IMG/VR virus record: IMGVR_UViG_3300013121_000026 | Location: 1-64,000 of that record | Length of the DNA stretch: 64,000 nt | Strand: one strand, 5' to 3' | Source: a virus | Lineage: Duplodnaviria > Caudoviricetes | Part shown: piece by piece, positions 1 through 64,000 of the stretch | Layout: every line of letters starts with the position of its first letter | How positions within the stretch are numbered: the stretch's first letter is position 1 | Program-made: the position numbers and the translations under genes | The notes under the pieces: model-generated | Told to the model about the DNA's origin: nothing | The model's database searches: none | The model's input: the letters and a program-made list of their open reading frames with translations, nothing else

Positions 1-156
1 AAACATGGAAAAGCAGCAGGCCCAATCCGTAATAAACAAATGATTGATGAAGGCAAACCAGATCTGGTAATTGCATTTGCTGGTGGAAGTGGAACAAATA
101 ATATGATAGCCCAAGCAGAAAAGGTGGGTATCCAAGTTATAAGAATAAGGAATTAA
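1..156 (+). CDS. SLOG-family (DUF2493/YspA-like) protein, C-terminal fragment
   Basis: Frame 1 reads KHGKAAGPIRNKQM...PDLVIAFAGGSGTNNMI, the typical AGPxRN and AFxGGxGT motifs; runs off the window start. Confidence 0.75.
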   Translation, partial: KHGKAAGPIRNKQMIDEGKPDLVIAFAGGSGTNNMIAQAEKVGIQVIRIRN

Positions 157-2637
157 ATGTACTTTTATACTGATGCGTTTGTAGCTGGAAATAAGGTTTA
201 TTATACCGGAATTGCCCATGATAAAAGATTCTTTGAAACGGAAAACTATCAACCGTTTATGTTTGTCGAAGGCAAGGGTGAATACAAAACACTTAATGGT
301 GATTCACTAACACAGAAGCAATTTATTTCGATTCGTGAAGCAAACAAGTTTATCCAGACGCATAGTGACATCACTAACTTTAAGATGTATGGATCAACTA
401 ATTTTCTGTTTCAATTCTTGAATGAGCATTTCAAGGAAGTCAAATACGATCCAGCAAAAATAAAAGTTAATTACATAGACATTGAAACGTTAATTAACAA
501 TCAAGGCTTCCCTGATCCTTATCAAGCCAAACAGCCAATTTCGGCTATTACAATAACTAACAACGAAGGTGATAGCCTAACGTTTGGTTATAAGCATTAT
601 AAAGCAAAAATTCCAGGCAACACATTCATCCTTTGTAAAGATGAAAAGGACATGCTAAAGAAATTTCTTTTGGCATGGATTTCTGATACGTGGTATTGTC
701 ATGTTGTCAGTGGCTGGAATATTCAGCGATTTGATATTCCATATCTAGTCAATAGAATTAAAAACGTGCTAGGTGAAGGAGAAGAGCTTTATCTTTCTCC
801 ATGGAAAAAAATTAGTGAAAAAATAGTTAGGGAAAAGCGCGGTGATATTACTCATTATGTTTTACATGGCATTCAGACATTAGACTATTACGAGGTCTAT
901 CGACATTTTGTTGCAGGCGGCAGAGAATCCTACAAACTTGATTTCATTGCTCAAGAAGAAATTGGTGAGAAGAAGCTAGACTATTCTCACTTCAAAAATC
1001 TTGATGAGATGTATGATAAAGACTATGAGCTGTATATTGACTATAACATTCACGATACAATTCTAGTCAAGAAACTAGAAGATAAGTTAGGATACCTCAA
1101 GCTAATTTTTGCTTTGGCATATGATGCCAAAATTAATTTCTCGGATACGATGGCAACAGTGAAGCCGTGGGATACGTTAATTGTTAACCATTTGTTAGAA
1201 AAAAAGATTGCAGTTCCGGAAAAACACTTTGAAAACACAATTGCTAGGACAATTGTAGGCGGGCACGTTAAAGACCCGGTTCCTGGACGTTACAAATGGA
1301 TTGTAACGTTTGACTTCACCTCGCTGTATCCACATATTATCATGGGATGGAACGTCTCGCCCGAAATGTTTGTGGGAAAACTTCCATTTCCACCTATCGA
1401 TACGCATTACAATGAAGTCAAACGTCTTATTAAAGAATGTTATGAGGATATTCACAAAAGAAACTTAGTTCTCACTGGTAATGGGTGTTTGTTTCACAGG
1501 GAAAAACAAGGGATTTTGCCATACCTTTCAGATAAGGTGTTTAGAGAAAGAAAACAGTTTAGACAAAAATTAAAAGAACTGATAGCAAGCAATGGCAATA
1601 AAAATGAAATTGCAATGTTTGATAATTATCAGTACTTGAAAAAGATTCAAATCAATTCACTATACGGTGCAATTGCTAATGAATACTTTAGATTCTTCAA
1701 TTCTGATATTGCAGAATCAATCACATCAACAGGACAATTAGCAGTTCAGTTTGCAGAAGAAAAGTTAAATCAATACTTGGGTAAAGTCCTAGGAATCAAC
1801 AAGGAATATGTTATCGCAATTGATACAGATTCTTGCCATGTTTGCTTTGATGATCTAGTTGAGAAGATGCAACTAACAGATAAAGATGAAATCATTAAGT
1901 TTTTACAAGACGTTTGTGAACAAAAAATTGAGCCATTATTGAAAAAATGGTTTGAGGAATTTTATGATCAACTAAATGTGTTTGAACCAAGACTAAACAT
2001 GAATCGTGAAGCCATTTCAGACAATGGAATTTGGCGTGGTAAAAAAATGTATGTGTTGAATGTTGTTGAAGATGACAACAGAGTCCTTCAAACACCCAAG
2101 TTAAAATTCAAGGGAATTGAGGCAGTTAGATCATCAACTCCATTAATTTGTCGAGCGGCTATTAAACAAGCATTGGAGATTGTTCTAAACAAAGATGAAG
2201 AGCAATTGCAACGTTTCATTGCAGAATTTAAAAAGAAATTCATGAACAGCACATTCGAAGAAATTGCATCACCAAGAACCGCTAATGGATTAAATATCTA
2301 TAATGATCCTGTTAGTGTTTTTGTTAAGGGAACTCCCGTTCATACGAAAGGTGCTTTGATCTACAATCATTTTGTTAAACAGAACCATTTGGAAAATGAG
2401 ATTGAGTTAATAGCTGATGGAAGTAAGGTTAGATGGTCGTATCTAAAACAACCTAATCCATTAAGAGCATCTGTTATTTCTGTTCCAGATGACCTTCCAA
2501 AACAGCTTGGTTTGGATAAATACATTGACTATGAAATGCAATATATTAAAACATTTCTAAACCCAATCATGTCATTTGGTAATATCATTGGTTGGAGTGA
2601 CACTAAACAAAATAGTCTGGAGAGTATTTTTGGATGA
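157..2637 (+). CDS. gp43: Family B DNA polymerase, T4 gp43-like
   Basis: Exo DIET, pol motifs DFTSLYP, KIQINSLYG, IDTDS, KFKGIE..RSSTP. Confidence 0.97.
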   Translation: MYFYTDAFVAGNKVYYTGIAHDKRFFETENYQPFMFVEGKGEYKTLNGDSLTQKQFISIREANKFIQTHSDITNFKMYGSTNFLFQFLNEHFKEVKYDPAKIKVNYIDIETLINNQGFPDPYQAKQPISAITITNNEGDSLTFGYKHYKAKIPGNTFILCKDEKDMLKKFLLAWISDTWYCHVVSGWNIQRFDIPYLVNRIKNVLGEGEELYLSPWKKISEKIVREKRGDITHYVLHGIQTLDYYEVYRHFVAGGRESYKLDFIAQEEIGEKKLDYSHFKNLDEMYDKDYELYIDYNIHDTILVKKLEDKLGYLKLIFALAYDAKINFSDTMATVKPWDTLIVNHLLEKKIAVPEKHFENTIARTIVGGHVKDPVPGRYKWIVTFDFTSLYPHIIMGWNVSPEMFVGKLPFPPIDTHYNEVKRLIKECYEDIHKRNLVLTGNGCLFHREKQGILPYLSDKVFRERKQFRQKLKELIASNGNKNEIAMFDNYQYLKKIQINSLYGAIANEYFRFFNSDIAESITSTGQLAVQFAEEKLNQYLGKVLGINKEYVIAIDTDSCHVCFDDLVEKMQLTDKDEIIKFLQDVCEQKIEPLLKKWFEEFYDQLNVFEPRLNMNREAISDNGIWRGKKMYVLNVVEDDNRVLQTPKLKFKGIEAVRSSTPLICRAAIKQALEIVLNKDEEQLQRFIAEFKKKFMNSTFEEIASPRTANGLNIYNDPVSVFVKGTPVHTKGALIYNHFVKQNHLENEIELIADGSKVRWSYLKQPNPLRASVISVPDDLPKQLGLDKYIDYEMQYIKTFLNPIMSFGNIIGWSDTKQNSLESIFG

Positions 2638-2918
2638 CAAATAAAGTTAGCACAGAATTTGATTTTGGCTTCTCTTTTTCTGATTCTACCGAAGAAGAGT
2701 CTAATCTCCAAAGTCAAGTTCAACAAACAACAGAAGTTCTTAATCAAACACAACAAACTGCTCAGGAACTTCAAACGAAGCTTAATAACTTGCTGGGTTC
2801 AATCAACAGCTTCTTGGACAATCTAGCAAAGGAACCAGAAAAAAGATATTTGCTGTGGCCTGATAGAGCAACCAAGGTTGCTGCCTACAAGAAGTACATT
2901 CAAACCTTGATAAAATAA
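2634..2918 (+). CDS. Hypothetical coiled-coil protein
   Basis: ORF overlapping gp43 stop (ATGA); FDFGFS and YLLWPDR motifs. Confidence 0.6.
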   Translation: MTNKVSTEFDFGFSFSDSTEEESNLQSQVQQTTEVLNQTQQTAQELQTKLNNLLGSINSFLDNLAKEPEKRYLLWPDRATKVAAYKKYIQTLIK

Positions 2919-3745
2919 TGTTCATCATTTCTATTTTTGTAATGTTAATGGCGTTTGTTGTTGCTGGCGTTGCTGGTTACTTTTCAATCGTTGGTTTGTC
3001 TTTGATTTTTTCTGGAGCATACTGGTCTACTGTAGTAATGGGATCTTCCTTGGAGATCTCAAAAATAGTAGTCGTTAGTTGGCTGTTTAGACATTGGGAT
3101 GTCTGTGGAAAGATACTTAGAACATATTTGTTGGGAGCTATTATAATTTTGATGCTGATTACCAGCATAGGAATTTATGGATACCTAGCTCGCAGTCATA
3201 TTGAGCAACAAACACAATTAGCAACAGGCGTTGCGTCTAATATTAAATTAATTCAGACGCAAGTCGAACAAACACAAAAATCAATGGATGATATCAACAA
3301 TAGAATCGCATTGATAGATGACTCGATTAGAAATTTAATTACCAACAATAGAGCAACTTCTTCGCTAAGAGCTCAAGAACAATATCAAAAGACTCGTCAG
3401 GAATTAATCAATCAACGAACACAAACAACCAAAGAACTTAACCAATTGCTATTGGATAAAACCAAGGCAGAAAATGAAGTATCAAAGCAACAAGTAGAAG
3501 TTGGGCCAATCAGATACGTTGCTGAATTTATTTTTGGTGTGTCAGACAATAACACTTTAGAAAGAGCAGTTAGATGGATGATTATTATAATCATCATTGT
3601 GTTTGATCCATTGTCGATTGCAATGATCCTAGCAGCAAATACTGGTTTTGCATTTAACCGCTTGAAGAATAAGGAAAAATCAGTTACAATAGACACTGAT
3701 TTTGATAGCATATTTGTAGGGAAGGAAGATATTAGAAAATTATGA
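2918..3745 (+). CDS. Membrane-anchored coiled-coil protein
   Basis: Three N-terminal TM segments, long coiled coil, C-terminal TM. Confidence 0.7.
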   Translation: MFIISIFVMLMAFVVAGVAGYFSIVGLSLIFSGAYWSTVVMGSSLEISKIVVVSWLFRHWDVCGKILRTYLLGAIIILMLITSIGIYGYLARSHIEQQTQLATGVASNIKLIQTQVEQTQKSMDDINNRIALIDDSIRNLITNNRATSSLRAQEQYQKTRQELINQRTQTTKELNQLLLDKTKAENEVSKQQVEVGPIRYVAEFIFGVSDNNTLERAVRWMIIIIIIVFDPLSIAMILAANTGFAFNRLKNKEKSVTIDTDFDSIFVGKEDIRKL

Positions 3746-4002
3746 ACGAACAGTCGGACAAAGTAATAAAGATCCTACAATTAACACAAGAAATTGACCA
3801 GATGATGTCAGGATCATCTGCGGAACGTTCCGGGAGACATGATAAAATAATTGAGACGCTGTTAACAATTCAACAAATGGCTCAGGAACTTGAATTTAAA
3901 ATAATAGAAGAACAAGTAAATTATCTAATTAAGAAAATGGAAATCGAAAGAGACGAGATGGAAACAATCCAGCCGACTCATTATCATGCAACGCTACAGT
4001 AG
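3742..4002 (+). CDS. Hypothetical protein
   Basis: Coupled ORF in operon. Confidence 0.5.
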   Translation: MNEQSDKVIKILQLTQEIDQMMSGSSAERSGRHDKIIETLLTIQQMAQELEFKIIEEQVNYLIKKMEIERDEMETIQPTHYHATLQ

Positions 4003-4009
4003 AGGAAAT

Positions 4010-4897
4010 ATGTCTAGTTTTATTAAGAATTTGGTTAAAAATATCAACGATGAAAATACAACAATTGCAAGCGAGGGAAAGAGTTCTGCAGAGTTTACAG
4101 GTTATATCGACACAGGCAGTTATATCTTAAACGCCCTAATTTCTGGAACAATTTATGGTGGAATTCCTAATAACAAGGTAATTGCACTAGCAGGTGAAAG
4201 TTCAGTAGGAAAGTCATTTGTTGCTTTGGGTATCATCCAAAAGTTCCTTGCTGATAATCAAGAAGCGATTGCAATTGACTACCTTTCAGAGCCTGCAATT
4301 ACTAATGAAATGATGATTGAAAGAGGAATTGATACTGACAGAGTAATTATTGCAGAGCCAGTAACAGTTCAGCAATTCAGACATCATGCAATTAAAACGC
4401 TTGAATCGTATATTAGTAGTGAAGAAAAGCCGCCACTATTAATGGTTCTGGATAGTCTCGGTGCATTATCAACTACAAAGGAAGTTGAAGATACTGCGGA
4501 AGGCAAAGAAACACAGGATATGACTAGAGCCAAAGTAATCAAAGCAGCGTTTAGAGTATTAACTTTGAAGATGGCCAGAGCCAAGGTTCCAATGATCATA
4601 ACCAATCACACGTATGAAGAGATGTGTTTGGATGGTTCTGTTCTTATTAAAACAACGAACGGATTCAAAGAGATTAAAGATATTGAGGTTGGAGACAGAG
4701 TATATGCTTTAACTGGTATACAAAAAGTTACGCATAAATTTACACCAAAAGAGCTTAAACCTAAAAACAAAAAATTTCTGGAATTAGAATTTGATGACGG
4801 AACTAAAATAAAATGCACCCATGATCACAAATTTTTGATGAACAATGAAATGTGGGTTAAAGCAGAGGATATCAAAATAGGGGACGAGTTTAAATAA
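4010..4897 (+). CDS. uvsX: UvsX recombinase N-part fused to N-terminal split intein (intein from Cys at 4625)
   Basis: Walker A GESSVGKS, VLDSLG, TNHTYEEM then CLDGSVLI...CTHDHKF (intein blocks A/B) then stop; start at MSSF after GAGG. Confidence 0.93.
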   Translation: MSSFIKNLVKNINDENTTIASEGKSSAEFTGYIDTGSYILNALISGTIYGGIPNNKVIALAGESSVGKSFVALGIIQKFLADNQEAIAIDYLSEPAITNEMMIERGIDTDRVIIAEPVTVQQFRHHAIKTLESYISSEEKPPLLMVLDSLGALSTTKEVEDTAEGKETQDMTRAKVIKAAFRVLTLKMARAKVPMIITNHTYEEMCLDGSVLIKTTNGFKEIKDIEVGDRVYALTGIQKVTHKFTPKELKPKNKKFLELEFDDGTKIKCTHDHKFLMNNEMWVKAEDIKIGDEFK

Positions 4898-4912
4898 ACA
4901 AAACACACTTAA

Positions 4913-4959
4913 ACTCCCTAATATTATAAATACTATAAGTATGGTTAGTGTTAAGGAGT
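4913..4959 (+). promoter_or_regulatory. T4-type late promoter TATAAATA (4925-4932) overlapping an RBS-sequestering hairpin
   Basis: ACTCCCTAATATTA (4913-4926) pairs with TAGTGTTAAGGAGT (4946-4959), which contains the RBS. Confidence 0.75.
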
Positions 4960-4965
4960 CTGTAG

Positions 4966-5961
4966 ATGTATCGTTTAATGATAAAAACGCACAATAAAAC
5001 TAATTTAAAATATCTTTGTATAACCAAAAAAGAAAATTGGAAGGAATATCTTGGTAGTGGAATCAGATGGAGGAAGCACCTTAATAAACATGGCAATGAT
5101 ATATCCACAGAATTGTTGTATGAAAGCGATAATTATGATGATTTTTTAGAAAAATGTTTATTTGTTAGCACAGATCTTAATGTAGCGTTAGGTGATGAAT
5201 TTGCTAATCTTGTACCAGAAACAGGGTATAATAATTCTGATGGTTATCCTAATGTTGTTTTATGGTGGAGATACGCATCTGAAGAATTAAAGCAAGACAT
5301 TTTTAGAAAAAGAGCAGCTGGTTTACAAGAATGGTGGAAAAACATTCCTATTGAAAAAAGAAATGAGATATCAAAAAAAATATCTCTTAAATCAAAAAAA
5401 TATTGGGAAAATTTTACCTTAGAAGAGAGAAGAAATTTAACAAGATTTTTCCGTGAAGGAGCTATTAAGTTTTTTGAAAATAAAGATTCAGAAAAATATC
5501 TTTTGTGGAAAAAAAGAATTAGCGAAACAACTCGTATTAGATTAGCTAATACTGATAAAAAAATTCTTTCCGAAAGAAACAGAAAAGCTAGATTGAATAT
5601 TAGTAAAGAATCTGCAGAACATCGGAAAAAGAAAATTCAAGAAGTTTATAAAACAGGAAAACACAATAAATTATTTGAACAATATTCCACCCAAAGAAAA
5701 GGATACAATAACCCCGCAGCTAAAAAAATATTATGGTTTGGGAAAATTTTCCCAAAATTAGAGTTCGAAAAAACAATTGGAAAAATAAATTCAAACAAAG
5801 TGTCTGAAGAAATAAGAGCAGGAAATTGTAAATTATTATTCTCAAATATTAAGAAAAATTATCAAAACATAGTATGTCCTTATTGCAAAAAACAAAGCAA
5901 TAACAAAAAACCAAGTACCTTTAAAAAATATCATTTAGAAAATTGTAAGGAGAAAAAATGA
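4966..5961 (+). mobile_element. Free-standing homing endonuclease, GIY-YIG/Seg-like, between the uvsX halves
   Basis: N-terminal YRLMIKTH..LKYLCIT..YLGSG..W, basic helical repeats, C-terminal CPYC..HLENC; very AT-rich. Confidence 0.8.
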
Positions 5962-6491
5962 GAAAATTAAAAAGCGTTAAAGAAGTGGAACCTTTTGATT
6001 TATATGATATAACAGTAGAAAATGATCATTGTTTTGAATTATCAAATGGAATTATTGCTCATAACTCATCAATGTATCCTCGCAAGATTTTGAGTGGTGG
6101 ATCTGGGTTGAAATACGCAGCAGACATTATTTTGTTTCTTTCAAAGAAGAAATTCAAAGATGGTGACACTGTTGTAGGCAATATCATTCATGTTGTTAAT
6201 CACAAGAATCGTCTAGCAAAGGAAAATGCTCTAGTCGATATTCTTCTAACATATGACAAGGGTCTTGACAGATATTATGGCTTGCTTGATCTTGCAGAAA
6301 AGTATAATATCTTCAAGAAGGTAAGCACTAGATACGAGATGCCAGATGGCACTAAGGTATTTGGTAAGCAGATTAACGAGAACCCAGAAAAATATTATAC
6401 CAAAGAAATTTTAGACCAATTGGATGAAGCAGCAAAGCAGGAATTCCAGTATGGCAAGGAAGTAAATTTAGAAGAAAAAGAAAGTGAATGA
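5958..6491 (+). CDS. uvsX: C-terminal split intein (36 aa, ends HN at 6065) fused to UvsX C-part
   Basis: [12 protein letters not shown]...IAHN|S followed by [11 protein letters not shown]...KNR of RecA/UvsX. Confidence 0.93.
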
Positions 6492-7861
6492 CATTAGAAC
6501 AGACGATCCTAAGTAACCTAGTTTTTAATGAGAATTTTTTAAGAAATACAGCACCTTATATCAAAGCAGAATACTTTACGAACTATGATGAGCGTAAAGT
6601 ATTCACGCTTATTGAGAAGTACTTCTCGAAGTACAACAGATCACCTAATCCACGATCTTTAATAGTTGATCTTCAAAACGACATAGATAACCTAGATCAA
6701 AGCCTATACAATGACAGCATTAAGTTAATTAAAAAGCTAGAAGAAACCAACAGTGATCCTGAATGGCTACTGGATAACACTGAACAATTTTGTAAAAACA
6801 ATGCAGTTAGATGCGCTGTTCAACAAATCATTCATATTCGCAATGAAAATAAGCTAGCACATCCTGAAGAACAATATCTTCAGCTAATGAAGGATGCAAT
6901 TTCCGTATCTTTTGATAATGATATTGGACACAACTTTATTCAGGACTTCGAAAAGCGATATGATTTTTATCATAAGCAAGAGAACCATCTTCCTTTTGAT
7001 ATAGACATGCTGAATACGATTACTGAAGGTGGGTTAGTTCCAAAGACGCTCAACCTGATTCTTGCACCAACAGGCGTTGGAAAATCTTTGGTCATGTGTC
7101 ACTTTGCAGCAAGCAATTTGATGCGGGGCAAAAACGTCTTGTACATTACATTGGAAATGGCGGAAGAACGAATAGCTGAACGTATTGATGCCAATCTGCT
7201 TAACATTCCAATCAGTGAATTGAGGAGTACTTCTAAAGAGACTTATGAAGGCAAGATTCAGAGACTCAAGAACAAGACTCAGGGTCAACTAATTATTAAA
7301 GAATACCCGCCTGTTAGCGCAGGTGCCAATCATTTCAGATTCTTAATAAATGAACTAAGAACGAAAAAGAACTTTGTTCCGGACGTTATCTACATTGACT
7401 ATCTTAATATTTGTATGAGTTCACGCTTGCGTCATGGGTCAAATGTTAACAGTTATCTTTATGTTAAATCAATTGCAGAAGAACTTCGTGGCCTTGGCGT
7501 TGAATTTAATGTGCCTATTGTTTCTGCTTCACAGGTTAATCGAGCGGGTGCAAATGACAGTGACTATGATTTAACTAATACATCAGATTCATTTGGATTG
7601 CCAATGACCTGCGATTTAATTCTGGCATTAATCAGTACTCCGGAGTTAATTGCTTTAAATCAAATCTGCTTTAAACAGTTAAAAAATAGATTCAGTGACT
7701 GGACGCAGAACAATAAATTCATTGTCGGTATTGACCATAGCAAGATGCGTCTGTATAATTGTGAGAAGTCAGCTCAGCTAAATCCGACTGGGGATTTAGA
7801 TATTCCAATAATGGACATTAATAAGAAATTTGATAGGAAATTATTCGATGAGTTCAAATAG
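6488..7861 (+). CDS. gp41: Replicative DNA helicase, T4 gp41-like
   Basis: [34 protein letters not shown]. Confidence 0.96.
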
Positions 7862-8783
7862 TATACCCGCCCCAATTATTCAAGATAAATTAGCCGCTGC
7901 TTTGTTTATTAATAGCATGGATTATACTATTTGGGTTAATTTAATGATCAATAAGGACTATTCGATAGCAGAAGATATGCTTTATGTTGTTACAGTTATA
8001 CCAACTATTCCAAAGGTGTCACGTGAATTTATTAGTAGATAAGCCACGTGTTGTGTGGCAGAATTTTTTTGTTTTTACTAGAAAATTAGAGGATAGTAAT
8101 ATACTTCCACTCGATGAATGGTTCATACCGTTGATTGGGCCAAGACATTATCCTTTTGATGGTGTTGTACCAAATCCAATTGATTCGAGAATAAATTTTT
8201 TTGGTAGATAATATTCCTAACTATAGTTTTAGGTGGTAATGGCACAAATGGATTTGCATTTAGTAAGCTCCAAAACAAATCTAATAATGTGTGAATTATT
8301 TGTTAAGTTAATTCCACGCACATTAACTATTGATGTACTCCAACATGATATGATTTTTGGGTGTATAGAAAGAGAATTTAAACATTTAGATCGGATAAAT
8401 TATGTCTTGGAATGATCAATTGTATGAGTCACTTAATATTGTGCAAAGAAATATTGTTTCCGCCTTTAATATTAAATTAGAAAACAGTTTTTTATTGCCA
8501 TATTTTGAGAGGAATTTATTAATCACAAGAATTATCACAAGAATTCCGGAACCTATTCGGCATCAAATGGATTTTTTAAATGACGTTTGAACAATTAATT
8601 TCTCAGATGAAATCTTTTCCACCGCGATTGGAAATTGACGTTGATGCATATGTAGAACTTAGGCATTATATAATGCCTAAGAGCATAGGTATAATGAACG
8701 AAATCATGTATGAAATTAATTTACATAATCTAACTGAGTTTTCCAAAAGGACGTTTAACGCAAAGGATATCGTTACTTACTAA
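7830..8783 (+). CDS. Tract of about five small AT-rich hypothetical ORFs
   Basis: Overlapping 60-75 aa ORFs on the sense strand; no recognisable motifs; exact starts uncertain. Confidence 0.35.
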
Positions 8784-8795
8784 ATTCCTCGTTTT

Positions 8796-8803
8796 TATAA
8801 ATA
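8796..8803 (+). promoter_or_regulatory. T4-type late promoter
   Basis: TATAAATA upstream of virion-type genes. Confidence 0.75.
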
Positions 8804-8835
8804 CATTTAACATAAACCTACGTGGGAACTGTTAA

Positions 8836-9300
8836 ATGAAAGAAATAAACGAGGGCAATCGCCCTATTGATAAGGTAGATTGGTTAATTAGAGCCGGTAT
8901 TGGGACGACAAAAGAGCTCCCATATTATCGCCAGGCATTATTAAATCCACATTCAACAATCCAAAATACGTTATACCGCCCATATGTTGCGGAGGCACTT
9001 GATAACTTATTAGACGTTATCATGAACGATAGTACTGTATTCTATCGAATTCAAAATCAACTATTACATTCCAAAAAATCCAAAAAGGTTTATGAGGCGC
9101 TTGAGAAAAAAGCTCGTGCGCATGGTATTTCTGTTGATGATATTAATAAAGAATATGAGCAGGGATACTTAGAGGGAAAGAACAATAAAATCTCACTCCA
9201 AGAAGAAGCGTTTAATCGAGTTAATAATAGGCTAGCAAAGAAAACGCTAGGTACTATTAAAAAAGTTATCAGCGAAGGAAAGAAAAATGGCAAATTTTAA
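8836..9300 (+). CDS. Putative virion/internal head protein
   Basis: Late promoter; N-terminal MKEINE resembles a prohead-protease site. Confidence 0.55.
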   Translation: MKEINEGNRPIDKVDWLIRAGIGTTKELPYYRQALLNPHSTIQNTLYRPYVAEALDNLLDVIMNDSTVFYRIQNQLLHSKKSKKVYEALEKKARAHGISVDDINKEYEQGYLEGKNNKISLQEEAFNRVNNRLAKKTLGTIKKVISEGKKNGKF

Positions 9301-10231
9301 TAATCTAAAGTCTCTTATTGCAGAACAAATCAAGAAAAAGAAGGAAGCAAAGAAGAGAACTCCCGTTGAAGTTAATAATGAGGTTATTAATGAGATTTCA
9401 AAAAAATTAGCCGCAAAATATATTAATAAAGCAGCCGATCCTCATGATGAACAGGGAATTGCAACACAAGCACAGAGAGCTGGTTATAAATTAGGTTCCG
9501 CAGACGGGTTCGAAGGTGATATAGGAAACAAAGAAGAAAGAAAAACTTATTATCGTTCTAAAGGAATACAAAGAGCATTAAAACGCTTAACAAACGAAGA
9601 TTTAGAAAATTTAGATGAAATTTCAACTAAAAAACTAGACAAATACATTAATAGAGCCATAGAAGACCACGGTCACTCTCATTTTGCCTCAAATCAAACA
9701 CAAAACAGTAACGAAAAACAATACTTTGATAATAGAACCAAAAAAAGAAAAATGGGAATTTCAACGGCATATAAAATACTCGATAAAAAACAGGTTAATG
9801 AAAATTTTCAAATCGGTGATAATGTTCATTTAGGTTTTGGATCAAAGGGCGGTGCTGGGTTTAGAGGAAAACTAATTAAAGCAAAAAATGGTAAAGTTTG
9901 GGTTCGCCAGCACGAAGCAGACGCTAAACATAAAAAATATGGCCCTAAAGTTTGGATTGGTAGTGAAAAAAAATTAACTAAAGAAGAAGCTATTAACGAA
10001 GTGTTGGGAGTGTATACTCCAGATCCAATTAAAGGCACTTTAGATCGTCAAACAAATCAGGTAGGCAAAAAAGTTAAAATAAACAATAGAAATGATGATC
10101 AATACAATGGTGCTACTGGTGTTGTTACGTTCTCTAATAACAAGGGAATGCACCATGCAGTTAAACTTTCTGGAAGAGAAAAAGAAGTTTGGTTTTTGGG
10201 TAAACACTTGGTTTCGGTCGATGATAAATGA
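9287..10231 (+). CDS. Putative internal head protein with (L/I)xE-IS repeats
   Basis: INEISKK, LDEISTKK, VNE, INE motifs; Lys-rich. Confidence 0.6.
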   Translation: MANFNNLKSLIAEQIKKKKEAKKRTPVEVNNEVINEISKKLAAKYINKAADPHDEQGIATQAQRAGYKLGSADGFEGDIGNKEERKTYYRSKGIQRALKRLTNEDLENLDEISTKKLDKYINRAIEDHGHSHFASNQTQNSNEKQYFDNRTKKRKMGISTAYKILDKKQVNENFQIGDNVHLGFGSKGGAGFRGKLIKAKNGKVWVRQHEADAKHKKYGPKVWIGSEKKLTKEEAINEVLGVYTPDPIKGTLDRQTNQVGKKVKINNRNDDQYNGATGVVTFSNNKGMHHAVKLSGREKEVWFLGKHLVSVDDK

Positions 10232-11534
10232 GATATCAAACTGGAATCTCAGGGATTATATTAGAGCCGCAACAGTTTCAAAATCAAATGCGGAACATGA
10301 TATTAAATTTGGTGATAGAGAAGAACGAGAAGATGCAGAACCAATACTTAGAAAGCGAAGTTCTGGATTAGAAAGAGCCCATAGATTAATAAATAGTAAT
10401 AAAAAGAAGGCATGGAGAAAACACTTGGAAACCGAAATCAGAAATAGACTTAGAGAAGAACAACTTGATGAAAACCGCGATTATAATATTAATTTCAAAA
10501 CTGGAGATCGTGTTTATCGCGATGGCGAGAAAATTGGAAGTTACCCAGGCGGTGGTCATATGTACAAGCCACAATATGGAACAGTGGTAAAACACTCCAA
10601 TACCACAGCAAAAGTACAATGGGCAGATGGATCACATACAGTCCATAATCATTATGGTCGGGAGCGAGGAGATAATAGCACCTATCTTAGTCATCGATAT
10701 AACAAGTCAACTAGAATTAATCATAAACCGTACGAATATAAAGACGAACAAGAACATATTGATGCTATTAGTAATAAAGCAGATGATGCTCAAAAGACCA
10801 GAGAACATATTAACAGACATTCCGCATTGATAAATGATTTGCATGGTCATCATCACAGTGATTTTACTCCAGAACATCTTGACGCTTTGGATAAGATTAA
10901 TAATGAGATAAAGAGCAAACATAAAATCAATGAAGAACGACTTGATGAAGAACAAAAGAATAAAAATGGTTGGAAAAATTATATTAAAATAACTGCTCCA
11001 AACGGACAAAAAGACTGGGTTCATAAAGATAGTAGTGCGGCCAAAAAATATAAAAAGAATAAAAAAACAAAAAAACTTGATGAAATTTCTAATAAGACTC
11101 TAGCTAATTATGTTAAGGGTGCAGGATCTGACCTTAGAATTAAAGAATACCAAACTGGAAGTTTAGCCGATTATCAGGATCGTTGGTCTAAAGCAGCCAA
11201 GGCAAAATTATTCAAAAAGATCCAGCAGCGTTCAGGTAATATGAATAAAGCAGTCGATCGTCTAGTTGGAGAAGAACAGTTAGATGAAATTTCTAATAAG
11301 ACTTTAAAGTCTTATGTAAGGAAGTCAATGACTTCACGTAATCGTCTTTGGGATAAAGCGGATAAAGAAGAAGACAAGGCGATGTCAACAGATGGTACCA
11401 AGTATCCAGAAAAGCAAAACAGACATCAGAAAAATGCTAATGATGCCATCCGCAAATGGAGAAATAGAGGCGATGGACTTCGTCGTGCTAATAAAGGAAT
11501 TGCGCTTAATAAATTACGTAATCCCAAACAATAA
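10221..11534 (+). CDS. Putative internal head protein with repeated LDE(IS) modules
   Basis: MINEIS, EQLDE, RLDE, LDEISNKTL twice; start at ATG 10221 overlapping the upstream stop. Confidence 0.6.
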   Translation: MINEISNWNLRDYIRAATVSKSNAEHDIKFGDREEREDAEPILRKRSSGLERAHRLINSNKKKAWRKHLETEIRNRLREEQLDENRDYNINFKTGDRVYRDGEKIGSYPGGGHMYKPQYGTVVKHSNTTAKVQWADGSHTVHNHYGRERGDNSTYLSHRYNKSTRINHKPYEYKDEQEHIDAISNKADDAQKTREHINRHSALINDLHGHHHSDFTPEHLDALDKINNEIKSKHKINEERLDEEQKNKNGWKNYIKITAPNGQKDWVHKDSSAAKKYKKNKKTKKLDEISNKTLANYVKGAGSDLRIKEYQTGSLADYQDRWSKAAKAKLFKKIQQRSGNMNKAVDRLVGEEQLDEISNKTLKSYVRKSMTSRNRLWDKADKEEDKAMSTDGTKYPEKQNRHQKNANDAIRKWRNRGDGLRRANKGIALNKLRNPKQ

Positions 11535-11560
11535 ATAATAAGAAAAGGAGTAAAATTAAT

Positions 11561-12409
11561 ATGTCTCAATGGGGTAGAAATGGAGTAGCCAGCAACACTG
11601 TAAAGTGGGCAGCTCAATCACTAAATGAGGGTTCTGGTAAGGCTAACATTTCTGCCAATAACAGTGCTCTTTTTAATAATGTCACAGCAGATGCGTTTAT
11701 TACTGGAGAAGCAGTAGGAGTTTTTGCAGCATCAGCATCTGAAATTGCTAATACTGATGCGGAAGGTTCTAGAGTAACAACGCCAGGATGGCAGCTAAGA
11801 AGAGCAGGAGCAGGTCCTGTTGTTTCGATTGCTGTTACTGTAGCAGGAAGCGGATTTGTTAATGGTGAAACCATTACAATTTCCGGTGGACAATCAAACG
11901 CCACCGGAACAATTGCTACGACTGGAACAGGTAATGCAATGACCAGCGTAACTGTTACAACAGGTGGTCGTTTTATTAATACTACTGGATTGTCTTACAC
12001 GTTCAACCGTGATTACAAGCATCTTAAGGAAGTTATTGTAACCGATGGCGGAACAGGATATGACAACACCGATACCTTTGTTGCTAGCAACGGTACAGTT
12101 AATGCAACTGGTACAGTTACTACCAATACAGAAGGTGGTATTACTTCTCTAACAATTGATACTGGTGCAATTGGTAAGTGGGCGGCAGCTAAGGTTAACG
12201 GAGACGTTCCAATCACTGTTCTTGCTGCAAATGGTGCAGCATCTAATGGTTCAACAGCATCGCTAGCGGCTAACATTGTTACAAGTTCCAGCGGAACCGT
12301 AGTAGCAACATTAGGTGGACGTGCTGGAAGAGTTCATTACGAGACTCTTGTTTCAGTTAAGTCAATTACCTCAAATACTGGTAACGATACTTACCTACCA
12401 CAAGCATAA
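11561..12409 (+). CDS. Gly/Thr/Ala-rich virion structural protein
   Basis: MSQWG start, VTxxGSG/GTGY beta repeats, C-terminal GRAGRVHYETLV. Confidence 0.7.
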   Translation: MSQWGRNGVASNTVKWAAQSLNEGSGKANISANNSALFNNVTADAFITGEAVGVFAASASEIANTDAEGSRVTTPGWQLRRAGAGPVVSIAVTVAGSGFVNGETITISGGQSNATGTIATTGTGNAMTSVTVTTGGRFINTTGLSYTFNRDYKHLKEVIVTDGGTGYDNTDTFVASNGTVNATGTVTTNTEGGITSLTIDTGAIGKWAAAKVNGDVPITVLAANGAASNGSTASLAANIVTSSSGTVVATLGGRAGRVHYETLVSVKSITSNTGNDTYLPQA

Positions 12410-12420
12410 GGAATTAGCTG

Positions 12421-12699
12421 GTGGCAAATGAAGCCAAAAAAATAACTGCTGTTTATGTAGCTAATAGCATAACTTCTAATGATAGTTTTTTAATAGTTAG
12501 AAGTTATGCTAACTCGTCAGCCGCACAGACAGCTATGGTACCACAAACAGTATTGATAACCGGAAAGTTTATTAATAGTGAACCAGCAAACAATGCTGCG
12601 TTAACGATAACTCAAGGAGATTATCGAGTATCAAATAGTTATTTGTATGTGGCTACCGCTAATAATTATGTCAAAAGAGTTAGTCTTACTGATTTCTAA
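12421..12699 (+). CDS. Small virion protein
   Basis: C-terminal YLYVATANNYVKRVSL motif seen in tail-associated proteins. Confidence 0.55.
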   Translation: MANEAKKITAVYVANSITSNDSFLIVRSYANSSAAQTAMVPQTVLITGKFINSEPANNAALTITQGDYRVSNSYLYVATANNYVKRVSLTDF

Positions 12700-13089
12700 A
12701 TGAAAGACGTGTTAACTAGCTCCAATTTTTTGTTATATGCAGCACATCATTATGATTTGACCCTTTGTCATGATACTTGTGAATTTCTTGAGGATCTAAG
12801 ACGTATCAAGTACATTAAGAAATTAATTACTAGATACATTGAAAATGGTGATTTAAAAGAGCGTCTTATTTTAAATCACATTACTGTACTTAATAATGTG
12901 TTTCCTAGAGAGGCACTAAATCGAATATTGTTTTTGAAAATGGAAGAATACCTTCCATACATTAAACCATTTTTAATTAAACTGAATATTTGTCCTGATA
13001 AAATTTGGAACGTTAAAAAAGAAGGCATCGTTGATTTTAATTCAATACCAATGAATGAAAAAGTTGTAGAGGCATTAAGAAAGATATGA
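12700..13089 (+). CDS. Conserved T4-like hypothetical protein upstream of primase
   Basis: NFLLYAAHHY...EFLEDL.RIKYIK.L..RY...LKERLILNH. Confidence 0.7.
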   Translation: MKDVLTSSNFLLYAAHHYDLTLCHDTCEFLEDLRRIKYIKKLITRYIENGDLKERLILNHITVLNNVFPREALNRILFLKMEEYLPYIKPFLIKLNICPDKIWNVKKEGIVDFNSIPMNEKVVEALRKI

Positions 13090-13238
13090 AAAAACTAATT
13101 AAGGAAGATGCTCCAACTAATAATGCATCCAGTGGTATGGTAGCAGGTCTAGACAATAACCCACCGGGACGTTCAAAATTAATTTCGTTTAAGAAGATTT
13201 TAAAGAGAAAAAAAGATGTCAGATGTTCCGGAAAGTAA
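13086..13238 (+). CDS. Small gp61.1-like protein (50 aa)
   Basis: MKKLIKEDAPTNNASSG.VAG; below the ORF-track cutoff. Confidence 0.55.
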   Translation: MKKLIKEDAPTNNASSGMVAGLDNNPPGRSKLISFKKILKRKKDVRCSGK

Positions 13239-13548
13239 TATTAAAGAATTAATTGCCAGAGTGGATGAACGAACTAAATCGATTCAAGACGAATTCTACC
13301 TAATTCGTGACGACATTAGAAATCAATTTAATGAAGTCACAGTTAGAATGAATACAGCGGAACAGCATTATGATGAAAAGATTAAGACACTGGAAAAGGA
13401 TTTTGTTAAAAGAACAGAATTCACTCCAATTCAACGTCTAGTGTACGGATTTGTTGCTATTGTAGTTACAACGGTTATTCTAGCATTGCTATCAACAGTA
13501 ATTATTAATAATTACCCAAAAGTTACGCCAACAGTTCAGGTTAAGTAA
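13216..13548 (+). CDS. Coiled-coil protein with C-terminal TM (holin/XhlA-like)
   Basis: Coiled coil followed by a single hydrophobic helix. Confidence 0.5.
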   Translation: MSDVPESNIKELIARVDERTKSIQDEFYLIRDDIRNQFNEVTVRMNTAEQHYDEKIKTLEKDFVKRTEFTPIQRLVYGFVAIVVTTVILALLSTVIINNYPKVTPTVQVK

Positions 13549-13747
13549 AATGTCTTGGAGAGATTTTGGTAAGGTTTTAATTGGAACTAGATCAGTAAAA
13601 GATGCTTTCATTAATATTTTTTTTGTTATTTGCGTCATTGGTTCCTTGTTAATTTATTTGCATATCAAACCGATCCAAAATTATCTTGAAGCTGGTAATC
13701 CCAATAACAGCTTGACATTTAACCAAATGTAATGCATAAATTCTAGC

Positions 13748-14746
13748 ATGTTATGGCTAGAAAGAAAGTACATTAATTTATTGAGCTCTAGGCTTGATAA
13801 GTTTAAGTTCAAAAACAACTCAGCAAACTTTAGATGTCCATTGTGTGGTGACTCTGAAAAGAGCACAAGGAAAACGCGCGGGTATATTTTTGAAAAGGGT
13901 CAGAACTATCAATTCTATTGTCATAACTGTGGAGCATCAATGCGCTTTGTTAATTTATTAAAGCGTCTGGATGTTCAGTTATACGATGAATATTGCCTGG
14001 AAAACTTTGAGCCCAAAAGCAAGCCTGTTAAATTTGAAACAGTTACTAAACAAAAAATTGATTTAATCAACGAAACCAAACCATTCTATCATTTAAAAAC
14101 AATATTCGCTCTGGGCAAAGGCGATCCTGCGTATGATTATCTAGCAAAAAGAAAAATACCCGAACAGTTCCTAAATGAATTTAGATGGGCACCCGGATTC
14201 AAGAATTTTAGCAATCAAATCATTCCAAAAAAATTCGATCACCCGGAACACGATGAAGGTAGAATTGTTATTCCATTTTTTACTGCGGATAAAAAACTGT
14301 TTGCATTTCAAGGCAGAAGTATTTTTTATGATGCGGGTGCTAGACTAAGATATATAACTGTAGTTATTGATCCTGAACTGCCATGCTTATGGGGGCTGGA
14401 TAAGGTTAATTTTAAAGAGAAAATCTACGTATTTGAAGGTGTCCTTGATGCATTGTTTATTCCTAACTCTTTGGCTATTGCGGGCTCAAATTTTGCTGGT
14501 CTAAGAAGAATATGCGACCCAAAGAATACAGTGATGGTTTATGACAATGAACCCGCATCAAAAGAAACTAAAAAGAAGATTAGGCACGCAATAGAACAAG
14601 GATTTGGTGTTTGCATCTGGCCAAATAATATTGAGAACAAAGATGTTAATAGCATGATTCTCAATGAGAACTTGACAGCGGATCACATTAAAGGTATAAT
14701 TAACAGATCAACTTATTTTGGTATGGAAGCAAAGGTGATGTTATGA
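13748..14746 (+). CDS. gp61: DNA primase, T4 gp61-like
   Basis: CPLCGDS..CHNC zinc ribbon, FQGR, FEGVLDA, YDNEP, KDVN. Confidence 0.96.
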   Translation: MLWLERKYINLLSSRLDKFKFKNNSANFRCPLCGDSEKSTRKTRGYIFEKGQNYQFYCHNCGASMRFVNLLKRLDVQLYDEYCLENFEPKSKPVKFETVTKQKIDLINETKPFYHLKTIFALGKGDPAYDYLAKRKIPEQFLNEFRWAPGFKNFSNQIIPKKFDHPEHDEGRIVIPFFTADKKLFAFQGRSIFYDAGARLRYITVVIDPELPCLWGLDKVNFKEKIYVFEGVLDALFIPNSLAIAGSNFAGLRRICDPKNTVMVYDNEPASKETKKKIRHAIEQGFGVCIWPNNIENKDVNSMILNENLTADHIKGIINRSTYFGMEAKVML

Positions 14747-15189
14747 AAATTAATATACCTAAAATTGTGCATGATAAATTTATAAGAGCACTGTTTAAGT
14801 TTAGGGATAATCCTGGAAAGAAGGAGTTTAGTATGCTTACTGGTTACGAACTATCATCTAGTTTATGTGACGTTTCTAACAAAACCAAGCCGCTAATGGC
14901 GGACACATTAAGCGAGATTTCAAAAAAAACTCCGTATTTAGATGGTGCTATTACTCCTACAATAGAAAGATTATTATATATAAGCAGTTTATACAAATAT
15001 AATAACAATTTTTTGTGAGTACAAATGTTAACTCTTTATGACCTTCAAAATATTGAGACCAAAACTAGTGATGTAATTTATCAAATAAATTTTTATTTAA
15101 ATTTGAATGTGGGTTATTTTTTTACTGTTTGATAAATATGATCTGCTCTCAATAGGCGCAGTAATACTGATAGGACGTGGTTTCTTAGA

Positions 15190-15717
15190 ATGACAAAGGT
15201 TATTAATTTTATTGGTGGTCCCGGCTGTGGCAAATCAACGATGTCCGGCCAGTTGTTTGGATACATGAAAGAAAAGAGATATAATGTAGAATATGTATCT
15301 GAGTTTGCTAAACAACTAGCATGGGACAAGGCCATCAACACAATAGATGATCAAATCTATTTGCTGGGTGTTCAAAATCACGGACTGTATTCGTTAATGG
15401 GTGAAGCTGATTACATCATAACAGATTCACCGATACTATTAAATATAACCTATGGATGGAAATCACTAAGAAAATTTAACAAGGATGCTGTTATTCCTTC
15501 GTTCAGTGCTTTAGTTCGGGACATTTATTATCAATATGACAATACCCTGTTCTATGTAGACCGTAAGGAAAGACATTATTCAACATCTGGTAGATTAGAG
15601 AGCGAAAATGAAGCTTTAACTCTTGATCGCCACATAAAAGATATGTTAGATGTATATGAAATTCCCTATACCGAAATAGAAAAATTCGAACAATGTCTAG
15701 CGATACTTGGCGTTTAA
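15190..15717 (+). CDS. P-loop NadR/AAA_28-like kinase
   Basis: GGPGCGKST, EFAK, ITDSP. Confidence 0.75.
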   Translation: MTKVINFIGGPGCGKSTMSGQLFGYMKEKRYNVEYVSEFAKQLAWDKAINTIDDQIYLLGVQNHGLYSLMGEADYIITDSPILLNITYGWKSLRKFNKDAVIPSFSALVRDIYYQYDNTLFYVDRKERHYSTSGRLESENEALTLDRHIKDMLDVYEIPYTEIEKFEQCLAILGV

Positions 15718-16098
15718 TTATTAAACCTAATAGAGCAAATCAAGGAAGTGATCTAATAAATAACATTTGGAGACGATGTGCATTTAATGCTATTCCTGGT
15801 TATAGTGATAATGTTCTGAACTTGTCATTGTATCATTCAGCAGATCTAATTGATAGAGCTCAACTTGATAGTGAGAATTTTTTATAAGATTGGAATACCT
15901 AAATGGCTAAAATCTCTTGGGATATGATTATCCCTTATAATCATTTGGTTCTTCAAACGCATTTTTCATACCACATTATGTCGAAAAGTATTGATGTTGT
16001 TAAAAAAATTCGTAGGGTAAATCTTTCCTCGGATTTATATTATAGTGCTTATAGGATGTTCAATTCGATTGATAATATCAATATTAGAGAGAATTTTT

Positions 16099-16106
16099 TA
16101 TAAATA
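16099..16106 (+). promoter_or_regulatory. T4-type late promoter
   Basis: TATAAATA. Confidence 0.65.
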
Positions 16107-16176
16107 ACTAGGAGGTCTAACAAAGCATCGCCTCTTTAAATAAGTGTGCTTTGAAAATAACTGAAAGGAAATAATT

Positions 16177-16434
16177 TTGATTTCAGCATTAGGTGTTGCA
16201 GCCATCGTGGCTGCATCTTTGTTTACTGGTGGTGTAGTAATTCATCCTCAGGAACCTGTAGTTGGTAATATGTTAATTGGTGCTGGCGTCGGTACTCTAA
16301 TCGGAGGTGGCGTTGGAACTATTCCGGGTGCTGTTGCTGGCGGAGTAACAACCGGTGCAATTGTTGGTGGAACTGTTGGTACTATTACTGGACCATTTGT
16401 TCTTCCGTCTGCTCCAAAGAAGCGTATTAGATAA
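16177..16434 (+). CDS. Glycine-zipper membrane protein
   Basis: GxxxG repeats. Confidence 0.65.
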
Positions 16435-16458
16435 TAATTTAAATTATTATCACAAGCA

Positions 16459-16489
16459 AATGAGGGCTAACTGCCCTCATTTTATTTTG
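16459..16489 (+). terminator. Putative intrinsic terminator
   Basis: ATGAGGG-ctaactg-CCCTCAT then T-rich tract. Confidence 0.55.
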
Positions 16490-16501
16490 GAAAGGAAGAA
16501 T

Positions 16502-16828
16502 ATGAAAACAATAATACTTAGTATCGCTTTGTTATTGTTGACTTTTTCCCACTCTTATGCGTATAATTGTGGTATTGCATCGTATTATTATCATGGTCAA
16601 CGAACAGCAAATGGCGAACGGTTTAATCCAAATGGATTTACCGCAGCCCACAGAACATTACCATTCGGTACGATGTTAACAGTAACAAATTCAGCTAATG
16701 GCAGAAGTGTTACTGTTAGAATAAATGATAGAGGTCCCTTTATTAAAGGGCGAATAATTGATTTATCCAAGGGAGCAGCCCAAGCAATTGGACTAACTTC
16801 AAGTGGAATTGGAAAGGTCTGTTTCTAA
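16502..16828 (+). CDS. rlpA: RlpA-like DPBB lytic transglycosylase with signal peptide
   Basis: [36 protein letters not shown]. Confidence 0.9.
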
Positions 16829-16850
16829 GCAAAGAAGGAATTAATATACA

Positions 16851-17300
16851 ATGATTATTAATGTAACTTCAACATATACACTGTCCGCAGGTCATTATGT
16901 TATAGGTGACCCTTGTATATTAATTCCCTCACTTTATTTTACAGAGCTAGAAACCACCAGCGACTTTTGGCGTCAGCCTAATGGTTATTTTGTTCTTAAT
17001 GGCGAAAAGATTGATGTAATAACCTACGAATTAACTGATGGTTATTATTACTTCGACCAGCACAATAATTTAAAAATCGGGCCTGAAATTTGCATAGCAG
17101 ATATTTACAAAAATAATCTATTGGAACTGAATTCCGGTATGATTTCTATTGTTAAATTTATAAATAAAATACATTCAAAACTACTAAAGAATGACTACGT
17201 GTCTTTGAAATCCAAAAAAGAATTCAGTGTGTTTGAAAACAAGGACCACGTTCAATTTGGAAACATTGCTTATAAAAAAACAAAAATGGAGAGTACCTAA
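16851..17300 (+). CDS. Hypothetical protein
   Basis: ORF with GHYVIGDPC motif and RBS. Confidence 0.55.
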   Translation: MIINVTSTYTLSAGHYVIGDPCILIPSLYFTELETTSDFWRQPNGYFVLNGEKIDVITYELTDGYYYFDQHNNLKIGPEICIADIYKNNLLELNSGMISIVKFINKIHSKLLKNDYVSLKSKKEFSVFENKDHVQFGNIAYKKTKMEST

Positions 17301-18646
17301 TGAAAAACACCACGCCCTTTCAATCATATGTTTACAAAAGTCGTTATTCAAGATTTTTGCATGATAAAGGACGTCGTGAAAATTGGGATGAAACAGTTGC
17401 TAGATATTTTGATTTCTTTACCGAACATCTTAAGAAAACCTGCAATTACACCTTAGATTCCGAGCTTAGAAAAGAACTGGAAACTGCGGTTCTTAATTTT
17501 GAAGTAATGCCTTCAATGCGAGGAATTATGACTGCAGGTCCTGCATTAGAGCGAGATCCCGGAGCAATCTATAATTGCGCTTATACAGTAGCAGACAATC
17601 CTAAGGTGTTTGGTGAAATTATGTATACCTTGATGCTCGGCTCAGGAATTGGATTCAGCGTCGAAAGACAATACGTAAACAAGTTGCCAACAATTCCCGA
17701 TCAGTTATTTTCCTCAGATACAATTATAACTGTAGCAGACAGTAGAATTGGATGGGCTAAGGCTACAAATGAATTAATATCAATTCTATATGCTGGTTCA
17801 ATTCCAAAATGGGACCTATCAAAATTGAGACCAGCGGGAGCCATATTAAAAACATTTGGTGGTAGAAGTTCTGGACCAGAACCACTAAAAAGAACATTTG
17901 AGTTTATCGTTGAAACATTTAAATCAGCATGTGGCAGAAAACTTACGTCAATTGAATGCCACGACATTATCCTTGTAATTTCTGAAGCTATTGTTTCAGG
18001 CGGTGTTAGAAGAAGTGCATTGCTATCACTATCTAATCTTTCTGATGACAGAATGCGATTTGCTAAATCAGGACAATGGTGGACGCTAACACCATGGCGC
18101 TCAATGGCTAATAATACAGCGGTTTATAATGATAAAAGACCTTCAATGGATACATTCATGACGGAATGGAAAGCATTGTATGACAGCAAGAGTGGTGAAC
18201 GTGGCATCTTTAGCAGGTATGCAGCCAAGAACGTAATTGACCGCGCTAATGCATTTAGAAAAACCCATTTTGGTGAACAAGCGCGAACAAGAAATACTGA
18301 ATTTGAATTTGGACTAAATCCTTGCGTTTCTGGTGATACAATTTTAGAAGTTTTAATTGATGAAATTTACCATAAAATAACTATTGAAAATTTAACAGCA
18401 TATTTAGAAAAAAATCCAAAAAGTATCATCAAAGTAAAATCTTACAATATTGAGGAAGACAGAATAGAATACAATGTGACGTCTTTTATTGGAGTTACTC
18501 AAAAAGATGCTAAAATATTAAAAATAACGGACACCATAACAGAAAAATCAATAAAAGTAACACCGGATCATCAAGTCTGGACGGAAAATCGAGGATGGAT
18601 TAGGGCGGATCATTTAAAAAGTGATGACATATTAAAAATTATATAA
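17300..18646 (+). CDS. nrdJ: Class II ribonucleotide reductase N-part fused to N-terminal split intein (from Cys at 18323)
   Basis: RRENW.ETV.R, MPSMR, YNCAY, VSGGVRRSA, GLNP|CVSGDT...VTPDHQV. Confidence 0.95.
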   Translation: MKNTTPFQSYVYKSRYSRFLHDKGRRENWDETVARYFDFFTEHLKKTCNYTLDSELRKELETAVLNFEVMPSMRGIMTAGPALERDPGAIYNCAYTVADNPKVFGEIMYTLMLGSGIGFSVERQYVNKLPTIPDQLFSSDTIITVADSRIGWAKATNELISILYAGSIPKWDLSKLRPAGAILKTFGGRSSGPEPLKRTFEFIVETFKSACGRKLTSIECHDIILVISEAIVSGGVRRSALLSLSNLSDDRMRFAKSGQWWTLTPWRSMANNTAVYNDKRPSMDTFMTEWKALYDSKSGERGIFSRYAAKNVIDRANAFRKTHFGEQARTRNTEFEFGLNPCVSGDTILEVLIDEIYHKITIENLTAYLEKNPKSIIKVKSYNIEEDRIEYNVTSFIGVTQKDAKILKITDTITEKSIKVTPDHQVWTENRGWIRADHLKSDDILKII

Positions 18647-18653
18647 TCGTTAA

Positions 18654-18698
18654 AATCCCTGTTGTTATAAATAATAAACCGGAGTAACAACAGGGATT
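18654..18698 (+). promoter_or_regulatory. Late promoter TATAAATA (18666-18673) within a 14-bp perfect hairpin covering the endonuclease RBS
   Basis: AATCCCTGTTGTTA / TAACAACAGGGATT inverted repeat. Confidence 0.8.
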
Positions 18699-18705
18699 AA
18701 GACTA

Positions 18706-19668
18706 TTGAACGAAATATCTGAATTTGCACATCATAATAATATGTCAATTGACGATGCCACATATGTTTTAAGAAACAAAAATCCAAGATGCAAATGTGG
18801 GGATTTTAAAAAAACTATGAACAGCCCTCAATCCAAAGTTGGGCAAGCATTATATAGAAATTGTGGAAAAATTAAATGTGAACACAACTATGGTAAAAAA
18901 AGACCAGAACATTCACAATATATGAAAAAATTAGCCAAATCTAATAATACTCGATATACTGCAACTCTAATGAAGAAAGGACAATTGTTTAATAAAGAAG
19001 TAAATAGTGTTTCATTTAAAAGAAAATTTTTATCCAACAAAAAAATTGAAACAGAACATTTAAATGACAATGAAGTTTTAAAAGTATTCGCTGATTACAA
19101 ATCCAAATTAGTAAAATCTAGGGAATATAGAACAAAAGAAATAATATCTTTTTTTAAGAAAAATACTAAACAAGAATTAGATATTCAAAAAATTAATAAA
19201 CTTAGTGTAGAACAATTTAATAGATTGTTTTATTTGTATAAAAGTGAGCATCATGATATATTCTGTTCTGCAGTTTGTAATGCAAAATGTTACAAAAGAT
19301 CGCTACTAACTGATTTAAAATTTAATATCAGGGGTCTTACTAGCGTATATACTAGATCATCATATGACACAAATTACATTTTATATTTTGAGAAAAACAA
19401 AATAAGATGGGATTATGAATTTAAAAACTTTAGATTGCCAGCAAAAAAATACAAACCGGATTTTTACGTTAACTATAACCAAAATAAATACATCATAGAG
19501 GCTAAAGGATTTTTGTTAGACGAAAAAGAATATTTTGATTTAAATGTATACCCATTATTAAATATAATTTCTCCCCTGGGAGTGAAGTATATTTTCAGTT
19601 ATAAATCAGAACCATATCAAGATTTTACAAAATTTTTAATAGAACACGAGGTTAAGCAAAAATGTTAA
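18706..19668 (+). mobile_element. Free-standing endonuclease, PD-(D/E)XK type, between the nrdJ halves
   Basis: C-terminal RSSY...WDYE...YKPDF...IIEAKG; N-terminal Cys pairs; AT-rich; TTG start. Confidence 0.8.
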
Positions 19669-20684
19669 TAATAGAAGAAATTACTGAAACAGAAGATGTA
19701 TATGATCTTACCAACCCAACGAATCATAATTTCTTTGCTAATGACATTTTAGTTCACAACTGCGCCGAGATTTTATTAAGAGACAAGGAATTTTGTAATC
19801 TAAGTGAAGTTGTCATTAAACAAAATGATACAATCAAAACACTCCAAAAGAAAATTCGCCTAGCAACAATTCTTGGAACGTTTCAAGCAACGCTAACGGA
19901 CTTTAGATTCATCAGCAAGAAATGGAAAGACAACACCGAAGATGAAAGACTATTGGGTGTTTCTCTTACTGGAATAATGGACAATGAATTAACGTCGACT
20001 AAAAAAGGGATTGATAAACTAAAAGATTGCCTAACAGAACTTCGCAAAACAGCGATTCAAACAAATCAAGAATTTGCAGACAAGTTAGGAATACCACATT
20101 CTGTTTCTGTTACTTCAATTAAGCCAAGCGGAAGCGTCAGTGCGTTGGTTGATAGTGCATCAGGTATTCACACTAGACATTCGCATTATTATATTAGAAG
20201 AGCTCGTTCAGACAAGAAGGATCCATTAGCTCAATACATGATTGAAATCGGTATTCCCTACGAAGAGGATAAATTTAATAAAGAAGCCTGGGTATTTTCC
20301 TTCCCTCAAATGTCACCAGAACATGCTATCTTTAGAAATGACTTGTCTGCTATTGAACAGTTAGAAATTTGGTTACTGTATCAAATGTATTACACTGATC
20401 ATAAGCCATCAGTTACTATTTCTGTTAAGGAAGAAGAATGGATGGAAGTTGGAGCCTGGGTCTATAAGAACTTTGAGTGGATGAGTGGTGTTTCCTTCTT
20501 GCCATATTCCGATCACATTTATACGCAGGCTCCATTCGAAGAAATCACTAAGGAACAATATGATTTAGCAATGAAGAGTATGCCAAAGGAAATTGACTGG
20601 AATAAGCTAGTTGATTTTGAAAAAACTGACATGACGACAGGAAGTCAGGAGCTCGCTTGCGCTGCTGGAGGATGCAATATATGA
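19662..20684 (+). CDS. nrdJ: C-terminal split intein (33 aa, ends HN at 19760) fused to NrdJ C-part
   Basis: VYDLT..NHNFFAN.ILVHN|CAEI; CNLSE, IKPSG, C-terminal ACAAGGC. Confidence 0.95.
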   Translation: MLIIEEITETEDVYDLTNPTNHNFFANDILVHNCAEILLRDKEFCNLSEVVIKQNDTIKTLQKKIRLATILGTFQATLTDFRFISKKWKDNTEDERLLGVSLTGIMDNELTSTKKGIDKLKDCLTELRKTAIQTNQEFADKLGIPHSVSVTSIKPSGSVSALVDSASGIHTRHSHYYIRRARSDKKDPLAQYMIEIGIPYEEDKFNKEAWVFSFPQMSPEHAIFRNDLSAIEQLEIWLLYQMYYTDHKPSVTISVKEEEWMEVGAWVYKNFEWMSGVSFLPYSDHIYTQAPFEEITKEQYDLAMKSMPKEIDWNKLVDFEKTDMTTGSQELACAAGGCNI

Positions 20685-20832
20685 TCGTTTTTAACAATAC
20701 ACAGCCAATGGGTTGTATTTGCCCGCCTACATCAGAACAAACTTGTCAGAATCCACAGTGTCCCAGAAAGAACCGCCAAAAAGATGAAGAACAGTGGGTA
20801 TCCAAACCAAAACTGTTAAATGAAGAAAAATA

Positions 20833-21228
20833 ATGCCGCCTCGTAAACAACCCAAAGAAAATACATTTGTGGCTTGGTGGAAAACGACATCATGGTCAGT
20901 TAAGATTGTCTTTCCATTCACTGTAATCATTAGCGTTGGTGCAGCAATTAAAACATGGGTTGATTACGATTTATGGCGACCTGCATCAATTCAATTTGTT
21001 AAAGGTGAAACCAAAGTATTAAAACCGACCTTAAGAGACATTCAAATTGAATTAGCTCAGGGTAAATTGGAACAAACAGAAGAATTGCTGTTTAAGTGGA
21101 ACAAAGAACTATTAGAAAATCGTGGTGATTTATCCCTTATTAGAAGTCGTATTAAAGAATTAGAAAATACCAAGACGCAACTAAAGGAACAGTTATTAAC
21201 TCTTAAAGGATTAAAGATACAGGAGTAG
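20833..21228 (+). CDS. Membrane-anchored coiled-coil protein
   Basis: Single TM followed by coiled coil. Confidence 0.55.
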   Translation: MPPRKQPKENTFVAWWKTTSWSVKIVFPFTVIISVGAAIKTWVDYDLWRPASIQFVKGETKVLKPTLRDIQIELAQGKLEQTEELLFKWNKELLENRGDLSLIRSRIKELENTKTQLKEQLLTLKGLKIQE

Positions 21229-22482
21229 ATTATGCTTGACATTAAGAGAGGTTGTTATTACATTACTCCGAGACAATAAACATTTGAGGAGTGTTTTTAA
21301 TGTCAAAAATTCCGACGATCAAAATTAATCTAAGGCATCGTTTTAATATTGGTGATAAGGTTACTTACAACAAGGGCGATGAGCTTACTGCAAATCGTGA
21401 AATGCTCGTAGTTGATTTTGATTATAAAAATGGGACCGACATCATTGTTTCTTATAAAAACAGCATGAATAAGGTTGTAGAGGAAATTTGCAATGCGAAC
21501 GATTTGGAGCCTGTCTAATGTTCGACTGAAAATAAATGAGATTCATCTCGAAGCCTTTTCTTCATCCCCAACAGAATATCGATTGTTAGATATATATAGA
21601 TTATTAGATTCCTATGTCTCATTTTTAGAATTTATTGAGGAACAATGATGCCTTTGAATTTGCCTGATATTATGATAATCAAAATAAATTCCATTTGTAC
21701 TAAGGTTTATTATAAACTTTATTGGGATTTAATTTTCGACTATAGAATAGAAATTTTCTTTCGAATGAAAGTTCTGGACCAATTACCTGGAAAAATTTCT
21801 GGACCAATTACATGGAATTAGATATGTCTAATACTATTAATTTCGTCCATCCAGTTGTGCAATCCCATTATAAAATGAGTGAGAGCGACACAAATTATAG
21901 AATAAAGTTAGCAACGGAACATACAGCCTATTATGATACAGTATTTAATACTACCTGGATCCCTTGCCCAGCGCAAAATGCATTACACCTTTGGGAATGG
22001 TTGAAAACTAAGGAATCATATGTTTAAATACCTAAAATACTCGAATATTAAATTATCAGTTGATCTAAACCCTTTCGTTTGGAACATCATTTATAAATAT
22101 GAAGGACCAACAACTAGCGACCCACATTTAAGAATGGCATATCTCCGCATTCTGATGTTGTCACTAGCAATTATCATTGATGATGGTACATTTAACTTAG
22201 ATATTCCGAAAGAAGATGATGGAACACACAAAAGAAAGCATAAACGACCTAATAGAAAATCTTAGTGTTCAAACCGGCATTCCGGTAAATCTTCAGCGTG
22301 AACGATTTGATGCAGCGATTGCTCTAAACCAGCTATTAAATGAAAATGCAAAGTTTCGTGAGATCCTGGAGCAGTATATTAATTATACTGGCAAGGCATT
22401 GAAATTTGCCGAGATCAAAAAGGTGCAGCCCAATCCAATCCTAGTTGAGCTATACAAGAAAGCAGTCGAATTGGTTAAATAA

Positions 22483-22509
22483 ATATATGCGGAGGTAATC
22501 CGCATATAT
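22483..22509 (+). promoter_or_regulatory. Hairpin occluding the RBS/start of the GIY-YIG gene, with late-like AATAAATA at its 5' edge
   Basis: ATATATGCGGA-GGTAA-TCCGCATATAT. Confidence 0.6.
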
Positions 22510-22909
22510 GTGGTATTTTGAAAACAAACCAATAACTGAACTGCCTGAGGGCTTTGCGTCATTCGTCTATCGAATCACTAATAATGTGACCGGCAAGCAA
22601 TACATTGGCAAGAAGAAATTTCATACCTATCAGCGTAAAAAAGTCAAGGGAAGAAAAAATCGCAAGAAAATTGTTAAAGAATCTGATTGGAAAACGTATT
22701 ATGGCAGCAATGAAGAACTCAAGCAGGACATTGAAGAGCTTGGAGTTGACAAGTTCCACCGAGAGATATTAGATTTTTGTAAAACAACGGGACAGGCCTC
22801 TTACACAGAGGCAAAATACCAGTTTCAATTTGGTGTATTAGAAAATCCAGAGCTATGGTATAATAGCTGGATCCAATGCAAGGTCCACCGGACGCACCTA
22901 AAAAAATAG
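22508..22909 (+). CDS. GIY-YIG family nuclease
   Basis: FVYRITN..TGKQYIGKK, ESDWKTYYGS, F.REIL, E..YQ, WYN. Confidence 0.85.
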   Translation: MWYFENKPITELPEGFASFVYRITNNVTGKQYIGKKKFHTYQRKKVKGRKNRKKIVKESDWKTYYGSNEELKQDIEELGVDKFHREILDFCKTTGQASYTEAKYQFQFGVLENPELWYNSWIQCKVHRTHLKK

Positions 22910-22926
22910 GGAGCATTTGCGCTCCC
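22909..22926. terminator. Hairpin between convergent genes
   Basis: GGGAGC-loop-GCTCCC. Confidence 0.45.
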
Positions 22927-22933
22927 CGCCGTA

Positions 22934-23332
22934 TTAGAAGCTAAAATCGTAGTATTCGTTGCGTTCACCAAACAAAACACCTGACTGGGAATATGCCTTG
23001 TTCCAGCGTCCCGTCTTTTCGTTGTGAACAATTTCAACCCAGCTATTGGTCTTGTCGTTCCAACGAAAGTGAACGATTTGTCCACTAGGGTCTCGCTTGT
23101 ATTCGTATTCCTGGGATTCACACATTCCATTTTTGTCCGTCCGAATCGCCATATCGCGCTGAACAGAGACCGTGTGCTTCTTGTTAACCATCATCACACA
23201 AATTACAGTTGCAGCATGTCGGTCAGTCCAACCAAGCAGCGTTGCACCATCACCCTCTTTCGGCAAAACAAAGCCGTTTCGAGACATCATGTGGTTAACC
23301 AAACTGCCGGTTTGCGTCCCAAGCTTCATCAT
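22934..23332 (-). CDS. Conserved phage hypothetical protein
   Basis: GAT..GWTDR.A.T...YYDFSF; RBS GGAG; own TTGACA promoter. Confidence 0.75.
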   Translation of the reverse strand: MMKLGTQTGSLVNHMMSRNGFVLPKEGDGATLLGWTDRHAATVICVMMVNKKHTVSVQRDMAIRTDKNGMCESQEYEYKRDPSGQIVHFRWNDKTNSWVEIVHNEKTGRWNKAYSQSGVLFGERNEYYDFSF

Positions 23333-23427
23333 GTGCTTATCTCCTATTTGTTTTTATAGAATAACACATTTTCTAATAGTGTCAAGCGAATTTTGGTCAA
23401 AATTTCTAATTTATTGGATTATAACGC

Positions 23428-23455
23428 TTGACTACTAATTAAATCATGCTATCTT
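23428..23455 (+). promoter_or_regulatory. Host sigma70-type early promoter
   Basis: gcTTGACT...tgcTATCTT; near-identical copies at 28779 and 30599. Confidence 0.7.
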
Positions 23456-23573
23456 AACAGCATGAAACTTAGTTGAGCTGAGTAGGTAGGTAAACAAGAA
23501 CTAGGAAGCCTTGTTTGTGCTACCTGTGATCCAGAAGACGCCCAGTTTCAAACTCATAACTGAGGAAATTGAC

Positions 23574-23894
23574 ATGATTCTCAATAAAGAAAATATTGTT
23601 AATTTGCTTAAGAACAACGACAAGGCAGTTTCTCGTGCTTTGCTCGTTCTTAACTCCCGCCAAAATGTTGAGGAACAAAACGCAGAAGCTACGATTTATC
23701 ATAATAATCGTGGGTTTCGCCCTTGTCATGCCCGGATGGGAACATCAATGGCTAAGTTCTTTGAAAAACATGGTTTTTTGACGCCAAAGCAAGTTGCTTA
23801 TTGGCGCAAAAAAGACAAATCCGGTAATATGCGAATTGCAATTTACTGGAAACAGTTGATTGAACAGGCGAAAATTAATTTGGAAAAAAATTAA
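23574..23894 (+). CDS. Conserved phage hypothetical protein
   Basis: RQ..EQ...T..HN.RGF motif; RBS GAGG. Confidence 0.7.
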   Translation: MILNKENIVNLLKNNDKAVSRALLVLNSRQNVEEQNAEATIYHNNRGFRPCHARMGTSMAKFFEKHGFLTPKQVAYWRKKDKSGNMRIAIYWKQLIEQAKINLEKN

Positions 23895-23962
23895 AAATAG
23901 GGCTTGACATTATTAATTTCATCACGTATTCTTTCATTAGAAAATAAAACTGAAGGAGCTAG

Positions 23963-24670
23963 ATGATGACTACGTTCATTGAGACCCCTTGGGGAATGGT
24001 TAATGACACGGTTCCCCAGCCGATGTTTACTCCGGAACGCGAAACCAAGACGTTCGCTGAGCCTCATACTGTGATGACAAAAGAACAGCAACGGGCCAAG
24101 AATCTGGAACTGATTGGTGAAGCAAAAAAACAACCCGTGAACGTTATTAAAGAGGCGATTTCCCAGGCGATTGCTCGTCAAGGACACGAGGGAGTAATTG
24201 AATACACTGTATCAAATATGTACGGTGAGTTCCGGGTGTTTTCTACGCTAACTGTTGATGGAGAGTCGACTTACGATCTCGATATTAAAGAAGAGTGGGG
24301 CGGTGTTTCTTGGAAACAAAAGCCCACAGGAAAGTACTTCATTTCTGTTGGTAATTACGGCAGAAGGGAACGATTCAAGCAGCGGAAGGATGGCACTTTC
24401 CGGTATGATGATATTGCGAATGTTTTGATTCGCCGTGCTACTGAAAAGAAAAATGAACAGAAAAAGGCAGTAATTCGAGAAATGGGCAGACATCACGCGG
24501 AAAAACTTCGTGATGAGCTTGACGTTCGGGAATATGCAGGTGATTTTTCTATAACTTCGTCCTCGAGCGAGGAACATCCGATCTTGGTTAGCCTCAATAT
24601 CAAGAAGTGCATGAAGGCAGACGATGTTCGTGCGCTCCACAAGTTTCTTAAGGAAATGAATATGATCTGA
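23963..24670 (+). CDS. Hypothetical protein
   Basis: Promoter, RBS AAGGAG, terminator at 24671-24694. Confidence 0.7.
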   Translation: MMTTFIETPWGMVNDTVPQPMFTPERETKTFAEPHTVMTKEQQRAKNLELIGEAKKQPVNVIKEAISQAIARQGHEGVIEYTVSNMYGEFRVFSTLTVDGESTYDLDIKEEWGGVSWKQKPTGKYFISVGNYGRRERFKQRKDGTFRYDDIANVLIRRATEKKNEQKKAVIREMGRHHAEKLRDELDVREYAGDFSITSSSSEEHPILVSLNIKKCMKADDVRALHKFLKEMNMI

Positions 24671-24776
24671 GGGGGAATTAATTCCCCCACTTTTTAAAAA
24701 TAGGGCTTGACATCCTCTTAATAATCAAATACAGTGCCTACATAAAGTTTAACACAACCCAAAAGGAGACTATATT

Positions 24777-25022
24777 ATGCGTACCGGCACCCAGAAGGAA
24801 TACATCTTCAACTACGTCAGCGAAAATAAGAACACGCTGAACGCCAAGACCGACGTTCAGATGATCATGGACAAGTTCGGCATCAGCAAGAACAACGCCT
24901 ACGTCCAGTACCATGCGGCTCGGAAGGCGTTGGGGCTCCCGATCCGGGCTCGCCAGAGCAAGCGTGTTAGCGGTCGTGGCCCGGCGCGTGATGCCCGTGG
25001 TCGGTTTGTGAAGAAGCACTAA
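24777..25022 (+). CDS. Small basic protein with C-terminal RDARGRF motif
   Basis: GC3-rich codons, RBS AAGGAG, upstream TTGACA promoter. Confidence 0.7.
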   Translation: MRTGTQKEYIFNYVSENKNTLNAKTDVQMIMDKFGISKNNAYVQYHAARKALGLPIRARQSKRVSGRGPARDARGRFVKKH

Positions 25023-25063
25023 TGCTAACTTAGCTGGGTGGATGGGAAACTGTCCTGTCCACC

Positions 25064-25178
25064 CATAGCTAACATCAACAGTTGACAACAAAAATCTGTA
25101 TCGACGGTAATTAACAGCCGCATAGAATTTTGGGATAGCGCCCAGAATGTCAGTTAATAACTGTTGATGTTAGCTATG
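25064..25178. repeat. 20-bp perfect inverted repeat enclosing 75 nt (candidate sRNA)
   Basis: CATAGCTAACATCAACAGTT / AACTGTTGATGTTAGCTATG. Confidence 0.8.
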
Positions 25179-25501
25179 TGAAAGGTATTAAAATGCACAG
25201 AGGAAAGGACTATATTGTGAAAAAGGTCATCTGGAAGCAGGTACTTTCGTATAATACTCTTCAAGAAATTTGTGTCCCGAAGGGGGCCGAATTTCTCTGC
25301 ACAATGATCCAGAAAAACGACATCTGCATTTGGTTTTCTTGCGATCCCAGCCAGGAAAATGAGACCTGCCGAATCAGAATTATTGGAACCGGCTATGAAT
25401 TCAACGATGAAGGAGAACAATACCTAGGCTCAGTTATGCATGAAAGTGGCGATATATCGCTAGTTTTTCACATCTACTTGGTTGCTAGGGAACTACAATA
25501 A
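25178..25501 (+). CDS. Hypothetical phage protein
   Basis: P.GA..L...Q....W...GTG motif; start uncertain. Confidence 0.55.
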   Translation: MKGIKMHRGKDYIVKKVIWKQVLSYNTLQEICVPKGAEFLCTMIQKNDICIWFSCDPSQENETCRIRIIGTGYEFNDEGEQYLGSVMHESGDISLVFHIYLVARELQ

Positions 25502-25781
25502 AGGGCAATGGCCCAATTAATAGTTTCTTAATAAGTTGATCGTACAATGTGCATAGTATGGAGCAGGAGGTTACAATGCTTGACTTTGCAATTGGATTCG
25601 TTATAATCATGGCCGCTGTTGGCACCGCAGATCACAATGCGGAGATGCCTTTGGTTTGGATTGCAATGGGGCTATTGATTGGTTGCTCTTTTATTGGTCG
25701 CGCTATTATTAATTGGAATCAAGGATTGTGATGACGATAGAACAAACCCTCTATACACTGGGGATGGGTCTTGCAAGCTGA

Positions 25782-26318
25782 TTGGCGAACATATTGTATG
25801 GTGCTAAAATGAGAAAAATTGATTTTGAACAGATTAAATTGTTCCTGGAACAATGCGATGATAACACCAGGATTTATCTTGGTTGTGACAGCGAAAGATA
25901 TCGCAAAGCAGGGACCTGGATGGCGGATTACATCCGTGTAATTGTTGTTCACAAGGACGGCAATAACGGATGCCGTCTCTATGGCGAAGTGATTACCGAG
26001 ACGGACTTCGATCAAAAGAAGAATCGTCCGACGATGCGCCTAATGAATGAAGCATACAAGCTGAGCGAGCTGTATCATCGCGTAGTTCAGTTCTTCGTTG
26101 ACAACGATATTGTTCTGCCAATTGAAATGCACCTGGACCTTAACCCAGACAAGAAGCAGGTCAGCAACCACGTTGTCGATCAGGCAATCGGATATATCCG
26201 TGGTACCTGCAATATCACCCCAAAGATTAAACCTGAATCTTGGAGTGCCAGTTATGCAGCCGACAGATTCAAGGATGTTACAGAAAAGATTAAACAACGA
26301 GCGAAATTGGGCCTATAG
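25782..26318 (+). CDS. RNase H-like YkuK (DUF458) family protein
   Basis: IYLGCDS, RLMNEA, EMHLDLN, KP.SWSASYAAD. Confidence 0.85.
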   Translation: MANILYGAKMRKIDFEQIKLFLEQCDDNTRIYLGCDSERYRKAGTWMADYIRVIVVHKDGNNGCRLYGEVITETDFDQKKNRPTMRLMNEAYKLSELYHRVVQFFVDNDIVLPIEMHLDLNPDKKQVSNHVVDQAIGYIRGTCNITPKIKPESWSASYAADRFKDVTEKIKQRAKLGL

Positions 26319-26384
26319 TGTAATGGTCAGCACTAATTCCTCATAAGAATTACAGTCTTGGTTCAAATCCAGGTAGGCCCACCA
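26309..26384 (+). tRNA. tRNA with CAT anticodon (Ile2 or Met)
   Basis: Cloverleaf GGGCCTA/TAGGCCC, loop CTCATAA, CCA. Confidence 0.88.
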
Positions 26385-26403
26385 TTAAAATTACGAGGAA
26401 AAG

Positions 26404-28155
26404 ATGTTATCGTGTGAATGTGATTATGAACCAGAACCAGGAGATATCTGGTGGTATCAACCCAATGACTATACTAGTTACAGTTCTAAGCGAAGGACAA
26501 AATGTTGTTCATGTGGAGAAAAGATTTCAAAGGATGACCTAGTAACAGCATTCGAACGATACAAAGTTCCGGACACAGACATTGAAGTTAAAATTTATGG
26601 CGAAGATGGCGAAGTCCCAAGAGCTTATTGGTATATGTGTGAAAAGTGTTCGGATATTATGTTTAGTTTGTCCGAATTGGGATTTTGCATAGACATTCGG
26701 CAAAAAATGCAAAATCTATTAAAAGAATACCACGATGTATATGGAGTTAAATAATGTATTGGATGTTTGACACAAGAAGTCGTGGTGACAGTGGAACAAT
26801 GTCACAAGCCTATTGGTTTGATAATGGTGAAGTTAAGGTTGAAGAAAACGCTCGCCCAAGAGTTGGAGTTGTTATGCGAGTAGGATCTCATTATGCTAGA
26901 TCCTTTCAACATCAGGATTGGTGGCAAACAACAATGATTACTGAAATTGTCAGTGAAACTGACAATGAAATTGTTTTTAAAACAAAAAATTCAACTTATA
27001 CTTGGAGAAAATTGTGATATGTTAATTTTGGCTTATGTTGCTGTGTTTGTTGTGTTTGTTGCTATTGTGGCATGTATTTTATCTTTGCTATTTATAGTTT
27101 CAGTTTTTGGTGCTTGGATACTCGTGCCAATTGGTTTTTTGGTTCTCATACCCGCAACCCATTGGGCACTAAATGTCATTGAAAAAAGTTGAACTAATTG
27201 CTGCGTAGGAGAATCAAATGACAAAAGAAAATTTTGCAAATATCGTCGTTACTGTATTTGGTATTGTACTCGCATTAGGTATGATATTTTCTTTGGGCGG
27301 AATGATATGGTCTATTTTTATGGTAGCAGGATGGGTAGGCTTATTGGTAGTTACAGTAGCAATAGCTTTAATAATACTACTTGTTTGGGCAGTTGATAAT
27401 TGTGGGTATTAAAATGTCTTTGGATAAATTTATCTACTATCTTGCTAATACATTTCTAATGATTTTTTATAGCGCACTATTTGTGATCGGTCTATTAATA
27501 ATTATTTCACTGGTCACTAACTCATGGCCAGCTATTATTTGGATTGGGCTGGTATTCCTAGTGTTTCTTTTGGTTGCGCTTGCAAGTGATTATGTTGACG
27601 AATACAGGAAAAATAATGAATCGAGGAAGGATCTGTAATGGAAATTTTGTTAGGCATCATCGTAATCATTGTCACATTTGCTATTGCCTTTTTTACAGAA
27701 ATTAATAACATGGATCAGATTTTTAAAGAACAAGAATTAGAACTTCGAAAACACTTTAACGAGCTAAGAAAGGATTTGTAATGGAACATATTACTGGTAT
27801 TGGGCTAACAGTAGGATTCATTCTAGCGGCAGTGGTCTTTGCTTTAAGAAAAGCATACGTTTGGAAATGCGATTCTGTTTTTGAACGCAGAACAGCAAAG
27901 GAAAAATATGATAATTATCTCAGAAATTTTCCGCTAAACAAAATTTCATTATATCTTTACGGAAAAACCTTTCCTGCTACCAGTGAAGAAATTTTGCTGA
28001 TTAGCTCTTATGTTGAGCGCAACTATACAATGATTAATCATTTATCAGATAAATTCAGTAAACTACAAGAGCGGATAAATACACTTGAGAAGAAACTTGC
28101 TGCAAAGGAAAACAATGAAAATAAATCCGCTAGTCGTAGACGTAAGCCATCATAA
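26404..28155 (+). CDS. Cluster of small hypothetical ORFs (one Cys-rich, several TM)
   Basis: Coupled ORFs at 26404, 26754, about 27019, 27218, about 27414 and 27781. Confidence 0.5.
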
Positions 28156-28735
28156 TAACGTAGTCAGTTTTGAGCGAGTATATAATGCTGGTATCCGAGG
28201 GATAATTAATAAGTCAACCCAAGGAACCAGCATGGTTGATAAATCCTATGCATTGAGACGCCAGAAAGCTCTTGATGCAGGATTATTATGGGGTGCATAT
28301 CATTTTGCTGATGGGTCAGATCCCAAAGAACAATTTGATCATTTTTTGGAAACAGCAGAGCCTGATGAGAACACGTTAATGTGTCTTGACTGGGAGCCAT
28401 ATAAGAGTGTCATGTCACTTAAAAGTGCCAGAACATTTTTAGAATATGGCGCAGACAAGCTAGGAAGAAAACTTGTGCTGTACAGTGGCAATCAAGCTAA
28501 GGAACAATTAGGAAAAAAGAAAGATGAGTTCTTTGGTAGCCATCGCTTATGGCTATGTCAATACGGACCCAAGCCTGTTTGTCAAGCATCATGGGATAAA
28601 CCATGGCTGTGGCAATTCACTGATGGAAAACTAGGACCAGTACCTCATAAAATTGATGGCATAGATGGGTCTGGCATAGATATTAACAGTTTTGATGGTA
28701 CTGTAGAGGAGCTCAAAACTAGCTGGGCTTCATAG
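28115..28735 (+). CDS. GH25 muramidase (endolysin)
   Basis: VDVSHHN, K.TQG, GAYHF, LDWE, W.LWQFTD, DIN. Confidence 0.9.
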   Translation: MKINPLVVDVSHHNNVVSFERVYNAGIRGIINKSTQGTSMVDKSYALRRQKALDAGLLWGAYHFADGSDPKEQFDHFLETAEPDENTLMCLDWEPYKSVMSLKSARTFLEYGADKLGRKLVLYSGNQAKEQLGKKKDEFFGSHRLWLCQYGPKPVCQASWDKPWLWQFTDGKLGPVPHKIDGIDGSGIDINSFDGTVEELKTSWAS

Positions 28736-28778
28736 CTAACCCATTGAAAATACACCAGTTTTTTACTAAAAAAAGAGC

Positions 28779-28806
28779 TTGACTATTAATTAAAACATGC
28801 TATTAT
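28779..28806 (+). promoter_or_regulatory. Host sigma70-type early promoter
   Basis: gcTTGACT...tgcTATTAT. Confidence 0.7.
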
Positions 28807-28844
28807 CCTTATGTTACTAAGTTAACACACAAGGAACTTACACA

Positions 28845-29006
28845 ATGAGCAAGAGCTGGCGTGATAAGAATCAGTGGCATGATCGCCCCACTGAAAACAA
28901 CGAAAAGAATCTCCGCAAGTATCGGAAGGAAAAGCGACAGGTTCAGACGTCAAACGATGATTTTGACGTGATGAACACGATTATTCCGGAAGAATGGGAG
29001 AACTAA
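28845..29006 (+). CDS. Small protein MSKSWRDKN (53 aa)
   Basis: RBS AAGGA downstream of promoter; paralog at 52552. Confidence 0.6.
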   Translation: MSKSWRDKNQWHDRPTENNEKNLRKYRKEKRQVQTSNDDFDVMNTIIPEEWEN

Positions 29007-29216
29007 AGTGAACGAGTTCGAACTTCGCCGTGAGCGCATCATCGAAACTGTTCTGGATCGGTTTGTAGCAACAAATATCGGCAATCGAGAGCTTGAACAG
29101 AACTACGAAATGATTCTGGAGCTTGTTACTGATGCTGTTGATGATAGCTACGATCAAGAATATGATGATGGTTTGTGGGTCTGGAGTGCTCTCCAACAAC
29201 TCTAAGGAGATTTAAT

Positions 29217-29801
29217 ATGGGTACCGTGATTTATAGTTCTAATAACAGCGGCGGACGTTGGTGGCTTACTGATGAAGATTGGAAGGCACTCGAAGCAGCC
29301 GGATGGATTGTGGAATGGTGCAAAAATCCATGTCTTATGTCGGATGACAATGATAAGATTGTTGAAATTTCGTACCCTGACACATTTCGAGCACCTAAAG
29401 AACGTTGGTTAGGCGCTCTAGCCACCAGAGCATTTAAAACGAATTGTAATACCATAGCTGAAGCAGTTGATGAGTGGGAAAATATTACCAAGAAGGACTC
29501 CACGAAAATGGGTTGTTCTTGTTGCGGTCAACCGCATTACTTTGAGCTTTATGTTGATGGATCACTGGTTGATGGCGGTCCCAAGAACTATGATAATGTT
29601 AGCGCTAAATTTATAACCATTCGTCCTGCGCCGAAGAAGCGCATTCAAGGGTGGATTGTTATTAATCATGGTGATCACGGACAGCTTCGTATTCTACCTG
29701 CAATCTATGGAAGCAAGGAACTTGCGCAAAAATATGCGGACAGTCGAACATCTGCTATCACTTACATCGACACCGAAGAAGGTAAATGGGATTTAAAATG
29801 A
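29217..29801 (+). CDS. Hypothetical phage protein
   Basis: YSSNNSGG.WWL..GCSCCGQPH motif; RBS AAGGAG. Confidence 0.65.
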   Translation: MGTVIYSSNNSGGRWWLTDEDWKALEAAGWIVEWCKNPCLMSDDNDKIVEISYPDTFRAPKERWLGALATRAFKTNCNTIAEAVDEWENITKKDSTKMGCSCCGQPHYFELYVDGSLVDGGPKNYDNVSAKFITIRPAPKKRIQGWIVINHGDHGQLRILPAIYGSKELAQKYADSRTSAITYIDTEEGKWDLK

Positions 29802-30199
29802 CAATTAACAAACAGATCAAAATCATCCTCACTGAAATTCTTAAACAGACAACTTTGGAAATTACTTTTACTAAGGTTAATGGTGAAAACCGAACAATGC
29901 GCTGTACATTGCAGTCAAAATATCTTACAGAAACGCATGGTACTACCACACAGAAACCGGATGATTTGCTCGCTGTTTTTGACAACGACAAAGAGCAATG
30001 GCGGAGTATGAAAATTGAATCAATTACTAATATTAAAAATCAGGGCGAATTTAATATTTCGGTCAATATCGATCCGTATACAGTTACAATGTCTCCGATT
30101 AGCATTGTTGCTAGTAACGACAGTTCAGTTTATAGTGCAGGGACTGACGAAAATCTTATGGTATCAATCAAAGACGTGGTAAATTATATTAATGTGTGA
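29798..30199 (+). CDS. WYL_2/SH3-like beta-barrel protein
   Basis: F.K.NGE.R.M.CTL...VFD.....WRS. Confidence 0.75.
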   Translation: MTINKQIKIILTEILKQTTLEITFTKVNGENRTMRCTLQSKYLTETHGTTTQKPDDLLAVFDNDKEQWRSMKIESITNIKNQGEFNISVNIDPYTVTMSPISIVASNDSSVYSAGTDENLMVSIKDVVNYINV

Positions 30200-30598
30200 C
30201 ATTTGCGGCGATAGAAAATTTATTAATGTTCTTCCTGCTGTTGGTAGTATTAAAGTGTATCCATGCCCGGAATGTTCCGAAGTTGGTTCACCAGAACTGC
30301 TTTCCTTTAGAATGACACTCAGTCAAGAAGATTTTGTTTTAAACGAAAACGATGCCTGGAATATCCTGATGCATCAAGCTAAAAATGCTATTATTAACAA
30401 AATCTTTGAGGACAAGATGTACGAGGCATCAATTAATACGGATCCAATGACCTTTGGAAACATATTAAATTTTCAAGTGCTCGTTCATCCAGGACCACAC
30501 ATTAAAGCATTGCGTCTGGGTAAACAGACGGTTCTTTTTAATAATGTCCCAAACGATTATCGCCTAAATATGCTAAGAACATTAGTTTAAAATATCGC

Positions 30599-30626
30599 TT
30601 GACTATTAGTTAAATTCTGCTATTCT
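30599..30626 (+). promoter_or_regulatory. Host sigma70-type early promoter
   Basis: gcTTGACT...tgcTATTCT. Confidence 0.7.
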
Positions 30627-30658
30627 ATAAAAGTAACGCAAACATAGGAGTAGATATT

Positions 30659-31045
30659 ATGGGCCTTGATATGTACTTGATGACGCGAGCGAAGAACAAG
30701 TATGCTGTGGAAAACAGCGAGCTCAATTACAACGAAATTGGCTATTGGCGGAAAGCCAATGCGATTCACAAGTGGTTTGTTGACAATGTTCAGCAAGGCA
30801 AGGACGAATGCCAAGTGAGCAATGTCAGTCGAGATCAACTGCAAAAGCTCTTGGAAGTTGTTAATACCGTGCTTAATAATCAAAGCAAAGCAACGGAATT
30901 GCTTCCGCCGCAGAAAGGCTTTTTCTTCGGATCTCAGGAAATCGATGAATGGTATTTCAAAGATCTCAAGGATACCAAAGTATTTGTTGAAAATGCCCTG
31001 AAATTGGATGAGAACTGGGATATCTTTTATCAATCCAGTTGGTAA
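30659..31045 (+). CDS. Conserved phage protein (MGLDMY...YWRKAN...GFFFGS...YQSSW)
   Basis: Recognisable widespread phage family; RBS AGGAG. Confidence 0.8.
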   Translation: MGLDMYLMTRAKNKYAVENSELNYNEIGYWRKANAIHKWFVDNVQQGKDECQVSNVSRDQLQKLLEVVNTVLNNQSKATELLPPQKGFFFGSQEIDEWYFKDLKDTKVFVENALKLDENWDIFYQSSW

Positions 31046-31053
31046 ACTGCAAC

Positions 31054-31084
31054 AAAAGTCCCGCTTTAATTGGCGGGACTTTTT
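31054..31084 (+). terminator. Intrinsic terminator
   Basis: AAAAGTCCCGC-loop-GCGGGACTTTT. Confidence 0.8.
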
Positions 31085-31523
31085 ACCAAAAATATTTTCA
31101 TAGAAACACAAAAATAACATTTGACTTTCCATAAATAGCATTGTATAAAAGTTAAAGTTAAATAAAACGCAAGGAAAAAGTTTTGCATCTACAGGAATAC
31201 ACAAAAATTCATTGTTCGGATCAATGGTATCCGATGCCTGTATTTGCGCGTAATACAAGCTCATAGGCTTGGGTTTTAGGACCCTCGCCTAGTAAAGGTT
31301 GAGGGTGGTTAAGTTAAATTTCCCTCAACATAGTATGTGATTTTGGTGACTAGCTGATCTGGCCCACGAAGGACATCCAGCAGCAGCCCACACGGGAAAG
31401 CGGCTTAACTGTACGCCACGTGACAATCATATATTAAAAAAGAATTAGAGTTCCCTAGTACCTGGGGAAAGAAGTTGGTCCGCTGGCCTTTACTTTTAGG
31501 CGAACACAGGTACACTAATTTAT

Positions 31524-31559
31524 TCCTAGGTAGCTCAATTGGTAGAGCCCTCGGCTGTT
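31524..31559 (+). pseudogene. tRNA-Asn 5' half, ending at the GTT anticodon
   Basis: TCCTAGG acceptor strand, D arm, CTCGG-CT-GTT; partner half at 32184. Confidence 0.8.
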
Positions 31560-31590
31560 GAATACACAGTTTTACGATTCACAAATGCAA

Positions 31591-31664
31591 TGCCTAGTAG
31601 TTCAACTGGTAGAACGCACGCCTGTTAAGCGTTGAGGTTGTAGGGTCGGAGCCTACCTAGGCAG
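31591..31664 (+). tRNA. tRNA-Asn(GTT), nested inside the split tRNA-Asn
   Basis: TGCCTAG/CTAGGCA, loop CTGTTAA, G73; no encoded CCA. Confidence 0.85.
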
Positions 31665-32069
31665 CATTTGCTCAAAATCATCTACTAGTAAAACTAATTC
31701 TTGATAACTTATTGACGAACTAGTTTTCTTTTTATTAGCAAGTGTCCTAAATAAAGATTCTTTTTGTTTTGTCCTAGATTCTTTAGATCTCAGTTTATTA
31801 TTAAAACTTGCATTACAAGATCTACTACAAAATTTAATAGAATATCCATCATAAGATAATATTTTATTACATTTTAAACAATAATTTGGATTAGCATAAT
31901 AATCATTTAAATTTTTACATTTCTTTTTTACTTCGAATGTGCTGGTTGCTTCACAAAAATACTTAGTAATGGGCTTTTGAATTTTAGTACTATGTGCTCT
32001 TTGATGACCGGATAAAGAATATTTTGAATTAAACTCTCTATTACATAGATGACATTTAAACTTGTTCAT
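31653..32069 (-). pseudogene. Zinc-finger protein, probably a truncated homing endonuclease
   Basis: C2H2 finger and CxxC..FCSRSC motif, no nuclease domain; RBS GGAG; minus-strand TATAAATA at 32157-32164. Confidence 0.6.
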
Positions 32070-32183
32070 GTATTACTCCATAAATAGTAGGTGGGACAGC
32101 TCGGTTGACTCCATAACTGAGTTGTTGATTACTGAAATTAATCAACTAACCACATTTATTTATAAATTAATCCATTTTAGCGT

Positions 32184-32221
32184 CCGAGTGGTTGGGGGAT
32201 CGTGGCCCTCTCTAGGAGCCA
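32184..32221 (+). pseudogene. tRNA-Asn 3' half with CCA
   Basis: CCGAG anticodon strand, T arm, TCTAGGA-G-CCA complementary to the 31524 half. Confidence 0.8.
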
Positions 32222-32414
32222 TTTCGAGAGCGAGTTAGGTGTGGAAAGGGAATTGTTTTGGAATCGCCATCGTGCGCGCCGCCATTAGTGTATGGTCATA
32301 GATCAATGACAACACGTGGCGGATACAAACTTAATTTCCTTCCAACCTGCTAACTCGGTAGCCTTTTAAAAAAGGAGCAACTAACACGAGGCGTCAGAAC
32401 ACGCCTACTCGAAA
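32222..32414 (+). ncRNA. Candidate structured ncRNA (long rod plus two hairpins)
   Basis: Closing TTTCGAG/CTCGAAA; CGAGTTAG/CTAACTCG rod; GC-rich and non-coding. Confidence 0.5.
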
Positions 32415-32568
32415 ATAGGTATCTAGCGGGTGACTGTTCATCGAACCGTAATTTTACAAAAATAATGAACTCAATTTTTGTATTCTAGATACCTATTCTA
32501 AATTAAAGCTGGCCCATTTCATGACGCAATGTATTTGGGTGTGAATTAGACCAGCTTTATTAATTTAA

Positions 32569-32645
32569 CCTCCGTTCGCCTGGTGGTAAGGGTACGGGAT
32601 TTTCACTCCCGGACATCGTGGATTCGACTTCCATACGGAGGACCA
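32569..32645 (+). tRNA. tRNA-Glu(TTC)
   Basis: CCTCCGT/ACGGAGG, CGGGA-TTTTCAC-TCCCG, CCA. Confidence 0.85.
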
Positions 32646-32985
32646 GATACTAGTTGACATCAACAAAAACTAGTGTATATTGCAGATGAGAGTTAGCTAC
32701 TAGGAGTGCTTAGAACGTCTAGTCAGAATGCTAATACTCTGAGGCCAAACTGTGATGTCTCATATTTTAGGTACGTAAGTATAGAAGTGACTGGTACAAC
32801 TTAGCTACCTTTGGCCAAAGGTCGAAATGCTAAGATGGGAGCAAGACGTGATGCTCGTTAGAATGCGGTTGGTTACCCTAAATAACCCATGTTAGACACG
32901 GTTATCTAACTTAGATTGCATTAGGCGAGGGTGCAATTGAATTCCAAGCTAAACAATTCGTTTAGTTAGCTCGCCTCGTTTTTAG

Positions 32986-33060
32986 GCACTATTAAGCATC
33001 TAGTGAGGCTGCTCGTCTGTCTAACGAGTGAGAGGGTGGCGGTAACCCTATAGTGCGCCA
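32986..33060 (+). tRNA. tRNA-Asp(GTC)
   Basis: GCACTAT/ATAGTGC, CTCGT-CTGTCTA-ACGAG, GCCA; atypical T loop. Confidence 0.8.
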
Positions 33061-33154
33061 TATAAAAGGAGTACCAACAATGTTTTACAAGAGCGTGACC
33101 TATGATTAACTAGGGAGCAAAATAGTTTGCTCCTGAAATAGTCAGGAGGTCCAA

Positions 33155-33352
33155 ATGAGCAGCAAGGCTCGTGGCGGTCGTAAGAACCGCAAGTGGGATC
33201 GCAATCGTGTCTGGTGCGCGAATTACAAGAATCGCCATCAGCGTGAGAAGAACAAGCTGATCACTTTGAAGAAGCATGTTCTTGTTCACATCAACGATAA
33301 TTGTGCGATTCGTGCTATCGAGAACTGTGATCGCGTCATTCGCGGTTACTGA
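33155..33352 (+). CDS. Small highly basic protein
   Basis: RBS AGGAGG, Arg/Lys-rich, host-like codons. Confidence 0.6.
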   Translation: MSSKARGGRKNRKWDRNRVWCANYKNRHQREKNKLITLKKHVLVHINDNCAIRAIENCDRVIRGY

Positions 33353-33424
33353 GAACTTGGGGAGTGCGAGCATTGGCAGTCAGCTTCGGTCGCACGTATT
33401 GTTAACGTAGGTGGGGACGTTGAC

Positions 33425-33498
33425 GCTCTTATAGTTTAATGTTAAAATTCTTGTTTCGTAATCAAGAGATGTGGGTTAGAGTCCTACTAGGAGCACCA
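33425..33498 (+). tRNA. tRNA-Thr(CGT)
   Basis: GCTCTTA/TAGGAGC, loop TTCGTAA, CCA. Confidence 0.8.
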
Positions 33499-33500
33499 AA

Positions 33501-33818
33501 ATGAAAAAACTAAAATCAATTTGTAAAATTCCAGTTTTTTCCGATGATTCTGAAATTAGAAAACAACAATTTAAGCAATTACATGACAAACAAATGCAAT
33601 TTGGAATTAATAACGGCTGGTGGGAAGAATTCGATCATAAAGGCCCTATTCGTGTTTGGTATATTAGTATAGAACAGTTTAATAACTGGCCTTCAGTCCT
33701 AGTTAATTGTGGCTTGTTTGCTTCTAAAAGCGAAGCCAGAAAAAATGGTCATAATAAACCATTGGAAATTGGAACTTTCTTGTTGTTCAAAGGCAGAGAA
33801 AAGTTTATCATATTCTAA
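33501..33818 (+). CDS. Hypothetical protein with S4-like C-terminal motif
   Basis: GLFASKSEARK resembles an S4-type motif. Confidence 0.5.
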   Translation: MKKLKSICKIPVFSDDSEIRKQQFKQLHDKQMQFGINNGWWEEFDHKGPIRVWYISIEQFNNWPSVLVNCGLFASKSEARKNGHNKPLEIGTFLLFKGREKFIIF

Positions 33819-33921
33819 GAGTTTTATGAGGCCGAGTTGGCTTGGTGGGTGGTGACCACACGTTGAAAATAACCTATTCAACGGCGTTGAGGTGCAACTC
33901 CTCATCCTCTTAACAGTTAAT

Positions 33922-34008
33922 GCTAGAGTCCCATAGTGGTCGAGTGGACTGGTTTTGTAATCCAGTAGGGTAACCTCAACGTGAGTTCGAATCTCACCTC
34001 TAGCTCCA
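33922..34008 (+). tRNA. tRNA-Thr(TGT) with long variable arm
   Basis: GCTAGAG/CTCTAGC, loop TTTGTAA, variable AGG-GTAA-CCT, CCA. Confidence 0.85.
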
Positions 34009-34227
34009 TATAAGGAATATTAATTTGTCAATACTTTGGAAATACAATTCTTTTACTGGGCGAGATTCACTAATGTTTGACGTTAGTGGCGATAGTTACC
34101 CAGTGTACCAATTAGTAAAATATAGAAAACCAAGATTAAAAAGACACAATAGAGTGCCAATTGAACATTGGTCAAGAATTGAAATTTGGAAAGACTATAG
34201 GATGTATAGAAACAAAGGGAAAAAATT

Positions 34228-34629
34228 ATGAAGACAATTGTACGTAGAGGCGTGTTTGAAACTAATTCTTCTAGTGCTCATTCACTAACATTTAATTCCC
34301 ACGACAACCTGGATCAGACACTTACTCCTAACGATGGAGTTATTGTTGTACGTGGTGAAGGTGAATATGGCTGGGAACAGGATGTATATTCTACCGCATA
34401 TTTTAAGACAGATTATTTGTATCAACAGTGGTTTGGGCGTGAAGACAAAATTGAACTATTAAAGCAGGCAATCGAAGAGCATACAGGCGCGCCTGTTATT
34501 TTTAAAGATCCGACGGGATACATTGACCATCAGTCTATGGGAATCTGCGATGGTATTCAAACTGTTGAAGACGTTAAGCAGTTTCTTTTCAACAGTCAAA
34601 ATAGATTCATAACTGACAACGATAACTGA
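34228..34629 (+). CDS. Conserved phage protein (FETNSSSAHSL, GYIDHQS)
   Basis: Motif-rich family commonly adjacent to radical SAM genes. Confidence 0.7.
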   Translation: MKTIVRRGVFETNSSSAHSLTFNSHDNLDQTLTPNDGVIVVRGEGEYGWEQDVYSTAYFKTDYLYQQWFGREDKIELLKQAIEEHTGAPVIFKDPTGYIDHQSMGICDGIQTVEDVKQFLFNSQNRFITDNDN

Positions 34630-34655
34630 CAACGATAACTATTAAGGATTTTAAC

Positions 34656-35555
34656 ATGCTTCTATCTTCGTATATTAATGGAAACGGATTAGTGAAAATA
34701 TACGAAGACGGAACCAGAGAAATTTCCTTTGAGGATCAGTTCAAACCAACGATCCCTTTAAACATTGACATTCGAGTATCAACTCAATGTTCGTTTGGTT
34801 TTAATCCAAAGACTAAAAGAGCAACCTGCCAATTCTGTCATGAGTCTGCTACAACAGACGGGCAGGAATGTGATTATGGTTGGTTGCAGACACTAATCAA
34901 TAATTCAAAACTTCCAGCAGGAACGGAAATTGCTATTGGCTGCAACAATCTAACTGATCGTTTAGTTGAGTTCATCATTGCTAACCAAAAGATCAATAAC
35001 CACATCCATAATCTGACTGTTAATGCCGGTCACCTCAAAAGAGACCTGGACCGAATTGAACAGCTTATTAAAGACAAGATCATTTATGGGTTGGGTATTT
35101 CCTACAGAAGCAAATTTGTTAATTCCCATTTTGAAAGAGCTATTAAGAATGAAAATTCTGTGGTTCATGTAATCTGTGGCATTGATGATTTTAGTAAGGT
35201 ACAACAGTTATCAAAACTTGGTGTGAAAAAGATCTTGATCCTTGGTGAAAAAGACTTCGGATTCAATCAAGGAAAGGTTAATCTAAAATCCAAATCTCAT
35301 AATCACTGGTACTTTGGATTGCCACAATTATTTGCATCTTTCAAGGTGATTAGTTTTGATAATCTTGCACTAGAACAACTGGAAGTTAAAAGATTCCTAA
35401 CCCAAAAACAATGGGATGAATTTTACCAGTTTGAACATAGCATCTATATTAATGCCGTAGAAAAATACGTTGCTCCTTCATCAAGGTCATGTTATAAGAC
35501 TTATGAAGTAAATGACTTAGGAGAATATTTTAGGAATAATGGTCGATTAGTTTAA
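34656..35555 (+). CDS. Radical SAM-like protein
   Basis: C-x13-C-x2-C-HES (expanded Cys motif), SFDNLALEQL. Confidence 0.75.
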   Translation: MLLSSYINGNGLVKIYEDGTREISFEDQFKPTIPLNIDIRVSTQCSFGFNPKTKRATCQFCHESATTDGQECDYGWLQTLINNSKLPAGTEIAIGCNNLTDRLVEFIIANQKINNHIHNLTVNAGHLKRDLDRIEQLIKDKIIYGLGISYRSKFVNSHFERAIKNENSVVHVICGIDDFSKVQQLSKLGVKKILILGEKDFGFNQGKVNLKSKSHNHWYFGLPQLFASFKVISFDNLALEQLEVKRFLTQKQWDEFYQFEHSIYINAVEKYVAPSSRSCYKTYEVNDLGEYFRNNGRLV

Positions 35556-35614
35556 AAGTGAAACCCCTGTTTTACACGCAGGTGAAGAGGGAGCGTTACC
35601 TTCATCGACCACCA
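35541..35614 (+). tRNA. tRNA-Val(TAC)
   Basis: GGTCGAT/ATCGACC, loop TTTACAC, CCA. Confidence 0.85.
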
Positions 35615-35615
35615 T

Positions 35616-35689
35616 GGACCCTTAGCTTAAAAGTAGAGCAGGAGTCTTTTAAACTCTTGGCGACGGAGCGTTACCGTCAGGGTCTACCA
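35616..35689 (+). tRNA. tRNA-Lys(TTT)
   Basis: GGACCCT/AGGGTCT, loop CTTTTAA, CCA. Confidence 0.88.
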
Positions 35690-35696
35690 ATTTAAT

Positions 35697-35773
35697 GCTG
35701 CTTAGGTAGATGTGGTCACTACGTTAGTTTGAAGCACTAAAGAACTCAGTTCGATTCTTGAGAGGCAGCACCA
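35697..35773 (+). tRNA. tRNA-Phe(GAA)
   Basis: GCTGCTT/AGGCAGC, TTAGT-TTGAAGC-ACTAA, CCA. Confidence 0.8.
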
Positions 35774-35782
35774 GTAAATAAT

Positions 35783-35857
35783 AGACCCTACGTATAAAGG
35801 TAGTACACCGGCCTCTTAAGCCGTGAGGACACGGTTCAATACCGTGAGGGTCTACCA
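35783..35857 (+). tRNA. tRNA-Lys(CTT)
   Basis: AGACCCT/AGGGTCT, loop CTCTTAA, CCA. Confidence 0.85.
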
Positions 35858-35863
35858 ATTTAT

Positions 35864-35934
35864 TCCTTGTCTCACAGGGAGAAGTGATAGCGGCCGCTAT
35901 TTACTTTCTAGTTCAATCCTAGAACAAGGAGCCA
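35864..35934 (+). ncRNA. tRNA-like RNA lacking an anticodon loop
   Basis: TCCTTGT/ACAAGGA-G-CCA, T arm TCTAG-TTCAATC-CTAGA, long hairpin with GGCC tetraloop. Confidence 0.7.
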
Positions 35935-35945
35935 AATATGTCGCT

Positions 35946-36163
35946 GGAAGTGATGAAAAACAGCGGCTCCACCCCGCAAGGGTTCTACGGATCGTAGACG
36001 AAAGGTGAGTATTTCACGCAGAGGGTTCTTTTGAAGCAAATTGCTGCCCTTGGTAATAGCTCCCACGGGGGCTATTATTACCCAGATAAGGAAGTGAACG
36101 GAGTAGCGACGGAAGCGCCCGATAAGCGTTTTGTAGAAGGGGCGGAACCTTCCACTTCCACCA
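35946..36163 (+). ncRNA. 218-nt RNA with tRNA-like acceptor/T arm and large internal domain
   Basis: GGAAGTG/CACTTCC-A-CCA, T arm GAAGG-GGCGGAA-CCTTC, several internal hairpins. Confidence 0.7.
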
Positions 36164-36178
36164 TTAGGAGTATTAAAC

Positions 36179-36502
36179 ATGAAATATACTCATAGCGACA
36201 ATCACAGTTGGTTTTATCGTGCTGCTGAACGTCAGCCAAAACCATGGATCGAAACAAATTTAAATGAAACTGATACAATAATGTCTCATTTCCGTAAATT
36301 TGTTCAAGTACACGACGCAGATATTTGCGGTGATAAAATTATGTTCTTTGAATTTGATAATGGTAATTGCTATCGATTGTCATATTCCTGGTGGATTGAA
36401 TATGATCCAGAATGGGATTTAAAAGAAGAAATTGAGATTACTAAAGTTAAAAAAGAAGAAACAAAGAACCTTTATTCCAATAGAAATTGGTTAGTTGTTT
36501 AA
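36179..36502 (+). CDS. Hypothetical protein
   Basis: RBS AGGAG. Confidence 0.55.
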   Translation: MKYTHSDNHSWFYRAAERQPKPWIETNLNETDTIMSHFRKFVQVHDADICGDKIMFFEFDNGNCYRLSYSWWIEYDPEWDLKEEIEITKVKKEETKNLYSNRNWLVV

Positions 36503-36506
36503 TAAT

Positions 36507-36613
36507 TCCTTGCTGGTGTAATGGTAGCACAAGAAGTCCGAGACACTGAATGAATAGTGTAATAGGCAAGTAAAAAATGCTAGGAGGAACGTTCGATTCG
36601 TTCACAAGGATGA
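36507..36613 (+). pseudogene. Degenerate tRNA with anticodon arm replaced by an insert of about 55 nt
   Basis: TCCTTG/CAAGGA, canonical D and T arms, no anticodon stem, no CCA. Confidence 0.55.
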
Positions 36614-36618
36614 AATTT

Positions 36619-36704
36619 GGGGGAACGGCAGAGTTGGAGAGCTGCGGCAGACTGTAAATCTGTTCTCTATGAGTGAGTGGGTTCGAATCTTACTTCCCCC
36701 ACCA
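36619..36704 (+). tRNA. tRNA-Tyr(GTA)
   Basis: GGGGGAA/TTCCCCC, loop CTGTAAA, long variable arm, CCA. Confidence 0.92.
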
Positions 36705-36710
36705 GATTGT

Positions 36711-36786
36711 GACGAGTTGCCAGAGTGGTTATATGGAGCGGTCTGCAAAATCGTTTACGTGAGTTCAATTCTCACACTCGTCTCCA
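36711..36786 (+). tRNA. tRNA-Cys(GCA)
   Basis: GACGAGT/ACTCGTC, loop CTGCAAA, U73-CCA. Confidence 0.92.
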
Positions 36787-37086
36787 AGTTGACATTTATT
36801 CGACACTATGCTAAAAATTATCCTAAACATAGGAGATTGATTTATGGATGATTATGTGAAGAAGAATTTCAATTGTTATGATCGCGTCAAGATTGTTAAT
36901 TTTCCGGAGGATAATGAAAATAATGGTAGGCTAGGAACAGTAGTTGGTTGTTCGTTTGTAGACATTATTAACCATTACATTGTGATCTTGGATGATGAGA
37001 TTGAACGATTTGATTGGGTTGAAAATATTTCAAAGCGTTGGAGAGCAGTATCAATCACTGAAGTTTGTTTGGAAAAGGTTTAAATT

Positions 37087-37158
37087 GGGGTGTGCTCAGG
37101 GCAAGCAGGAATCCTTTGCAAGGAATCTGAGGTGAGTTCGAGTCTCACACACTCCACA
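37087..37158 (+). tRNA. tRNA-Ala(TGC)
   Basis: G3-U70 pair, loop TTTGCAA; weak D arm. Confidence 0.75.
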
Positions 37159-37179
37159 GAACTTTAACAGGAGACAGAA

Positions 37180-37668
37180 ATGTCATATTTTGAAGGTTAC
37201 ACCGAGTATCTTTGCAAAGAAGGTCACTATTTTGTTGATAGTTGTTATATGGATACAAGCGTAGAACGCTGTCCAGAATGTGGCGCAAGTATTGAATATG
37301 CCCATGACGTAGACATAACTAGTGGACAAGATGAAGCTGCTAAGGTTAAAATTGGTCATACTGATATTTGGTCTGTAGACCATTATGGTAACAAATATGC
37401 CAATAAAATGATGTTTTTTAAACCTGCCGAAGGAAGTGATTGGAAAAAAATTAAAACTCATAGTATTTCTGCTACTGAAGTCAAACAATTAAAAAACGGA
37501 ATTTATGAAATAACATGGTGTGATGGGGGAACATCATTAGCAGCAGTTGGAACACTACATAATAGTAATAAGTGGTTTGCTCCAATTAACTGGACGGGCA
37601 CTAGTGAAAAGCATATTGCTTGTACCGATTGGGCAATGGTTGTTAGTGTAAAATTAATCTCCTCTTAG
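37180..37668 (+). CDS. Hypothetical Cys-containing protein
   Basis: C..GH...CPECG; RBS AGGAG; stop lies within tRNA-Arg. Confidence 0.6.
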   Translation: MSYFEGYTEYLCKEGHYFVDSCYMDTSVERCPECGASIEYAHDVDITSGQDEAAKVKIGHTDIWSVDHYGNKYANKMMFFKPAEGSDWKKIKTHSISATEVKQLKNGIYEITWCDGGTSLAAVGTLHNSNKWFAPINWTGTSEKHIACTDWAMVVSVKLISS

Positions 37669-37735
37669 CTTAACTGTATAGAGCACTTGAATACGAATCA
37701 AGTAGGTGTGGGTTAGAATCCCATGGAGGAGTCCA
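37659..37735 (+). tRNA. tRNA-Arg(ACG)
   Basis: CTCCTCT/GGAGGAG, CTTGA-ATACGAA-TCAAG, CCA. Confidence 0.85.
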
Positions 37736-38093
37736 CTATGAATGATGATTTTTACTTTGTGATTGCATCAAAATATCGCGAAAATGAACCTATAGATAAA
37801 CCTGGTAATTTTTGTTCTTATTGTTATCACAACGTAGTAATTCATCATGGTACAATCGAACAAGCAAAATATCTGTTGAATTATATCAACAAGAAAGACT
37901 TAAAAATTTACAAATTGAAATTTGAGGAAGTAGAATAATTGTGGCATTATTGGGCTAAAGCACTTGGTGAAAAAGCCAGTGACAATTCAACAGAAGCGGA
38001 TAAAATCGCTTGGATACGAACTGGAATTGTGCTAGTATACATCATTACAAATTTCTTCATTATAGCTGGAATTATTCATCATTGGTAAAATAT

Positions 38094-38171
38094 CTGGGTA
38101 TAGCTCAGCCTGTTTAGAGCGCCTGTCTTGGGCACAGGAGGCCGCAAGTTAGAATCTTGCTACCCAGACCA
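38094..38171 (+). tRNA. tRNA-Pro(TGG)
   Basis: CTGGGTA/TACCCAG, loop CTTGGGC, CCA. Confidence 0.9.
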
Positions 38172-38177
38172 GTTTAT

Positions 38178-38263
38178 TCGAGGATGCGCTAACGGTAGGC
38201 AAGCGGACTTTGAATCCGTGCTAGCTCAAAAGAGCTATGAAGGTTCGATTCCTTCTCCTCGAT
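38178..38263 (+). tRNA. tRNA-Gln(TTG) with long variable arm
   Basis: TCGAGGA/TCCTCGA, loop CTTTGAA, TAGCTC-AAAA-GAGCTA extra arm. Confidence 0.8.
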
Positions 38264-38346
38264 CTCAAACATCCAGAAAACAAAAAAATTAAAAAAACAG
38301 ACACTATACAAATAGGGTTTGTTAGAAGTAGAATTAAAAAGAATAT

Positions 38347-38420
38347 TTCGGAATCGTCTAATGGTAGGATCTCTGGCTCTGAACCAGAGGGTATTTGTTC
38401 GAATCAAATTTCCGAAGCCA
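38347..38420 (+). tRNA. tRNA-Gln(CTG)
   Basis: TTCGGAA/TTCCGAA, loop CTCTGAA, GCCA. Confidence 0.9.
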
Positions 38421-38425
38421 ATAAT

Positions 38426-38501
38426 GCAAGCTAGGCCGATCTAGTGATGGCGACAGACTGTGGATCTGTTGAGGCTGGAGCGTAACCAGCAGCTTGTACC
38501 A
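38426..38501 (+). tRNA. tRNA-His(GTG), no G-1, A73
   Basis: GCAAGCT/AGCTTGT-A-CCA, loop CTGTGGA. Confidence 0.88.
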
Positions 38502-38507
38502 AAATAT

Positions 38508-38583
38508 TGCGGGTTGGAGGAGAAGATGCCTTGACTGGTTCATACCCAGTAGACACGGGAGCAACGGCCCGTACCCGCTTCCA
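38508..38583 (+). tRNA. Initiator-type tRNA-Met(CAT)
   Basis: Unpaired 1-72 (T/T), GCGGGT/ACCCGC, loop TTCATAC, CCA. Confidence 0.75.
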
Positions 38584-38587
38584 ATTT

Positions 38588-38645
38588 AGGATGCCTGCAG
38601 CAACTCAAAAAATCTTTCAGCAAAAAAGAGCAAAGGTGCATCCTG
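38588..38645 (+). ncRNA. Stem-NTNCNGCA RNA unit A (DUF2828-associated motif)
   Basis: AGGATGC/GCATCCT-G, CTGCAGCAA, internal TCTTT-CAGCAAA-AAAGA. Confidence 0.65.
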
Positions 38646-38654
38646 TTAAATTTA

Positions 38655-38774
38655 AGGCTATCTACAGCAACTAATTTGGGTCTTGTATACCCGTGGTCGT
38701 TGGTTCGAAGCCAACCTAGGTTATTTGTTAACCTAGTAGCTCAGTTTGGTAGAGCACGTAAAATGTATAGCCTG
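38655..38774 (+). ncRNA. Stem-NTNCNGCA RNA unit B enclosing a circularly permuted tRNA-Thr(TGT); Y RNA/YrlA-like
   Basis: AGGCTAT/ATAGCCT-G; order anticodon arm, T arm, loop-closed acceptor stem, D arm. Confidence 0.8.
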
Positions 38775-38785
38775 TTTTAATATAT

Positions 38786-38860
38786 ACGAGTGTAGCTTAG
38801 TCTGGTCTAAAGCACTGGTCTCCAAAACCAGCAACGTGGGTTCGAATCCTACCTCTCGTG
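38786..38860 (+). tRNA. tRNA-Trp(CCA)
   Basis: CTGGT-CTCCAAA-ACCAG, canonical T arm. Confidence 0.88.
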
Positions 38861-38861
38861 C

Positions 38862-38936
38862 GCCAACATAGCTTAATGTTAGAGCTCCTTCATGGTAAGA
38901 AGGCAGATGTGAGTTAAACTCTCACTGTTGGCTCCA
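38862..38936 (+). tRNA. tRNA-Thr(GGT)
   Basis: GCCAACA/TGTTGGC, CCTTC-ATGGTAA-GAAGG, CCA. Confidence 0.85.
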
Positions 38937-38943
38937 GTTTTTT

Positions 38944-39035
38944 GGAAGAATGGCCGAGAGGTTTATGGCAGCAGTTTGCTAAATTGTCGTACCTTGAAAA
39001 GGGTACCGTGAGTTCGAATCTCACTTCTTCCACCA
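38944..39035 (+). tRNA. tRNA-Ser(GCT)
   Basis: GGAAGAA/TTCTTCC, loop TTGCTAA, long variable arm, CCA. Confidence 0.9.
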
Positions 39036-39042
39036 AAATTAT

Positions 39043-39078
39043 AGAGGGCATAGCTGTTAAAACTATGCCCTCTCCTTT
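39043..39078 (+). terminator. Putative terminator after tRNA run
   Basis: AGAGGGCATAG/CTATGCCCTCT stem. Confidence 0.6.
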
Positions 39079-39188
39079 AACTTACTGACAACTGATTGGA
39101 AAAGAGATATATCATTATCTAGTAGTTGACTATTTTTTCTTACCATGTTACTATTAGAGACCTTCACAACAAAAGGAGAATTTATACT

Positions 39189-39395
39189 ATGGGCGAAGAA
39201 AATACTAACGAAAACACTTCTGGCAAGTCTTTGTTTGATCAGGCAACTGCTGAGGCGCAGAAGTCTCGTCGTAGCGCTGCTCTTGCAGAAGTTAAGAAGC
39301 ACGTTGAAATGATTAAGACGGCCGAAAAGACGATTGCAGTTGCTAAGCAGGCGATTGCAAAGATTGAAGAAGACTTCAAGAACGGCACCTTCTAA
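39189..39395 (+). CDS. Small coiled-coil protein
   Basis: RBS AAGGAG, host-like codons, upstream TTGACT promoter. Confidence 0.6.
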   Translation: MGEENTNENTSGKSLFDQATAEAQKSRRSAALAEVKKHVEMIKTAEKTIAVAKQAIAKIEEDFKNGTF

Positions 39396-39413
39396 ACAAA
39401 AAGGGGAACAAAT

Positions 39414-39935
39414 ATGTTCGAGTTCATCCATCATGGTGGATTTTATGCTGAAGTTTGTTCCCCTAATTTCTATTTGCATAACAACATTGTTTTTTACATT
39501 CCACCAATTACAATTAATACACATGATCTTGACAAAGGTGGGAATTGGAAGCTAACTGCTAGTCGGAAATCCCATTCATCATCAATTCGAATTCGTGTGT
39601 TTGATCATGAAACTGGATTTGCATTTGGTTTTAGAGTTCCTGGATTTAATGCCAAGAACGAAAATCATTTGTTTGATGAAGTTAATAATTTATTCCAGTC
39701 TAAAATCTTAATTAAAAATAGAGTCTACAAAACATTTACTTTTGAAAGAGCAAATATTGTTGCTACTAATCTATACAAGGAAATTGACGACAACTGGATT
39801 AAGGAAAACGTTGTCGAAATGCTTGATAAGTATAATGAGAAAATCAAAAGTGAACTTGGTGATTTTCGTGTTAAAGAAGATGAACAGACATGGTGGCCTT
39901 ATAATTGCCCACCTGAAATGAGACTAACAGAATAA
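39414..39935 (+). CDS. Hypothetical protein
   Basis: ORF with RBS. Confidence 0.55.
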   Translation: MFEFIHHGGFYAEVCSPNFYLHNNIVFYIPPITINTHDLDKGGNWKLTASRKSHSSSIRIRVFDHETGFAFGFRVPGFNAKNENHLFDEVNNLFQSKILIKNRVYKTFTFERANIVATNLYKEIDDNWIKENVVEMLDKYNEKIKSELGDFRVKEDEQTWWPYNCPPEMRLTE

Positions 39936-39937
39936 AT

Positions 39938-39972
39938 GGCTCCGTAGCTCAGCAGGACAGAGCAACAGCCTT
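39938..39972 (+). pseudogene. tRNA-Arg 5' half, broken in the anticodon loop
   Basis: GGCTCCG, D arm with A20, ACAGC-CTT; partner half at 40849-40885. Confidence 0.75.
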
Positions 39973-40011
39973 AAGAAGAACACCTCAGAAAATAAGTTTA
40001 ACAGAATAAAT

Positions 40012-40094
40012 GCGGTTGTAGCCGAGGAGAGTTTCTACCTCTTTAAACGTAACTGGAGCTGAAAATGCGGGTTCGAATCCTGCCAACCGCGCCA
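40012..40094 (+). tRNA. Aberrant tRNA-Arg(TCT)-like gene lacking a normal D arm, nested in the split tRNA-Arg
   Basis: GCGGTTG/CAACCGC-G-CCA, AGAG-TTTCTAC-CTCT, canonical T arm. Confidence 0.55.
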
Positions 40095-40233
40095 TCAAAA
40101 AGTATCTATATTTAAATAGTAAAATTTCTGCAATCTTCCTTGGAGGAAATAATTTGTAAATTAATGAGTCCAACGACAATGTCTAATTTTTCTTTTTGTT
40201 GTTTTTGAGGTTTATAATAAACTTCATTAAAAA

Positions 40234-40735
40234 CATGCTTATCCGGTTAACACATACAATTCCCTGTGCTAGTTTTTGGTCATCGGGCAATACCGCCATT
40301 TCATGGAGGCTTTCATGGCTCACGTAACGATCGAAACCGACTCCAATGGCAACGTTGTTCTGGTCGAACCCAAGCGCCGCGCCGGATTGGACCAACGTGT
40401 ATTTCGTCAGATTGGCGTTCACTATGAGTGGGCTCATTTGAACGACTGGCGCGAACACGGTGGCCGCGCTCGTTTTTACGGTTGGGCTTCTAAGGAACTT
40501 CCCGCCACCATGACATCGCAGGAGGCGTAAATGAACGACGTTGAAGAATGCCGCCGCTGCAACGGGTCTGGCGAAATTGCGATAAGCACGCGAGACGGTC
40601 ATTTTATTGCTCCGGGACCGGTTCCAGACGACGCTACCGGGTTTGCCGTCGCAACCTGCGATGAATGCCGTGGAATGTGCTACGTTGAAGACGGATCAAC
40701 CTTTGGAGGATGTATGTTCAAACCGGATAAGCATG
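40234..40735. mobile_element. Non-autonomous IS1595-family-like cassette with two passenger ORFs
   Basis: 15-bp TIR CATGCTTATCCGGTT, 8-bp direct repeat ATTAAAAA (40226-40233, 40736-40743), GC-rich interior, no transposase. Confidence 0.8.
40315..40530 (+). CDS. Passenger hypothetical protein
   Basis: RBS GGAGG before MAHV; GC-rich. Confidence 0.55.
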   Translation: MAHVTIETDSNGNVVLVEPKRRAGLDQRVFRQIGVHYEWAHLNDWREHGGRARFYGWASKELPATMTSQEA

Positions 40736-40740
40736 ATTAA
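40531..40740 (+). CDS. Passenger zinc-finger protein with DnaJ-type CxxCxGxG motifs
   Basis: CRRCNGSG and CDECRG; RBS AGGAGG. Confidence 0.6.
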   Translation: MNDVEECRRCNGSGEIAISTRDGHFIAPGPVPDDATGFAVATCDECRGMCYVEDGSTFGGCMFKPDKHD

Positions 40741-40848
40741 AAAGACTATAAATATTCATGTGGGACTCCTTTGGTTTTATGCATTTAGTTCTACAGACCA
40801 TGGGTATTTGTACTACCGCGATGGTCACTACTATTTATAAAAACTGGA

Positions 40849-40885
40849 GCTGAAAATGCGGGTTCGAATCCAGCCGGAGTCACCA
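40849..40885 (+). pseudogene. tRNA-Arg 3' half with CCA
   Basis: GCTG, T arm, CGGAGTC-A-CCA complementary to GGCTCCG. Confidence 0.75.
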
Positions 40886-40896
40886 AATTATTTTAA

Positions 40897-40971
40897 GCGT
40901 CCGTAGTTCAACAGCGGAATACTAGTTTGCCAAACTAGAGGTCGTGGGGGCGGCACCCACCGGACGCTCCA
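40897..40971 (+). tRNA. tRNA-Gly(GCC)
   Basis: GCGTCCG/CGGACGC-U-CCA, loop TTGCCAA. Confidence 0.88.
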
Positions 40972-41090
40972 AATAAATGTGTTGTAATCTTTATCTTTTG
41001 TGTTACAATGATTTTCGTAACAAGGAGAACGCAATGTACACCGAAAAACAATTGTATGACGCACTTTGTGAGGTATTGTCTAGTGAATAA

Positions 41091-41175
41091 GCGCCTATGG
41101 CGGAATTGGCAGACGCGGTAGACTTAGAATCTATTTCCTATAGGAGTGGGGGTTCAAGTCCCTCTAGGCGCACCA
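41091..41175 (+). tRNA. tRNA-Leu(TAG)
   Basis: GCGCCTA/TAGGCGC, loop CTTAGAA, CCA. Confidence 0.93.
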
Positions 41176-41676
41176 TTAATAGGAGAACACAATGAGTGAA
41201 GATGCTTTGAACACTATCATAACTGCTAAAAGCAAGAAAGAAGCAATGCAGGCTGCTATCTATATTATTGAAAGAAATATAGAAGCTGCTGCGGAACGAC
41301 ACTATTCCGAAATAATTTTCAAGCCTGATTACCCTAGTCAGAGCACTTATGAAAAATATGCAGCTACCTATTGTAAATGGGAAATTGAAACAATTAAAAC
41401 TTTGGAAAGGATGATAGACGAAATCATCACTGAATAAAAGCACTTATAACGAAAAGGAGATTAATATGAACTATGCCGTATTGACTCGTAAAAGTGATAA
41501 GGAACCCTGGCTTCTTCTTAATATTTGCGAAGATTCCAACGCAGAAAAAACAGCACTAAACTATATTAATCTTTGGAGAGGTGTTTTTCCGGGTAATATG
41601 TTTAGTATTGCTAAACGAGAAGAGCATAAAATGAAACGTTGCTTGCATACTAACAACACTGATGGATTTCCAGAAG

Positions 41677-42186
41677 TTAGGTAACCTTCTTCATATAACC
41701 AGTAATAAATTCCCTGGGGATATGCGGAAATCTTAACTCCGTGGTCTGATAATATTCGTGGTCCTGTTTACCATTACGTTTGTGTTGATCATAATGACTT
41801 TTGTTTGTAAGACGCTGGCGAGCATAGTCAACATTACCACGAATTTTTGTATCCATGTGTTTGTCTGCCCATTCCCTAGGAATCTTAGCAACAATCGTTG
41901 CTCGTTCATTGTGAGGAACGTGTTGAGCCTTTCCTTTGGCTCCACGAAAATTGGCCTCGCCGCCGTGCATTGAAGCGTAACCATGCGCTGTATGAGGATC
42001 ATGTGTCATGGATACCCATCCATTGGGACCTGCTTTAATCCCTTCAGCAGCAATTGCTTTTAAATTGGATTGATGTGTGCCATGATACATTATTAAATGA
42101 TTGCCATTGCCCCACCAGCCAATATCTGGGTTCTTATTAAATTCTGTTTGTTGCATTTCGTTTAAAAACTGTCTGAGTGTTTTCAT
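41677..42186 (-). CDS. ADP-ribosyltransferase-fold protein with capsid-targeting-like N-terminus
   Basis: MKTLRQFLNE; YHGT..NL..I...GI, VSMT, C-terminal ELRF..IP. Confidence 0.65.
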   Translation of the reverse strand: MKTLRQFLNEMQQTEFNKNPDIGWWGNGNHLIMYHGTHQSNLKAIAAEGIKAGPNGWVSMTHDPHTAHGYASMHGGEANFRGAKGKAQHVPHNERATIVAKIPREWADKHMDTKIRGNVDYARQRLTNKSHYDQHKRNGKQDHEYYQTTELRFPHIPREFITGYMKKVT

Positions 42187-42319
42187 TCTTGACCTCTTAT
42201 GGCAATTATGTTATATTTATTACTGTTATACTTCGGCCTCTGGTTTATCTACGCCTCTACTTGAACTAACAAGAGATGAACAAATCTCCATGGAAATTTG
42301 TTCAGGAGTCGTCAAATGT

Positions 42320-42405
42320 GGAGGGTAGCACTCAATGGTGGGTAACTGGTCTTGAAAACCAGGCTGACCGAAAGGTCAAGGGTTCGATTCCTTTGCCCTC
42401 CTCCA
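42320..42405 (+). tRNA. tRNA-Ser(TGA)
   Basis: GGAGGGT/GCCCTCC, loop CTTGAAA, variable arm GACC-GAAA-GGTC. Confidence 0.9.
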
Positions 42406-42734
42406 CTTCCCTAGTTTTAAAACTAGGTGGCACCCCAGCGGTACAGGAGATTTAATATGAAAGTCCTTTTGATTTTGATTTTGTTTATGACTCCTGCTAA
42501 TGCGTTCTTGATGGGAGAACTTGATCCTGCTCTAGAACGAGAATACCACAATCCACCAACCTATGAAGATTGCTATAGACTTGGTTGGATTCGTGGTGTT
42601 CATTTTGAAATTTACGGTGAAGAAAAGGCATGGATGGATCAGTGTCTAGCGAACAAAGTTTCGTTCCATTTAAATGGGCGGGCAAACAAAGGTCGCCAAA
42701 AGAAATGATTCTTTGTGTTCGTTTGTTAAAGTAT

Positions 42735-42809
42735 AGCTCTAGGGCGGCAGGGTGTCGCAAGTTCCTCATAAGGACTACAAGAACGGTTCGATCCCGTTTA
42801 GAGCTACCA
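42735..42809 (+). tRNA. tRNA-Met(CAT)
   Basis: AGCTCTA/TAGAGCT, loop CTCATAA, CCA. Confidence 0.85.
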
Positions 42810-42823
42810 AGAGATAAAATTTA

Positions 42824-43129
42824 ATGTTAGAAAAGCACCAAAAAATAATTAATAGAACAGAAGAAAAAATTCGTAAGAAAGTTGCTATTCTTAGGGATAA
42901 GATCAAACTACATAATAAGAAGCTAGAAGATTTTCAAAACAACGATTGCCCTCATCCTAATCTAACATACACAGCCAAAGGCTCTACCGGTAATTGGGAT
43001 AGAGAAAACACTTATTGGTATGAGTGGTGCTGTGATTGCTGCGGCAAACGTTGGATTACAAATCAAGATGAGGAAGGAAAAGAAACGAGATCCCGTTTTC
43101 CTCATGCAACACAAAAGAGAGAAATTTAA
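42824..43129 (+). CDS. Hypothetical zinc-ribbon protein
   Basis: CPH...CDCCG.RW. Confidence 0.55.
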   Translation: MLEKHQKIINRTEEKIRKKVAILRDKIKLHNKKLEDFQNNDCPHPNLTYTAKGSTGNWDRENTYWYEWCCDCCGKRWITNQDEEGKETRSRFPHATQKREI

Positions 43130-43130
43130 A

Positions 43131-43814
43131 TTGAAATACGCATTAATATCTGATCTACACATTGATTTTTTGCCAGATCAAACTGTACATGAACTAGTTC
43201 AACACATTAACGTCAATACGACTGATGTTGATGCTATTCTCAATGCTGGTGATATTGCGGAAAATTTAAATAAACGTGAGGAGTTCTTCAATCAAATCAG
43301 TAAACCAACTTTTCATGTAATGGGAAATCATGACTATTACCGTTCTGGTGGTGGAAGAACATTAGAATATGTTCCAGAGCATGACATGGTATTAGCTACT
43401 CTTTGGACTAATTTTAATAATGATGTCGATTGTGTTATGGCTGCTCGAAAATATATCATGGATTTTCGTCTTATTAATTTTTGGTCACACCTGGATATGA
43501 ACAAAGCATATAAGGAAACTATTGAATTTATTGAGAATCATCGACCTAAAATCGTGGTCACACACTTTGGTCCACACAAAAAAGGAATCGCTGAGAAGTA
43601 CAAAAAGAATGAAGAAAAACTTAATAGGTACTTTATTAATGATTGCTCCAGCACTATTAAGAAAGTTAAGCCTGCTGTCTGGGCATTTGGACATACACAT
43701 TCTGCAATTGATACAACCGTTGGCAAAACTAGAATCATTGCAAATCCAATGGGTTATCCGAACGAAAATTACTACTTAATTAAAGACTATCCAATCGTAA
43801 AATTTGACGCTTGA
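43131..43814 (+). CDS. Calcineurin-like metallophosphoesterase
   Basis: SDLH, AGD, GNHD, VVTH, GHTH, NPMGY; TTG start. Confidence 0.9.
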   Translation: MKYALISDLHIDFLPDQTVHELVQHINVNTTDVDAILNAGDIAENLNKREEFFNQISKPTFHVMGNHDYYRSGGGRTLEYVPEHDMVLATLWTNFNNDVDCVMAARKYIMDFRLINFWSHLDMNKAYKETIEFIENHRPKIVVTHFGPHKKGIAEKYKKNEEKLNRYFINDCSSTIKKVKPAVWAFGHTHSAIDTTVGKTRIIANPMGYPNENYYLIKDYPIVKFDA

Positions 43815-43853
43815 CAAACTAACCAGACTGTTTTACGATACTCTTGTTAAAGT

Positions 43854-43943
43854 GGACCCATAGTTTAAAGGTAAAACACCAGTTTTATAAACTGTACTCC
43901 GGATTAGAGGGTAATATAGGTTCGAGTCCTATTGGGTCTACCA
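43854..43943 (+). tRNA. tRNA-Ile(TAT) with extended variable region
   Basis: GGACCCA/TGGGTCT-A-CCA, CAGT-TTTATAA-ACTG. Confidence 0.75.
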
Positions 43944-44025
43944 ATTTTAATATTGACGATGAAGATCAAAAAGTAATTAACACTATTAGGTGCCGTGTTC
44001 CTCAATTTAAAAGGAAAGATTAATC

Positions 44026-44601
44026 ATGAAACGTGCAATTGTAGGACTATTTCTTTTGTTGACAACTTCAGCTAACGCTGCTAATGTTCGGTTCTATGAA
44101 AGCAACAAGAACAAAGATTGGGAAATCTTTGGCGTAGTCAAATCTGATAAGGGCATACCTTATGATAGATGTTTGATGCAGAGGTCCTACAAGGATGGTT
44201 CCTACATTCAGTTAATCAAAGACCTTTCAAACAATCAGACGCATATGCTGATTGCCAATGCCGAATGGAATCTAACAGTTACTCCTGAAAATAAGCCAGA
44301 TGGCAAATCTAGAATTTTCTTCATTAGGAATTCTGAAATCGCCGATGGATCTTCTAATTTTTTTATTATTGGGAAGAAAGAGATAATTTTTCCGGACCTC
44401 AATGAAGAATTCTTGCGTAATTGGATCGAGTATAAAGCAGTCCTCGTCATTATGCCACCTGAGTATAACTTTGTGAAGTTTACTTTAGATAATACGACCA
44501 ATGCTCTGATGGAACTGGTAGACTGCATCAAAACCTATAACAAGTTGCCTCAGAAGAAACAAACTCCTATTCTTCCTAATGCAGTTGAAAGAAAGGCATA
44601 A
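44026..44601 (+). CDS. Secreted/periplasmic hypothetical protein
   Basis: Signal peptide ending ANA. Confidence 0.6.
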   Translation: MKRAIVGLFLLLTTSANAANVRFYESNKNKDWEIFGVVKSDKGIPYDRCLMQRSYKDGSYIQLIKDLSNNQTHMLIANAEWNLTVTPENKPDGKSRIFFIRNSEIADGSSNFFIIGKKEIIFPDLNEEFLRNWIEYKAVLVIMPPEYNFVKFTLDNTTNALMELVDCIKTYNKLPQKKQTPILPNAVERKA

Positions 44602-44611
44602 ATAACTTAAC

Positions 44612-44686
44612 GCGGGTGTGGTATAAGGGTTGTGCCTTGGCCTTCCAAGCCAAAGAAGTCCAGTTCGAGTCTGGCTACCCGCTCCA
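44612..44686 (+). tRNA. tRNA-Gly(TCC)
   Basis: GCGGGTG/TACCCGC-U-CCA, loop CTTCCAA. Confidence 0.9.
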
Positions 44687-44738
44687 AAATACTAGTTGAC
44701 ATTACGATTGAATGTGTTAAATTAATCAAATGCAACTT

Positions 44739-44822
44739 GGGCACGTGGTGAAATCGGAAAACACGAAAGACTTAAAATCTTTTGCCTATGGCTTGTCGGT
44801 TCAAGTCCGACCGTGCCCACCA
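44739..44822 (+). tRNA. tRNA-Leu(TAA)
   Basis: GGGCACG/CGTGCCC, loop CTTAAAA, CCA. Confidence 0.92.
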
Positions 44823-44841
44823 TTATTATGAAGGGATAACA

Positions 44842-45141
44842 ATGTCCTATAAATTGTTTTTGGATGATGAGAGATTTCCTGTGGATGATACATTTGTAAT
44901 TGCTCGTTCTTATGATGATGCAGTTCAATTGTTTCATCTGTCTGGATTTCCAGCGTATGTGTCCTTTGACCATGACCTTGGTAGCAAAATGACCGGCTTT
45001 GATTTTGCTACGTTCCTTATTAATCAAGATCTCGACAATGATAATATGCCTGATGGGTTTACTTGGTATGTTCACAGCCAAAATCCTGTTGGGTCCCAAA
45101 ACATCGATATGTTGTTGAGGAATTACATTAACAGGAGGTGA
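44842..45141 (+). CDS. Cyclic-phosphate-processing receiver-like domain protein
   Basis: LFLDDER, SFDHDLG, TGFD, VHSQNPVG. Confidence 0.8.
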   Translation: MSYKLFLDDERFPVDDTFVIARSYDDAVQLFHLSGFPAYVSFDHDLGSKMTGFDFATFLINQDLDNDNMPDGFTWYVHSQNPVGSQNIDMLLRNYINRR

Positions 45142-45303
45142 AATAAATTATGACGTTTTGGATTATTTTTACTATTGTTCTTTCACTTATTGCCTTCTGG
45201 GATATTACCAAAGATGTATTTCCTTGGTGGGTAGCCATTGTAATTGGATTTAGTATTGGATTTGGTTTTGGTGAAATTGTGTTTCATCTAGCAAAAATAA
45301 CAC

Positions 45304-45332
45304 TTGCAATTAATAACTAGATTGGATATACT
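45304..45332 (+). promoter_or_regulatory. Sigma70-type promoter driving the RNA array and DUF2828 gene
   Basis: TTGCAA-17 nt-TATACT, ending 14 nt before the first unit. Confidence 0.65.
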
Positions 45333-45345
45333 AAGAACAGTTAAA

Positions 45346-45834
45346 AGGATATGTTCAGCACTTAATTAATATCCGTGGTAGTTGTAGTTTTAACTACACA
45401 AGCTGTTTGAGCTAAGAAAAACTAGTTGGGTGCCTGCGAATACGGCACGATATCCTGATTAAAGAGTTTTAAGAATCCCTACAGCAATCAATAAATTTTC
45501 ATTTGTAGAAAAAGAAGTGGATTCTGTTTATTTTGGAATGTTTACTGCACTCTAAATCCTTTCAGAACAAATTGGGAGTTGGAGACTCCCAAACATTCCG
45601 GTAAAATACAAGATTAAATACAGCAAACAAAAATATTTGGAATCCCTATAAAGGGGAAGGCTTTAGAATAAAGGCATTTGTTCTAAAGGATGGTCAAAAG
45701 TTCGAGGACTTTTATAATAACCTGAACCCGTAAAACGGATGGTGTACCATAATATATGCATTTAATCTGTAACTAAAATTTAAGTTTCATTTCCGCAACC
45801 ATAACAGCTTTGTACGCTCAAAAACATGAAACTG
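45346..45834 (+). ncRNA. Tandem array of five stem-NTNCNGCA RNA units (C-G)
   Basis: Units 45346-45457, 45472-45526, 45535-45600, 45611-45769, 45783-45834; covarying 7-9 bp closing stems, fixed motif spacing, 3' G. Confidence 0.75.
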
Positions 45835-45844
45835 GAGAAAAATT

Positions 45845-47221
45845 ATGAACGCATTTGTTACCGCAGCTCAATCACATGAAGCTCGCACAGAAAATAATAT
45901 GAAAGCATTGAACGCCACAGGCAACGCTTGTGTCGATCTTTTCTTCGCAATTGGTTCCTCGCGGAAAACCGACATTATTCCGCGATTTGTCGCCGCATAT
46001 GTTGAAAATCCTCAGGTGGCCATTCGTGTTGCCTTGTGGGCTCGCGATGCTCGGGGTGGCGCTGGTGAACGCAAGGTTTTCCGCGACATCTTGAACTATC
46101 TGTCTATTAACAATAGTGAATACACAGATCGAATTCTTAATCGAGTGCCTGAACTCGGCCGCTATGACGACTTGTTCTATGCGCCGAACCACAAGGGAAC
46201 CGCATTTGAAATTATTAAGAACGCGCTGGAAGATCCTACAAAGAAGGGTCTCGCTGCAAAGTGGATTGACCGCAAGGGAAACAATGCAGTTGCTCTTCGT
46301 AACTTTCTTGGACTTTCACCCAAGGCATATCGCAAGATGTTGGTAAATGCTACCAATGTTGTCGAGACGCCTATGTGCGCTCGTGAATGGGGAGCTATTA
46401 ATTACAATCATGTTCCTTCTGTTGCTTCTGCACGCTATCAGAAGGCATTCAATAAGCATGACGCCGCACGCTACTCAGTCTGGAGAAACGGTCTAAAGAG
46501 TGGTGAAACTAAGGTTAATGCGTCTGTTCTTTATCCTTATGAAGTTCTTCGTTCAATCCGCAGTGGTGATAAGGACGTAGCTTTGGCACAGTGGGAAGCA
46601 TTGCCTGACTATATGGGTAGTCAAAACATTCTTCCTGTGGTTGACGTGTCTGGATCAATGACGTGCCCAGCATCTGGATCAATCACTTGCTTGGATGTTG
46701 CTTTGTCACTTGGTTTGTACCTTGCTGATAAGAACAAGGGTGAATTTAAGGACACGTTCGTTACATTCAGTGGTCATCCTGAGTTGCTACATTTGAAGGG
46801 CACTTTGCTTCAGAAAATGGATCAAATGAATAATTCTGATTGGATGATGAACACTAATCTACATGCAGTATTTTCGCTAATCCTTAAGACTGCATTAGAT
46901 GCAAAGGTTCCTCAGGGCGACATGCCTAACACGATCCTGATTCTTAGTGATATGCAATTCGATTCATGTGTTGATCATGATGACAGTGCAATTCAAATGA
47001 TTAATAGAAAGTACACAGAAGCAGGTTACGAAATGCCTAAAGTTGTATTTTGGAATTTGAATGCAGGCTATAAAAACGTTCCTGTTAAGTTTGATGCTAA
47101 GGGTACTGCTTTGATTAGTGGATTCTCTCCGGCGATCATGAAGAGTGTTCTTGCTGCAGAAAACATGAGTCCGGAAGGAATTATGCATCTGACGATTGAC
47201 AACAACCGATACGACTTTTAA
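45845..47221 (+). CDS. DUF2828-type TROVE-like helical domain plus vWA protein (Ro60-related)
   Basis: RDARGGAGER, GRYDD, AAKW, MIDAS DVSGSM, ILSDMQFD, VFWNL, SGFSP. Confidence 0.85.
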   Translation: MNAFVTAAQSHEARTENNMKALNATGNACVDLFFAIGSSRKTDIIPRFVAAYVENPQVAIRVALWARDARGGAGERKVFRDILNYLSINNSEYTDRILNRVPELGRYDDLFYAPNHKGTAFEIIKNALEDPTKKGLAAKWIDRKGNNAVALRNFLGLSPKAYRKMLVNATNVVETPMCAREWGAINYNHVPSVASARYQKAFNKHDAARYSVWRNGLKSGETKVNASVLYPYEVLRSIRSGDKDVALAQWEALPDYMGSQNILPVVDVSGSMTCPASGSITCLDVALSLGLYLADKNKGEFKDTFVTFSGHPELLHLKGTLLQKMDQMNNSDWMMNTNLHAVFSLILKTALDAKVPQGDMPNTILILSDMQFDSCVDHDDSAIQMINRKYTEAGYEMPKVVFWNLNAGYKNVPVKFDAKGTALISGFSPAIMKSVLAAENMSPEGIMHLTIDNNRYDF

Positions 47222-47442
47222 TAGGAGAATTGATATGTGGACAATGGTAGTAATAGCTTTAATGAATGGTATTGCTATTACTACCATTCCCAATTTTTCC
47301 AGCAAAGAAAAATGTGTAGAGCAGTCAAAAGTTCTTCATGATGGTAATCAAAGCAGACCAGCAATTTTAACCTATTGCATTTCCAATCAATAAATACTAG
47401 TATGATGAAGAAAGAAATGATATCAATCTAAGGAATAGAGCA

Positions 47443-47604
47443 ATGTTTAAGAGAATCAAAGAAATTATTAAAGAATACTTTGCTTACTCAAAGTCGATTG
47501 AAGAATTAAAAAAGCTAGATAAAGAAATTTTGCATGATCTAGCAATTAGTGAATCAGACTTTTGGAGAATCGCCAAGAATAAGTTTACTAAAAGATTTCG
47601 ATGA
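47443..47604 (+). CDS. DUF1127 (YjiS-like) small protein
   Basis: EELKKLDKEILHDLAISESD matches the EL..L.D..L.D.G..R.D pattern. Confidence 0.65.
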   Translation: MFKRIKEIIKEYFAYSKSIEELKKLDKEILHDLAISESDFWRIAKNKFTKRFR

Positions 47605-48319
47605 AAGTACCTGTAGTTTGCACGGATCAAACGTTTAACAATTGCTGCTGGAGTGCTTCTCTTGGGTATGGTAATTATTTTTTAATTTTTCTAAATCTAG
47701 TAGAAGATATATTTAATGATCCTATAAGGTTTATTGAACAATGAGAATACCTCAGATTTCTTGCAATGAAATAACATTTTATAAAATCTGCTATAGTTCT
47801 TCTCCTTCATTTTATACAGAAGAAGTTTATCGTCTCTTTCGGGGTTTATTTAGAGGTCTAAATACAGCACCGGTTTTTCTGCTATGATAGTGACGCTTAG
47901 TGAAAGTGATAAGGATGATTGTTCAGCCAGAACGTTTGATAAAGTATGTTACCTAGCTTCTCCTATGGATAATGAACTTTATCACCTTTTTCTAGAACTA
48001 GTGATGGACACGGATATTGAAGGTTATTTTTTAGAATGAATCTATACCTAATTATAGAAACACTTCGTAATAAAATACGTGATATTTGTTATAAGACGTC
48101 TCCTAGGGACAATAAATTGTTTCACAACTTTCGAGAACTAGTAAAAGATACATATATCAGGAGTAATTTTTTAAAATGAATCTATACATAACTACAGAAA
48201 CATTTCGTAATAAAATGCAAAGTATTTGTCTTGATGCCTCTCCTTATATTGAGGAATTTTATTTTATGTTTCGAAAAGCAGTATTAATGGACACAACATG
48301 GCGGGAATCTCTTATATAA
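47601..48319 (+). repeat. Five tandem paralogous microprotein ORFs (47-51 aa)
   Basis: ATGA-coupled ORFs at 47601, 47741, 47884, 48036, 48176 sharing C-x3-S(P) and FxxLV-like motifs. Confidence 0.65.
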
Positions 48320-48848
48320 AAGATTATGATCTTTTTCGACTAATTGATCTTTTTAATGATCAGTATGATCATTTTGAACGACAGTTTGACCATTATTTTC
48401 TTAGCGTTCGTATCATTCAACAAGAAATAAAACTACATTCAATCCAATTATTCCAAATAGGTAATTTTTTAGAGAACTAAATATATGGCTGAGAATTTTC
48501 CTTTAGGTAATACCATTGAACAAATAAGGTGGCTTGAATTGTTTTTAAAAGAGTATAAATCCGTTAATAACCAATATCCTCCAAGAGTATCTTCTAGGTT
48601 ATTAAATATTGAAGAAAACTATGACTTATGGAGTTTTATATGACAGAAACAGACAAAAAACTCAAAAAGTTAATTAATCACATCAACAACATTCGAAGAA
48701 CCTGCAAGCGTAAGAACTTGTGGTTAGGTGCTGGATACAATTCATTAATTCCAGCAACTGATGAAAGTCAGCAGGGACCTATGATTAATAAATTGTATGA
48801 TATTGTTGATGAATGCTCAGTTTATTTAAAAAAGAAAGGCAAAAAGAA

Positions 48849-49079
48849 GTGATTGAGGTTTACACTAAGGTTGATTGCCCAGCTTGCAATTCAATCAAGC
48901 AAATGCTAAACAGTTTCAATGCTAGTTATGCAGAGTATACAATTGGGTTAAATATTACTCGTGAAGAAGTCCTTGATAAGTTTCCAAATGCGCGAACTGT
49001 TCCAATCATCGTCTATGACAACGAGATTGTTGCAGGCGCAGCAGAAATGAAAACGTTATTGGAAAATGGTGCTAGATAA
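48849..49079 (+). CDS. Glutaredoxin
   Basis: YTK..CPAC, RTVP. Confidence 0.88.
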   Translation: MIEVYTKVDCPACNSIKQMLNSFNASYAEYTIGLNITREEVLDKFPNARTVPIIVYDNEIVAGAAEMKTLLENGAR

Positions 49080-50083
49080 TGACAAATCTCTATGACATGA
49101 TTGAAAGCAATGAAATCTCGGCTAATGCTCATGGTGGCACTGAATTAATGATTAGAAAAATCTATGATGGATTCATTCCTCGCGATATTCTCAATCATTT
49201 CCAGATTATTCCGAGTCGTGTGCGTGATCTAAAAGAAGATAAGTACCGAATTTACATTGTTAACGATCTTGTTAATGACAGTGAATGTCACCGAGCACTA
49301 TCTAATGGCGCATGGAAGAATTTTCATCGAGTTGTATTTGTTAGCCATATGCAGGCTCAGGAATTTATTAGAGCGTATAACATTCCATGGTCAAAGGTGG
49401 TTGTCTTGTATAATGCTGTTTGGCCGATTGAGACCAAAGAAAAGCCCAGCGACAAGATTAACTTAATTTATCACACAACTCCTCATCGTGGGCTTAATAT
49501 TCTAATTTCCGTGTTTGAACGATTGGTAGAAAAGTATCCTCAAATTAATCTGGACATTTATTCTTCATTTGCAGCGTATGGATGGGAAGAAAGAGACAAG
49601 GAATTTGAACCACTATTTGAGAAATGCAAAGCAACCAAGAATGTTAATTTCCATGGGTTCAAAAGCAACGATATCGTAAGAGAAGCACTAAAAGACGCAC
49701 ATATTTTTGCTTATCCTAGTATCTGGCAAGAAACTAGCTGCCTTGCATTAATGGAAGCAATGAGTGCGGAATGCTTGTGTATCCACCCAGATTTTGGTGC
49801 TCTCCCGGAGACTGCTGCTAATTGGACAATGATGTATCATTGGAACGAGGATGTTAACATTCATGCTGGAATCTTTTACAGTGTATTAGAAAATGGTATT
49901 AACAGCTTTATTAACAAAGATCCCAACGTTCGAGCACACTTGCAAATGCAGGCTAGATATGCTAATGCATTCTACAATTGGGAGAACAGACGAATCCAGT
50001 GGAAGAACTTTTTGGAGTCTGTTTTAAGCTCAAATGAACCTAGAAGTTTTCCTCGTGATGAATTTGTGTATAATACAAAATGA
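49079..50083 (+). CDS. GT-B (GT4-like) glycosyltransferase
   Basis: GGTE, YHTTPHRGL, YPSIWQETSCLALMEAM, GALPET. Confidence 0.88.
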   Translation: MTNLYDMIESNEISANAHGGTELMIRKIYDGFIPRDILNHFQIIPSRVRDLKEDKYRIYIVNDLVNDSECHRALSNGAWKNFHRVVFVSHMQAQEFIRAYNIPWSKVVVLYNAVWPIETKEKPSDKINLIYHTTPHRGLNILISVFERLVEKYPQINLDIYSSFAAYGWEERDKEFEPLFEKCKATKNVNFHGFKSNDIVREALKDAHIFAYPSIWQETSCLALMEAMSAECLCIHPDFGALPETAANWTMMYHWNEDVNIHAGIFYSVLENGINSFINKDPNVRAHLQMQARYANAFYNWENRRIQWKNFLESVLSSNEPRSFPRDEFVYNTK

Positions 50084-50319
50084 CGAAACTTAAAAAAATT
50101 GAACAGATTGGTTTGTCAATTATTTTAATCGTATTTGTTCTTTCTGTAATCTCGGAAAAAGTTATGGACCGAACAAATTATGGACAACAATGTAAAGAAA
50201 AACAAGGTCGATTGGATGGGTTGTTTTCTACAGGTGAATGTTATAAAACAACAATTACTAGAGAAAAAATAATTATAAATAACAATACTATCAACAACTA
50301 ATATGAGGGCCTATGCAGA

Positions 50320-50715
50320 ATGGACAAGAACTACTGGGGTTTCGAGCTACGTATTGACTTAGGAGGATGTTCTCTTGATAAGATCACATCTAAAGAAAAT
50401 GTTGCTGCTTTTGTTAAGCAACTAGTCCAAGACATCGATATGGTAGCTTATGGTGAACCGGATATTCCGAATTTTGGACATGGTGATAAAGCAGGATTTT
50501 CATTAAATCAATGGATATCGACTTCGAATATCACAGGCCATTTTGTAAATGAATTGCTCGAAGTTTATCTCAATATCTTCAGTTGCAAGCCATTTGATAA
50601 AGACATTGCAACAGAACTAGCAATTAAATATTTTGAAGCAAAAACTGTACAAACAGATTTTAAAGTTCGTAAGGCATTAGCAGTTGATGAAATTGACTGT
50701 GATTGTGGGTGTTGA
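50320..50715 (+). CDS. speD: S-adenosylmethionine decarboxylase proenzyme
   Basis: IDL.GC, G.S..Q.ISTSNITGH, NIFSCK.FD. Confidence 0.82.
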   Translation: MDKNYWGFELRIDLGGCSLDKITSKENVAAFVKQLVQDIDMVAYGEPDIPNFGHGDKAGFSLNQWISTSNITGHFVNELLEVYLNIFSCKPFDKDIATELAIKYFEAKTVQTDFKVRKALAVDEIDCDCGC

Positions 50716-51093
50716 TTGAGCAATGTAATCCAATTTCCGCCGGATAGAATCAAAAATCCGGAGAGGATCGGAAAAGAACTTCTTACCAAGGAAGAAATTG
50801 ATTCCAATAGAAAATCAATGCAGCATCTGCATATAGATGAAACTGTTGAATTTATCATTCCAATATTGTTTAATCAGTTGAATGCTGCTGGCTTCAATGT
50901 TGCTGATGAAGATATTAAAAGTGGAGCATTTATTCTAGAAGCAATTAGATCTGTGCTATGTGGCATTTACGGAATTGAACATCCTTTTCATGAAATAGCT
51001 GACAAGGTATTTGTTGAGGAAAAACAAGGGCATTTGAGAGTGGCGGATTCTTTACATATTGAGTTTAATAAAAATGCTGTCGCAAATAATTAA
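50716..51093 (+). CDS. Hypothetical protein (NVIQFP motif)
   Basis: T4-like hypothetical upstream of rnh. Confidence 0.6.
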   Translation: MSNVIQFPPDRIKNPERIGKELLTKEEIDSNRKSMQHLHIDETVEFIIPILFNQLNAAGFNVADEDIKSGAFILEAIRSVLCGIYGIEHPFHEIADKVFVEEKQGHLRVADSLHIEFNKNAVANN

Positions 51094-51290
51094 TGTCGGC
51101 CGAAGCAACTAAAAAATTCTTTTACCATGATTTTACATAAAATATTAACCAAAGACAAAGACGTAAATTGGTCTACAATGAAAAATACTCTATTAATTCA
51201 AATTCATCTAGGTAGTGTTTGTTCTGATATTTATATATCACTAAGAAACCAATTGCGACAGTCTGAAGTTAATAGTGGCGACTTTATAGG

Positions 51291-52136
51291 ATGAAAAAAT
51301 ATTTAATATTTGATCTTTATCAAATCTTCTTCTCAAACCTTATGATGGAAATCAAAGGTGATGTAGAAGATATTGAAATTGACGAGAACCTTTTCCGTCA
51401 CAAAATTCTCAACACAATCCGTTCTAACAAGGTTAAGTTCAGTGACTATAATGACGTCATTATAGCTGTTGATCGCAATTCCTGGCGAAAGAAAGTATTT
51501 CCACACTACAAAGGTCGTCGAAAGAAAAAGGATGGATGGGAACAAATCTTCACAGTGATAAATAACATCATCAATGAAATTAATGAGTATCTTCCTTATC
51601 GAGTTATTGCTGTTAGTGGAGCGGAAGGTGATGATGTTATTGGGACATTGACGCATTATTTAAATCAGTTTGGGATGGAACCATGCGAGATAATGATTAT
51701 TAGTGCAGACAAAGATTTTAGGCAATTACATACCCACAGGGGAGTTAAACAATATGATCCAATTAATAAAAAACAGATTATTGAATCAGATCCAGAAGGT
51801 TACTTACTGGACCATATACTTAGAGGTGACAGCGGGGATGATGTCCCAAATGTTCTTTCCGACGATGACACTCATATTACAGCAGGTAAACGTCAGATTG
51901 CTCTAACGCAGAAAAAAATTCAAACATTAATAGTTGATGGACAGCCAATTGAAGCAATCAAAGTTAACTTCGAAAGAAACAGAACGTTAATTGATCTAAC
52001 TCAAACACCAAATGATATTCAGCAAAAAATCATTGAACAATTTAATAACCAAGCAGGAAAGAAACGCGATAAAATTATGAACTACTTTATTCAGTATCAA
52101 CTTAAGAATCTAATGCAGCATATTGGTGAATTCTGA
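51291..52136 (+). CDS. rnh: T4 RNase H (5'-3' exonuclease)
   Basis: WRK..FPHYK, AEGDD, SADKDF.QL, GDSGDDVPN, RNR.LIDL. Confidence 0.93.
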   Translation: MKKYLIFDLYQIFFSNLMMEIKGDVEDIEIDENLFRHKILNTIRSNKVKFSDYNDVIIAVDRNSWRKKVFPHYKGRRKKKDGWEQIFTVINNIINEINEYLPYRVIAVSGAEGDDVIGTLTHYLNQFGMEPCEIMIISADKDFRQLHTHRGVKQYDPINKKQIIESDPEGYLLDHILRGDSGDDVPNVLSDDDTHITAGKRQIALTQKKIQTLIVDGQPIEAIKVNFERNRTLIDLTQTPNDIQQKIIEQFNNQAGKKRDKIMNYFIQYQLKNLMQHIGEF

Positions 52137-52552
52137 TGGTTAAGGATCTAAGTGAAATTTTTAAAGAGTGCGCTGAATTAGACACCAAGAAGGAAAAGAT
52201 TGAATACCTTCGTGCTAACTCTAATAACCAAGCATTCATGATTCTATTAAAAATGTTGTTTGATGAAAATTTAGTCTGGTTAATTCCACCGGGAATGCCC
52301 AAGGACTATAGAGATTTTCATATGATTGATATGGGACATAAACTTTACAGTTCGATCAAAACGTTGTATATTTACCATGCTAATGGTAATCCTAATCTTA
52401 AGCAGGAAAAGCGTGAGCAAATGTGGGCTGTTCTATTAGAATCCCTTACTCATAATGATGCAGTTTTGTTATGTGCAATCAAAGACAAGAAGTTGCCTTA
52501 CAAAGGGATCACACGTAAACTAATCGAAGAAGGATTACCAGGACTACTATAA
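52136..52552 (+). CDS. Conserved T4-like hypothetical protein (DUF6433-like)
   Basis: W..PPG, KRE......LE.L...A.LL..IKDK.LPYKGIT. Confidence 0.7.
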   Translation: MVKDLSEIFKECAELDTKKEKIEYLRANSNNQAFMILLKMLFDENLVWLIPPGMPKDYRDFHMIDMGHKLYSSIKTLYIYHANGNPNLKQEKREQMWAVLLESLTHNDAVLLCAIKDKKLPYKGITRKLIEEGLPGLL

Positions 52553-52725
52553 TGGGCAAGAGTTGGCGAGATAAGAACAACTGGAAAGACGATTATGGAT
52601 ATCGCGACAAAAACTTTCGTAAAAAAAGAAAGAAAAGAGAATTTAACGAACCAACAAATGATGAGGATGAATCTATCCCAACTGAAGAGGAAGATAGAAA
52701 GACACGGGTAGAGAATTCCATTTAG
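52552..52725 (+). CDS. Small protein MGKSWRDKN (57 aa)
   Basis: Coupled ORF; paralog at 28845. Confidence 0.55.
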   Translation: MGKSWRDKNNWKDDYGYRDKNFRKKRKKREFNEPTNDEDESIPTEEEDRKTRVENSI

Positions 52726-53331
52726 AAAACAACAAGAATATATTGGCAGCTCTTACATATTCAGAGACTTAATTGACCTTATTGAAAGCCCAGGGTATGT
52801 CTTTAGTTGCAATTGGATTGATGATGCATAAAAGAGTTGTTCTTTGTTCTTTAAAATTGATAGACAAAATAGAAAACGCTACGGATTTGTTTCCAATTCT
52901 ACTTGTTAATAACTCTAATATTGCGCTACTTCATAGATTTTCTTCGTTAGTGAGCCATACAAGAGATTACATACCACATGATTGGATCAAATAATTGGTA
53001 ACATATTTAATATTCATGAGCATTGATCCTTATCCCCGACTCTGGAATGAGGAGGTTTTGTCTCCTAAAGATTTGAATTTTGTTGTAAACCAAACAGAAA
53101 GACTATTCGGTCGCTACTTCTCCGAAAGATTATTTCTATGACAATCAGGAATTATATTCATTTACACGATACCAAAAGCATCACAACGACAGATGTAGAA
53201 TTACTTATGATGCATGTTTTAGCTACACGATATAATACTTCAAGAGAAGAAAACCGTAATTTTTTACAAATAAAAGATGGCATCTATCGTGCTTATATCG
53301 GGGATTTTCATAGGCCAGATTGGACAACCTA

Positions 53332-53559
53332 ATGCCAACTTATCAATTTATTAATAAACAAACACAAGAAAGATTCAAGGAGACAATGACGATCTCAGAG
53401 ATGGAACAACATCTAAAAGATCATCCTGAACTTGATGTAATACCCGGAACGCCTATCATCGGCTATAACTACACCAGAAAAAAACCAGATGAGGACTTCC
53501 GTAGTATCCTAAAGAAAATTAAAAAGGATAACAAAGGGTCAACAATCAATGTACCATGA
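53332..53559 (+). CDS. FmdB-like small protein
   Basis: MPTY.F...T.E, KPD..F..IL..IK. Confidence 0.7.
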   Translation: MPTYQFINKQTQERFKETMTISEMEQHLKDHPELDVIPGTPIIGYNYTRKKPDEDFRSILKKIKKDNKGSTINVP

Positions 53560-53858
53560 ACCCATAAAAGATCTGGCTGTATGTCTCAATACAGTTGATC
53601 ACATTTTAATTCCAATATATTGGAAAATACCAGTAGTAAGTACTAGAATATTATGGCTCGTAACATCTTATTTTAACAATTCGGATGGATTTGTGTAACC
53701 ATGTCAACCTTTTTATTACCCATTGCGTCACTTGATTATGTAGCCCTAAAAATTAGGGAAAAGGCATTCACTACGAACGTTGGCGGGGAAAGTTATATCA
53801 TGTGGTACAATAACTATGGTCTTGAGGATTTTTTCTTCTTCTTTGATTTCTGTCAGTA

Positions 53859-54539
53859 ATGTTCAACCATTCTCCACTAAAATTTGAACAGTTAACATCG
53901 CAATCAACCGAAAATGGGCGGGTGTATAACACACCTATTGGCCCACTTTCTTCTGTCACAACAATTCTAGGAAAGTATACAGACAAAACATTCCTGGATG
54001 ACTGGCGAGAAAGAATTGGGGAAGACGAAGCAAACCAAATAACGCATCAAGCAGGCGTTAGGGGAACGTCAGTTCATTTATTAGCTGAGCGTTATCTTAA
54101 TAACGAGGATAACTGGAAACGTGATGCCATGCCATTTAATTTGCATTCATTTAATAAAATCAAACCTCACCTAAACAAAATTGAAACAGTCTATGGAACA
54201 GAAGTGCCACTGTGGAGCAAGTTTCTCCAAACAGCGGGTAGATGTGATCTAATATGTAAATATAATGGAGTCAATACTATTTTGGACTTCAAGACTTCTA
54301 AAAGAGCCAAGGAAGAAACTCATATTAAAAACTATTTTCTGCAGGCTACTGCTTATTCTCTAATGACACTAGAGCGATTTGATTTGTTCTGCCCACAAAT
54401 AGTAATTTTAATAACCGTTGATCATGATGAACCGCAGCTATTTGTCAAACGGATAAATAGCTATGCTACAGAAACAGTTAAATTATTCAGGAAACATTAT
54501 GCAGATACCAGAAAAAATTCTAGAAAAATTGCCATATAA
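53859..54539 (+). CDS. PD-(D/E)XK exonuclease
   Basis: SVTTIL, RGT.VH, AGRCD, DFKTS, YFLQATAY. Confidence 0.88.
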   Translation: MFNHSPLKFEQLTSQSTENGRVYNTPIGPLSSVTTILGKYTDKTFLDDWRERIGEDEANQITHQAGVRGTSVHLLAERYLNNEDNWKRDAMPFNLHSFNKIKPHLNKIETVYGTEVPLWSKFLQTAGRCDLICKYNGVNTILDFKTSKRAKEETHIKNYFLQATAYSLMTLERFDLFCPQIVILITVDHDEPQLFVKRINSYATETVKLFRKHYADTRKNSRKIAI

Positions 54540-54736
54540 ATGCAGCGGATTGATTTGTTCTTTGATTGTTAATCAAATTCAAATGGATGAAGTCACAAAT
54601 AAATTTCCACCAAAACTCCTAGCAAAAATAAATGATGGCGCTGGTTTCTTTGGAAGTGGATGCACAATTACAAAGAAAGACGTAATCAATTTGAATGATG
54701 ATGCAATGTCATACGTTATTAAATTAATCGATCCAT

Positions 54737-56598
54737 TTATATGAATGTACTAAAAATCTCGCGCTGGGTAATCATATTGATATAAATGTAGGCACAGGTG
54801 TTACCCAGGTCGACTACCAAATTATATAGATCACATTCGATATTTTCCGGAATCTTTTCAATTTTGTTTTTTGTGTATTCAATTTTAAATCCATGATCCA
54901 CTAACGTATTCCTCATAATGAAAAGCTGTTCCCAACCACACCAATCCTCCGTCTCCATAAGTTAAACAATTATGAAGTTCACTAACGATTGATTTGTAGA
55001 TACTTTGTTGGTAACAATCTACTAGGTTTATATAATAATTACCCATAATCAATCATGTCCTCTGCTATTCCCATAGTTTCCTCATATCTAGAAATTGTTT
55101 GGAACCAAAAACAAGAAGCTGATCATTATAATTTAGCGAGTAATAAATCTTATCTACTATCGTCGATGGTATTCTTGATGTTGGATGCTCTAGATATTCA
55201 AGAATTGTCATTATTCTGTCCAATCAAATGATTCTAATCTAAAAGAAAGCGAAAGACTGATAATCTTATAAACATTATAAGGACAATTTGCCCGCACAAA
55301 TACAGACATATGCGTCTGATTGATAATTTCAGCCAATGGTTCATTAGCCGTCATGATAAAAAATTTCTATCGGTGGAAATATGAACTAACAAATTCCATT
55401 CAGTAAACTTAAGAACGTATCCCGTATGTGCAAATACAGATGCATATGCATTATTAACAATATCATTTGTTGCTAACCTTACAACCATTGTCGCCCCATA
55501 AACAAAGTTAAATGAGCCATGCTTGACTTTTCTCGAATTGCTCTAAATATAGTCGCTAATTCAAAGTCAAAGTCTGGCATTTCATCCTCTACATCAACAG
55601 GAAAGTGAACATTAATGAATGTCATATTTTCTATGATATCCAATGTATTTAAAAATGCCATTAGAAAAATCTCGCTAACGATCCTGCATGATCAGAACTG
55701 AGATAAACTCTATCGAACGTATCAGAAGAACTGTTAGATACATTTATTAAACGTTCCAGACCTAAAATTTCACGATATGCATCAGTGTCCGTATAATCAG
55801 CAAAAATCCATGCAACTTCAACGTCCATTGAACAAGTTTTGTTTTCGATCATTTCAATAGCATCATCTCTAGTAATTTCTCTTTGAAACCACGATGCAGG
55901 ACGTATCATTCCATTAATAATTTCTTCCTGCCTTTCGGTGGTTCTTTTCTTCCAATAGTCCTTGAATTTAACAATTGCAGCATTAACAACAGACACTTCA
56001 ACTAACCTGTAACTGTTACTCGTCATGGACTTCTCCTAATTCTACAGAATAATTTAAATATTTCCTGATCTTTTGTTTTTGTTCATTGATAACCTTTCGC
56101 GATTAAAGCTAATCCTACATTACTCAATGCATAAAATACAAAAACAATACCGAGAGCCCATTTGCCCTCGATTGCTAGCATAACAGCGGTGAAAAGATAG
56201 ATGGCACCTACAATAAGAATTAATCCTGCTGACATTTAAAACCTCTCAGAATCATCCCATGAATATTTATTAATAAATTGAGTCTCATCGCCATCTGCAA
56301 ACACAATAGTATCGCCATCCATTATTTCTTGAACAGCACGATTATCCCACCAGCGATGATAGAAATCCGGCTTACCAAACACCTTAACGGCATTATGGTA
56401 GCGGTCATCCTTAAATCCAACAAAATGCCATGCGTTTTTCATTTCTTCTTTCGCGGCACAATTACCAACCAATTATTTGGAACAAATTGAGTAGTTCCAC
56501 CATCCCATTTGACTTCGGAAACCTCAGGCCCAACTGTTAATACAGTGCCCTGAAATTTCCTGTTGTGATTGTCTGCTACTCTATCGCCTTTGTTCATC
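54737..56598 (-). CDS. Divergent minus-strand cluster of small hypothetical ORFs
   Basis: ORFs ending at 56439, 56236, 55661, 55479 and 54737; minus-strand TTGACA promoter near 56632. Confidence 0.5.
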
Positions 56599-56732
56599 AT
56601 TTTACAATAGCAAAAACATCGATTTATGTCAACAAAGAAAAAACCCAATGATTTCAATAAGTTAAAAATTGCTTGACTTTTTGTTATAATTAAAGCATAA
56701 TTGCAAAATCAACGTATGAAACGAGGGATATT

Positions 56733-57842
56733 ATGATACGTACCAAACGAAAGCCTAGGAAGACGAAACTCTCCAAGGTTGCTGCAACTGTTTTGACGCA
56801 GCGTGCTTATGGAGACGAGCCCACGTTTACAGAAGGGCATCACATTACGCGAGATGAACTTGCTAATTCTTTGAATTGGTATTCAGCAACAGGAACCCTT
56901 GATGATGCATATAAGTTTTACAAAGATTTCTTCAAAACCCAAGGAAGAACTCAAGAAGGAGAGCTCATTGCTAAAGTCCCTGGCGATTGGGTCAATCGCA
57001 CTGGTGCTTGGCTTACTCGGCTTGTTAGCATGGGTGTCGTTTTACCTGACAGTTCTCGTAGATTTTTAGAACTAAAGATTAAGGAATCGCTTGCTCATGC
57101 TGTTATTGAGCAGGCGGTTGAAGCCAGTCCGCCAAATATTCAACAGCGAATTCGAGAAAAGAATTCGGAATTTATTGGCGAGATTGAAGGAATGCTGGAT
57201 GATAACAACATTCCGGATATGTATGAATACCTGAAGGAAAAGAGCGCAACTGGTCTTGCTGCTAGGGCGCTTGCTTTGAAGTTGCAGCCAAGGGCGCTGG
57301 AGCTTGCAGAAGCAGCCAAGAGCGTTGATCCTCAATTGAAAGAGGGCTATCAACACCTTTCCAAAAAGCAAATCAAAAGCACGCAGGAAACTGTTCAGCG
57401 TATCATTGACGATGCTTTGCGCTATGCGGATAACAGCAAGAAGGCACGAAAGCCTCGTAAAAAGAAGGTGGTTACTGCGGACAAGCAGGTCAGTAAGATG
57501 GCCTTTGCTGCTCGCAATGACCAGTACAAGCTAGCGTCGATTTCTCCGGCCAAAATTGTTGGAGCATCGGAACTTTGGGTGTTCAACGCCAAGTACAAGA
57601 CACTTGGAGTTTATCGAGCGCTTGATTCCAAAGGGCTGCAAGTGCGCAAGTCGTTCATCCTCAATGTGGACGAAGCCAACAGCTATGCAAAGCGAATTGG
57701 TCGAAAGACTGAGGAACATCTTAACACAGTGTTGAATGGCGGGAAGGTTGCGTTGCGTAAGCTGCTGGACAGCATCAACGGCGACAAACTCGAAAACAAG
57801 CGTATCACTAAGGACGTCATCCTGCTTCGAGCAGAAAAATAA
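56733..57842 (+). CDS. Conserved T4-like hypothetical protein
   Basis: LNWY, S..P.KIVGA.ELWVFN.K.K.L..Y, RI....ILL; promoter at 56673. Confidence 0.75.
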   Translation: MIRTKRKPRKTKLSKVAATVLTQRAYGDEPTFTEGHHITRDELANSLNWYSATGTLDDAYKFYKDFFKTQGRTQEGELIAKVPGDWVNRTGAWLTRLVSMGVVLPDSSRRFLELKIKESLAHAVIEQAVEASPPNIQQRIREKNSEFIGEIEGMLDDNNIPDMYEYLKEKSATGLAARALALKLQPRALELAEAAKSVDPQLKEGYQHLSKKQIKSTQETVQRIIDDALRYADNSKKARKPRKKKVVTADKQVSKMAFAARNDQYKLASISPAKIVGASELWVFNAKYKTLGVYRALDSKGLQVRKSFILNVDEANSYAKRIGRKTEEHLNTVLNGGKVALRKLLDSINGDKLENKRITKDVILLRAEK

Positions 57843-57851
57843 GGAGTAAAC

Positions 57852-58271
57852 ATGCGCAAGAATTTTGTTACATTTTACAGCCCTGGCTCGTTTTTGTCTG
57901 AGGAGACAACGATGGTGATCGATAGCTGGGATCCAGCAAAGGCAATGGAGATGGCCCACCTCATCAAAGAACGTCATGGGGCAACACCATATGGCTTTCG
58001 ATTCTATGAACGCTCGCGTAACGATGACGAGCTGGACAGCAGAGTCACTAATACGAGCGTTTTTTATTGGCTCGGCGGAAAGGTCGAAACGCTGGAAGAA
58101 GTAGAGAAGCGTAATGATCCCAGCGAAAAAATCCTGCGCATTAACATGAGATGCAATAACTATAAAAAAATAATCACCAACGATAACTCATGGCGACATA
58201 CGCAAGCGCTCGGTGAAGATGATATCATCCTTGATTGGACACCTCGAAAGGAAGCACAAAATGTTGACTAG
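57852..58271 (+). CDS. Hypothetical phage protein
   Basis: F.SPG.F.SE..ERHGATPYGFRF; RBS AAGGAG. Confidence 0.7.
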   Translation: MRKNFVTFYSPGSFLSEETTMVIDSWDPAKAMEMAHLIKERHGATPYGFRFYERSRNDDELDSRVTNTSVFYWLGGKVETLEEVEKRNDPSEKILRINMRCNNYKKIITNDNSWRHTQALGEDDIILDWTPRKEAQNVD

Positions 58272-58662
58272 GAACATCAATGGTTGGGCATTCACTGTTC
58301 ATTCCCCCTCGTTTTATCGCTGCAACCAGATTCCATCTGTAACTGTTTTCTTTGACCGAGAAACCAACAAATGGGGCGTCAACGATGCTAAACATTCCAG
58401 GTTGTTCGGCAGTCGAGATGCAGCATTTAAAAAGGTCACGGACGTACTAAACGCTGCGTTCTTGGGTGTTGTATGAAAAGCACACCCAGACTTAAGAAGG
58501 TGGAAGAATTAATAGTTAATAATGTTCGAATCGTCGTCCTTGGCGATACTGCAACAAATGGAGCTTCCTATGCTGAAGCGACTATAATTTTTCCTAAAAA
58601 GAAAGTTGACAATTCCTAGATTTCTGTTATTATAACAAGATAACTTAACAGGAGATTACATT

Positions 58663-59613
58663 ATGGTAGCAATGGTCGAAAGTATGGCATACAACAAGGC
58701 AGAGACGCCTTGGCACGGCCTTGGCGTTGCAGTTGACAGCGACTTGACGCCGGAACAGATGCTCAAGCAAGCAGGTCTTGATTGGGAAGTGGAAATGATT
58801 CCTGCTTTTGTAAAGATCAACAAAAAAGAAGTTGATATTGGCAAGAGCGCACTGATTCGAAGCAAGGACCAGCGGATTTTGTCAGTTGTGTCCAATGACT
58901 GGCGACCCTTGCAAAACCTGCAGGCGTTTGAATTCTTCAATGAGTTCATTGCTGCTGGTGACATGGACATGGAAACTGCTGGCAGCTTGTGTAAGGGCGA
59001 GCTTGTTTGGGGACTTGCACGGATTAAGGATGGTTTCTCTTTGTTTAAGGGCAAGGACGAAATCAACTCCTACTTGCTGCTTACTAATCCTCATCGCTAC
59101 GGTTGGAGCATTAGCGTTGCTAACATCAACGTTCGTGTTGTCTGTATGAACACGTTGCGGATGGCGATGAACGAAATGAACAACAATAATGTGGTAAAAG
59201 TTAACCATCGCAAGGAGTTCATTGCTGATCAAGTGAAGGTTGCTTTGGGTATTGCTCACGAAAAGCTCGAAGCGTACAAGGCAGCAGCGCAGTTCTTGTC
59301 TAGTAAGAAGATGGGCAAGGAAAACGTTGTTGATTACTTCAAGCGAGTGTTCCCAGTGTTGACCAGCAAGGAAGACAGCAAGAAAGAGATCAGCAAGCCC
59401 GCACAAAAGACCTTGGAAATCCTCGACACTCAGCCTGGTGCTGAACTTGGTGAAGGTACTTGGTGGCAGGGATACAATGCGGTGACGTATTACCTTGACC
59501 ATAAGGCAGGCCGCAGCGAGGACACACGGTTGACTTCCTCGTGGTATGGGAGCAACGCCAAGAAAAAGATCGATGCTCTCAAAACGGCGGTTGAGTTCGC
59601 AGAAGCCGCCTAG
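58663..59613 (+). CDS. DUF932/DUF945 family protein
   Basis: PWHGLG, AGLDWEV, QN..AF.FF, ETAGSL, RVVC.NTL, GT.W..YNAVT. Confidence 0.9.
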   Translation: MVAMVESMAYNKAETPWHGLGVAVDSDLTPEQMLKQAGLDWEVEMIPAFVKINKKEVDIGKSALIRSKDQRILSVVSNDWRPLQNLQAFEFFNEFIAAGDMDMETAGSLCKGELVWGLARIKDGFSLFKGKDEINSYLLLTNPHRYGWSISVANINVRVVCMNTLRMAMNEMNNNNVVKVNHRKEFIADQVKVALGIAHEKLEAYKAAAQFLSSKKMGKENVVDYFKRVFPVLTSKEDSKKEISKPAQKTLEILDTQPGAELGEGTWWQGYNAVTYYLDHKAGRSEDTRLTSSWYGSNAKKKIDALKTAVEFAEAA

Positions 59614-59622
59614 GAATAAATA

Positions 59623-59653
59623 TGGGTGGGGCTAACTACCCCACCCCCCTTTT
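59623..59653 (+). terminator. Intrinsic terminator
   Basis: GGGTGGG/CCCACCC stem then T tract. Confidence 0.65.
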
Positions 59654-59665
59654 AGGAGATGACGA

Positions 59666-60028
59666 ATGAGTCTAGCAGTTATCATTACAATTGGATTTTG
59701 TCATTGGTTTGCTGATTTTATTACGCAGACCGAAAAACTAGCAGTCAACAAAAACACCAGTTACTATTATCTGGCGATACACTCGCTAGTCTACACAATC
59801 ACATTTGGTGTTCTAGTTGCATTTGGCTTGGGATTTCTAACAACAATTCCATACCACACAATTGCATTCTGGGTAGTTATTAATGGTTTCTTACACCTGG
59901 TTGTTGACTATTTCACCACAGTCTCACAGAAACTAACAGTGTCAGCCAAGCATTATCTTACTATTGTTGGGCTTGATCACTTTCTACACATCTCGTTGCT
60001 ACTAATTACCTATGTGCTGTTCGTATGA
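59666..60028 (+). CDS. DUF3307 membrane protein
   Basis: HWFADF..Q, K, H..VY, H..VD, DH.LH. Confidence 0.8.
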   Translation: MSLAVIITIGFCHWFADFITQTEKLAVNKNTSYYYLAIHSLVYTITFGVLVAFGLGFLTTIPYHTIAFWVVINGFLHLVVDYFTTVSQKLTVSAKHYLTIVGLDHFLHISLLLITYVLFV

Positions 60029-60486
60029 AAATTATTTACAAAACCGGTGATCTACTTGACGCCGAAGAACGTATCATTGCACATGGCTGCAATGCCAAAG
60101 GCGTAATGGGTGCAGGTGTTGCTCTGGCAATCAAAAAGAAATGGCCTGCGGCATACCATGATTACAGAAAAGAATTTGACTTTAACCCGCATTCACTGTA
60201 TCTTGGGCGAGTAATTTATTCAAAAGTTGATATTAATTATCGTGTAATTGCACATTGCATCACCCAGGCAACCTATGGCAGAGCCAAAAAGCAGTATGTT
60301 GATTACGATGCGGTTAGATACGCGATTAGAACGCTTAATTCGGATCTTGATAATGGAAAGCCATTCTCCGTAGCAATGCCAATGATCGGTGCTGGTCTTG
60401 CTGGTGGAGATTGGTTCATCATAGAAAAGATAATTGAGAGCGAAGCCGTAAGTTTTCAACCAGTGGTTTATAAACTAGAGGATTAA
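60025..60486 (+). CDS. Macrodomain (ADP-ribose-processing, T4 Tk.4-like)
   Basis: GDL, HGCNA.G.MGAGVA, P.IGAGLAGGDW. Confidence 0.9.
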   Translation: MKIIYKTGDLLDAEERIIAHGCNAKGVMGAGVALAIKKKWPAAYHDYRKEFDFNPHSLYLGRVIYSKVDINYRVIAHCITQATYGRAKKQYVDYDAVRYAIRTLNSDLDNGKPFSVAMPMIGAGLAGGDWFIIEKIIESEAVSFQPVVYKLED

Positions 60487-60488
60487 CA

Positions 60489-60914
60489 GTGAATCAAACG
60501 GTTTTTTCATGGTCCGACATTGAGTATTACACACAAAAACTTTTCAATTTCATACCAATGAACATCGACCATATTGTTGCAATCAGTCGAGGTGGTTTGA
60601 TTCCTGCTACAATATTGTCGCACCGCTTAAATATTAAAAACATAGATGTTCTGCAATGTTCAAGCTATAACGAAGACAACACTCAGATGGATGTTGAATT
60701 AATTAAGCCACCCAATTTTAATATCAAGTCCAGCAGCATTATCATTGATGACCTGGCAGACAGTGGCAATACCCTGCGCCTAATTCGAGAAACATTTAAG
60801 GATCAAGAATTACTAATTGCTACCTTGTTTGTTAAGCCACAGGGCAAAGATGCTGTTGATATTTTTGCCTTGGAAGTTGATCAGAATTCATGGGTGGTGT
60901 TTCCGTGGGAATAG
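60489..60914 (+). CDS. Purine phosphoribosyltransferase (Gpt-like)
   Basis: ISRGGLIP, IIDDLADSGNT, WVVFPWE. Confidence 0.88.
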   Translation: MNQTVFSWSDIEYYTQKLFNFIPMNIDHIVAISRGGLIPATILSHRLNIKNIDVLQCSSYNEDNTQMDVELIKPPNFNIKSSSIIIDDLADSGNTLRLIRETFKDQELLIATLFVKPQGKDAVDIFALEVDQNSWVVFPWE

Positions 60915-61209
60915 ATTTTAAAGAAATTACATGGTATGAGGACTGGTTTAATGCTGATCAATTTGGCTTTAACCTAATCACACCACGTGCGGATGTTGAA
61001 GATGTCATAATAAATTCCTTCATAGATCCATGTATTAAAGATAAAGATTTTAGAAAATATGATCCTCTATATAACGTCATTCCTGAGTTAATGTCAGTAA
61101 ATGCTAGTTTTTTATAACAAAAACTCGTTCAATTCCAAAACAATATTACCCTACCCAAAGCTATCTGTATATAAATACTAGCTTAATGTTAATAACAAAA
61201 GGAAATCGC

Positions 61210-61653
61210 ATGAAGAATTTCATCATAGCAACCATATTGCTAATCATTTCAGTTAGTATTGCTAATGCCAAGCCGCATAAGAAACCCGAATGCTTCTTGT
61301 TTTTTTGCAACAATACTGTTGTAGCAGCTCAGAATTATGTAGGTGATCATCTTGGTATGACAGGACGTCAACTTGGAATGAGACATCGTCGATGGTGTGC
61401 GGAATACCATCATTTGAAGCATGGTGGTCGTTATCGTGGGGTAGCAGACGATAGAGCAATCAGTTGGAGAAATGCTGGATCACCAGCAGCTTATGGATGC
61501 ATTGGTTGCACCGCAGTCATGCCCCATCACGTTGGGACCGTGCAAGGCTACGATGAGAAAGGAAATGTAATTCTTCATAGCGGAAATCATGGTGGACGAG
61601 TTGGAGTTGGAACTTATCACCGCTCAAGATTTGTTGCATTCAGACACACATGA
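61210..61653 (+). CDS. Secreted CHAP/NlpC-P60-like peptidoglycan hydrolase
   Basis: Signal peptide, WCA, A.SW, HVG, SGN; late promoter at 61170-61177. Confidence 0.7.
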   Translation: MKNFIIATILLIISVSIANAKPHKKPECFLFFCNNTVVAAQNYVGDHLGMTGRQLGMRHRRWCAEYHHLKHGGRYRGVADDRAISWRNAGSPAAYGCIGCTAVMPHHVGTVQGYDEKGNVILHSGNHGGRVGVGTYHRSRFVAFRHT

Positions 61654-62576
61654 AATATGTACTTTTGATATTTATTCTGTATAATGGAACTGAACACAAA
61701 ATAGGGCACCTTGGGGGATTTAGTTCCCCCCAAGCGTGTCAGGCATTTAGTAATTCGATTTATAGAAAGATATATCATGAAGACACGATCCTTGATGGCA
61801 AGAAAATTAGGTTTGAATGCATCCAAAGAGATTGATGATCACGCATTAGATTCTATTCTGAACAAACTCTACAAGTATGGTTATCTATATTTTGCAGGTA
61901 TTGACCTATTCTTAGATCGAATTATTATTAATGGACATTTTATATAATGAAAAACTACCGATTGATCATTAACAAAGAAAACGCCAAATATCTAATTAAG
62001 ATAAATGAAGTCTTTTTTATTATTGACGCTGATATGAAAACAACAGATCAAATACTGCTTAATATTCATTCGTTTAAAAAATGTAATGACGTTTATCCGT
62101 GGTTTCGGTTCTGTTCTTTCGGTAATTTTTTATATGAAGACGCTCCTTTCAATGCAGCAATACCCCCCGGCAGGAGTTTTTTGTAATGAGCTATCTCCAA
62201 CTTCTTTACTTAGAAAAAACAAGAAAAGAATTTGAAAATTCGGATAAATTCAGGCTTGAAAAAATATTCACTTTCTGCTATAAATTTGAAGATATTATTG
62301 ATGAGAGTTATGATTATATTCCTCACCAAAACGCAGCATTAGCCGTGCTTGCAGACATGGATGACTCTCACTCTCCTAATGATATGTTTATATAACAATG
62401 ACCATACCTTATAATTCTTCTTATATTGTTAGGGATAATGTAAATAATATTCTATACAAGTCTAACACTGTTAATATTATTCTTAGGTATATATACCACC
62501 GCCCTTATTATTTTGGTGATTATCACAAAGATTATTTTACAATTGGAAATCTTCTTAGCGTATACAGGGACATGAC

Positions 62577-63011
62577 ATGGATATAATTGTTGACATTGAC
62601 GGAACGATTGCTAACGCAGATTGGCGTCAACATCATCTTCTTGTAAAACCAAAGAACTGGACGGGATTCTGGAAGGACATGGAAAATGATGGTCCTCACA
62701 CAGACATCATTTGGCTCGTAAAACAGTTGCATTCGACAGGCAATCGCATTATCATGTGTACTGGTCGACAGGAACAACATCGAGAGCCTACGACAAAATG
62801 GCTGGACAAATACGAGATTCCTTATTCTGCTATTTACATGAGGGAAACAGGCGATCATCGTGATGACAGCATTGTTAAAGTTGAGTTGATTAATAGAATT
62901 AGAGAGGATGGTTATGATCCATATTTAGTTCTTGAAGATCGCAACAGAGTTGTTAAGGCGTTTCGTGATATTGGTTTAAGAGTTCTACAAGTAAATTATG
63001 GAGATTTCTAA
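62577..63011 (+). CDS. HAD phosphatase (PseT/PNKP 3'-phosphatase-like)
   Basis: DIDGT, TGR, MR..GD.R.D..VK, EDR..VV. Confidence 0.9.
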   Translation: MDIIVDIDGTIANADWRQHHLLVKPKNWTGFWKDMENDGPHTDIIWLVKQLHSTGNRIIMCTGRQEQHREPTTKWLDKYEIPYSAIYMRETGDHRDDSIVKVELINRIREDGYDPYLVLEDRNRVVKAFRDIGLRVLQVNYGDF

Positions 63012-63370
63012 TGGAACTGTTTAACATTCTAATCGCTGCTTATTTGCTTTGGATTCCAATTGCTATCTACAAAACAATGGTGGATTATTACAAAGTCTAT
63101 CAATTTGTCGAAGATAGCAAAGACGAGTTCCCGTATTTGTCTGCGGATATTTTTCGCGAGATCGAAAACTCGTCTATGATTTACTATTTTTTCAGAACAG
63201 TAACATTTTCCAGAAGTGCGTCACATTTTATCGAACCAATCAACATGATTATTAATAAAAAGTACAGTGTGGATGCATTAAGAAAAGATATTAAAATTAG
63301 CAAGGAAATTTTGGCTAAAATTGAAAAAGCACTCCAAACCAAACCAGTTGACAATAACGACGAAAAATAG
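63011..63370 (+). CDS. Hypothetical membrane protein
   Basis: N-terminal TM. Confidence 0.5.
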   Translation: MELFNILIAAYLLWIPIAIYKTMVDYYKVYQFVEDSKDEFPYLSADIFREIENSSMIYYFFRTVTFSRSASHFIEPINMIINKKYSVDALRKDIKISKEILAKIEKALQTKPVDNNDEK

Positions 63371-63456
63371 TATAAATATAACGTTATGTTCAGTACTGTG
63401 GGAAGTACAGGCCGACAACGCTAGGACAAGGTTCGAATCCAAAACATAACAATTGA

Positions 63457-63740
63457 TATTCAGAGACGATTTACAGTAGGTATTTCGGACGTGGGGGCGG
63501 TTCCCACCACCTCCACCAAGAGTAGATCTAAGCAGGAAACTGCTAACAAAACTGACCATGGAACGGTTGATCTACTCTTGATGGGGGGGTGATATAGGAT
63601 CGACGAGTATTGAGAGTAAATTTGAGAATATCTCGGTGGTTGAGCAACCAGATTATAAATGGCAACGACAACGTTGACTATGCACTAGCAGCTTAAGCTA
63701 GGCGGGGTTAGTTGGGTTCCTAGCAACAGAATACCCAACG
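63457..63740 (+). ncRNA. ssrA: Circularly permuted (two-piece) tmRNA; tag (A)GNDNVDYALAA
   Basis: 3' piece CACCTCC-A-CCA (ends 63518) precedes the 5' end GGGGGTG (63585) with G3-U70; paired intervening segment; tag ORF 63661-63696; outer ends approximate. Confidence 0.9.
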
Positions 63741-63768
63741 CCATTTTTATTTTAACAAAAAGTGAATT

Positions 63769-63996
63769 ATGAGTGAATTAAATTTTCCAATACAGACGTT
63801 TTTATTAGACATTGAAAAAATAGTAGCAGGTGGTGATACGTATATTAATGCTATCATTCATTGGTGTGAAAAAAAGAACGTAGAAATAGAGTACATTGCG
63901 CAACTTATTAATAGTAATTCCACCCTCAAATCAAAATTGCAATTGGAAGCTGAAAATTTGAATTTTTTACCCAAAAGCATCCGCCTTCCACTATAA
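63769..63996 (+). CDS. gp33: Late transcription coactivator, T4 gp33-like
   Basis: IE..V....YI.AI...C....E.E....I...LK.K...EA..LNFL. Confidence 0.85.
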   Translation: MSELNFPIQTFLLDIEKIVAGGDTYINAIIHWCEKKNVEIEYIAQLINSNSTLKSKLQLEAENLNFLPKSIRLPL

Positions 63997-64000
63997 ATAC

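Follow-up and report, generated by a model that had tools for sequence, protein, structure and literature searches.

Organization of the split tRNA-Asn locus

The window, by which we mean the whole 64,000-nt stretch of DNA analyzed, is the first 64 kb of an IMG/VR record of 160,761 bp that has direct terminal repeats. The phage is T4-like: it encodes a gp43-type DNA polymerase, a DnaB-like helicase and a primase, and its genome has a GC content of about 36%. Some 26 tRNA genes, all on the plus strand, form an array spanning 26-45 kb, beyond which a permuted tmRNA lies at 63.3 kb. A CCA end is encoded in 19 of the 23 tRNAs in the window. When introns were allowed, ARAGORN called a tRNA-Asn(gtt) at 31524..32221 with a 622-nt insert (31561-32182), and a second tRNA-Asn gene and a minus-strand open reading frame (ORF) occupy that insert. 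The features of the locus, with the evidence for each, are as follows:

31524..31559, plus strand: 5′ half of the outer tRNA-Asn(GTT), positions 1-36, comprising the acceptor 5′ strand, the D arm, the anticodon 5′ strand CTCGG and the loop CT-GTT (ARAGORN intron mode; alignment to eight intact homologs)
31560..31590, plus strand: left end of the insert, a spacer or leader ahead of the nested tRNA, 31 nt, 30% GC (sequence and composition; homology to the intact family stops after 31559)
31591-31665, plus strand: nested tRNA-Asn(GTT), intact, divergent and without encoded CCA (ARAGORN; Rfam tRNA, 49.4 bits)
31653..32069, minus strand: 138-aa putative homing-endonuclease remnant, with a C2H2 zinc finger and of a probable HNH family, 26% GC (ORF list, phmmer, alignment, BLASTP, tblastn)
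32070..32183, minus strand: right end of the insert and region upstream of the remnant ORF, with a GGAG Shine-Dalgarno sequence (32076-32079, plus-strand numbering) and the late-promoter-like TATAAATA (32157-32164) (sequence; motif enrichment)
32184..32221, plus strand: 3′ half of the outer tRNA-Asn(GTT), positions 39-76, comprising the anticodon 3′ strand CCGAG, the variable loop, the T arm GGGGG-ATCGTGG-CCCTC, the acceptor 3′ strand, G73 and CCA (ARAGORN intron mode; alignment; recurrence of a 21-nt T-arm word)

The two outer halves fold into a tRNA with an acceptor stem of 7 bp including one G-U, a D stem of 4 bp, an anticodon stem of 5 bp (CTCGG/CCGAG) and a T stem of 5 bp, with G73 present and CCA encoded. 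This agrees with the earlier note on this DNA, which had described a tRNA-Asn split at the anticodon with halves that still pair. Neither half has a flaw, since all stems are paired and the CCA is kept. Such a state would be unexpected for an old pseudogene and could reflect either a recent insertion or selection.

To judge how readily such a call arises by chance we used shuffled sequence. In 30 block-shuffled windows ARAGORN made 0.07 intron-mode calls per 64 kb, versus 2 in the real window. Stem pairing by itself, on the other hand, is not rare, as a fitting stem partner appeared in 109 of 1000 shuffles of 3 kb (approximately 11%), and we therefore sought homologs of the gene. Orphan tRNA fragments are common in arrays of this kind, and sequence-only HMMs for orphan tRNA halves were insensitive, recovering 102 of 290 known 5′ halves and missing the outer 3′ half.

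The same array holds a second nested tRNA, at 39938-40885. Its insert carries no recognizable nuclease gene, and its borders carry repeats of leader and T-arm sequence. A minus-strand frame in this insert was considered as a nuclease and rejected, given that only 48 aa are left once a GC-rich cassette is removed and that these are not recognizable.

Intact homologs of the outer gene and the missing loop bases

The 3′ half has an unusual T arm, GGGGG-ATCGTGG-CCCTC. Its 21-nt word was found at 29 loci in metagenome contigs and at 7 in IMG/VR, and many of these loci are uninterrupted 76-nt tRNA-Asn(GTT) genes within phage tRNA arrays. Aligned with eight intact 76-nt homologs from phage contigs, the outer halves correspond to positions 1-36 and 39-76, and one homolog (L087) has an anticodon stem, CTCGG/CCGAG, identical to that of the outer gene. 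By this alignment, the halves are those of a single gene, and not pieces of unrelated genes, a possibility that the earlier note had named as fatal to its reading: they align to the two ends of all eight intact genes. The resident gene is thus placed, by its sequence, in a widespread family of phage tRNA-Asn genes with an unusual ATCGTGG T loop. This homology to intact genes is the decisive evidence for a split gene.

The alignment also identified two missing bases. The anticodon loop reads YTGTTAA or YTGTTAC in eight of the eight intact homologs, so that positions 37-38 are AA or AC. At the 5′ junction in the window, GTT runs on into G-A-A-T-A-C, and at the 3′ junction A-G-C-G-T comes before CCGAG. 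Loop bases 37-38 of the outer gene have therefore been lost or replaced, and A37 is not recovered wherever the junctions are drawn. A joined outer tRNA would have a cloverleaf, a GUU anticodon, G73 and CCA, but positions 37-38 would be G-T or G-A, or absent, and A37 would be missing in every case.

We looked for the locus, occupied or empty, in other genomes. A megablast of 24 kb of the phage against INPHARED returned no near relative, and blastn of the locus gave a sole match, a 54-nt spacer element in Ounavirinae phages. The upstream gene (30659-31045), used as a synteny anchor, led to none but distant relatives, which are 31-51% identical and for the most part lack tRNA arrays. Neither half was matched in IMG/VR by its exact words, and the pattern of the empty allele had no match in JGI metagenome contigs. 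The empty allele that the earlier note had hoped to see in related phages was accordingly not found, nor was a filled one, in INPHARED, IMG/VR or the JGI metagenome contigs, where homologs of the outer tRNA are only distant. With no close relative and no other allele of the locus, we infer the insertion event from anatomy and not from polymorphism.

The nested tRNA and the remnant ORF

The nested tRNA-Asn is separated from the 5′ junction of the insert by 31 nt and from its 3′ junction by 517 nt, which bears out the description of an intact, divergent tRNA-Asn(GTT) inside the insert. No other intact tRNA-Asn occurs in the 160.8-kb genome. The nested tRNA is recognizably related to the outer gene in its 5′ and 3′ parts. 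CCA is encoded in the outer gene and not in the nested one. The nested tRNA is probably a replacement for the outer gene.

The ORF stops 13 nt inside the nested tRNA. It is one of few genes on the minus strand here, the rest of the region being transcribed rightward. Its N-terminus falls just below the Pfam cut-offs of C2H2 zinc-finger models (zf-C2H2_4, 23.6 bits versus a cut-off of 27). A zinc-finger ORF on the minus strand that ends in the nested tRNA was thus correctly recognized from the sequence. The low GC content of the ORF, its rare strand and the absence of CCA from the nested tRNA are signs of a foreign origin of the insert.

A late promoter had also been proposed for this ORF. We found TATAAATA on the minus strand, 88 nt upstream of the ORF ATG, and the motif is over-represented in the window (15 occurrences versus 7 expected; 15 was reached in 0 of 100 shuffles). 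What had been called a late promoter amounts to a match to a T4-type late-promoter-like consensus. A sigma-70-like site was not found in 32070..32183.

Relatives of the ORF were not easily obtained. A word-indexed protein search matched the ORF only to itself, and a peptide-pattern scan using the ORF alone found no relatives. An exhaustive phmmer search with the ORF returned 686 proteins at E ≤ 0.001. Eukaryote-like multi-zinc-finger matches were set aside, which left a coherent set of 265-330-aa proteins that align with the ORF from residue 1 to approximately 115. Residues 2-113 of the ORF match the N-termini of this family, and residues 104-133 match its last 30 residues. Consistently, BLASTP aligned the ORF as two collinear segments to the family members P0031 and P0007, and the end of the ORF is 63% identical to the end of P0031 (E 2e-8). 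The two zinc modules nearest the N-terminus and the final ~30 residues are retained in the ORF, which lacks the middle Cys module and the invariant R-D-H...N-C...N block of the full-length relatives, as judged by alignment, BLASTP and tblastn on the genome. From these alignments, the ORF is an in-frame deletion derivative of a larger family, and the window copy is predicted to be catalytically dead, a remnant and not an active endonuclease.

A probable zinc-finger nuclease family tied to phage tRNA genes

The full-length proteins share an order of an N-terminal C2H2 finger, an 'NPxxCxxC...FCSxSCxAxxNNK' module, a middle Cys module and a C-terminal block, 'G-L-T-R-D-H-K-V-S-V...Y-D-P-Y-Y-I-x-H-P-x-N-C-E-L-M...N-N-K-K-K-T-x-S-S-I-x-Y-x-E-L-V', in which D-H, N and N are invariant in full-length members. 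The finger is recognized in the relatives P0003, P0009 and P0022, which pass the cut-off of 25 of zf-C2H2_6 with scores of 27.7-28.6. Sequence searches against Pfam, NCBIfam and PDB gave zinc fingers only and no nuclease domain for the family, the PDB profile search matching C2H2 fingers alone. Among phage protein families, PHROG 1271, annotated as 'HNH endonuclease', was matched by P0007 (E 2e-8) and P0009 (5e-7), and full-length members also matched PHROG 23051, of unknown function. Members from GenBank phages are annotated only as 'hypothetical protein'.

The C-terminal domain was modeled with a pLDDT of 87.7. A search of the whole protein by fold was swamped by zinc fingers. Compared with the PDB, the C-terminal model matched 17 chains at Z ≥ 2, about 15 of them HNH or His-Me nucleases, although the best Z of 3.9 denotes a weak match. 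That best match was the Gme HNH nicking endonuclease 4h9d (rmsd 4.7 over 72 residues), and the matches also include BrxU, the HNH domains of Cas9 and IscB, Cap5, SspE and the HNH protein of phage GVE2. Foldseek rows for the C-terminal model were mostly HNH as well, every one at E > 1. Taken with the PHROG matches, the model suggests that the family is probably a divergent HNH nuclease.

We then located the family in IMG/VR. A first family alignment was too loose for searching; a profile-guided scan yielded 36 family loci. tRNA genes lie within 3 kb in all 36, and the family gene is antisense to the tRNAs in 30 of them. At 18 of the 36 loci a tRNA in convergent orientation has its end no more than 100 nt from the stop codon of the family gene, often overlapping it; among these partners are nine Met(cat), four Asn(gtt) and two His, the others occurring once each. 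Whole-length matches, including the zinc finger, were obtained at four loci (L018, L020, L021 and L022), and in all four the tail-to-tail partner is tRNA-Asn(gtt). The family ORF of L018 occupies 3001-3795. The gap from stop codon to tRNA-Asn is −14 to +21 nt in these four, against −13 nt in the window, and their module tRNAs are without CCA in three of the four. Since the four closest full-length relatives all have a tail-to-tail tRNA-Asn, we regard a tRNA-Asn with a convergent nuclease gene as a conserved module. In those four phages the module is free-standing between other tRNA genes and is not nested. The insert in the window amounts to this module with flanks of 31 nt and 114 nt at its two sides. 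A further locus (L030), where a tRNA-Phe(aaa) with an 1877-nt insert might surround a family member, was not counted as a third split tRNA on account of stem mismatches.

Short inserts at the anticodon of homologous tRNA-Asn genes

Among the homologs of the outer gene we observed independent interruptions of the same loop. The tRNA-Asn of one locus (L062) has a precise 51-nt insert between T35 and T36; the flanks are identical to those of an intron-less twin (L063), and L062 without the insert is exactly L063. The tRNA-Asn of L069/L086 has a 50-nt insert at the same T35/T36 spot. The L062 and L069/L086 inserts share an architecture of a G, a 6-bp terminal stem and a T-arm-like hairpin, and the terminal stems covary (GACGAT/ATCGTC versus CGAGAT/ATCTCG). 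From sequence and predicted pairing, these inserts look like the top half of a tRNA and resemble the 'enigmatic' introns of Lak megaphages. A gapped IMG/VR pattern designed for more 50-nt inserts was unspecific, and among the matches listed no additional one was a tRNA. An ORF with an HNH motif at L086 was compared with the zinc-finger family by hhalign and showed no relation, and Pfam gave that ORF no name.

The insert in the window differs from these in every feature on which such removal would depend. Its ends have no helix, unlike the L062 and L069 inserts with their 6-bp terminal stems: the first 30 nt and the last 113 nt pair no better than shuffled sequence, as 97 of 500 shuffles were as good. 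The nested tRNA stands 31 and 517 nt away from the junctions. Removal of the L062 insert gives an intact gene, whereas removal of the insert in the window leaves positions 37-38 missing.

Origin of the insert

We consider it likely that the insert is a mobile module, formed by a tRNA-Asn and a homing endonuclease gene, that landed imprecisely in the anticodon loop of a resident tRNA-Asn gene, leaving the outer gene probably as a pseudogene and the nested tRNA as its replacement. The best precedent is SegB of T4. Its gene is located in the tRNA cluster, and the enzyme cleaves within tRNA genes, preferring a site in the T2L tRNA-Asn gene, and leaves mostly 2-nt 3′ overhangs; SegB is inherited with neighboring tRNA genes at the expense of those of the recipient (PMC2330249). 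On this analogy, a break would have been made in or near the anticodon of the resident gene, possibly by the endonuclease of a co-infecting phage. Imprecise repair from a donor that bore the module would then have copied in the donor tRNA-Asn and nuclease gene, again by a route modeled on SegB. Because the flanks are not homologous, the module would have been joined imprecisely instead of cleanly replacing the resident allele, with loop bases 37-38 lost, an absence that is seen directly in the alignment with the intact genes. The outer gene would thereby have become a two-piece pseudogene, its function supplied by the nested tRNA. Finally, the nuclease gene would have undergone the in-frame deletion of its catalytic core that is visible in the ORF, with the zinc-finger DNA-binding part, the ribosome-binding site and the late-promoter-like motif retained.

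A homing-endonuclease element that breaks a tRNA at the anticodon and supplies a replacement isoacceptor was what the earlier note had proposed. The genomic niche of the family and its tail-to-tail tRNA-Asn lend support to that proposal, in which cleavage at the anticodon is the conjectural step. Because the family normally abuts tRNA 3′ ends, the true cut site may not be the anticodon, and the family may cut away from it.

An unlikely but better-surviving alternative is that illegitimate recombination or rearrangement between two tRNA-Asn paralogs produced the nested arrangement with no endonuclease cut, the nuclease gene being a passenger. The second nested tRNA of the array, without a nuclease gene but with repeats at its borders, is the reason why nuclease-independent recombination in the array has to be kept in consideration, and the frequency of orphan tRNA fragments in arrays and the recognizable kinship of the nested tRNA-Asn with the outer one at both the 5′ and the 3′ part would fit it too. 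Against this, the insert equals a conserved, self-contained module that is present in at least four other phages, and the break lies in the anticodon loop, within the same few bases as the independent inserts in homologous tRNA-Asn genes. No repeat exists at the junctions of 31524-32221 to drive such an exchange; exact words found at either junction and again elsewhere in the genome reach 11-12 nt at most.

The halves might instead be rejoined as RNA, as had been suggested in the form of reannealing or of ligation after processing. The insert would then be a large tRNA intron: RNase P and a 3′ processing enzyme would cut out the nested tRNA, and the outer halves would be trimmed and sealed, for example by an Rnl1-like ligase. 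We judge this quite improbable. A T4 Rnl1-type RNA ligase is indeed encoded at 143295-143876 of the genome, the halves are perfectly preserved and still pair, precise 50-51-nt inserts occur in the same tRNA-Asn family (L062 versus its twin L063, and L069/L086), and one of the Lak 'enigmatic' introns may itself encode a tRNA (PMC6784885). But removal of the insert leaves no A37/A38, so that the loop found in all eight homologs is not restorable, the distances of the nested tRNA from the two junctions mean that its processing would leave long tails, and the genome encodes no RtcB. Splicing or re-ligation is unlikely because no canonical loop can be restored, the insert ends are unpaired and there is no group I signal. 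The corresponding functional claim, that the outer tRNA-Asn is still made and that a single transcript yields a pair of tRNA-Asn species of which the outer one has an unusual G37 loop, the insert acting as a giant intron that depends on tRNA processing and is sealed by the Rnl1-type ligase, seems to us very improbable indeed.

An assembly artefact would join two strain variants, one with a plain tRNA-Asn and one carrying the module. The record is metagenome-assembled and tRNA arrays are repeat-rich, yet the earlier note's worry about error at the junctions finds little to sustain it: the longest recurring junction word is far below assembler k-mers, and a chimera would not delete exactly two loop bases and keep the halves in register around a complete module. 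We hold this explanation to be extremely unlikely. The probability that the insert is a group I intron that splices itself and bears a homing-endonuclease gene in antisense orientation is close to negligible, for although bacterial tRNA anticodon loops do host nuclease-bearing group I introns (PMC3984707), and although the upstream exon has a terminal U and one of the possible insert boundaries a terminal G, neither Intron_gpI nor any other ribozyme was matched at E ≤ 10 on either strand of 31000-33000, the insert minus the tRNA and the ORF (~31 + 113 nt, ~144 nt) is too little for a core, the same tRNA-plus-nuclease module is free-standing in other phages, and the restored loop would be non-canonical.

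Relation to known systems

Free-standing homing endonucleases in phage tRNA clusters are already known, and SegB homologs are enriched near tRNAs across phages (PMC13096335). SegB and the family described here are alike as selfish nuclease genes in phage tRNA arrays. They differ in that SegB is a GIY-YIG enzyme that recognizes the T arm and 3′ end and is encoded between tRNA genes on the same strand, while the present family combines a C2H2 zinc finger with a probable HNH domain and is mostly antisense; moreover, the window copy sits with its tRNA inside an anticodon loop and is predicted to be dead, unlike SegB. The HNH-type ORFs known to be interspersed among phage tRNA genes are similar in location, a likeness drawn from their description, but neither the splitting of a tRNA gene nor a replacement tRNA is reported for them. 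The locus looks like a preserved trace of the remodeling of phage tRNA arrays by selfish nucleases. It also defines an uncharacterized family, joining a C2H2 zinc finger to a probable HNH domain, that was tied to phage tRNA genes in every locus examined.

In the published literature we found no clear description of a cassette of a nuclease and a spare tRNA inside a tRNA anticodon loop, the nearest case being the introns of Lak megaphages, 'enigmatic' tRNA introns with presence/absence alleles, one of which is predicted to encode a tRNA (Devoto et al., 2019; PMC6784885). Both interrupt the anticodon region of a phage tRNA gene with a tRNA-like gene inside. The Lak inserts are short, have no nuclease gene and are treated as introns, in contrast to the 0.62-kb insert in the window, which has a nuclease remnant and leaves no canonical loop on removal. 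Considered with the 50-nt inserts at the same position, it suggests that the tRNA-Asn anticodon is a recurrent site of invasion, which bears on the turnover of phage tRNA sets and on the 'enigmatic' phage tRNA introns themselves.

Mobile group I introns with homing endonuclease genes occupy the anticodon loops of bacterial tRNAs (PMC3984707), and share with the insert in the window both the target and the nuclease-driven logic. Those introns self-splice and the host gene stays functional, whereas here there is no ribozyme signal and a spare gene would rescue the function. Unlike an intron or an intein, an element of this kind, without self-splicing, would destroy its target gene and pay with a spare copy. 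The state of the nuclease gene itself has a parallel in I-TevIII of T4, a defunct homing endonuclease that is mobilized in trans by MobE (PMC2790892). Both are truncated nuclease genes that persist in a T4-type genome after invasion; I-TevIII is found in the nrdB group I intron, and the remnant in the window lies in a tRNA gene and keeps its DNA-binding zinc modules.

Inserts in the anticodon loop of tRNA genes from other phages

Searches for homologues of the outer tRNA-Asn led to contig loci from other phages (L062, L063, L069 and L086, the last two on one contig) in which tRNA-Asn(GTT) occurs both with and without a short anticodon-loop insert.

L062 3086-3212 (record coordinates), minus strand: tRNA-Asn(GTT) with a 51-nt insert
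L063 1819-1894: tRNA-Asn(GTT), allele without the insert
L086 2545-2670: tRNA-Asn(GTT) of a second phage, with a 50-nt insert
L086 2156-2554: ORF with an HNH motif, just upstream of the insert-bearing tRNA-Asn
L086 2060-2136: second tRNA-Asn, intact, also just upstream
L069 207-324: tRNA with a 42-nt anticodon-loop insert
L069 1000-1104: tRNA-Ile(tat) with a 27-nt anticodon-loop insert
L030 2018-3970, minus strand: candidate split tRNA-Phe(aaa) with a 1877-nt insert

The L062 and L063 genes are presence/absence alleles of a precise insert between T35 and T36 with identical flanks, and the L086 insert lies at the same position. The terminal 6-bp stem covaries between the two inserts, and both contain a hairpin resembling a T arm (CCAG-TTCAAAT-CTGG), which gives them the look of a tRNA top half. 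The 127-kb phage represented by L069 has two further tRNAs with short inserts (42 and 27 nt), both of which score 58 bits with Rfam despite the inserts. The L030 candidate encloses a full-length member of the C2H2 zinc finger/probable HNH nuclease family, to which the 138-aa remnant ORF in the split tRNA-Asn of the window belongs; it is a possible further split tRNA, but a doubtful one, since its stems contain two mismatches.

A second nested tRNA and other unusual features of the array

39938-40885: second nested tRNA arrangement
39938-39975: 5′ half of its outer tRNA
40842-40885: 3′ half of its outer tRNA
40226-40743: GC-rich segment, about 0.5 kb
33922-34008: tRNA-Thr(tgt)
38178-38264: tRNA-Gln(ttg)
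43854-43943: tRNA-Ile(tat)

The acceptor strands of the two halves match each other, and between them lie an odd tRNA (40012-40094), the GC-rich cassette and short ORFs. The borders of the arrangement are marked by a 34-nt direct repeat, 97% identical (40051-40084 and 40842-40875), and by a repeated leader (39916-39955 and 39990-40029). The edges of the GC-rich segment carry inverted repeats (CATGCTTATCCGG...) and ATTAAAAA in duplicate; its two small plus-strand ORFs had no family matches.

The length of the Thr, Gln and Ile tRNAs, 87-90 nt, suggests extra arms in types that normally have short variable loops. Outside the called tRNAs, a sequence-only HMM found orphan matches resembling tRNA 3′ halves at 42366-42405 (E 0.003) and 38687-38717 (E 0.07).

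Downstream of the split tRNA-Asn, the non-coding stretch 32222-32568 folds far better than its shuffles (z = -6.6). Within it, 32357-32410 shares 84-86% identity with tRNA-array spacers that carry no annotation in Erwinia and Salmonella Ounavirinae phages (e.g., phiEa21-4), and one hairpin shows a compensatory change. The stretch may encode a small RNA conserved among phage tRNA arrays.

RNA-related genes elsewhere in the genome

143295-143876 of the whole genome, outside the window: T4 Rnl1-type RNA ligase gene (PF09511, 111.8 bits)
63344-63740: phage-encoded permuted tmRNA (two-piece, alpha-proteobacterial type)
45845-47221: gene for a protein of 458 aa that combines a DUF2828 and a DUF7788 domain (PHROG 850, "RNA-binding protein")

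No RtcB is encoded in the genome. The tmRNA specifies the tag GNDNVDYALAA, and the DUF2828/DUF7788 gene directly adjoins the end of the tRNA array.

What the first reader, a model, noticed from the sequence alone, without database searches (positions are those of the whole stretch)
38655..38774. Complete circularly permuted tRNA-Thr(UGU) held inside the DUF2828-associated stem
Seen: within AGGCTAT...ATAGCCT the order is anticodon arm (GGGT-CTTGTAT-ACCC), variable GTGGTC, T arm (GTTGG-TTCGAAG-CCAAC), acceptor 3' strand CTAGGTTA joined by a short loop to the 5' strand TAACCTAG, then D arm (GCTC-AGTTTGGTA-GAGC). It has no free CCA end. Known: bacterial YrlA Y RNAs have a permuted tRNA-like domain with a loop-closed acceptor, with the Ro-binding stem in place of the anticodon arm. 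Here the anticodon arm is retained. Inference: an unchargeable full tRNA mimic tethered to the protein, possibly a decoy for anticodon nucleases, or less likely a permuted precursor.
Basis: partly seen in the sequence, partly recalled or inferred. Interest (0 to 1): 0.82.

Follow-up and report, generated by a model that had tools for sequence, protein, structure and literature searches.

The report
Handle-tagged permuted tRNA mimic in phage
A 119-base RNA gene in the tRNA cluster of a T4-like phage encodes a complete tRNA-Thr look-alike. It is rearranged so that its acceptor end is closed and its own ends form the "handle" shared by the partner RNAs of the phage's Ro60-like protein; about ninety related phage loci keep this design with many different anticodons, and I found no description of it in the Y-RNA papers I could search.

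Summary
Window 38655-38773 (+) holds, in this order: a 7-bp outer stem, the motif CUA-CAGCAA, a 5-bp anticodon arm (loop CUUGUAU, anticodon UGU), a 5-nt variable loop, a T arm, an 8-bp acceptor stem closed by UUUGU, U8-A9, a D arm and A26. Rotated at position 26/27, ARAGORN calls it tRNA-Thr(UGU); 1000 shuffles gave no call.

It is one member of a large phage RNA family. About 90 of 119 pattern-selected viral loci match a model of it, against 3 of 80 cellular loci. All helices covary (95% paired; covariation score 0.76 against 0.19 in shuffles). A YrlA-type alternative fold is at chance level (45% paired).

About a third of members carry a true anticodon-loop copy, with at least 12 different anticodons. 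Position 34 is U or G in 30 of 33.

The family co-occurs with DUF2828/DUF7788 genes, and the window's protein is predicted to fold like Ro60.

This member has no CCA, although 23 of the phage's 27 tRNA genes encode one. It also lacks the G1-C72/C2-G71 pairs of the phage's three Thr tRNAs. It is therefore most likely a non-chargeable, protein-tethered tRNA mimic. A decoy role is plausible but untested.

It is a new variant of the Ro60/Y-RNA (YrlA) theme. This scan has already flagged the same handle system in many other phage genomes.

The parts
38655..38661 (+). Handle stem, 5' strand (AGGCUAU), pairs with 38767-38773
   Evidence: All 7 pairs show compensatory changes and 96% of cells are paired in 59 relatives. 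The base of the stem, AGG...CCU, is conserved.
38662..38676 (+). Handle motif CUA-CAGCAA-C (CAGCAA at 38665-38670) plus linker UAAUU
   Evidence: The same motif follows the stem in the neighbouring unit 38588-38644 and in a unit upstream of the DUF2828 gene. CAGCAA was imposed by the pattern scan, so its invariance in the scan-derived relatives is not independent evidence.
38677..38693 (+). Anticodon arm: stem UGGGU/ACCCG, loop CUUGUAU (38682-38688), anticodon UGU at 38684-38686
   Evidence: In relatives the inner pairs are 96% paired, with 13 and 22 double changes. Anticodon-type loops occur in 25 of 80 members against 1.9% of shuffled regions.
38694..38698 (+). Variable loop UGGUC (positions 44-48; G46; C48 for the G15:C48 pair)
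   Evidence: Read from the sequence. NGGUC recurs in relatives.
38699..38715 (+). T arm GUUGG-UUCGAAG-CCAAC
   Evidence: 100% paired in relatives; 4 of 5 pairs covary. It matches the T arm of Rfam YrlA.
38716..38736 (+). Acceptor stem closed by a loop: CUAGGUU + A73 (38716-38723), loop UUUGU (38724-38728), U-1 + AACCUAG (38729-38736); no CCA
   Evidence: All 8 pairs covary and 94% of cells are paired. 66 of 95 relatives have a perfect 7-bp acceptor stem.
38737..38756 (+). U8 A9, D arm GCUC-AGUUUGGUA-GAGC (38739-38755), A26 (38756)
   Evidence: D stem 98.7% paired. Its sequence equals the YrlA D-arm consensus GUAGCUCAnuuuGGUAGAGC.
38757..38766 (+). A-rich 3' linker CGUAAAAUGU back to the handle
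   Evidence: Relatives carry similar CGUAAAA/CGAAAAGA tails.
38767..38773 (+). Handle stem, 3' strand (AUAGCCU)
38588..38644 (+). Neighbouring handle unit without a tRNA body (AGGAUGC-CUG-CAGCAA...GCAUCCU), 10 nt upstream
   Evidence: It has a weak Rfam match to Dictyostelium Class I RNA, 22.2 bits.
45845..47221 (+). Presumed protein partner: DUF2828 + DUF7788 protein, predicted Ro60/TROVE-like ring with a vWA domain
   Evidence: Pfam match. AlphaFold2 model with pLDDT 78. Foldseek top hits over the full length are phage phiLo Ro60, Xenopus Ro60 and D. radiodurans Rsr, E 4e-9 to 3e-7, TM about 0.6.

Best explanation
The element is a small non-coding RNA made from the phage's tRNA operon. It works like a Y RNA. 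Its two ends pair into a 7-bp stem followed by CUA-CAGCAA. This is the 'handle' shared with the hairpin units beside the DUF2828 gene, and it is inferred to dock the RNA on that Ro60-like ring protein. The rest folds as a full L-shaped tRNA. The chain enters at position 27 and leaves at position 26, and the acceptor stem is closed by a 5-nt loop. The RNA therefore displays a tRNA-Thr(UGU) body and anticodon loop but cannot be aminoacylated as made. I infer that the particle offers this look-alike to a factor that reads tRNA anticodon arms. The most likely such factor is a host anticodon nuclease or another tRNA-targeting defence enzyme, with the RNA acting as bait or decoy. Shown: the fold, the family, the changing anticodons, the genomic link to the protein family and the Ro60-like predicted fold. 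Inferred: binding to the protein, absence of charging, and the bait or decoy role.
For: Fold: ARAGORN calls the rotated sequence tRNA-Thr(UGU), with 0 calls in 1000 shuffles. The cloverleaf scores -31.2 kcal/mol against -18.7 for the alternative. Family: model R1 finds full-length matches in about 90 of 119 pattern-selected viral loci but only 3 of 80 cellular loci selected by the same pattern. Covariation: 95.1% paired, score 0.762 against 0.186 in shuffles and 0.06-0.14 with slid partners. Anticodon arm: strict anticodon arms in 33 of 81 parsed members with at least 12 anticodons. Position 34 is U or G in 30 of 33 although the adjacent linkers are 45% A and 2% G, and there are no stop-reading triplets. 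Redundancy: 11 of 14 tRNA-rich loci also encode an ordinary tRNA with the same anticodon. Not a working tRNA here: no CCA while 23 of 27 tRNA genes of this phage encode it; A1-U72/A2-U71 where the three Thr tRNAs have G1-C72/C2-G71. Across phages whose tRNA genes encode CCA, 33 of 39 mimics lack it. Protein link: a DUF2828 homologue lies within the fetched flank of 37 of 119 loci. DUF7788 is present in 9 of 10 complete records among the remaining loci. Relatives lie directly upstream of the gene in L005, L018 and L004. The protein is predicted to fold like Ro60. Conflict context: the phage encodes a T4 Rnl1-type RNA ligase. Thr(UGU), Lys(UUU) and Asn(GUU), which are frequent among the mimics, are the targets of the PARIS nuclease AriB (PMC12409363).
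Against: There are no binding data. In this phage the protein gene is 7 kb away. Roughly two thirds of family members have a different hairpin, or none, at the anticodon-arm position, so the core function does not need an anticodon. The mimic's U36-A37-U38-A39-C40-C41 differs from the UAAUC|A site that E. coli AriB requires; U39-to-A abolishes cleavage there. The anticodon spectrum also matches what AT-rich phages encode as ordinary tRNAs, so its overlap with nuclease targets may be coincidental. [quoted passage not shown]
Confidence: 0.5

Rival explanations
1. It is a Y-RNA-type tether. The handle binds the Ro60-like ring and the tRNA-shaped body recruits a host tRNA-binding or RNA-decay enzyme (as Y RNA tethers PNPase in RYPER), for RNA surveillance or to hijack that enzyme. 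The anticodon loop is incidental or only fine-tunes which partner is recruited.
For: D. radiodurans Y RNA and phage phiLo Yrl RNAs tether Ro60 to PNPase (PMC4201824; PMC12135203). [quoted passage not shown] The D arm equals the YrlA consensus.
Against: It does not explain why a third of members copy genuine anticodon loops with tRNA-like wobble bases, or why the triplet changes between close relatives, for example GAA against UAA on the same stem in L005 and L109.
Confidence: 0.25
2. It is a true permuted tRNA gene. RNase P and 3' trimming open the acceptor loop and CCA is added. The resulting two-piece tRNA, held together by the acceptor and handle stems like the two-piece tmRNA of the same phage, is charged with threonine and decodes ACA/ACG.
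For: M. smegmatis YrlA with a 7-bp acceptor stem is cleaved by RNase P and gains CCA in vivo. This element has a 7-bp acceptor stem plus A73 and all tRNA core nucleotides. 8-11 of 95 relatives encode N73-CCA, against 1.6% expected, and only in phages whose tRNA genes encode CCA. The only ordinary Thr(UGU) gene of this phage has an odd long variable arm. The phage carries a permuted tmRNA.
Against: This member has no CCA although 85% of the phage's tRNA genes have one. It lacks the G1-C72/C2-G71 pairs present in all three Thr tRNAs of the phage. G000 has no CCA-adding enzyme gene. Mimics usually duplicate an anticodon already supplied by an ordinary tRNA. Many members lack an anticodon loop. 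The shared handle links it to non-tRNA units.
Confidence: 0.12
3. It is a functionless remnant: the junction of two tandem tRNA genes or a decayed rearrangement.
For: The element sits inside a dense tRNA array. Tandem tRNAs can imitate a T arm followed by a D arm, and a few model hits were such cases, for example L068:2563 and L051:8683.
Against: There is no D arm upstream and no anticodon arm downstream. The acceptor strands are mutually complementary. The outer stem and all helices are conserved with compensatory changes in about 90 loci.
Confidence: 0.03

Closest known systems
Bacterial and phage YrlA Y RNAs with Ro60/Rsr (Rfam RF02553; Chen et al. 2014, PMC4201824; Wang et al. 2018, bioRxiv 10.1101/312249)
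   Same: tRNA-like module with T arm, D arm, tRNA tertiary nucleotides and a loop-closed acceptor stem. The 5' and 3' ends form a protein-binding stem. It is encoded with a Ro60-shaped protein. The D-arm sequence is identical to the YrlA consensus, and the element gives a sub-threshold RF02553 match of 44.4 bits.
   Different: YrlA lacks the anticodon loop: its anticodon stem is open and continues into the Ro-binding helix. Here a closed anticodon hairpin is kept and the chain is broken at position 26/27. The handle motif is CAGCAA rather than GNCGAAN0-1G. The protein is DUF2828/DUF7788 and resembles Ro60 only at the level of predicted fold. No relative reaches the RF02553 cut-off.
Thermus phage phiLo Ro60 with Yrl1/Yrl2 (PMC12135203; PDB 9KOP, 9L5Y)
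   Same: A phage-encoded Ro60 ring with phage-encoded partner RNAs near its gene. It is the best structural match to the model of the window's protein.
   Different: Yrl1 and Yrl2 are stem-bulge-stem RNAs with a CGAA motif; no tRNA module or anticodon arm is reported for them.
Circularly permuted tRNA genes of Cyanidioschyzon merolae and other algae (from memory: Soma et al. 2007)
   Same: The gene order is 3' half, short spacer, 5' half, and a full cloverleaf is recovered after rotation.
   Different: Those genes are matured through a circular intermediate made by the eukaryotic/archaeal splicing endonuclease and ligase, and they yield ordinary tRNAs. Here there is a conserved handle stem at the break, no such machinery is expected in bacteria, there is no CCA, and the element is linked to a Ro60-like protein.
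Two-piece (permuted) tmRNA, one of which is in this window at 63344-63740 (RF01849/RF04321)
   Same: A permuted tRNA-like domain whose acceptor strands are encoded 3' strand first, with an intervening loop.
   Different: The tmRNA loop is excised to give a chargeable CCA end, and SmpB replaces the anticodon arm. Here the anticodon arm is present and this member encodes no CCA.
Dictyostelium Class I RNAs (RF01414)
   Same: A terminal stem followed by a conserved ...ACAGCAA-type motif. The neighbouring unit 38588-38644 gives a weak match of 22.2 bits.
   Different: The match is below the cut-off of 41.5 bits. Those are eukaryotic RNAs with no tRNA module, and I did not pursue the relationship.

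Membership tests
YrlA (Rfam RF02553) | Score at or above the curated gathering cut-off (69 bits) | tested here: not met
   44.4 bits in the window. There is no YrlA hit at gathering threshold in 11 relatives' loci. Mycobacteriophage Calm scores 39.8 bits.
YrlA (Rfam RF02553) | tRNA-like domain: T arm, D arm, loop-closed acceptor stem | tested here: met
YrlA (Rfam RF02553) | No anticodon loop; the anticodon-stem strands come from the 5' and 3' parts and run into the Ro-binding helix | tested here: not met
   That pairing is 45% paired across relatives, near the 39% of shuffles, and costs 12.5 kcal/mol here. The hairpin is supported instead.
YrlA (Rfam RF02553) | GNCGAAN0-1G motif in the Ro-binding region (PMC4201824) | tested here: not met
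   The only CGAA in the element is in the T loop. The handle carries CUA-CAGCAA.
YrlA (Rfam RF02553) | Encoded near a TROVE-domain Ro60/Rsr gene on the same strand | tested here: inconclusive
   It is on the same strand but 7 kb away. The protein matches DUF2828/DUF7788, not Pfam TROVE. A profile search against PDB sequences found nothing. The predicted fold matches Ro60.
Canonical tRNA (RF00005) | Contiguous cloverleaf with free 5' and 3' acceptor ends | tested here: not met
   ARAGORN and Rfam do not call it in native order. It is called only after rotation.
Canonical tRNA (RF00005) | 3' CCA, encoded or added, and aminoacylation | not testable with these tools
   CCA is not encoded here, while 23 of 27 tRNA genes of the phage encode it. 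Addition after cleavage cannot be tested in silico.
CAGCAA-handle RNAs linked to DUF2828 (family defined within this scan, not published) | 7-bp terminal stem, then 3 nt, then CAGCAA on the 5' side, and an A-rich 3' linker | tested here: met
CAGCAA-handle RNAs linked to DUF2828 (family defined within this scan, not published) | Genome also encodes a DUF2828/DUF7788 protein | tested here: met
   Window 45845-47221. 37 of 119 loci have it within the flank. 9 of 10 complete records among the others have it.
Permuted tRNA genes (algal type) | Maturation through a circular intermediate at a bulge-helix-bulge junction to an ordinary tRNA | not testable with these tools
   The ends form a plain 7-bp stem with an asymmetric internal loop. 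No splicing endonuclease is expected in a bacterial host (inference).

The most novel reading that the evidence does not exclude
Phage Ro60-like particles carry exchangeable tRNA 'bait' cartridges: whole tRNA replicas whose anticodon is swapped during the arms race to soak up, sense or redirect host anticodon nucleases. In addition, the roughly 10% of members that encode N73-CCA are opened into two-piece, chargeable tRNAs that stay bound to the ring. This would be a new class of viral counter-defence RNP and the first split tRNA in bacterial viruses.
Probability: 0.2. Interest if true: 0.88.

Novelty: new variant of a known kind. Interest (0 to 1): 0.7.

Why it matters
Ro60/Y-RNA particles are conserved from bacteria to humans, yet the purpose of the tRNA-like domain of bacterial Y RNAs is an open question. 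Published YrlA RNAs lack an anticodon loop. Here a widespread phage branch keeps a genuine one and varies it: Thr, Lys, Asn, Phe, Arg, Ile, Tyr, Met, Ser, Leu and Gly. This points to anticodon-reading partners and makes the question testable. The DUF2828 protein family occurs in 707 cultured phage records. Related handle RNAs sit beside it in Citrobacter phage Ci1, where one is mis-annotated as a tRNA pseudogene, and in cluster L mycobacteriophages. It also matters for annotation, because these genes are invisible to tRNA finders and to Rfam at curated thresholds.

Tried and rejected
- **YrlA-type fold** (anticodon loop paired with the 3' tail). It was suggested by the cmscan alignment. I rejected it: 45% paired in relatives against 39% in shuffles, and -18.7 against -31.2 kcal/mol here.
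- **Junction of tandem tRNA genes.** Rejected, because the flanks carry the handle rather than tRNA halves and the design is conserved.
- **Sequence-level link of the protein to Ro60.** A profile search against PDB sequences gave nothing; only the predicted fold matches.
- **Generic "any hairpin" test at the anticodon position.** It was uninformative because 80% of shuffled regions also gave a hairpin. Only the anticodon-type criterion discriminates: 31% observed against 1.9% in shuffles.
- **Felixounavirus locus** (E. coli phage DE7, L261). Model R1 found no match at E <= 1 within 4 kb of its DUF2828 gene.
- **blastn of the region against cultured phages.** It found only ordinary tRNA similarity.
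- **Literature.** DUF2828 appears in 5 held papers, none about RNA. "Permuted tRNA" together with bacteriophage gave nothing relevant. The supplements of Chen et al. 2014 are not held, so I could not check which 22 phages they listed.
- **AriB site comparison.** The mimic does not carry the E. coli AriB cleavage motif.

Full report
**What is in the window**

The genome (G000) is a complete 160,761-bp IMG/VR virus record with direct terminal repeats. It has T4-type genes: family B DNA polymerase, DnaB-type helicase, T4 RNase H and an Rnl1-type RNA ligase. Window 26-45 kb is a + strand array of about 27 tRNA genes, and a permuted tmRNA lies at 63.3 kb.

The element sits between tRNA-His (38426-38498) plus a small handle unit (38588-38644) and tRNA-Trp (38786-38861). 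It has no promoter or terminator of its own, so it is presumably cut out of the tRNA operon transcript.

**Checking the observation**

The sequence at 38655-38773 reads as follows:
- AGGCUAU (outer stem, 5' strand)
- CUACAGCAAC-UAAUU (motif and linker)
- UGGGU-CUUGUAU-ACCCG (anticodon arm)
- UGGUC (variable loop)
- GUUGG-UUCGAAG-CCAAC (T arm)
- CUAGGUUA-UUUGU-UAACCUAG (closed acceptor)
- UA
- GCUC-AGUUUGGUA-GAGC (D arm)
- A
- CGUAAAAUGU (3' linker)
- AUAGCCU (outer stem, 3' strand)

All the usual tRNA core nucleotides are there: U8, A14, G15:C48, G18G19, A21, C13-G22 with G46, U33, A37, G53-C61 and U54U55C56.

Joined as positions 1-26 plus 27-73, ARAGORN calls it tRNA-Thr(UGU). None of 1000 shuffles of that 74-mer is called. 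In native order nothing calls it as a tRNA. The minimum-free-energy fold contains all these helices.

**Is the anticodon arm real, or is this an ordinary YrlA?**

Rfam's YrlA model aligns to the element at 44.4 bits, below its cut-off of 69. In that alignment the anticodon loop pairs with the 3' tail. I tested both folds on relatives.

A pattern scan of IMG/VR (CAGCAA...GGTTCGA...TGGTAGNG) returned 119 loci. About 90 of them hold a full-length R1 match.
- *Control.* The same pattern in bacterial and archaeal genomes gave 80 loci, of which only 3 hold a full-length match. The pattern alone therefore does not create the hits.
The covariation score is 0.762, against 0.186 in shuffles and 0.06-0.14 with slid partners.
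- *YrlA-type alternative.* It is 45% paired against 39% in shuffles, and 12.5 kcal/mol worse in this sequence.
- *Caveat.* The alignment was fitted to the model, and CAGCAA, GGTTCGA and TGGTAG were imposed by the scan. The stem covariation is independent of that.

**The anticodon arms across the family**

With a strict definition (at least 4 of 5 stem pairs, a 7-nt loop with U33 and a purine at 37, and a 4-5 nt variable loop), 33 of 81 parsed members have an anticodon arm. A second parser gave 25 of 80, against 1.9% of shuffled regions.

The anticodons are GAA, UUU, GUU, UGU, UCU, GAU, GUA, CAU, UAG, UCC, UAA and UGA. None reads a stop codon. Position 34 is U or G in 30 of 33, although the adjoining linkers are 45% A and 2% G. 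The triplets therefore behave like real anticodons rather than free loop sequence.

Close relatives carry the same stem with different triplets, for example UUCGA-CUGAAAA-UCGAG in L005 and UUCGA-CUUAAAA-UCGAG in L109. In 11 of 14 loci with at least 14 neighbouring tRNA genes, an ordinary tRNA with the same anticodon is also present. Its loop is the same or nearly so, but its stem differs.

The other members carry a different hairpin (often 6 bp with a 4-6 nt loop), or nothing clear, at that position. The anticodon copy is therefore an optional cartridge on a constant body.

**The acceptor end**

Of 95 parsed members, 66 have a perfect 7-bp acceptor stem and most are closed by 2-8 nt. Eight to eleven encode N73-CCA straight after the stem, where 1.6% is expected.

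These CCA-bearing members occur only in phages whose ordinary tRNA genes encode CCA: 6 of 39 such loci, against 0 of 20 where tRNA genes lack it. Equally, 33 of those 39 mimics lack CCA although their neighbouring tRNA genes have it.

The window's member lacks CCA although 23 of the phage's 27 tRNA genes encode it. It has A1-U72/A2-U71, whereas the phage's Thr(CGU), Thr(GGU) and Thr(UGU) genes all start G1-C72/C2-G71. From memory, these are ThrRS identity pairs in E. coli. The phage has no CCA-adding enzyme gene.

These points argue that this member is not built to be charged. The caveat is experimental: M. smegmatis YrlA, with a 7-bp acceptor stem, is cut by RNase P and gains CCA in vivo (PMC4201824).

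**The protein partner**

ORF 45845-47221 matches DUF7788 (175 bits) and DUF2828 (93 bits). A profile of 11 homologues finds nothing in PDB sequences. An AlphaFold2 model (pLDDT 78, pTM 0.74), however, matches Ro60/TROVE structures over its full length. The hits include phage phiLo Ro60 (9KOP, 9L5Y), Xenopus Ro60 (2I91, 1YVP) and D. radiodurans Rsr (2NVO), with E from 4e-9 to 3e-7 and TM about 0.6.

A DUF2828 homologue lies inside the fetched flank of 37 of the 119 pattern-derived loci. Among the remaining records, 20 of 45 contain DUF7788, including 9 of the 10 that are at least 90% complete.

The same stem-plus-CAGCAA/CNGCA handle closes the neighbouring unit 38588-38644 and units in the 540 bp before the DUF2828 gene. 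Binding itself is inferred, not shown.

**Comparison with what is known**

Chen et al. 2014 described YrlA RNAs next to Ro60 genes in 254 bacteria and 22 phages. Those RNAs have T and D arms, a closed acceptor stem and a GNCGAA motif. [quoted passage not shown] Phage phiLo Ro60 binds two stem-bulge RNAs with a CGAA motif and can join host PNPase.

The present RNA shares the architecture and even the D-arm sequence of YrlA. It differs in four ways:
- a closed, genuine anticodon arm;
- a break at position 26/27 instead of in the anticodon loop;
- a CAGCAA handle;
- a DUF2828-type partner.

No member reaches the RF02553 cut-off. I found no paper on DUF2828 and RNA or on permuted tRNAs in phages. 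I therefore class it as a new variant of a known kind.

Earlier notes of this scan report the same handle/DUF2828 system in many other phage genomes and elsewhere in this genome. Within the scan it is a recurrent find.

**Cultured relatives**

The protein family occurs in 707 cultured phage records, including Felixounavirus, mycobacteriophages annotated "Ro-like RNA binding protein", and Listeria, Staphylococcus, Campylobacter and Enterococcus phages.

Citrobacter phage Ci1 has two R1 matches right after its DUF2828 gene, one overlapping a feature annotated "tRNA-Pseudo-AAC". Mycobacteriophage Calm has three CAGCAA-handle units after its Ro-like gene, one with a tRNA body. They are unannotated in nearly all of the 73 related records. 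Neither shows a canonical anticodon arm, but both offer experimental systems.

**Mechanism**

- *Shown:* fold, family, variable anticodons, closed acceptor without CCA, genomic linkage and the predicted Ro60-like fold.
- *Inferred:* the handle docks on the ring, and the body presents an unchargeable copy of tRNA-Thr(UGU) to something that reads anticodon arms.

I favour a bait or decoy role in tRNA-targeting conflicts for four reasons. The triplet turns over between relatives. The mimics duplicate tRNAs that the phage also supplies. The phage carries the T4-type tRNA-repair ligase. Thr(UGU), Lys(UUU) and Asn(GUU) are the AriB targets.

This is weak evidence. The mimic lacks the E. coli AriB site, and the anticodon spectrum is also that of AT-rich phage tRNA sets. 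A tether role (recruiting a tRNA-binding or RNA-decay enzyme to the ring) and a processed split tRNA remain live rivals.

Noticed in passing
window 33922-34008 (+): The only ordinary tRNA with anticodon UGU is 87 nt and has a long, class II-like variable arm. It still has the G1-C72/C2-G71 pairs and CCA of the other Thr tRNAs. This is an unusual body for a Thr tRNA.
   Followed up: no
window 63344-63740 (+): A permuted (two-piece type) tmRNA gene with tag peptide GNDNVDYALAA matches both alpha_tmRNA and tmRNA_permuted. It is a second permuted tRNA-like gene in the same phage.
   Followed up: no
window 38588-38644 (+): A small handle unit (AGGAUGC-CUG-CAGCAA...GCAUCCU) lies 10 nt upstream of the element. 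It has a weak Rfam match to Dictyostelium Class I RNA (22.2 bits, cut-off 41.5).
   Followed up: partly
L029, L093, L135, L133, L125 (4077-4197), L060, L089 (1361-1469), L130: These family members encode N73-CCA directly after a 7-bp acceptor stem. They occur only in phages whose ordinary tRNA genes encode CCA. They are candidates for opened, two-piece forms.
   Followed up: partly
L262 13924-14160 (Citrobacter phage Ci1, OR515478.1 about 77135-77371): Two handle-tagged tRNA-like units lie just downstream of the DUF2828 gene. GenBank annotates part of them as 'tRNA-Pseudo-AAC'. A phage CCA-tRNA nucleotidyltransferase gene lies 4 kb further on.
   Followed up: partly
L260 3915-4165 (Mycobacterium phage Calm, OQ995440.1): Three CAGCAA-handle units follow the 'Ro-like RNA binding protein' gene, and the middle one has T, acceptor and D arms. 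The stretch is conserved and largely unannotated in 73 mycobacteriophage records.
   Followed up: partly
window 17300-18646 and 19662-20684 (+): A class II ribonucleotide reductase appears to be interrupted by an intein. The intein splicing domain matches at the end of the first ORF and the start of the second, with another ORF between them.
   Followed up: no
window 40012-40094 (+): A tRNA-like gene that ARAGORN cannot assign ('???', two-base anticodon). Rfam tRNA scores it at only 33.8 bits.
   Followed up: no
G000:C1:143295-143876 (+), outside the window: A T4 Rnl1-type RNA ligase gene (111.8 bits) is present. There is no RtcB and no CCA-adding enzyme in the genome.
   Followed up: no

Follow-up and report, generated by a model that had tools for sequence, protein, structure and literature searches.

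A nested tRNA-Arg locus in a phage tRNA cluster, probable scar of endonuclease-driven tRNA gene replacement

Within a phage tRNA cluster, the two halves of a tRNA-Arg(UCU) gene enclose a second, structurally rewired tRNA-Arg(UCU) gene together with the remnant of an endonuclease gene. We interpret this arrangement as the scar of an endonuclease-driven tRNA gene replacement, rather than as an intron or a designed split gene, and assign this reading a probability of roughly 0.7. The anatomy of the locus, the family memberships of its parts, their homologies and the parallels in other phages are direct observations. The window, by which we mean the whole stretch of DNA analysed, is the first 64 kb of a 160,761-bp IMG/VR virus record in which terminal repeats are present; it codes for a family-B DNA polymerase, a helicase, a primase and a ribonucleotide reductase, and its tRNA cluster holds ~27 tRNA genes and a permuted tmRNA. 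The T4 late-promoter motif TATAAATA occurs 15 times in the window against 7 expected, a count that no shuffle attained. Neither megablast against phages nor exact-protein look-ups returned relatives of the phage, and the 173-aa protein encoded directly upstream of the locus, a 27-mer from the outer 5′ half and a 23-mer from the outer 3′ half had no match in viral contigs. Among the viral contigs and phages searched, there was no close relative with an uninterrupted tRNA-Arg allele.

A broken tRNA-Arg gene and its insert

The Arg locus comprises the following features, given in window coordinates:

39414-39935, plus strand: 173-aa ORF, the upstream neighbour of the locus, whose last ~8 codons recur, diverged, before the inner tRNA
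39938-39972, plus strand: outer 5′ half, nt 1-34, with the acceptor strand, the full D arm, the 5′ strand of the anticodon stem and C32 U33 U34
39973-40011, plus strand: left end of the insert, which repeats the 3′ end of the upstream ORF in diverged form
40012-40094, plus strand: inner gene, a rewired tRNA-Arg(UCU) scoring 99.4 bits against the family model R1
40112-40233, minus strand: distal part of the endonuclease remnant, 39 codons and a stop, with C-terminus QKQQKEKLDIVVGLINLQIISSKEDCRNFTI
40226-40743 including the target duplications, unstranded: IS1595-derived element without transposase, inserted in the remnant ORF, with inverted ends and a target duplication
40744-40759, minus strand: start of the remnant, its first five codons (MNIYS) and the first base of the sixth, with AGGAG in front
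40832-40839, minus strand: TATAAATA, a T4-late-promoter-like box before the remnant ORF
40842-40885, plus strand: outer 3′ piece, with the other half of the anticodon stem, the T arm, the acceptor strand and ACCA

The nested outer halves, which the initial annotation had placed about 875 nt apart, are present at a distance of 869–871 nt, and their acceptor strands GGCTCCG and CGGAGTC are complementary through six Watson-Crick pairs and one G.U pair, a pairing with a chance of ~1e-3 at a fixed position. When introns are allowed, ARAGORN folds the two halves into one cloverleaf with an 870-nt insert. The 5′ half contains the parts of a canonical tRNA-Arg, namely the acceptor strand, a D arm with GGA, and ACAGC followed by CTT. 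A metagenome scan with a 21-nt query, taken from the D arm and anticodon stem of the outer gene, found intact tRNA-Arg genes for comparison. One of them, a bacterial-type tRNA-Arg(UCU) gene (L077) that reads TAGCTCAGCAGGACAGAGCAACAGCCTT and then CTAAGCTGT, is identical to the outer 5′ half over 28 nt, from T8 to T34, and continues past T34 as CTAA GCTGT; with the tRNA-Arg(CCU) genes L074 and L075, identity extends to the end of the anticodon stem. The identity with L077 up to T34 identifies the outer gene as a former canonical tRNA-Arg(UCU) whose break lies between U34 and C35.

The outer 3′ piece is chimeric. Positions 40842-40871 are identical to the inner gene and consist of the family-type segment CTGGA-GC-TG-A-AAAT, the 5′ strand of the T stem and the T loop, while 40872-40885 (the 3′ strand of the T stem, the acceptor strand and ACCA) belong to the old gene itself. 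In the resulting T stem, GCGGG/CCAGC, a G-A mismatch marks the very position at which the patch would stop, as expected if the broken right end had copied a patch from the incoming gene, or if a later conversion had done so. The outer gene is thus not a single uninterrupted gene: apart from the 870-nt interruption, joining its halves would yield an 8-nt anticodon loop and a mismatched T stem. Nothing points to reassembly of an outer tRNA, and the halves are probably dead.

The 30-bp exact repeat reported previously (40051-40080 = 40842-40871) is real and extends to 34 nt with one mismatch (40051-40084 = 40842-40875). We do not read it as the sign of a designed split gene: most of the repeat is the invariant core of the rewired tRNA family described below, and its presence in the old 3′ half looks like the result of a copied patch. 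Integrative elements that target tRNA genes duplicate the 3′ part of the tRNA as an att site, and the locus resembles them in having a direct repeat of a tRNA 3′ portion around inserted DNA. It differs from them in that an integrase ORF is absent, the acceptor strand next to each repeat copy fits its own 5′ half, and the two genes are nested rather than arranged as attL and attR. An att-type duplication was also considered for the repeat itself and was ruled out by its acceptor strands, which differ between the two copies and before which the repeat stops.

At the left end of the insert, the common upstream sequence noted previously, TAACAGAATAAATG, is found at 39925 and 39999 and nowhere else in the 64 kb. 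More broadly, 39916-39937 and 39990-40011 match at 19 of 22 positions, which none of 1000 shuffles equalled, and when read in the same frame the two flank copies give ..PPEMRLTE and ..TPQKISLTE, each followed by a stop and differing by a one-codon indel. Because the inner gene's upstream flank repeats the upstream ORF end in frame and in diverged form, we identify the orthologous locus of a related phage, and not a recent internal duplication, as the putative donor of the insert.

A family of rewired phage tRNA-Arg genes

The inner gene had been described as an Arg(TCT)-like gene lacking a normal D arm. The D hairpin of canonical tRNAs is indeed missing and the anticodon is UCU, but the gene is rewired rather than armless. 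The Rfam tRNA model (RF00005) gives it 33.8 bits, with the D arm deleted and 20 nt inserted in the variable region, and ARAGORN finds no usable anticodon. Its acceptor stem has 7 bp (GCGGTTG/CAACCGC), its T stem is GCGGG/CCTGC, and the 3′ end G-CCA is encoded. The anticodon arm is formed by a 6-bp stem (GGAGAG/CTCTTT) and a 7-nt loop, TTTCTAC, which presents UCU. This stem is enclosed by two short helices, 10-11/47-48 (GC/GC) and 12-13/37-38 (CG/CG), and the gene further contains an 8-nt D-loop-like bulge, TAACTGGA.

We collected relatives of the inner gene via an 18-mer of the repeat core and then with three gapped patterns in which the positions suspected of pairing were unconstrained. These searches brought in ~60 viral contigs and two MAG contigs, from which we obtained 36 distinct family sequences, all with Arg anticodons (TCT, ACG, TCG or GCG). 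Members have a 7-bp acceptor stem, a 5-bp T stem and a TTCRA-type loop, with CCA encoded in most, and the acceptor stem, the 6-bp anticodon stem and the T stem all covary. Nucleotides 10-11, which come after T8-A9, pair with the two nucleotides directly after TAACTGGA with one exception, and do so through GC/GC, AC/GT, AA/TT, GT/AC, AT/AT, CA/TG and GA/TC; nucleotides 12-13 pair with the two nucleotides before the same segment, as CG/CG in general, CA/TG in L048 and CC/GG in PA11. In a gapless alignment of 34 sequences, 99.3% of the cells are paired; the score for covariation is 0.906, compared with 0.232 in shuffled alignments (0 of 500 reached the observed value), and all slid controls stay at or below 0.165. 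The invariant segment, TAACTGGA ... TG-N-AAAT, was in part fixed beforehand by the search patterns. Cultured-phage members that had been held out score 79 bits (CcrColossus, a Caulobacter phage) and 69 bits (Pumpernickel, a Microbacterium phage) against the family covariance model, and all canonical tRNAs score at most 35 bits.

The covarying pairings of nucleotides 10-13 around TAACTGGA argue that the D stem exists in split form, with its predicted 3′ strand divided around the D-loop-like bulge and the anticodon arm nested inside. Every feature that we scored for family membership is found in the inner gene, including the acceptor and T stems, the Arg anticodon arm, the split pairing and the TAACTGGA segment. 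These comparisons place it in a conserved, phage-specific family of rewired tRNA-Arg genes and speak against a degenerate D-armless tRNA. Known D-armless tRNAs of metazoan mitochondria, such as mt-tRNA-Ser(AGY) (PMC4394434), likewise lack the D hairpin and have an extended 6-bp anticodon stem. They differ from the inner gene in that its D stem is re-threaded, with nucleotides 10-13 pairing with the dinucleotides that flank the bulge, and in that its setting is bacterial phages. The bulge contains a GGA that could provide G18, G19 and A20, the last of which is an identity base for ArgRS according to the established E. coli identity rules.

The inner gene is probably a functional AGA reader. A canonical tRNA-Arg(ACG) gene lies at 37659 in the same cluster, and since the cluster has no UCU tRNA gene other than the inner gene, the latter would be the phage's only AGA reader. 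The GenBank entries for PA11, CcrColossus and Pumpernickel have no annotation where the rewired tRNAs lie. Our search of the full-text literature found no description of the architecture, in a library that is incomplete and so leaves its novelty unproven.

Endonuclease remnants at two loci and stubs in other phages

The minus-strand set of signals reported inside the 3′ boundary was confirmed as regards TATAAATA, AGGAG and the ATG at 40759; the hairpin leader reported with them was not, as it folds like shuffled sequence (z −1.0). As the sequence stands, the minus-strand ORF from this ATG has 13 codons, and with 40234-40743 removed it has 45. Its last 31 residues match the C-terminus of a family of 246-aa proteins with an E value of 1.9e-5 in a six-sequence search. 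In 13 fetched loci, a protein of this family is encoded ~15 nt after the rewired tRNA-Arg, with 45–100% identity. The family has zinc-finger motifs and a ...FPDF...DPK... motif of the PD-(D/E)xK type, and its PHROG matches are endonuclease and Holliday junction resolvase families; it had no Pfam match and no match in a PDB profile search. These homologies identify the minus-strand ORF as a remnant of a PD-(D/E)xK endonuclease. It lies on the strand opposite to the tRNA, whereas the 246-aa gene is elsewhere on the same strand as the tRNA. An HNH profile (A2) also matched at the remnant, with an E value of 0.08 and in another frame, which we took as spurious, with the PD-(D/E)xK profile as the true match.

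The remnant ORF is interrupted by the IS1595-derived element, which is flanked by an 8-bp target duplication, ATTAAAAA, at 40226-33 and 40736-43, and has 15-bp perfect inverted ends at 40234-48 and 40721-35. The element has a GC content of 55% and contains two small plus-strand ORFs, at 40315-40530 and 40531-40740. A relative (L082) has this pair of small ORFs and, behind them, a 349-aa IS1595 transposase; the DDE transposase gene is absent here, while the terminal inverted repeats and the duplication are those of the IS1595 family.

A second nested locus, in the same genome, involves tRNA-Asn:

31524-31560, plus strand: outer tRNA-Asn 5′ half, ending after the anticodon GTT
31591-31665, plus strand: inner complete tRNA-Asn(GUU), 49.4 bits
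31653-32069, minus strand: 138-aa, internally deleted HNH homing endonuclease
32183-32221, plus strand: outer tRNA-Asn 3′ half, found by ARAGORN

Here too, ARAGORN with introns allowed joins the outer halves into one cloverleaf, with a 622-nt insert. Relatives of the 138-aa ORF were sought by a full HMMER search of 1.8 billion representatives, and the ORF proved to be related to phage proteins of 260–330 aa, to which it is homologous over their N-terminal 120 residues and their C-terminal tail. The C2H2 finger, the treble clef and the final ~25 residues are still present, while the TRDH...NCELM...NN block, the HNH-like core, is missing. Each of three intact homologues belongs to a phage tRNA cluster and is encoded on the other strand from the tRNAs, and one of them is convergent with a tRNA-Asn 14 nt away and has TATTTATA upstream, as at the Asn locus. 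Together, these features suggest that the Asn locus is the same kind of scar, left by an HNH endonuclease that travels with tRNA-Asn. The upstream flank of the inner Asn gene has no significant homology to the outer flank, and DNA likeness between the Arg and Asn cassettes is weak, with 10 of 300 shuffles equalling the leader alignment.

The antisense endonucleases of the initial annotation are thus decayed remnants of two families, PD-(D/E)xK at Arg and a deleted HNH at Asn, and not active genes. Neither locus holds an intact nuclease gene, as what remains is a 45-codon remnant in the one and an ORF deprived of its catalytic core in the other. In related genomes, nevertheless, the nuclease families of both loci adjoin target or passenger genes, as is characteristic of homing-endonuclease loci.

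A recurrent mechanism, proposed from the two loci, gains from our results, since this genome has the layout at two places and other phages have related ones. Four groups of other phages (L036, the L021 group, L039 and L042) carry, just upstream of the rewired gene, the 5′ stub of a canonical tRNA-Arg; the stub is made up of an acceptor strand and a D arm and is separated from the rewired gene by a linker of ~30 nt that contains TATAAATA. The stubs end at GAGCAA in three of the four groups, and the break points fall at about nt 26-27 in L036, L021 and L042. Given that the stub acceptor strands differ (GGCCTCG, GGTCACA, GGCTGCG and GGTCTCT) while the D arm is conserved, the pattern fits diverged functional orthologs that would each have been overwritten separately, rather than one decaying relic. 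In those other phages, 3′ halves matching the stubs were not found, and among the fetched loci both halves and an orphan family core are kept in this window only. An ARAGORN long-intron screen mostly paired halves of neighbouring complete tRNAs and was usable only once filtered.

Origin of the nested locus and its meaning

In the reading that we favour, an ordinary tRNA-Arg(UCU) gene would once have stood between the 173-aa ORF and a tRNA-Gly(GCC) gene, while a related phage carried in the same slot a mobile module composed of a rewired tRNA-Arg(UCU) and a zinc-finger PD-(D/E)xK endonuclease. The nuclease of the module would have broken the resident canonical gene in its anticodon loop, between U34 and C35, and the break would have been mended by copying the module from the relative, with short-homology joints instead of clean flanking recombination, such that both old halves survive around the insert. 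The right-hand end would first have copied a patch of the incoming tRNA, which would explain both the 34-nt repeat and the mismatched T stem. Later, the endonuclease gene would have shrunk to 45 codons through an internal deletion, and the IS1595-derived element would then have inserted into the remnant. The cleavage by the endonuclease at U34|C35, the order of events, the route of repair and the activity of the inner tRNA are what we infer from this anatomy. Several points count against the proposed course: this locus has no intact endonuclease, the searches above gave no close relative with the uninterrupted allele, the inner Asn gene lacks significant upstream homology to its outer flank, the remnant on the opposite strand demands an extra rearrangement, and simple copying would not leave the nuclease gene where it is, with the inner gene on one side and the patch on the other, so that template switching or later gene conversion must be assumed.

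The closest precedent is T4 SegB, a selfish nuclease among phage tRNA genes that cuts the tRNA DNA of relatives, carries neighbouring tRNAs and drives inheritance of its tRNA region (PMC2330249), and that makes tRNA+segB units joined at microhomology, with truncated nuclease copies (PMC13096335). SegB is a free-standing GIY-YIG enzyme that recognises a motif of the T loop, is encoded between genes and does not leave a split target behind, whereas here the nucleases are of the PD-(D/E)xK and HNH types with zinc-finger N-termini, the break lies in the anticodon loop, both target halves are kept and what travels along is a replacement tRNA with the specificity of the old one. The F-Tfl endonucleases of phage T5 are likewise HNH nucleases encoded among phage tRNA genes, and PA11 has, directly before a rewired tRNA-Arg, an HNH gene whose annotation notes similarity to T5 TflI. 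To our knowledge, no description links the F-Tfl endonucleases to split tRNA genes that enclose nested replacements.

More tentatively, we speculate that the rewired tRNA-Arg and its endonuclease constitute a new kind of mobile element in which the non-cloverleaf fold is an immunity device. The nuclease might then attack canonical tRNA-Arg DNA near the D-stem/anticodon-stem region, while the re-threaded passenger would lack the target and still translate.

Alternatively, the insert may be a coherent homing element residing inside tRNA-Arg, which brings its own tRNA in place of splicing and for which the halves serve as homology arms toward intact alleles. It would account for the occurrence of the nested layout twice in one genome, for a break within the target gene as with intron-encoded endonucleases, and for the same-specificity replacement tRNA in the insert at both loci. 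We nonetheless consider this explanation unlikely, as the other phages keep only the 5′ stub with no matching 3′ half found, both endonuclease genes here are dead, and the same nested allele was seen in no second genome. Somewhat more doubtful still is an origin independent of any endonuclease, by illegitimate or short-homology recombination between co-infecting relatives or by duplication, with the nuclease remnant as a bystander. The short or zero homology of the junctions, the proneness of phage tRNA clusters to recombination and the reduction of the nuclease to a remnant are all compatible with such an origin, yet a nuclease remnant occupies the same relative place in both nested loci, the linkage of tRNA and nuclease persists down to 45% identity, and canonical tRNA-Arg stubs recur beside the module in other phages.

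Group I introns of bacterial tRNA genes classically occupy the anticodon loop and often harbour an endonuclease gene; those in tRNA-Leu UAA of cyanobacteria and tRNA-Arg CCU of Agrobacterium are examples. The Arg locus resembles them in its long anticodon-loop insert, which in group I introns sometimes comes with an endonuclease gene, and in exons that ARAGORN can fold to a cloverleaf. It is nevertheless very improbable that the outer gene works as an intron-containing or split tRNA from whose RNA a group I-type ribozyme or protein-assisted splicing removes the 870-nt insert. An Rfam scan of 39800-41000 with E values up to 10 returned tRNA matches only; the tRNA gene, the 138-nt ORF remnant and the IS1595-derived element fill the insert and leave no space for a ribozyme core; and joining at U34|C35 would produce the malformed loop and T stem noted above. 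Unlike in group I tRNA introns, then, a ribozyme core is absent here and function would be restored through a second gene instead of splicing. An artefact of the 34-nt repeat in what is a metagenomic assembly can practically be dismissed, since a segment swap at the repeat would ruin the inner and outer acceptor pairings that the present order both satisfies, the repeat is shorter than ordinary reads, and the independent Asn locus has the same layout without such a repeat.

If the locus is indeed the scar of an endonuclease-driven replacement, it preserves next to one another an old canonical gene, the gene that came in to replace it and the decayed remains of the nuclease, and the break point is legible to the base. 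It ties a widespread, unannotated, non-cloverleaf phage tRNA-Arg to a mobile endonuclease module, a link that offers a testable reason for the existence and spread of this odd tRNA. Because the rewired gene is missed by standard tRNA finders, the tRNA and codon-usage repertoires of many phages, PA11 and CcrColossus included, are incomplete. Should the fold of the rewired tRNA serve immunity as we tentatively propose, homing endonucleases and tRNA genes would be engaged in an arms race, and a nested locus of this sort would capture a moment of the take-over.

The IS1595-family element in the Arg locus

The GC-rich insert (window 40226–40743) that lies inside the 45-codon PD-(D/E)xK endonuclease remnant of the Arg locus is a member of the IS1595 family from which the transposase has been lost. 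Both of its small ORFs also occur at a comparison locus from another contig, L082, where they are followed by a 349-aa IS1595 transposase.

Rewired and other unusual tRNA genes in other phages

The rewired, non-cloverleaf tRNA-Arg also occurs at comparison loci from other phage and viral contigs. In Pseudomonas phage PA11 (locus L068, 1038–1546), an annotated TflI-like HNH endonuclease extends ~27 nt into a rewired tRNA-Arg gene that has no annotation, and in CcrColossus an unannotated rewired gene sits between tRNA-Asn and tRNA-Arg. Locus L003 carries a tandem pair on the minus strand (2684–2851), with the two genes 1 nt apart and bearing anticodons GCG and TCG, and a third candidate lies farther along the locus.

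Two further loci contain other unusual tRNA genes. On the minus strand of L072, a tRNA-His-like gene with a ~50-nt hairpin insert within its anticodon loop adjoins a tRNA-Asn (about 1221–1095 and 1089–999), the latter having a variable region of ~21 nt and lying beside an intact HNH endonuclease. At L036 (1331–1448), an orphan T-arm/acceptor/CCA fragment comes after a class-I-shaped tRNA whose anticodon is TAA; the fragment's acceptor strand and the upstream stub, a canonical tRNA-Arg 5′ fragment, do not match.

Additional RNA features and a split gene in the window

Three tRNAs of the window are 87–90 nt long, with a long extra region unusual for the specificity called:
33922–34008, tRNA called Thr(TGT)
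38178–38264, tRNA called Gln(TTG)
43854–43943, tRNA called Ile(TAT)

Within the tRNA cluster, a YrlA-like Y RNA match (38671–38788) scores 44 bits, below the Rfam cut-off of 69, and 7 kb from it lies a phrog_850 ‘RNA-binding protein’ gene (458 aa, 45845–47221). A weak tRNA-Sec-like match (42320–42401; 41 bits vs a cut-off of 47) has no ARAGORN call. The Asn locus is flanked by GC-rich stretches (31220–31520 and 32230–32560) that appear structured and non-coding and have no Rfam match.

Ribonucleotide reductase is encoded in two ORFs, 17300–18646 covering profile residues 30–389 and 19662–20684 covering residues 380–696, separated by ~1 kb with TATAAATA at 18666; the split resembles an interruption by an intron or an endonuclease.
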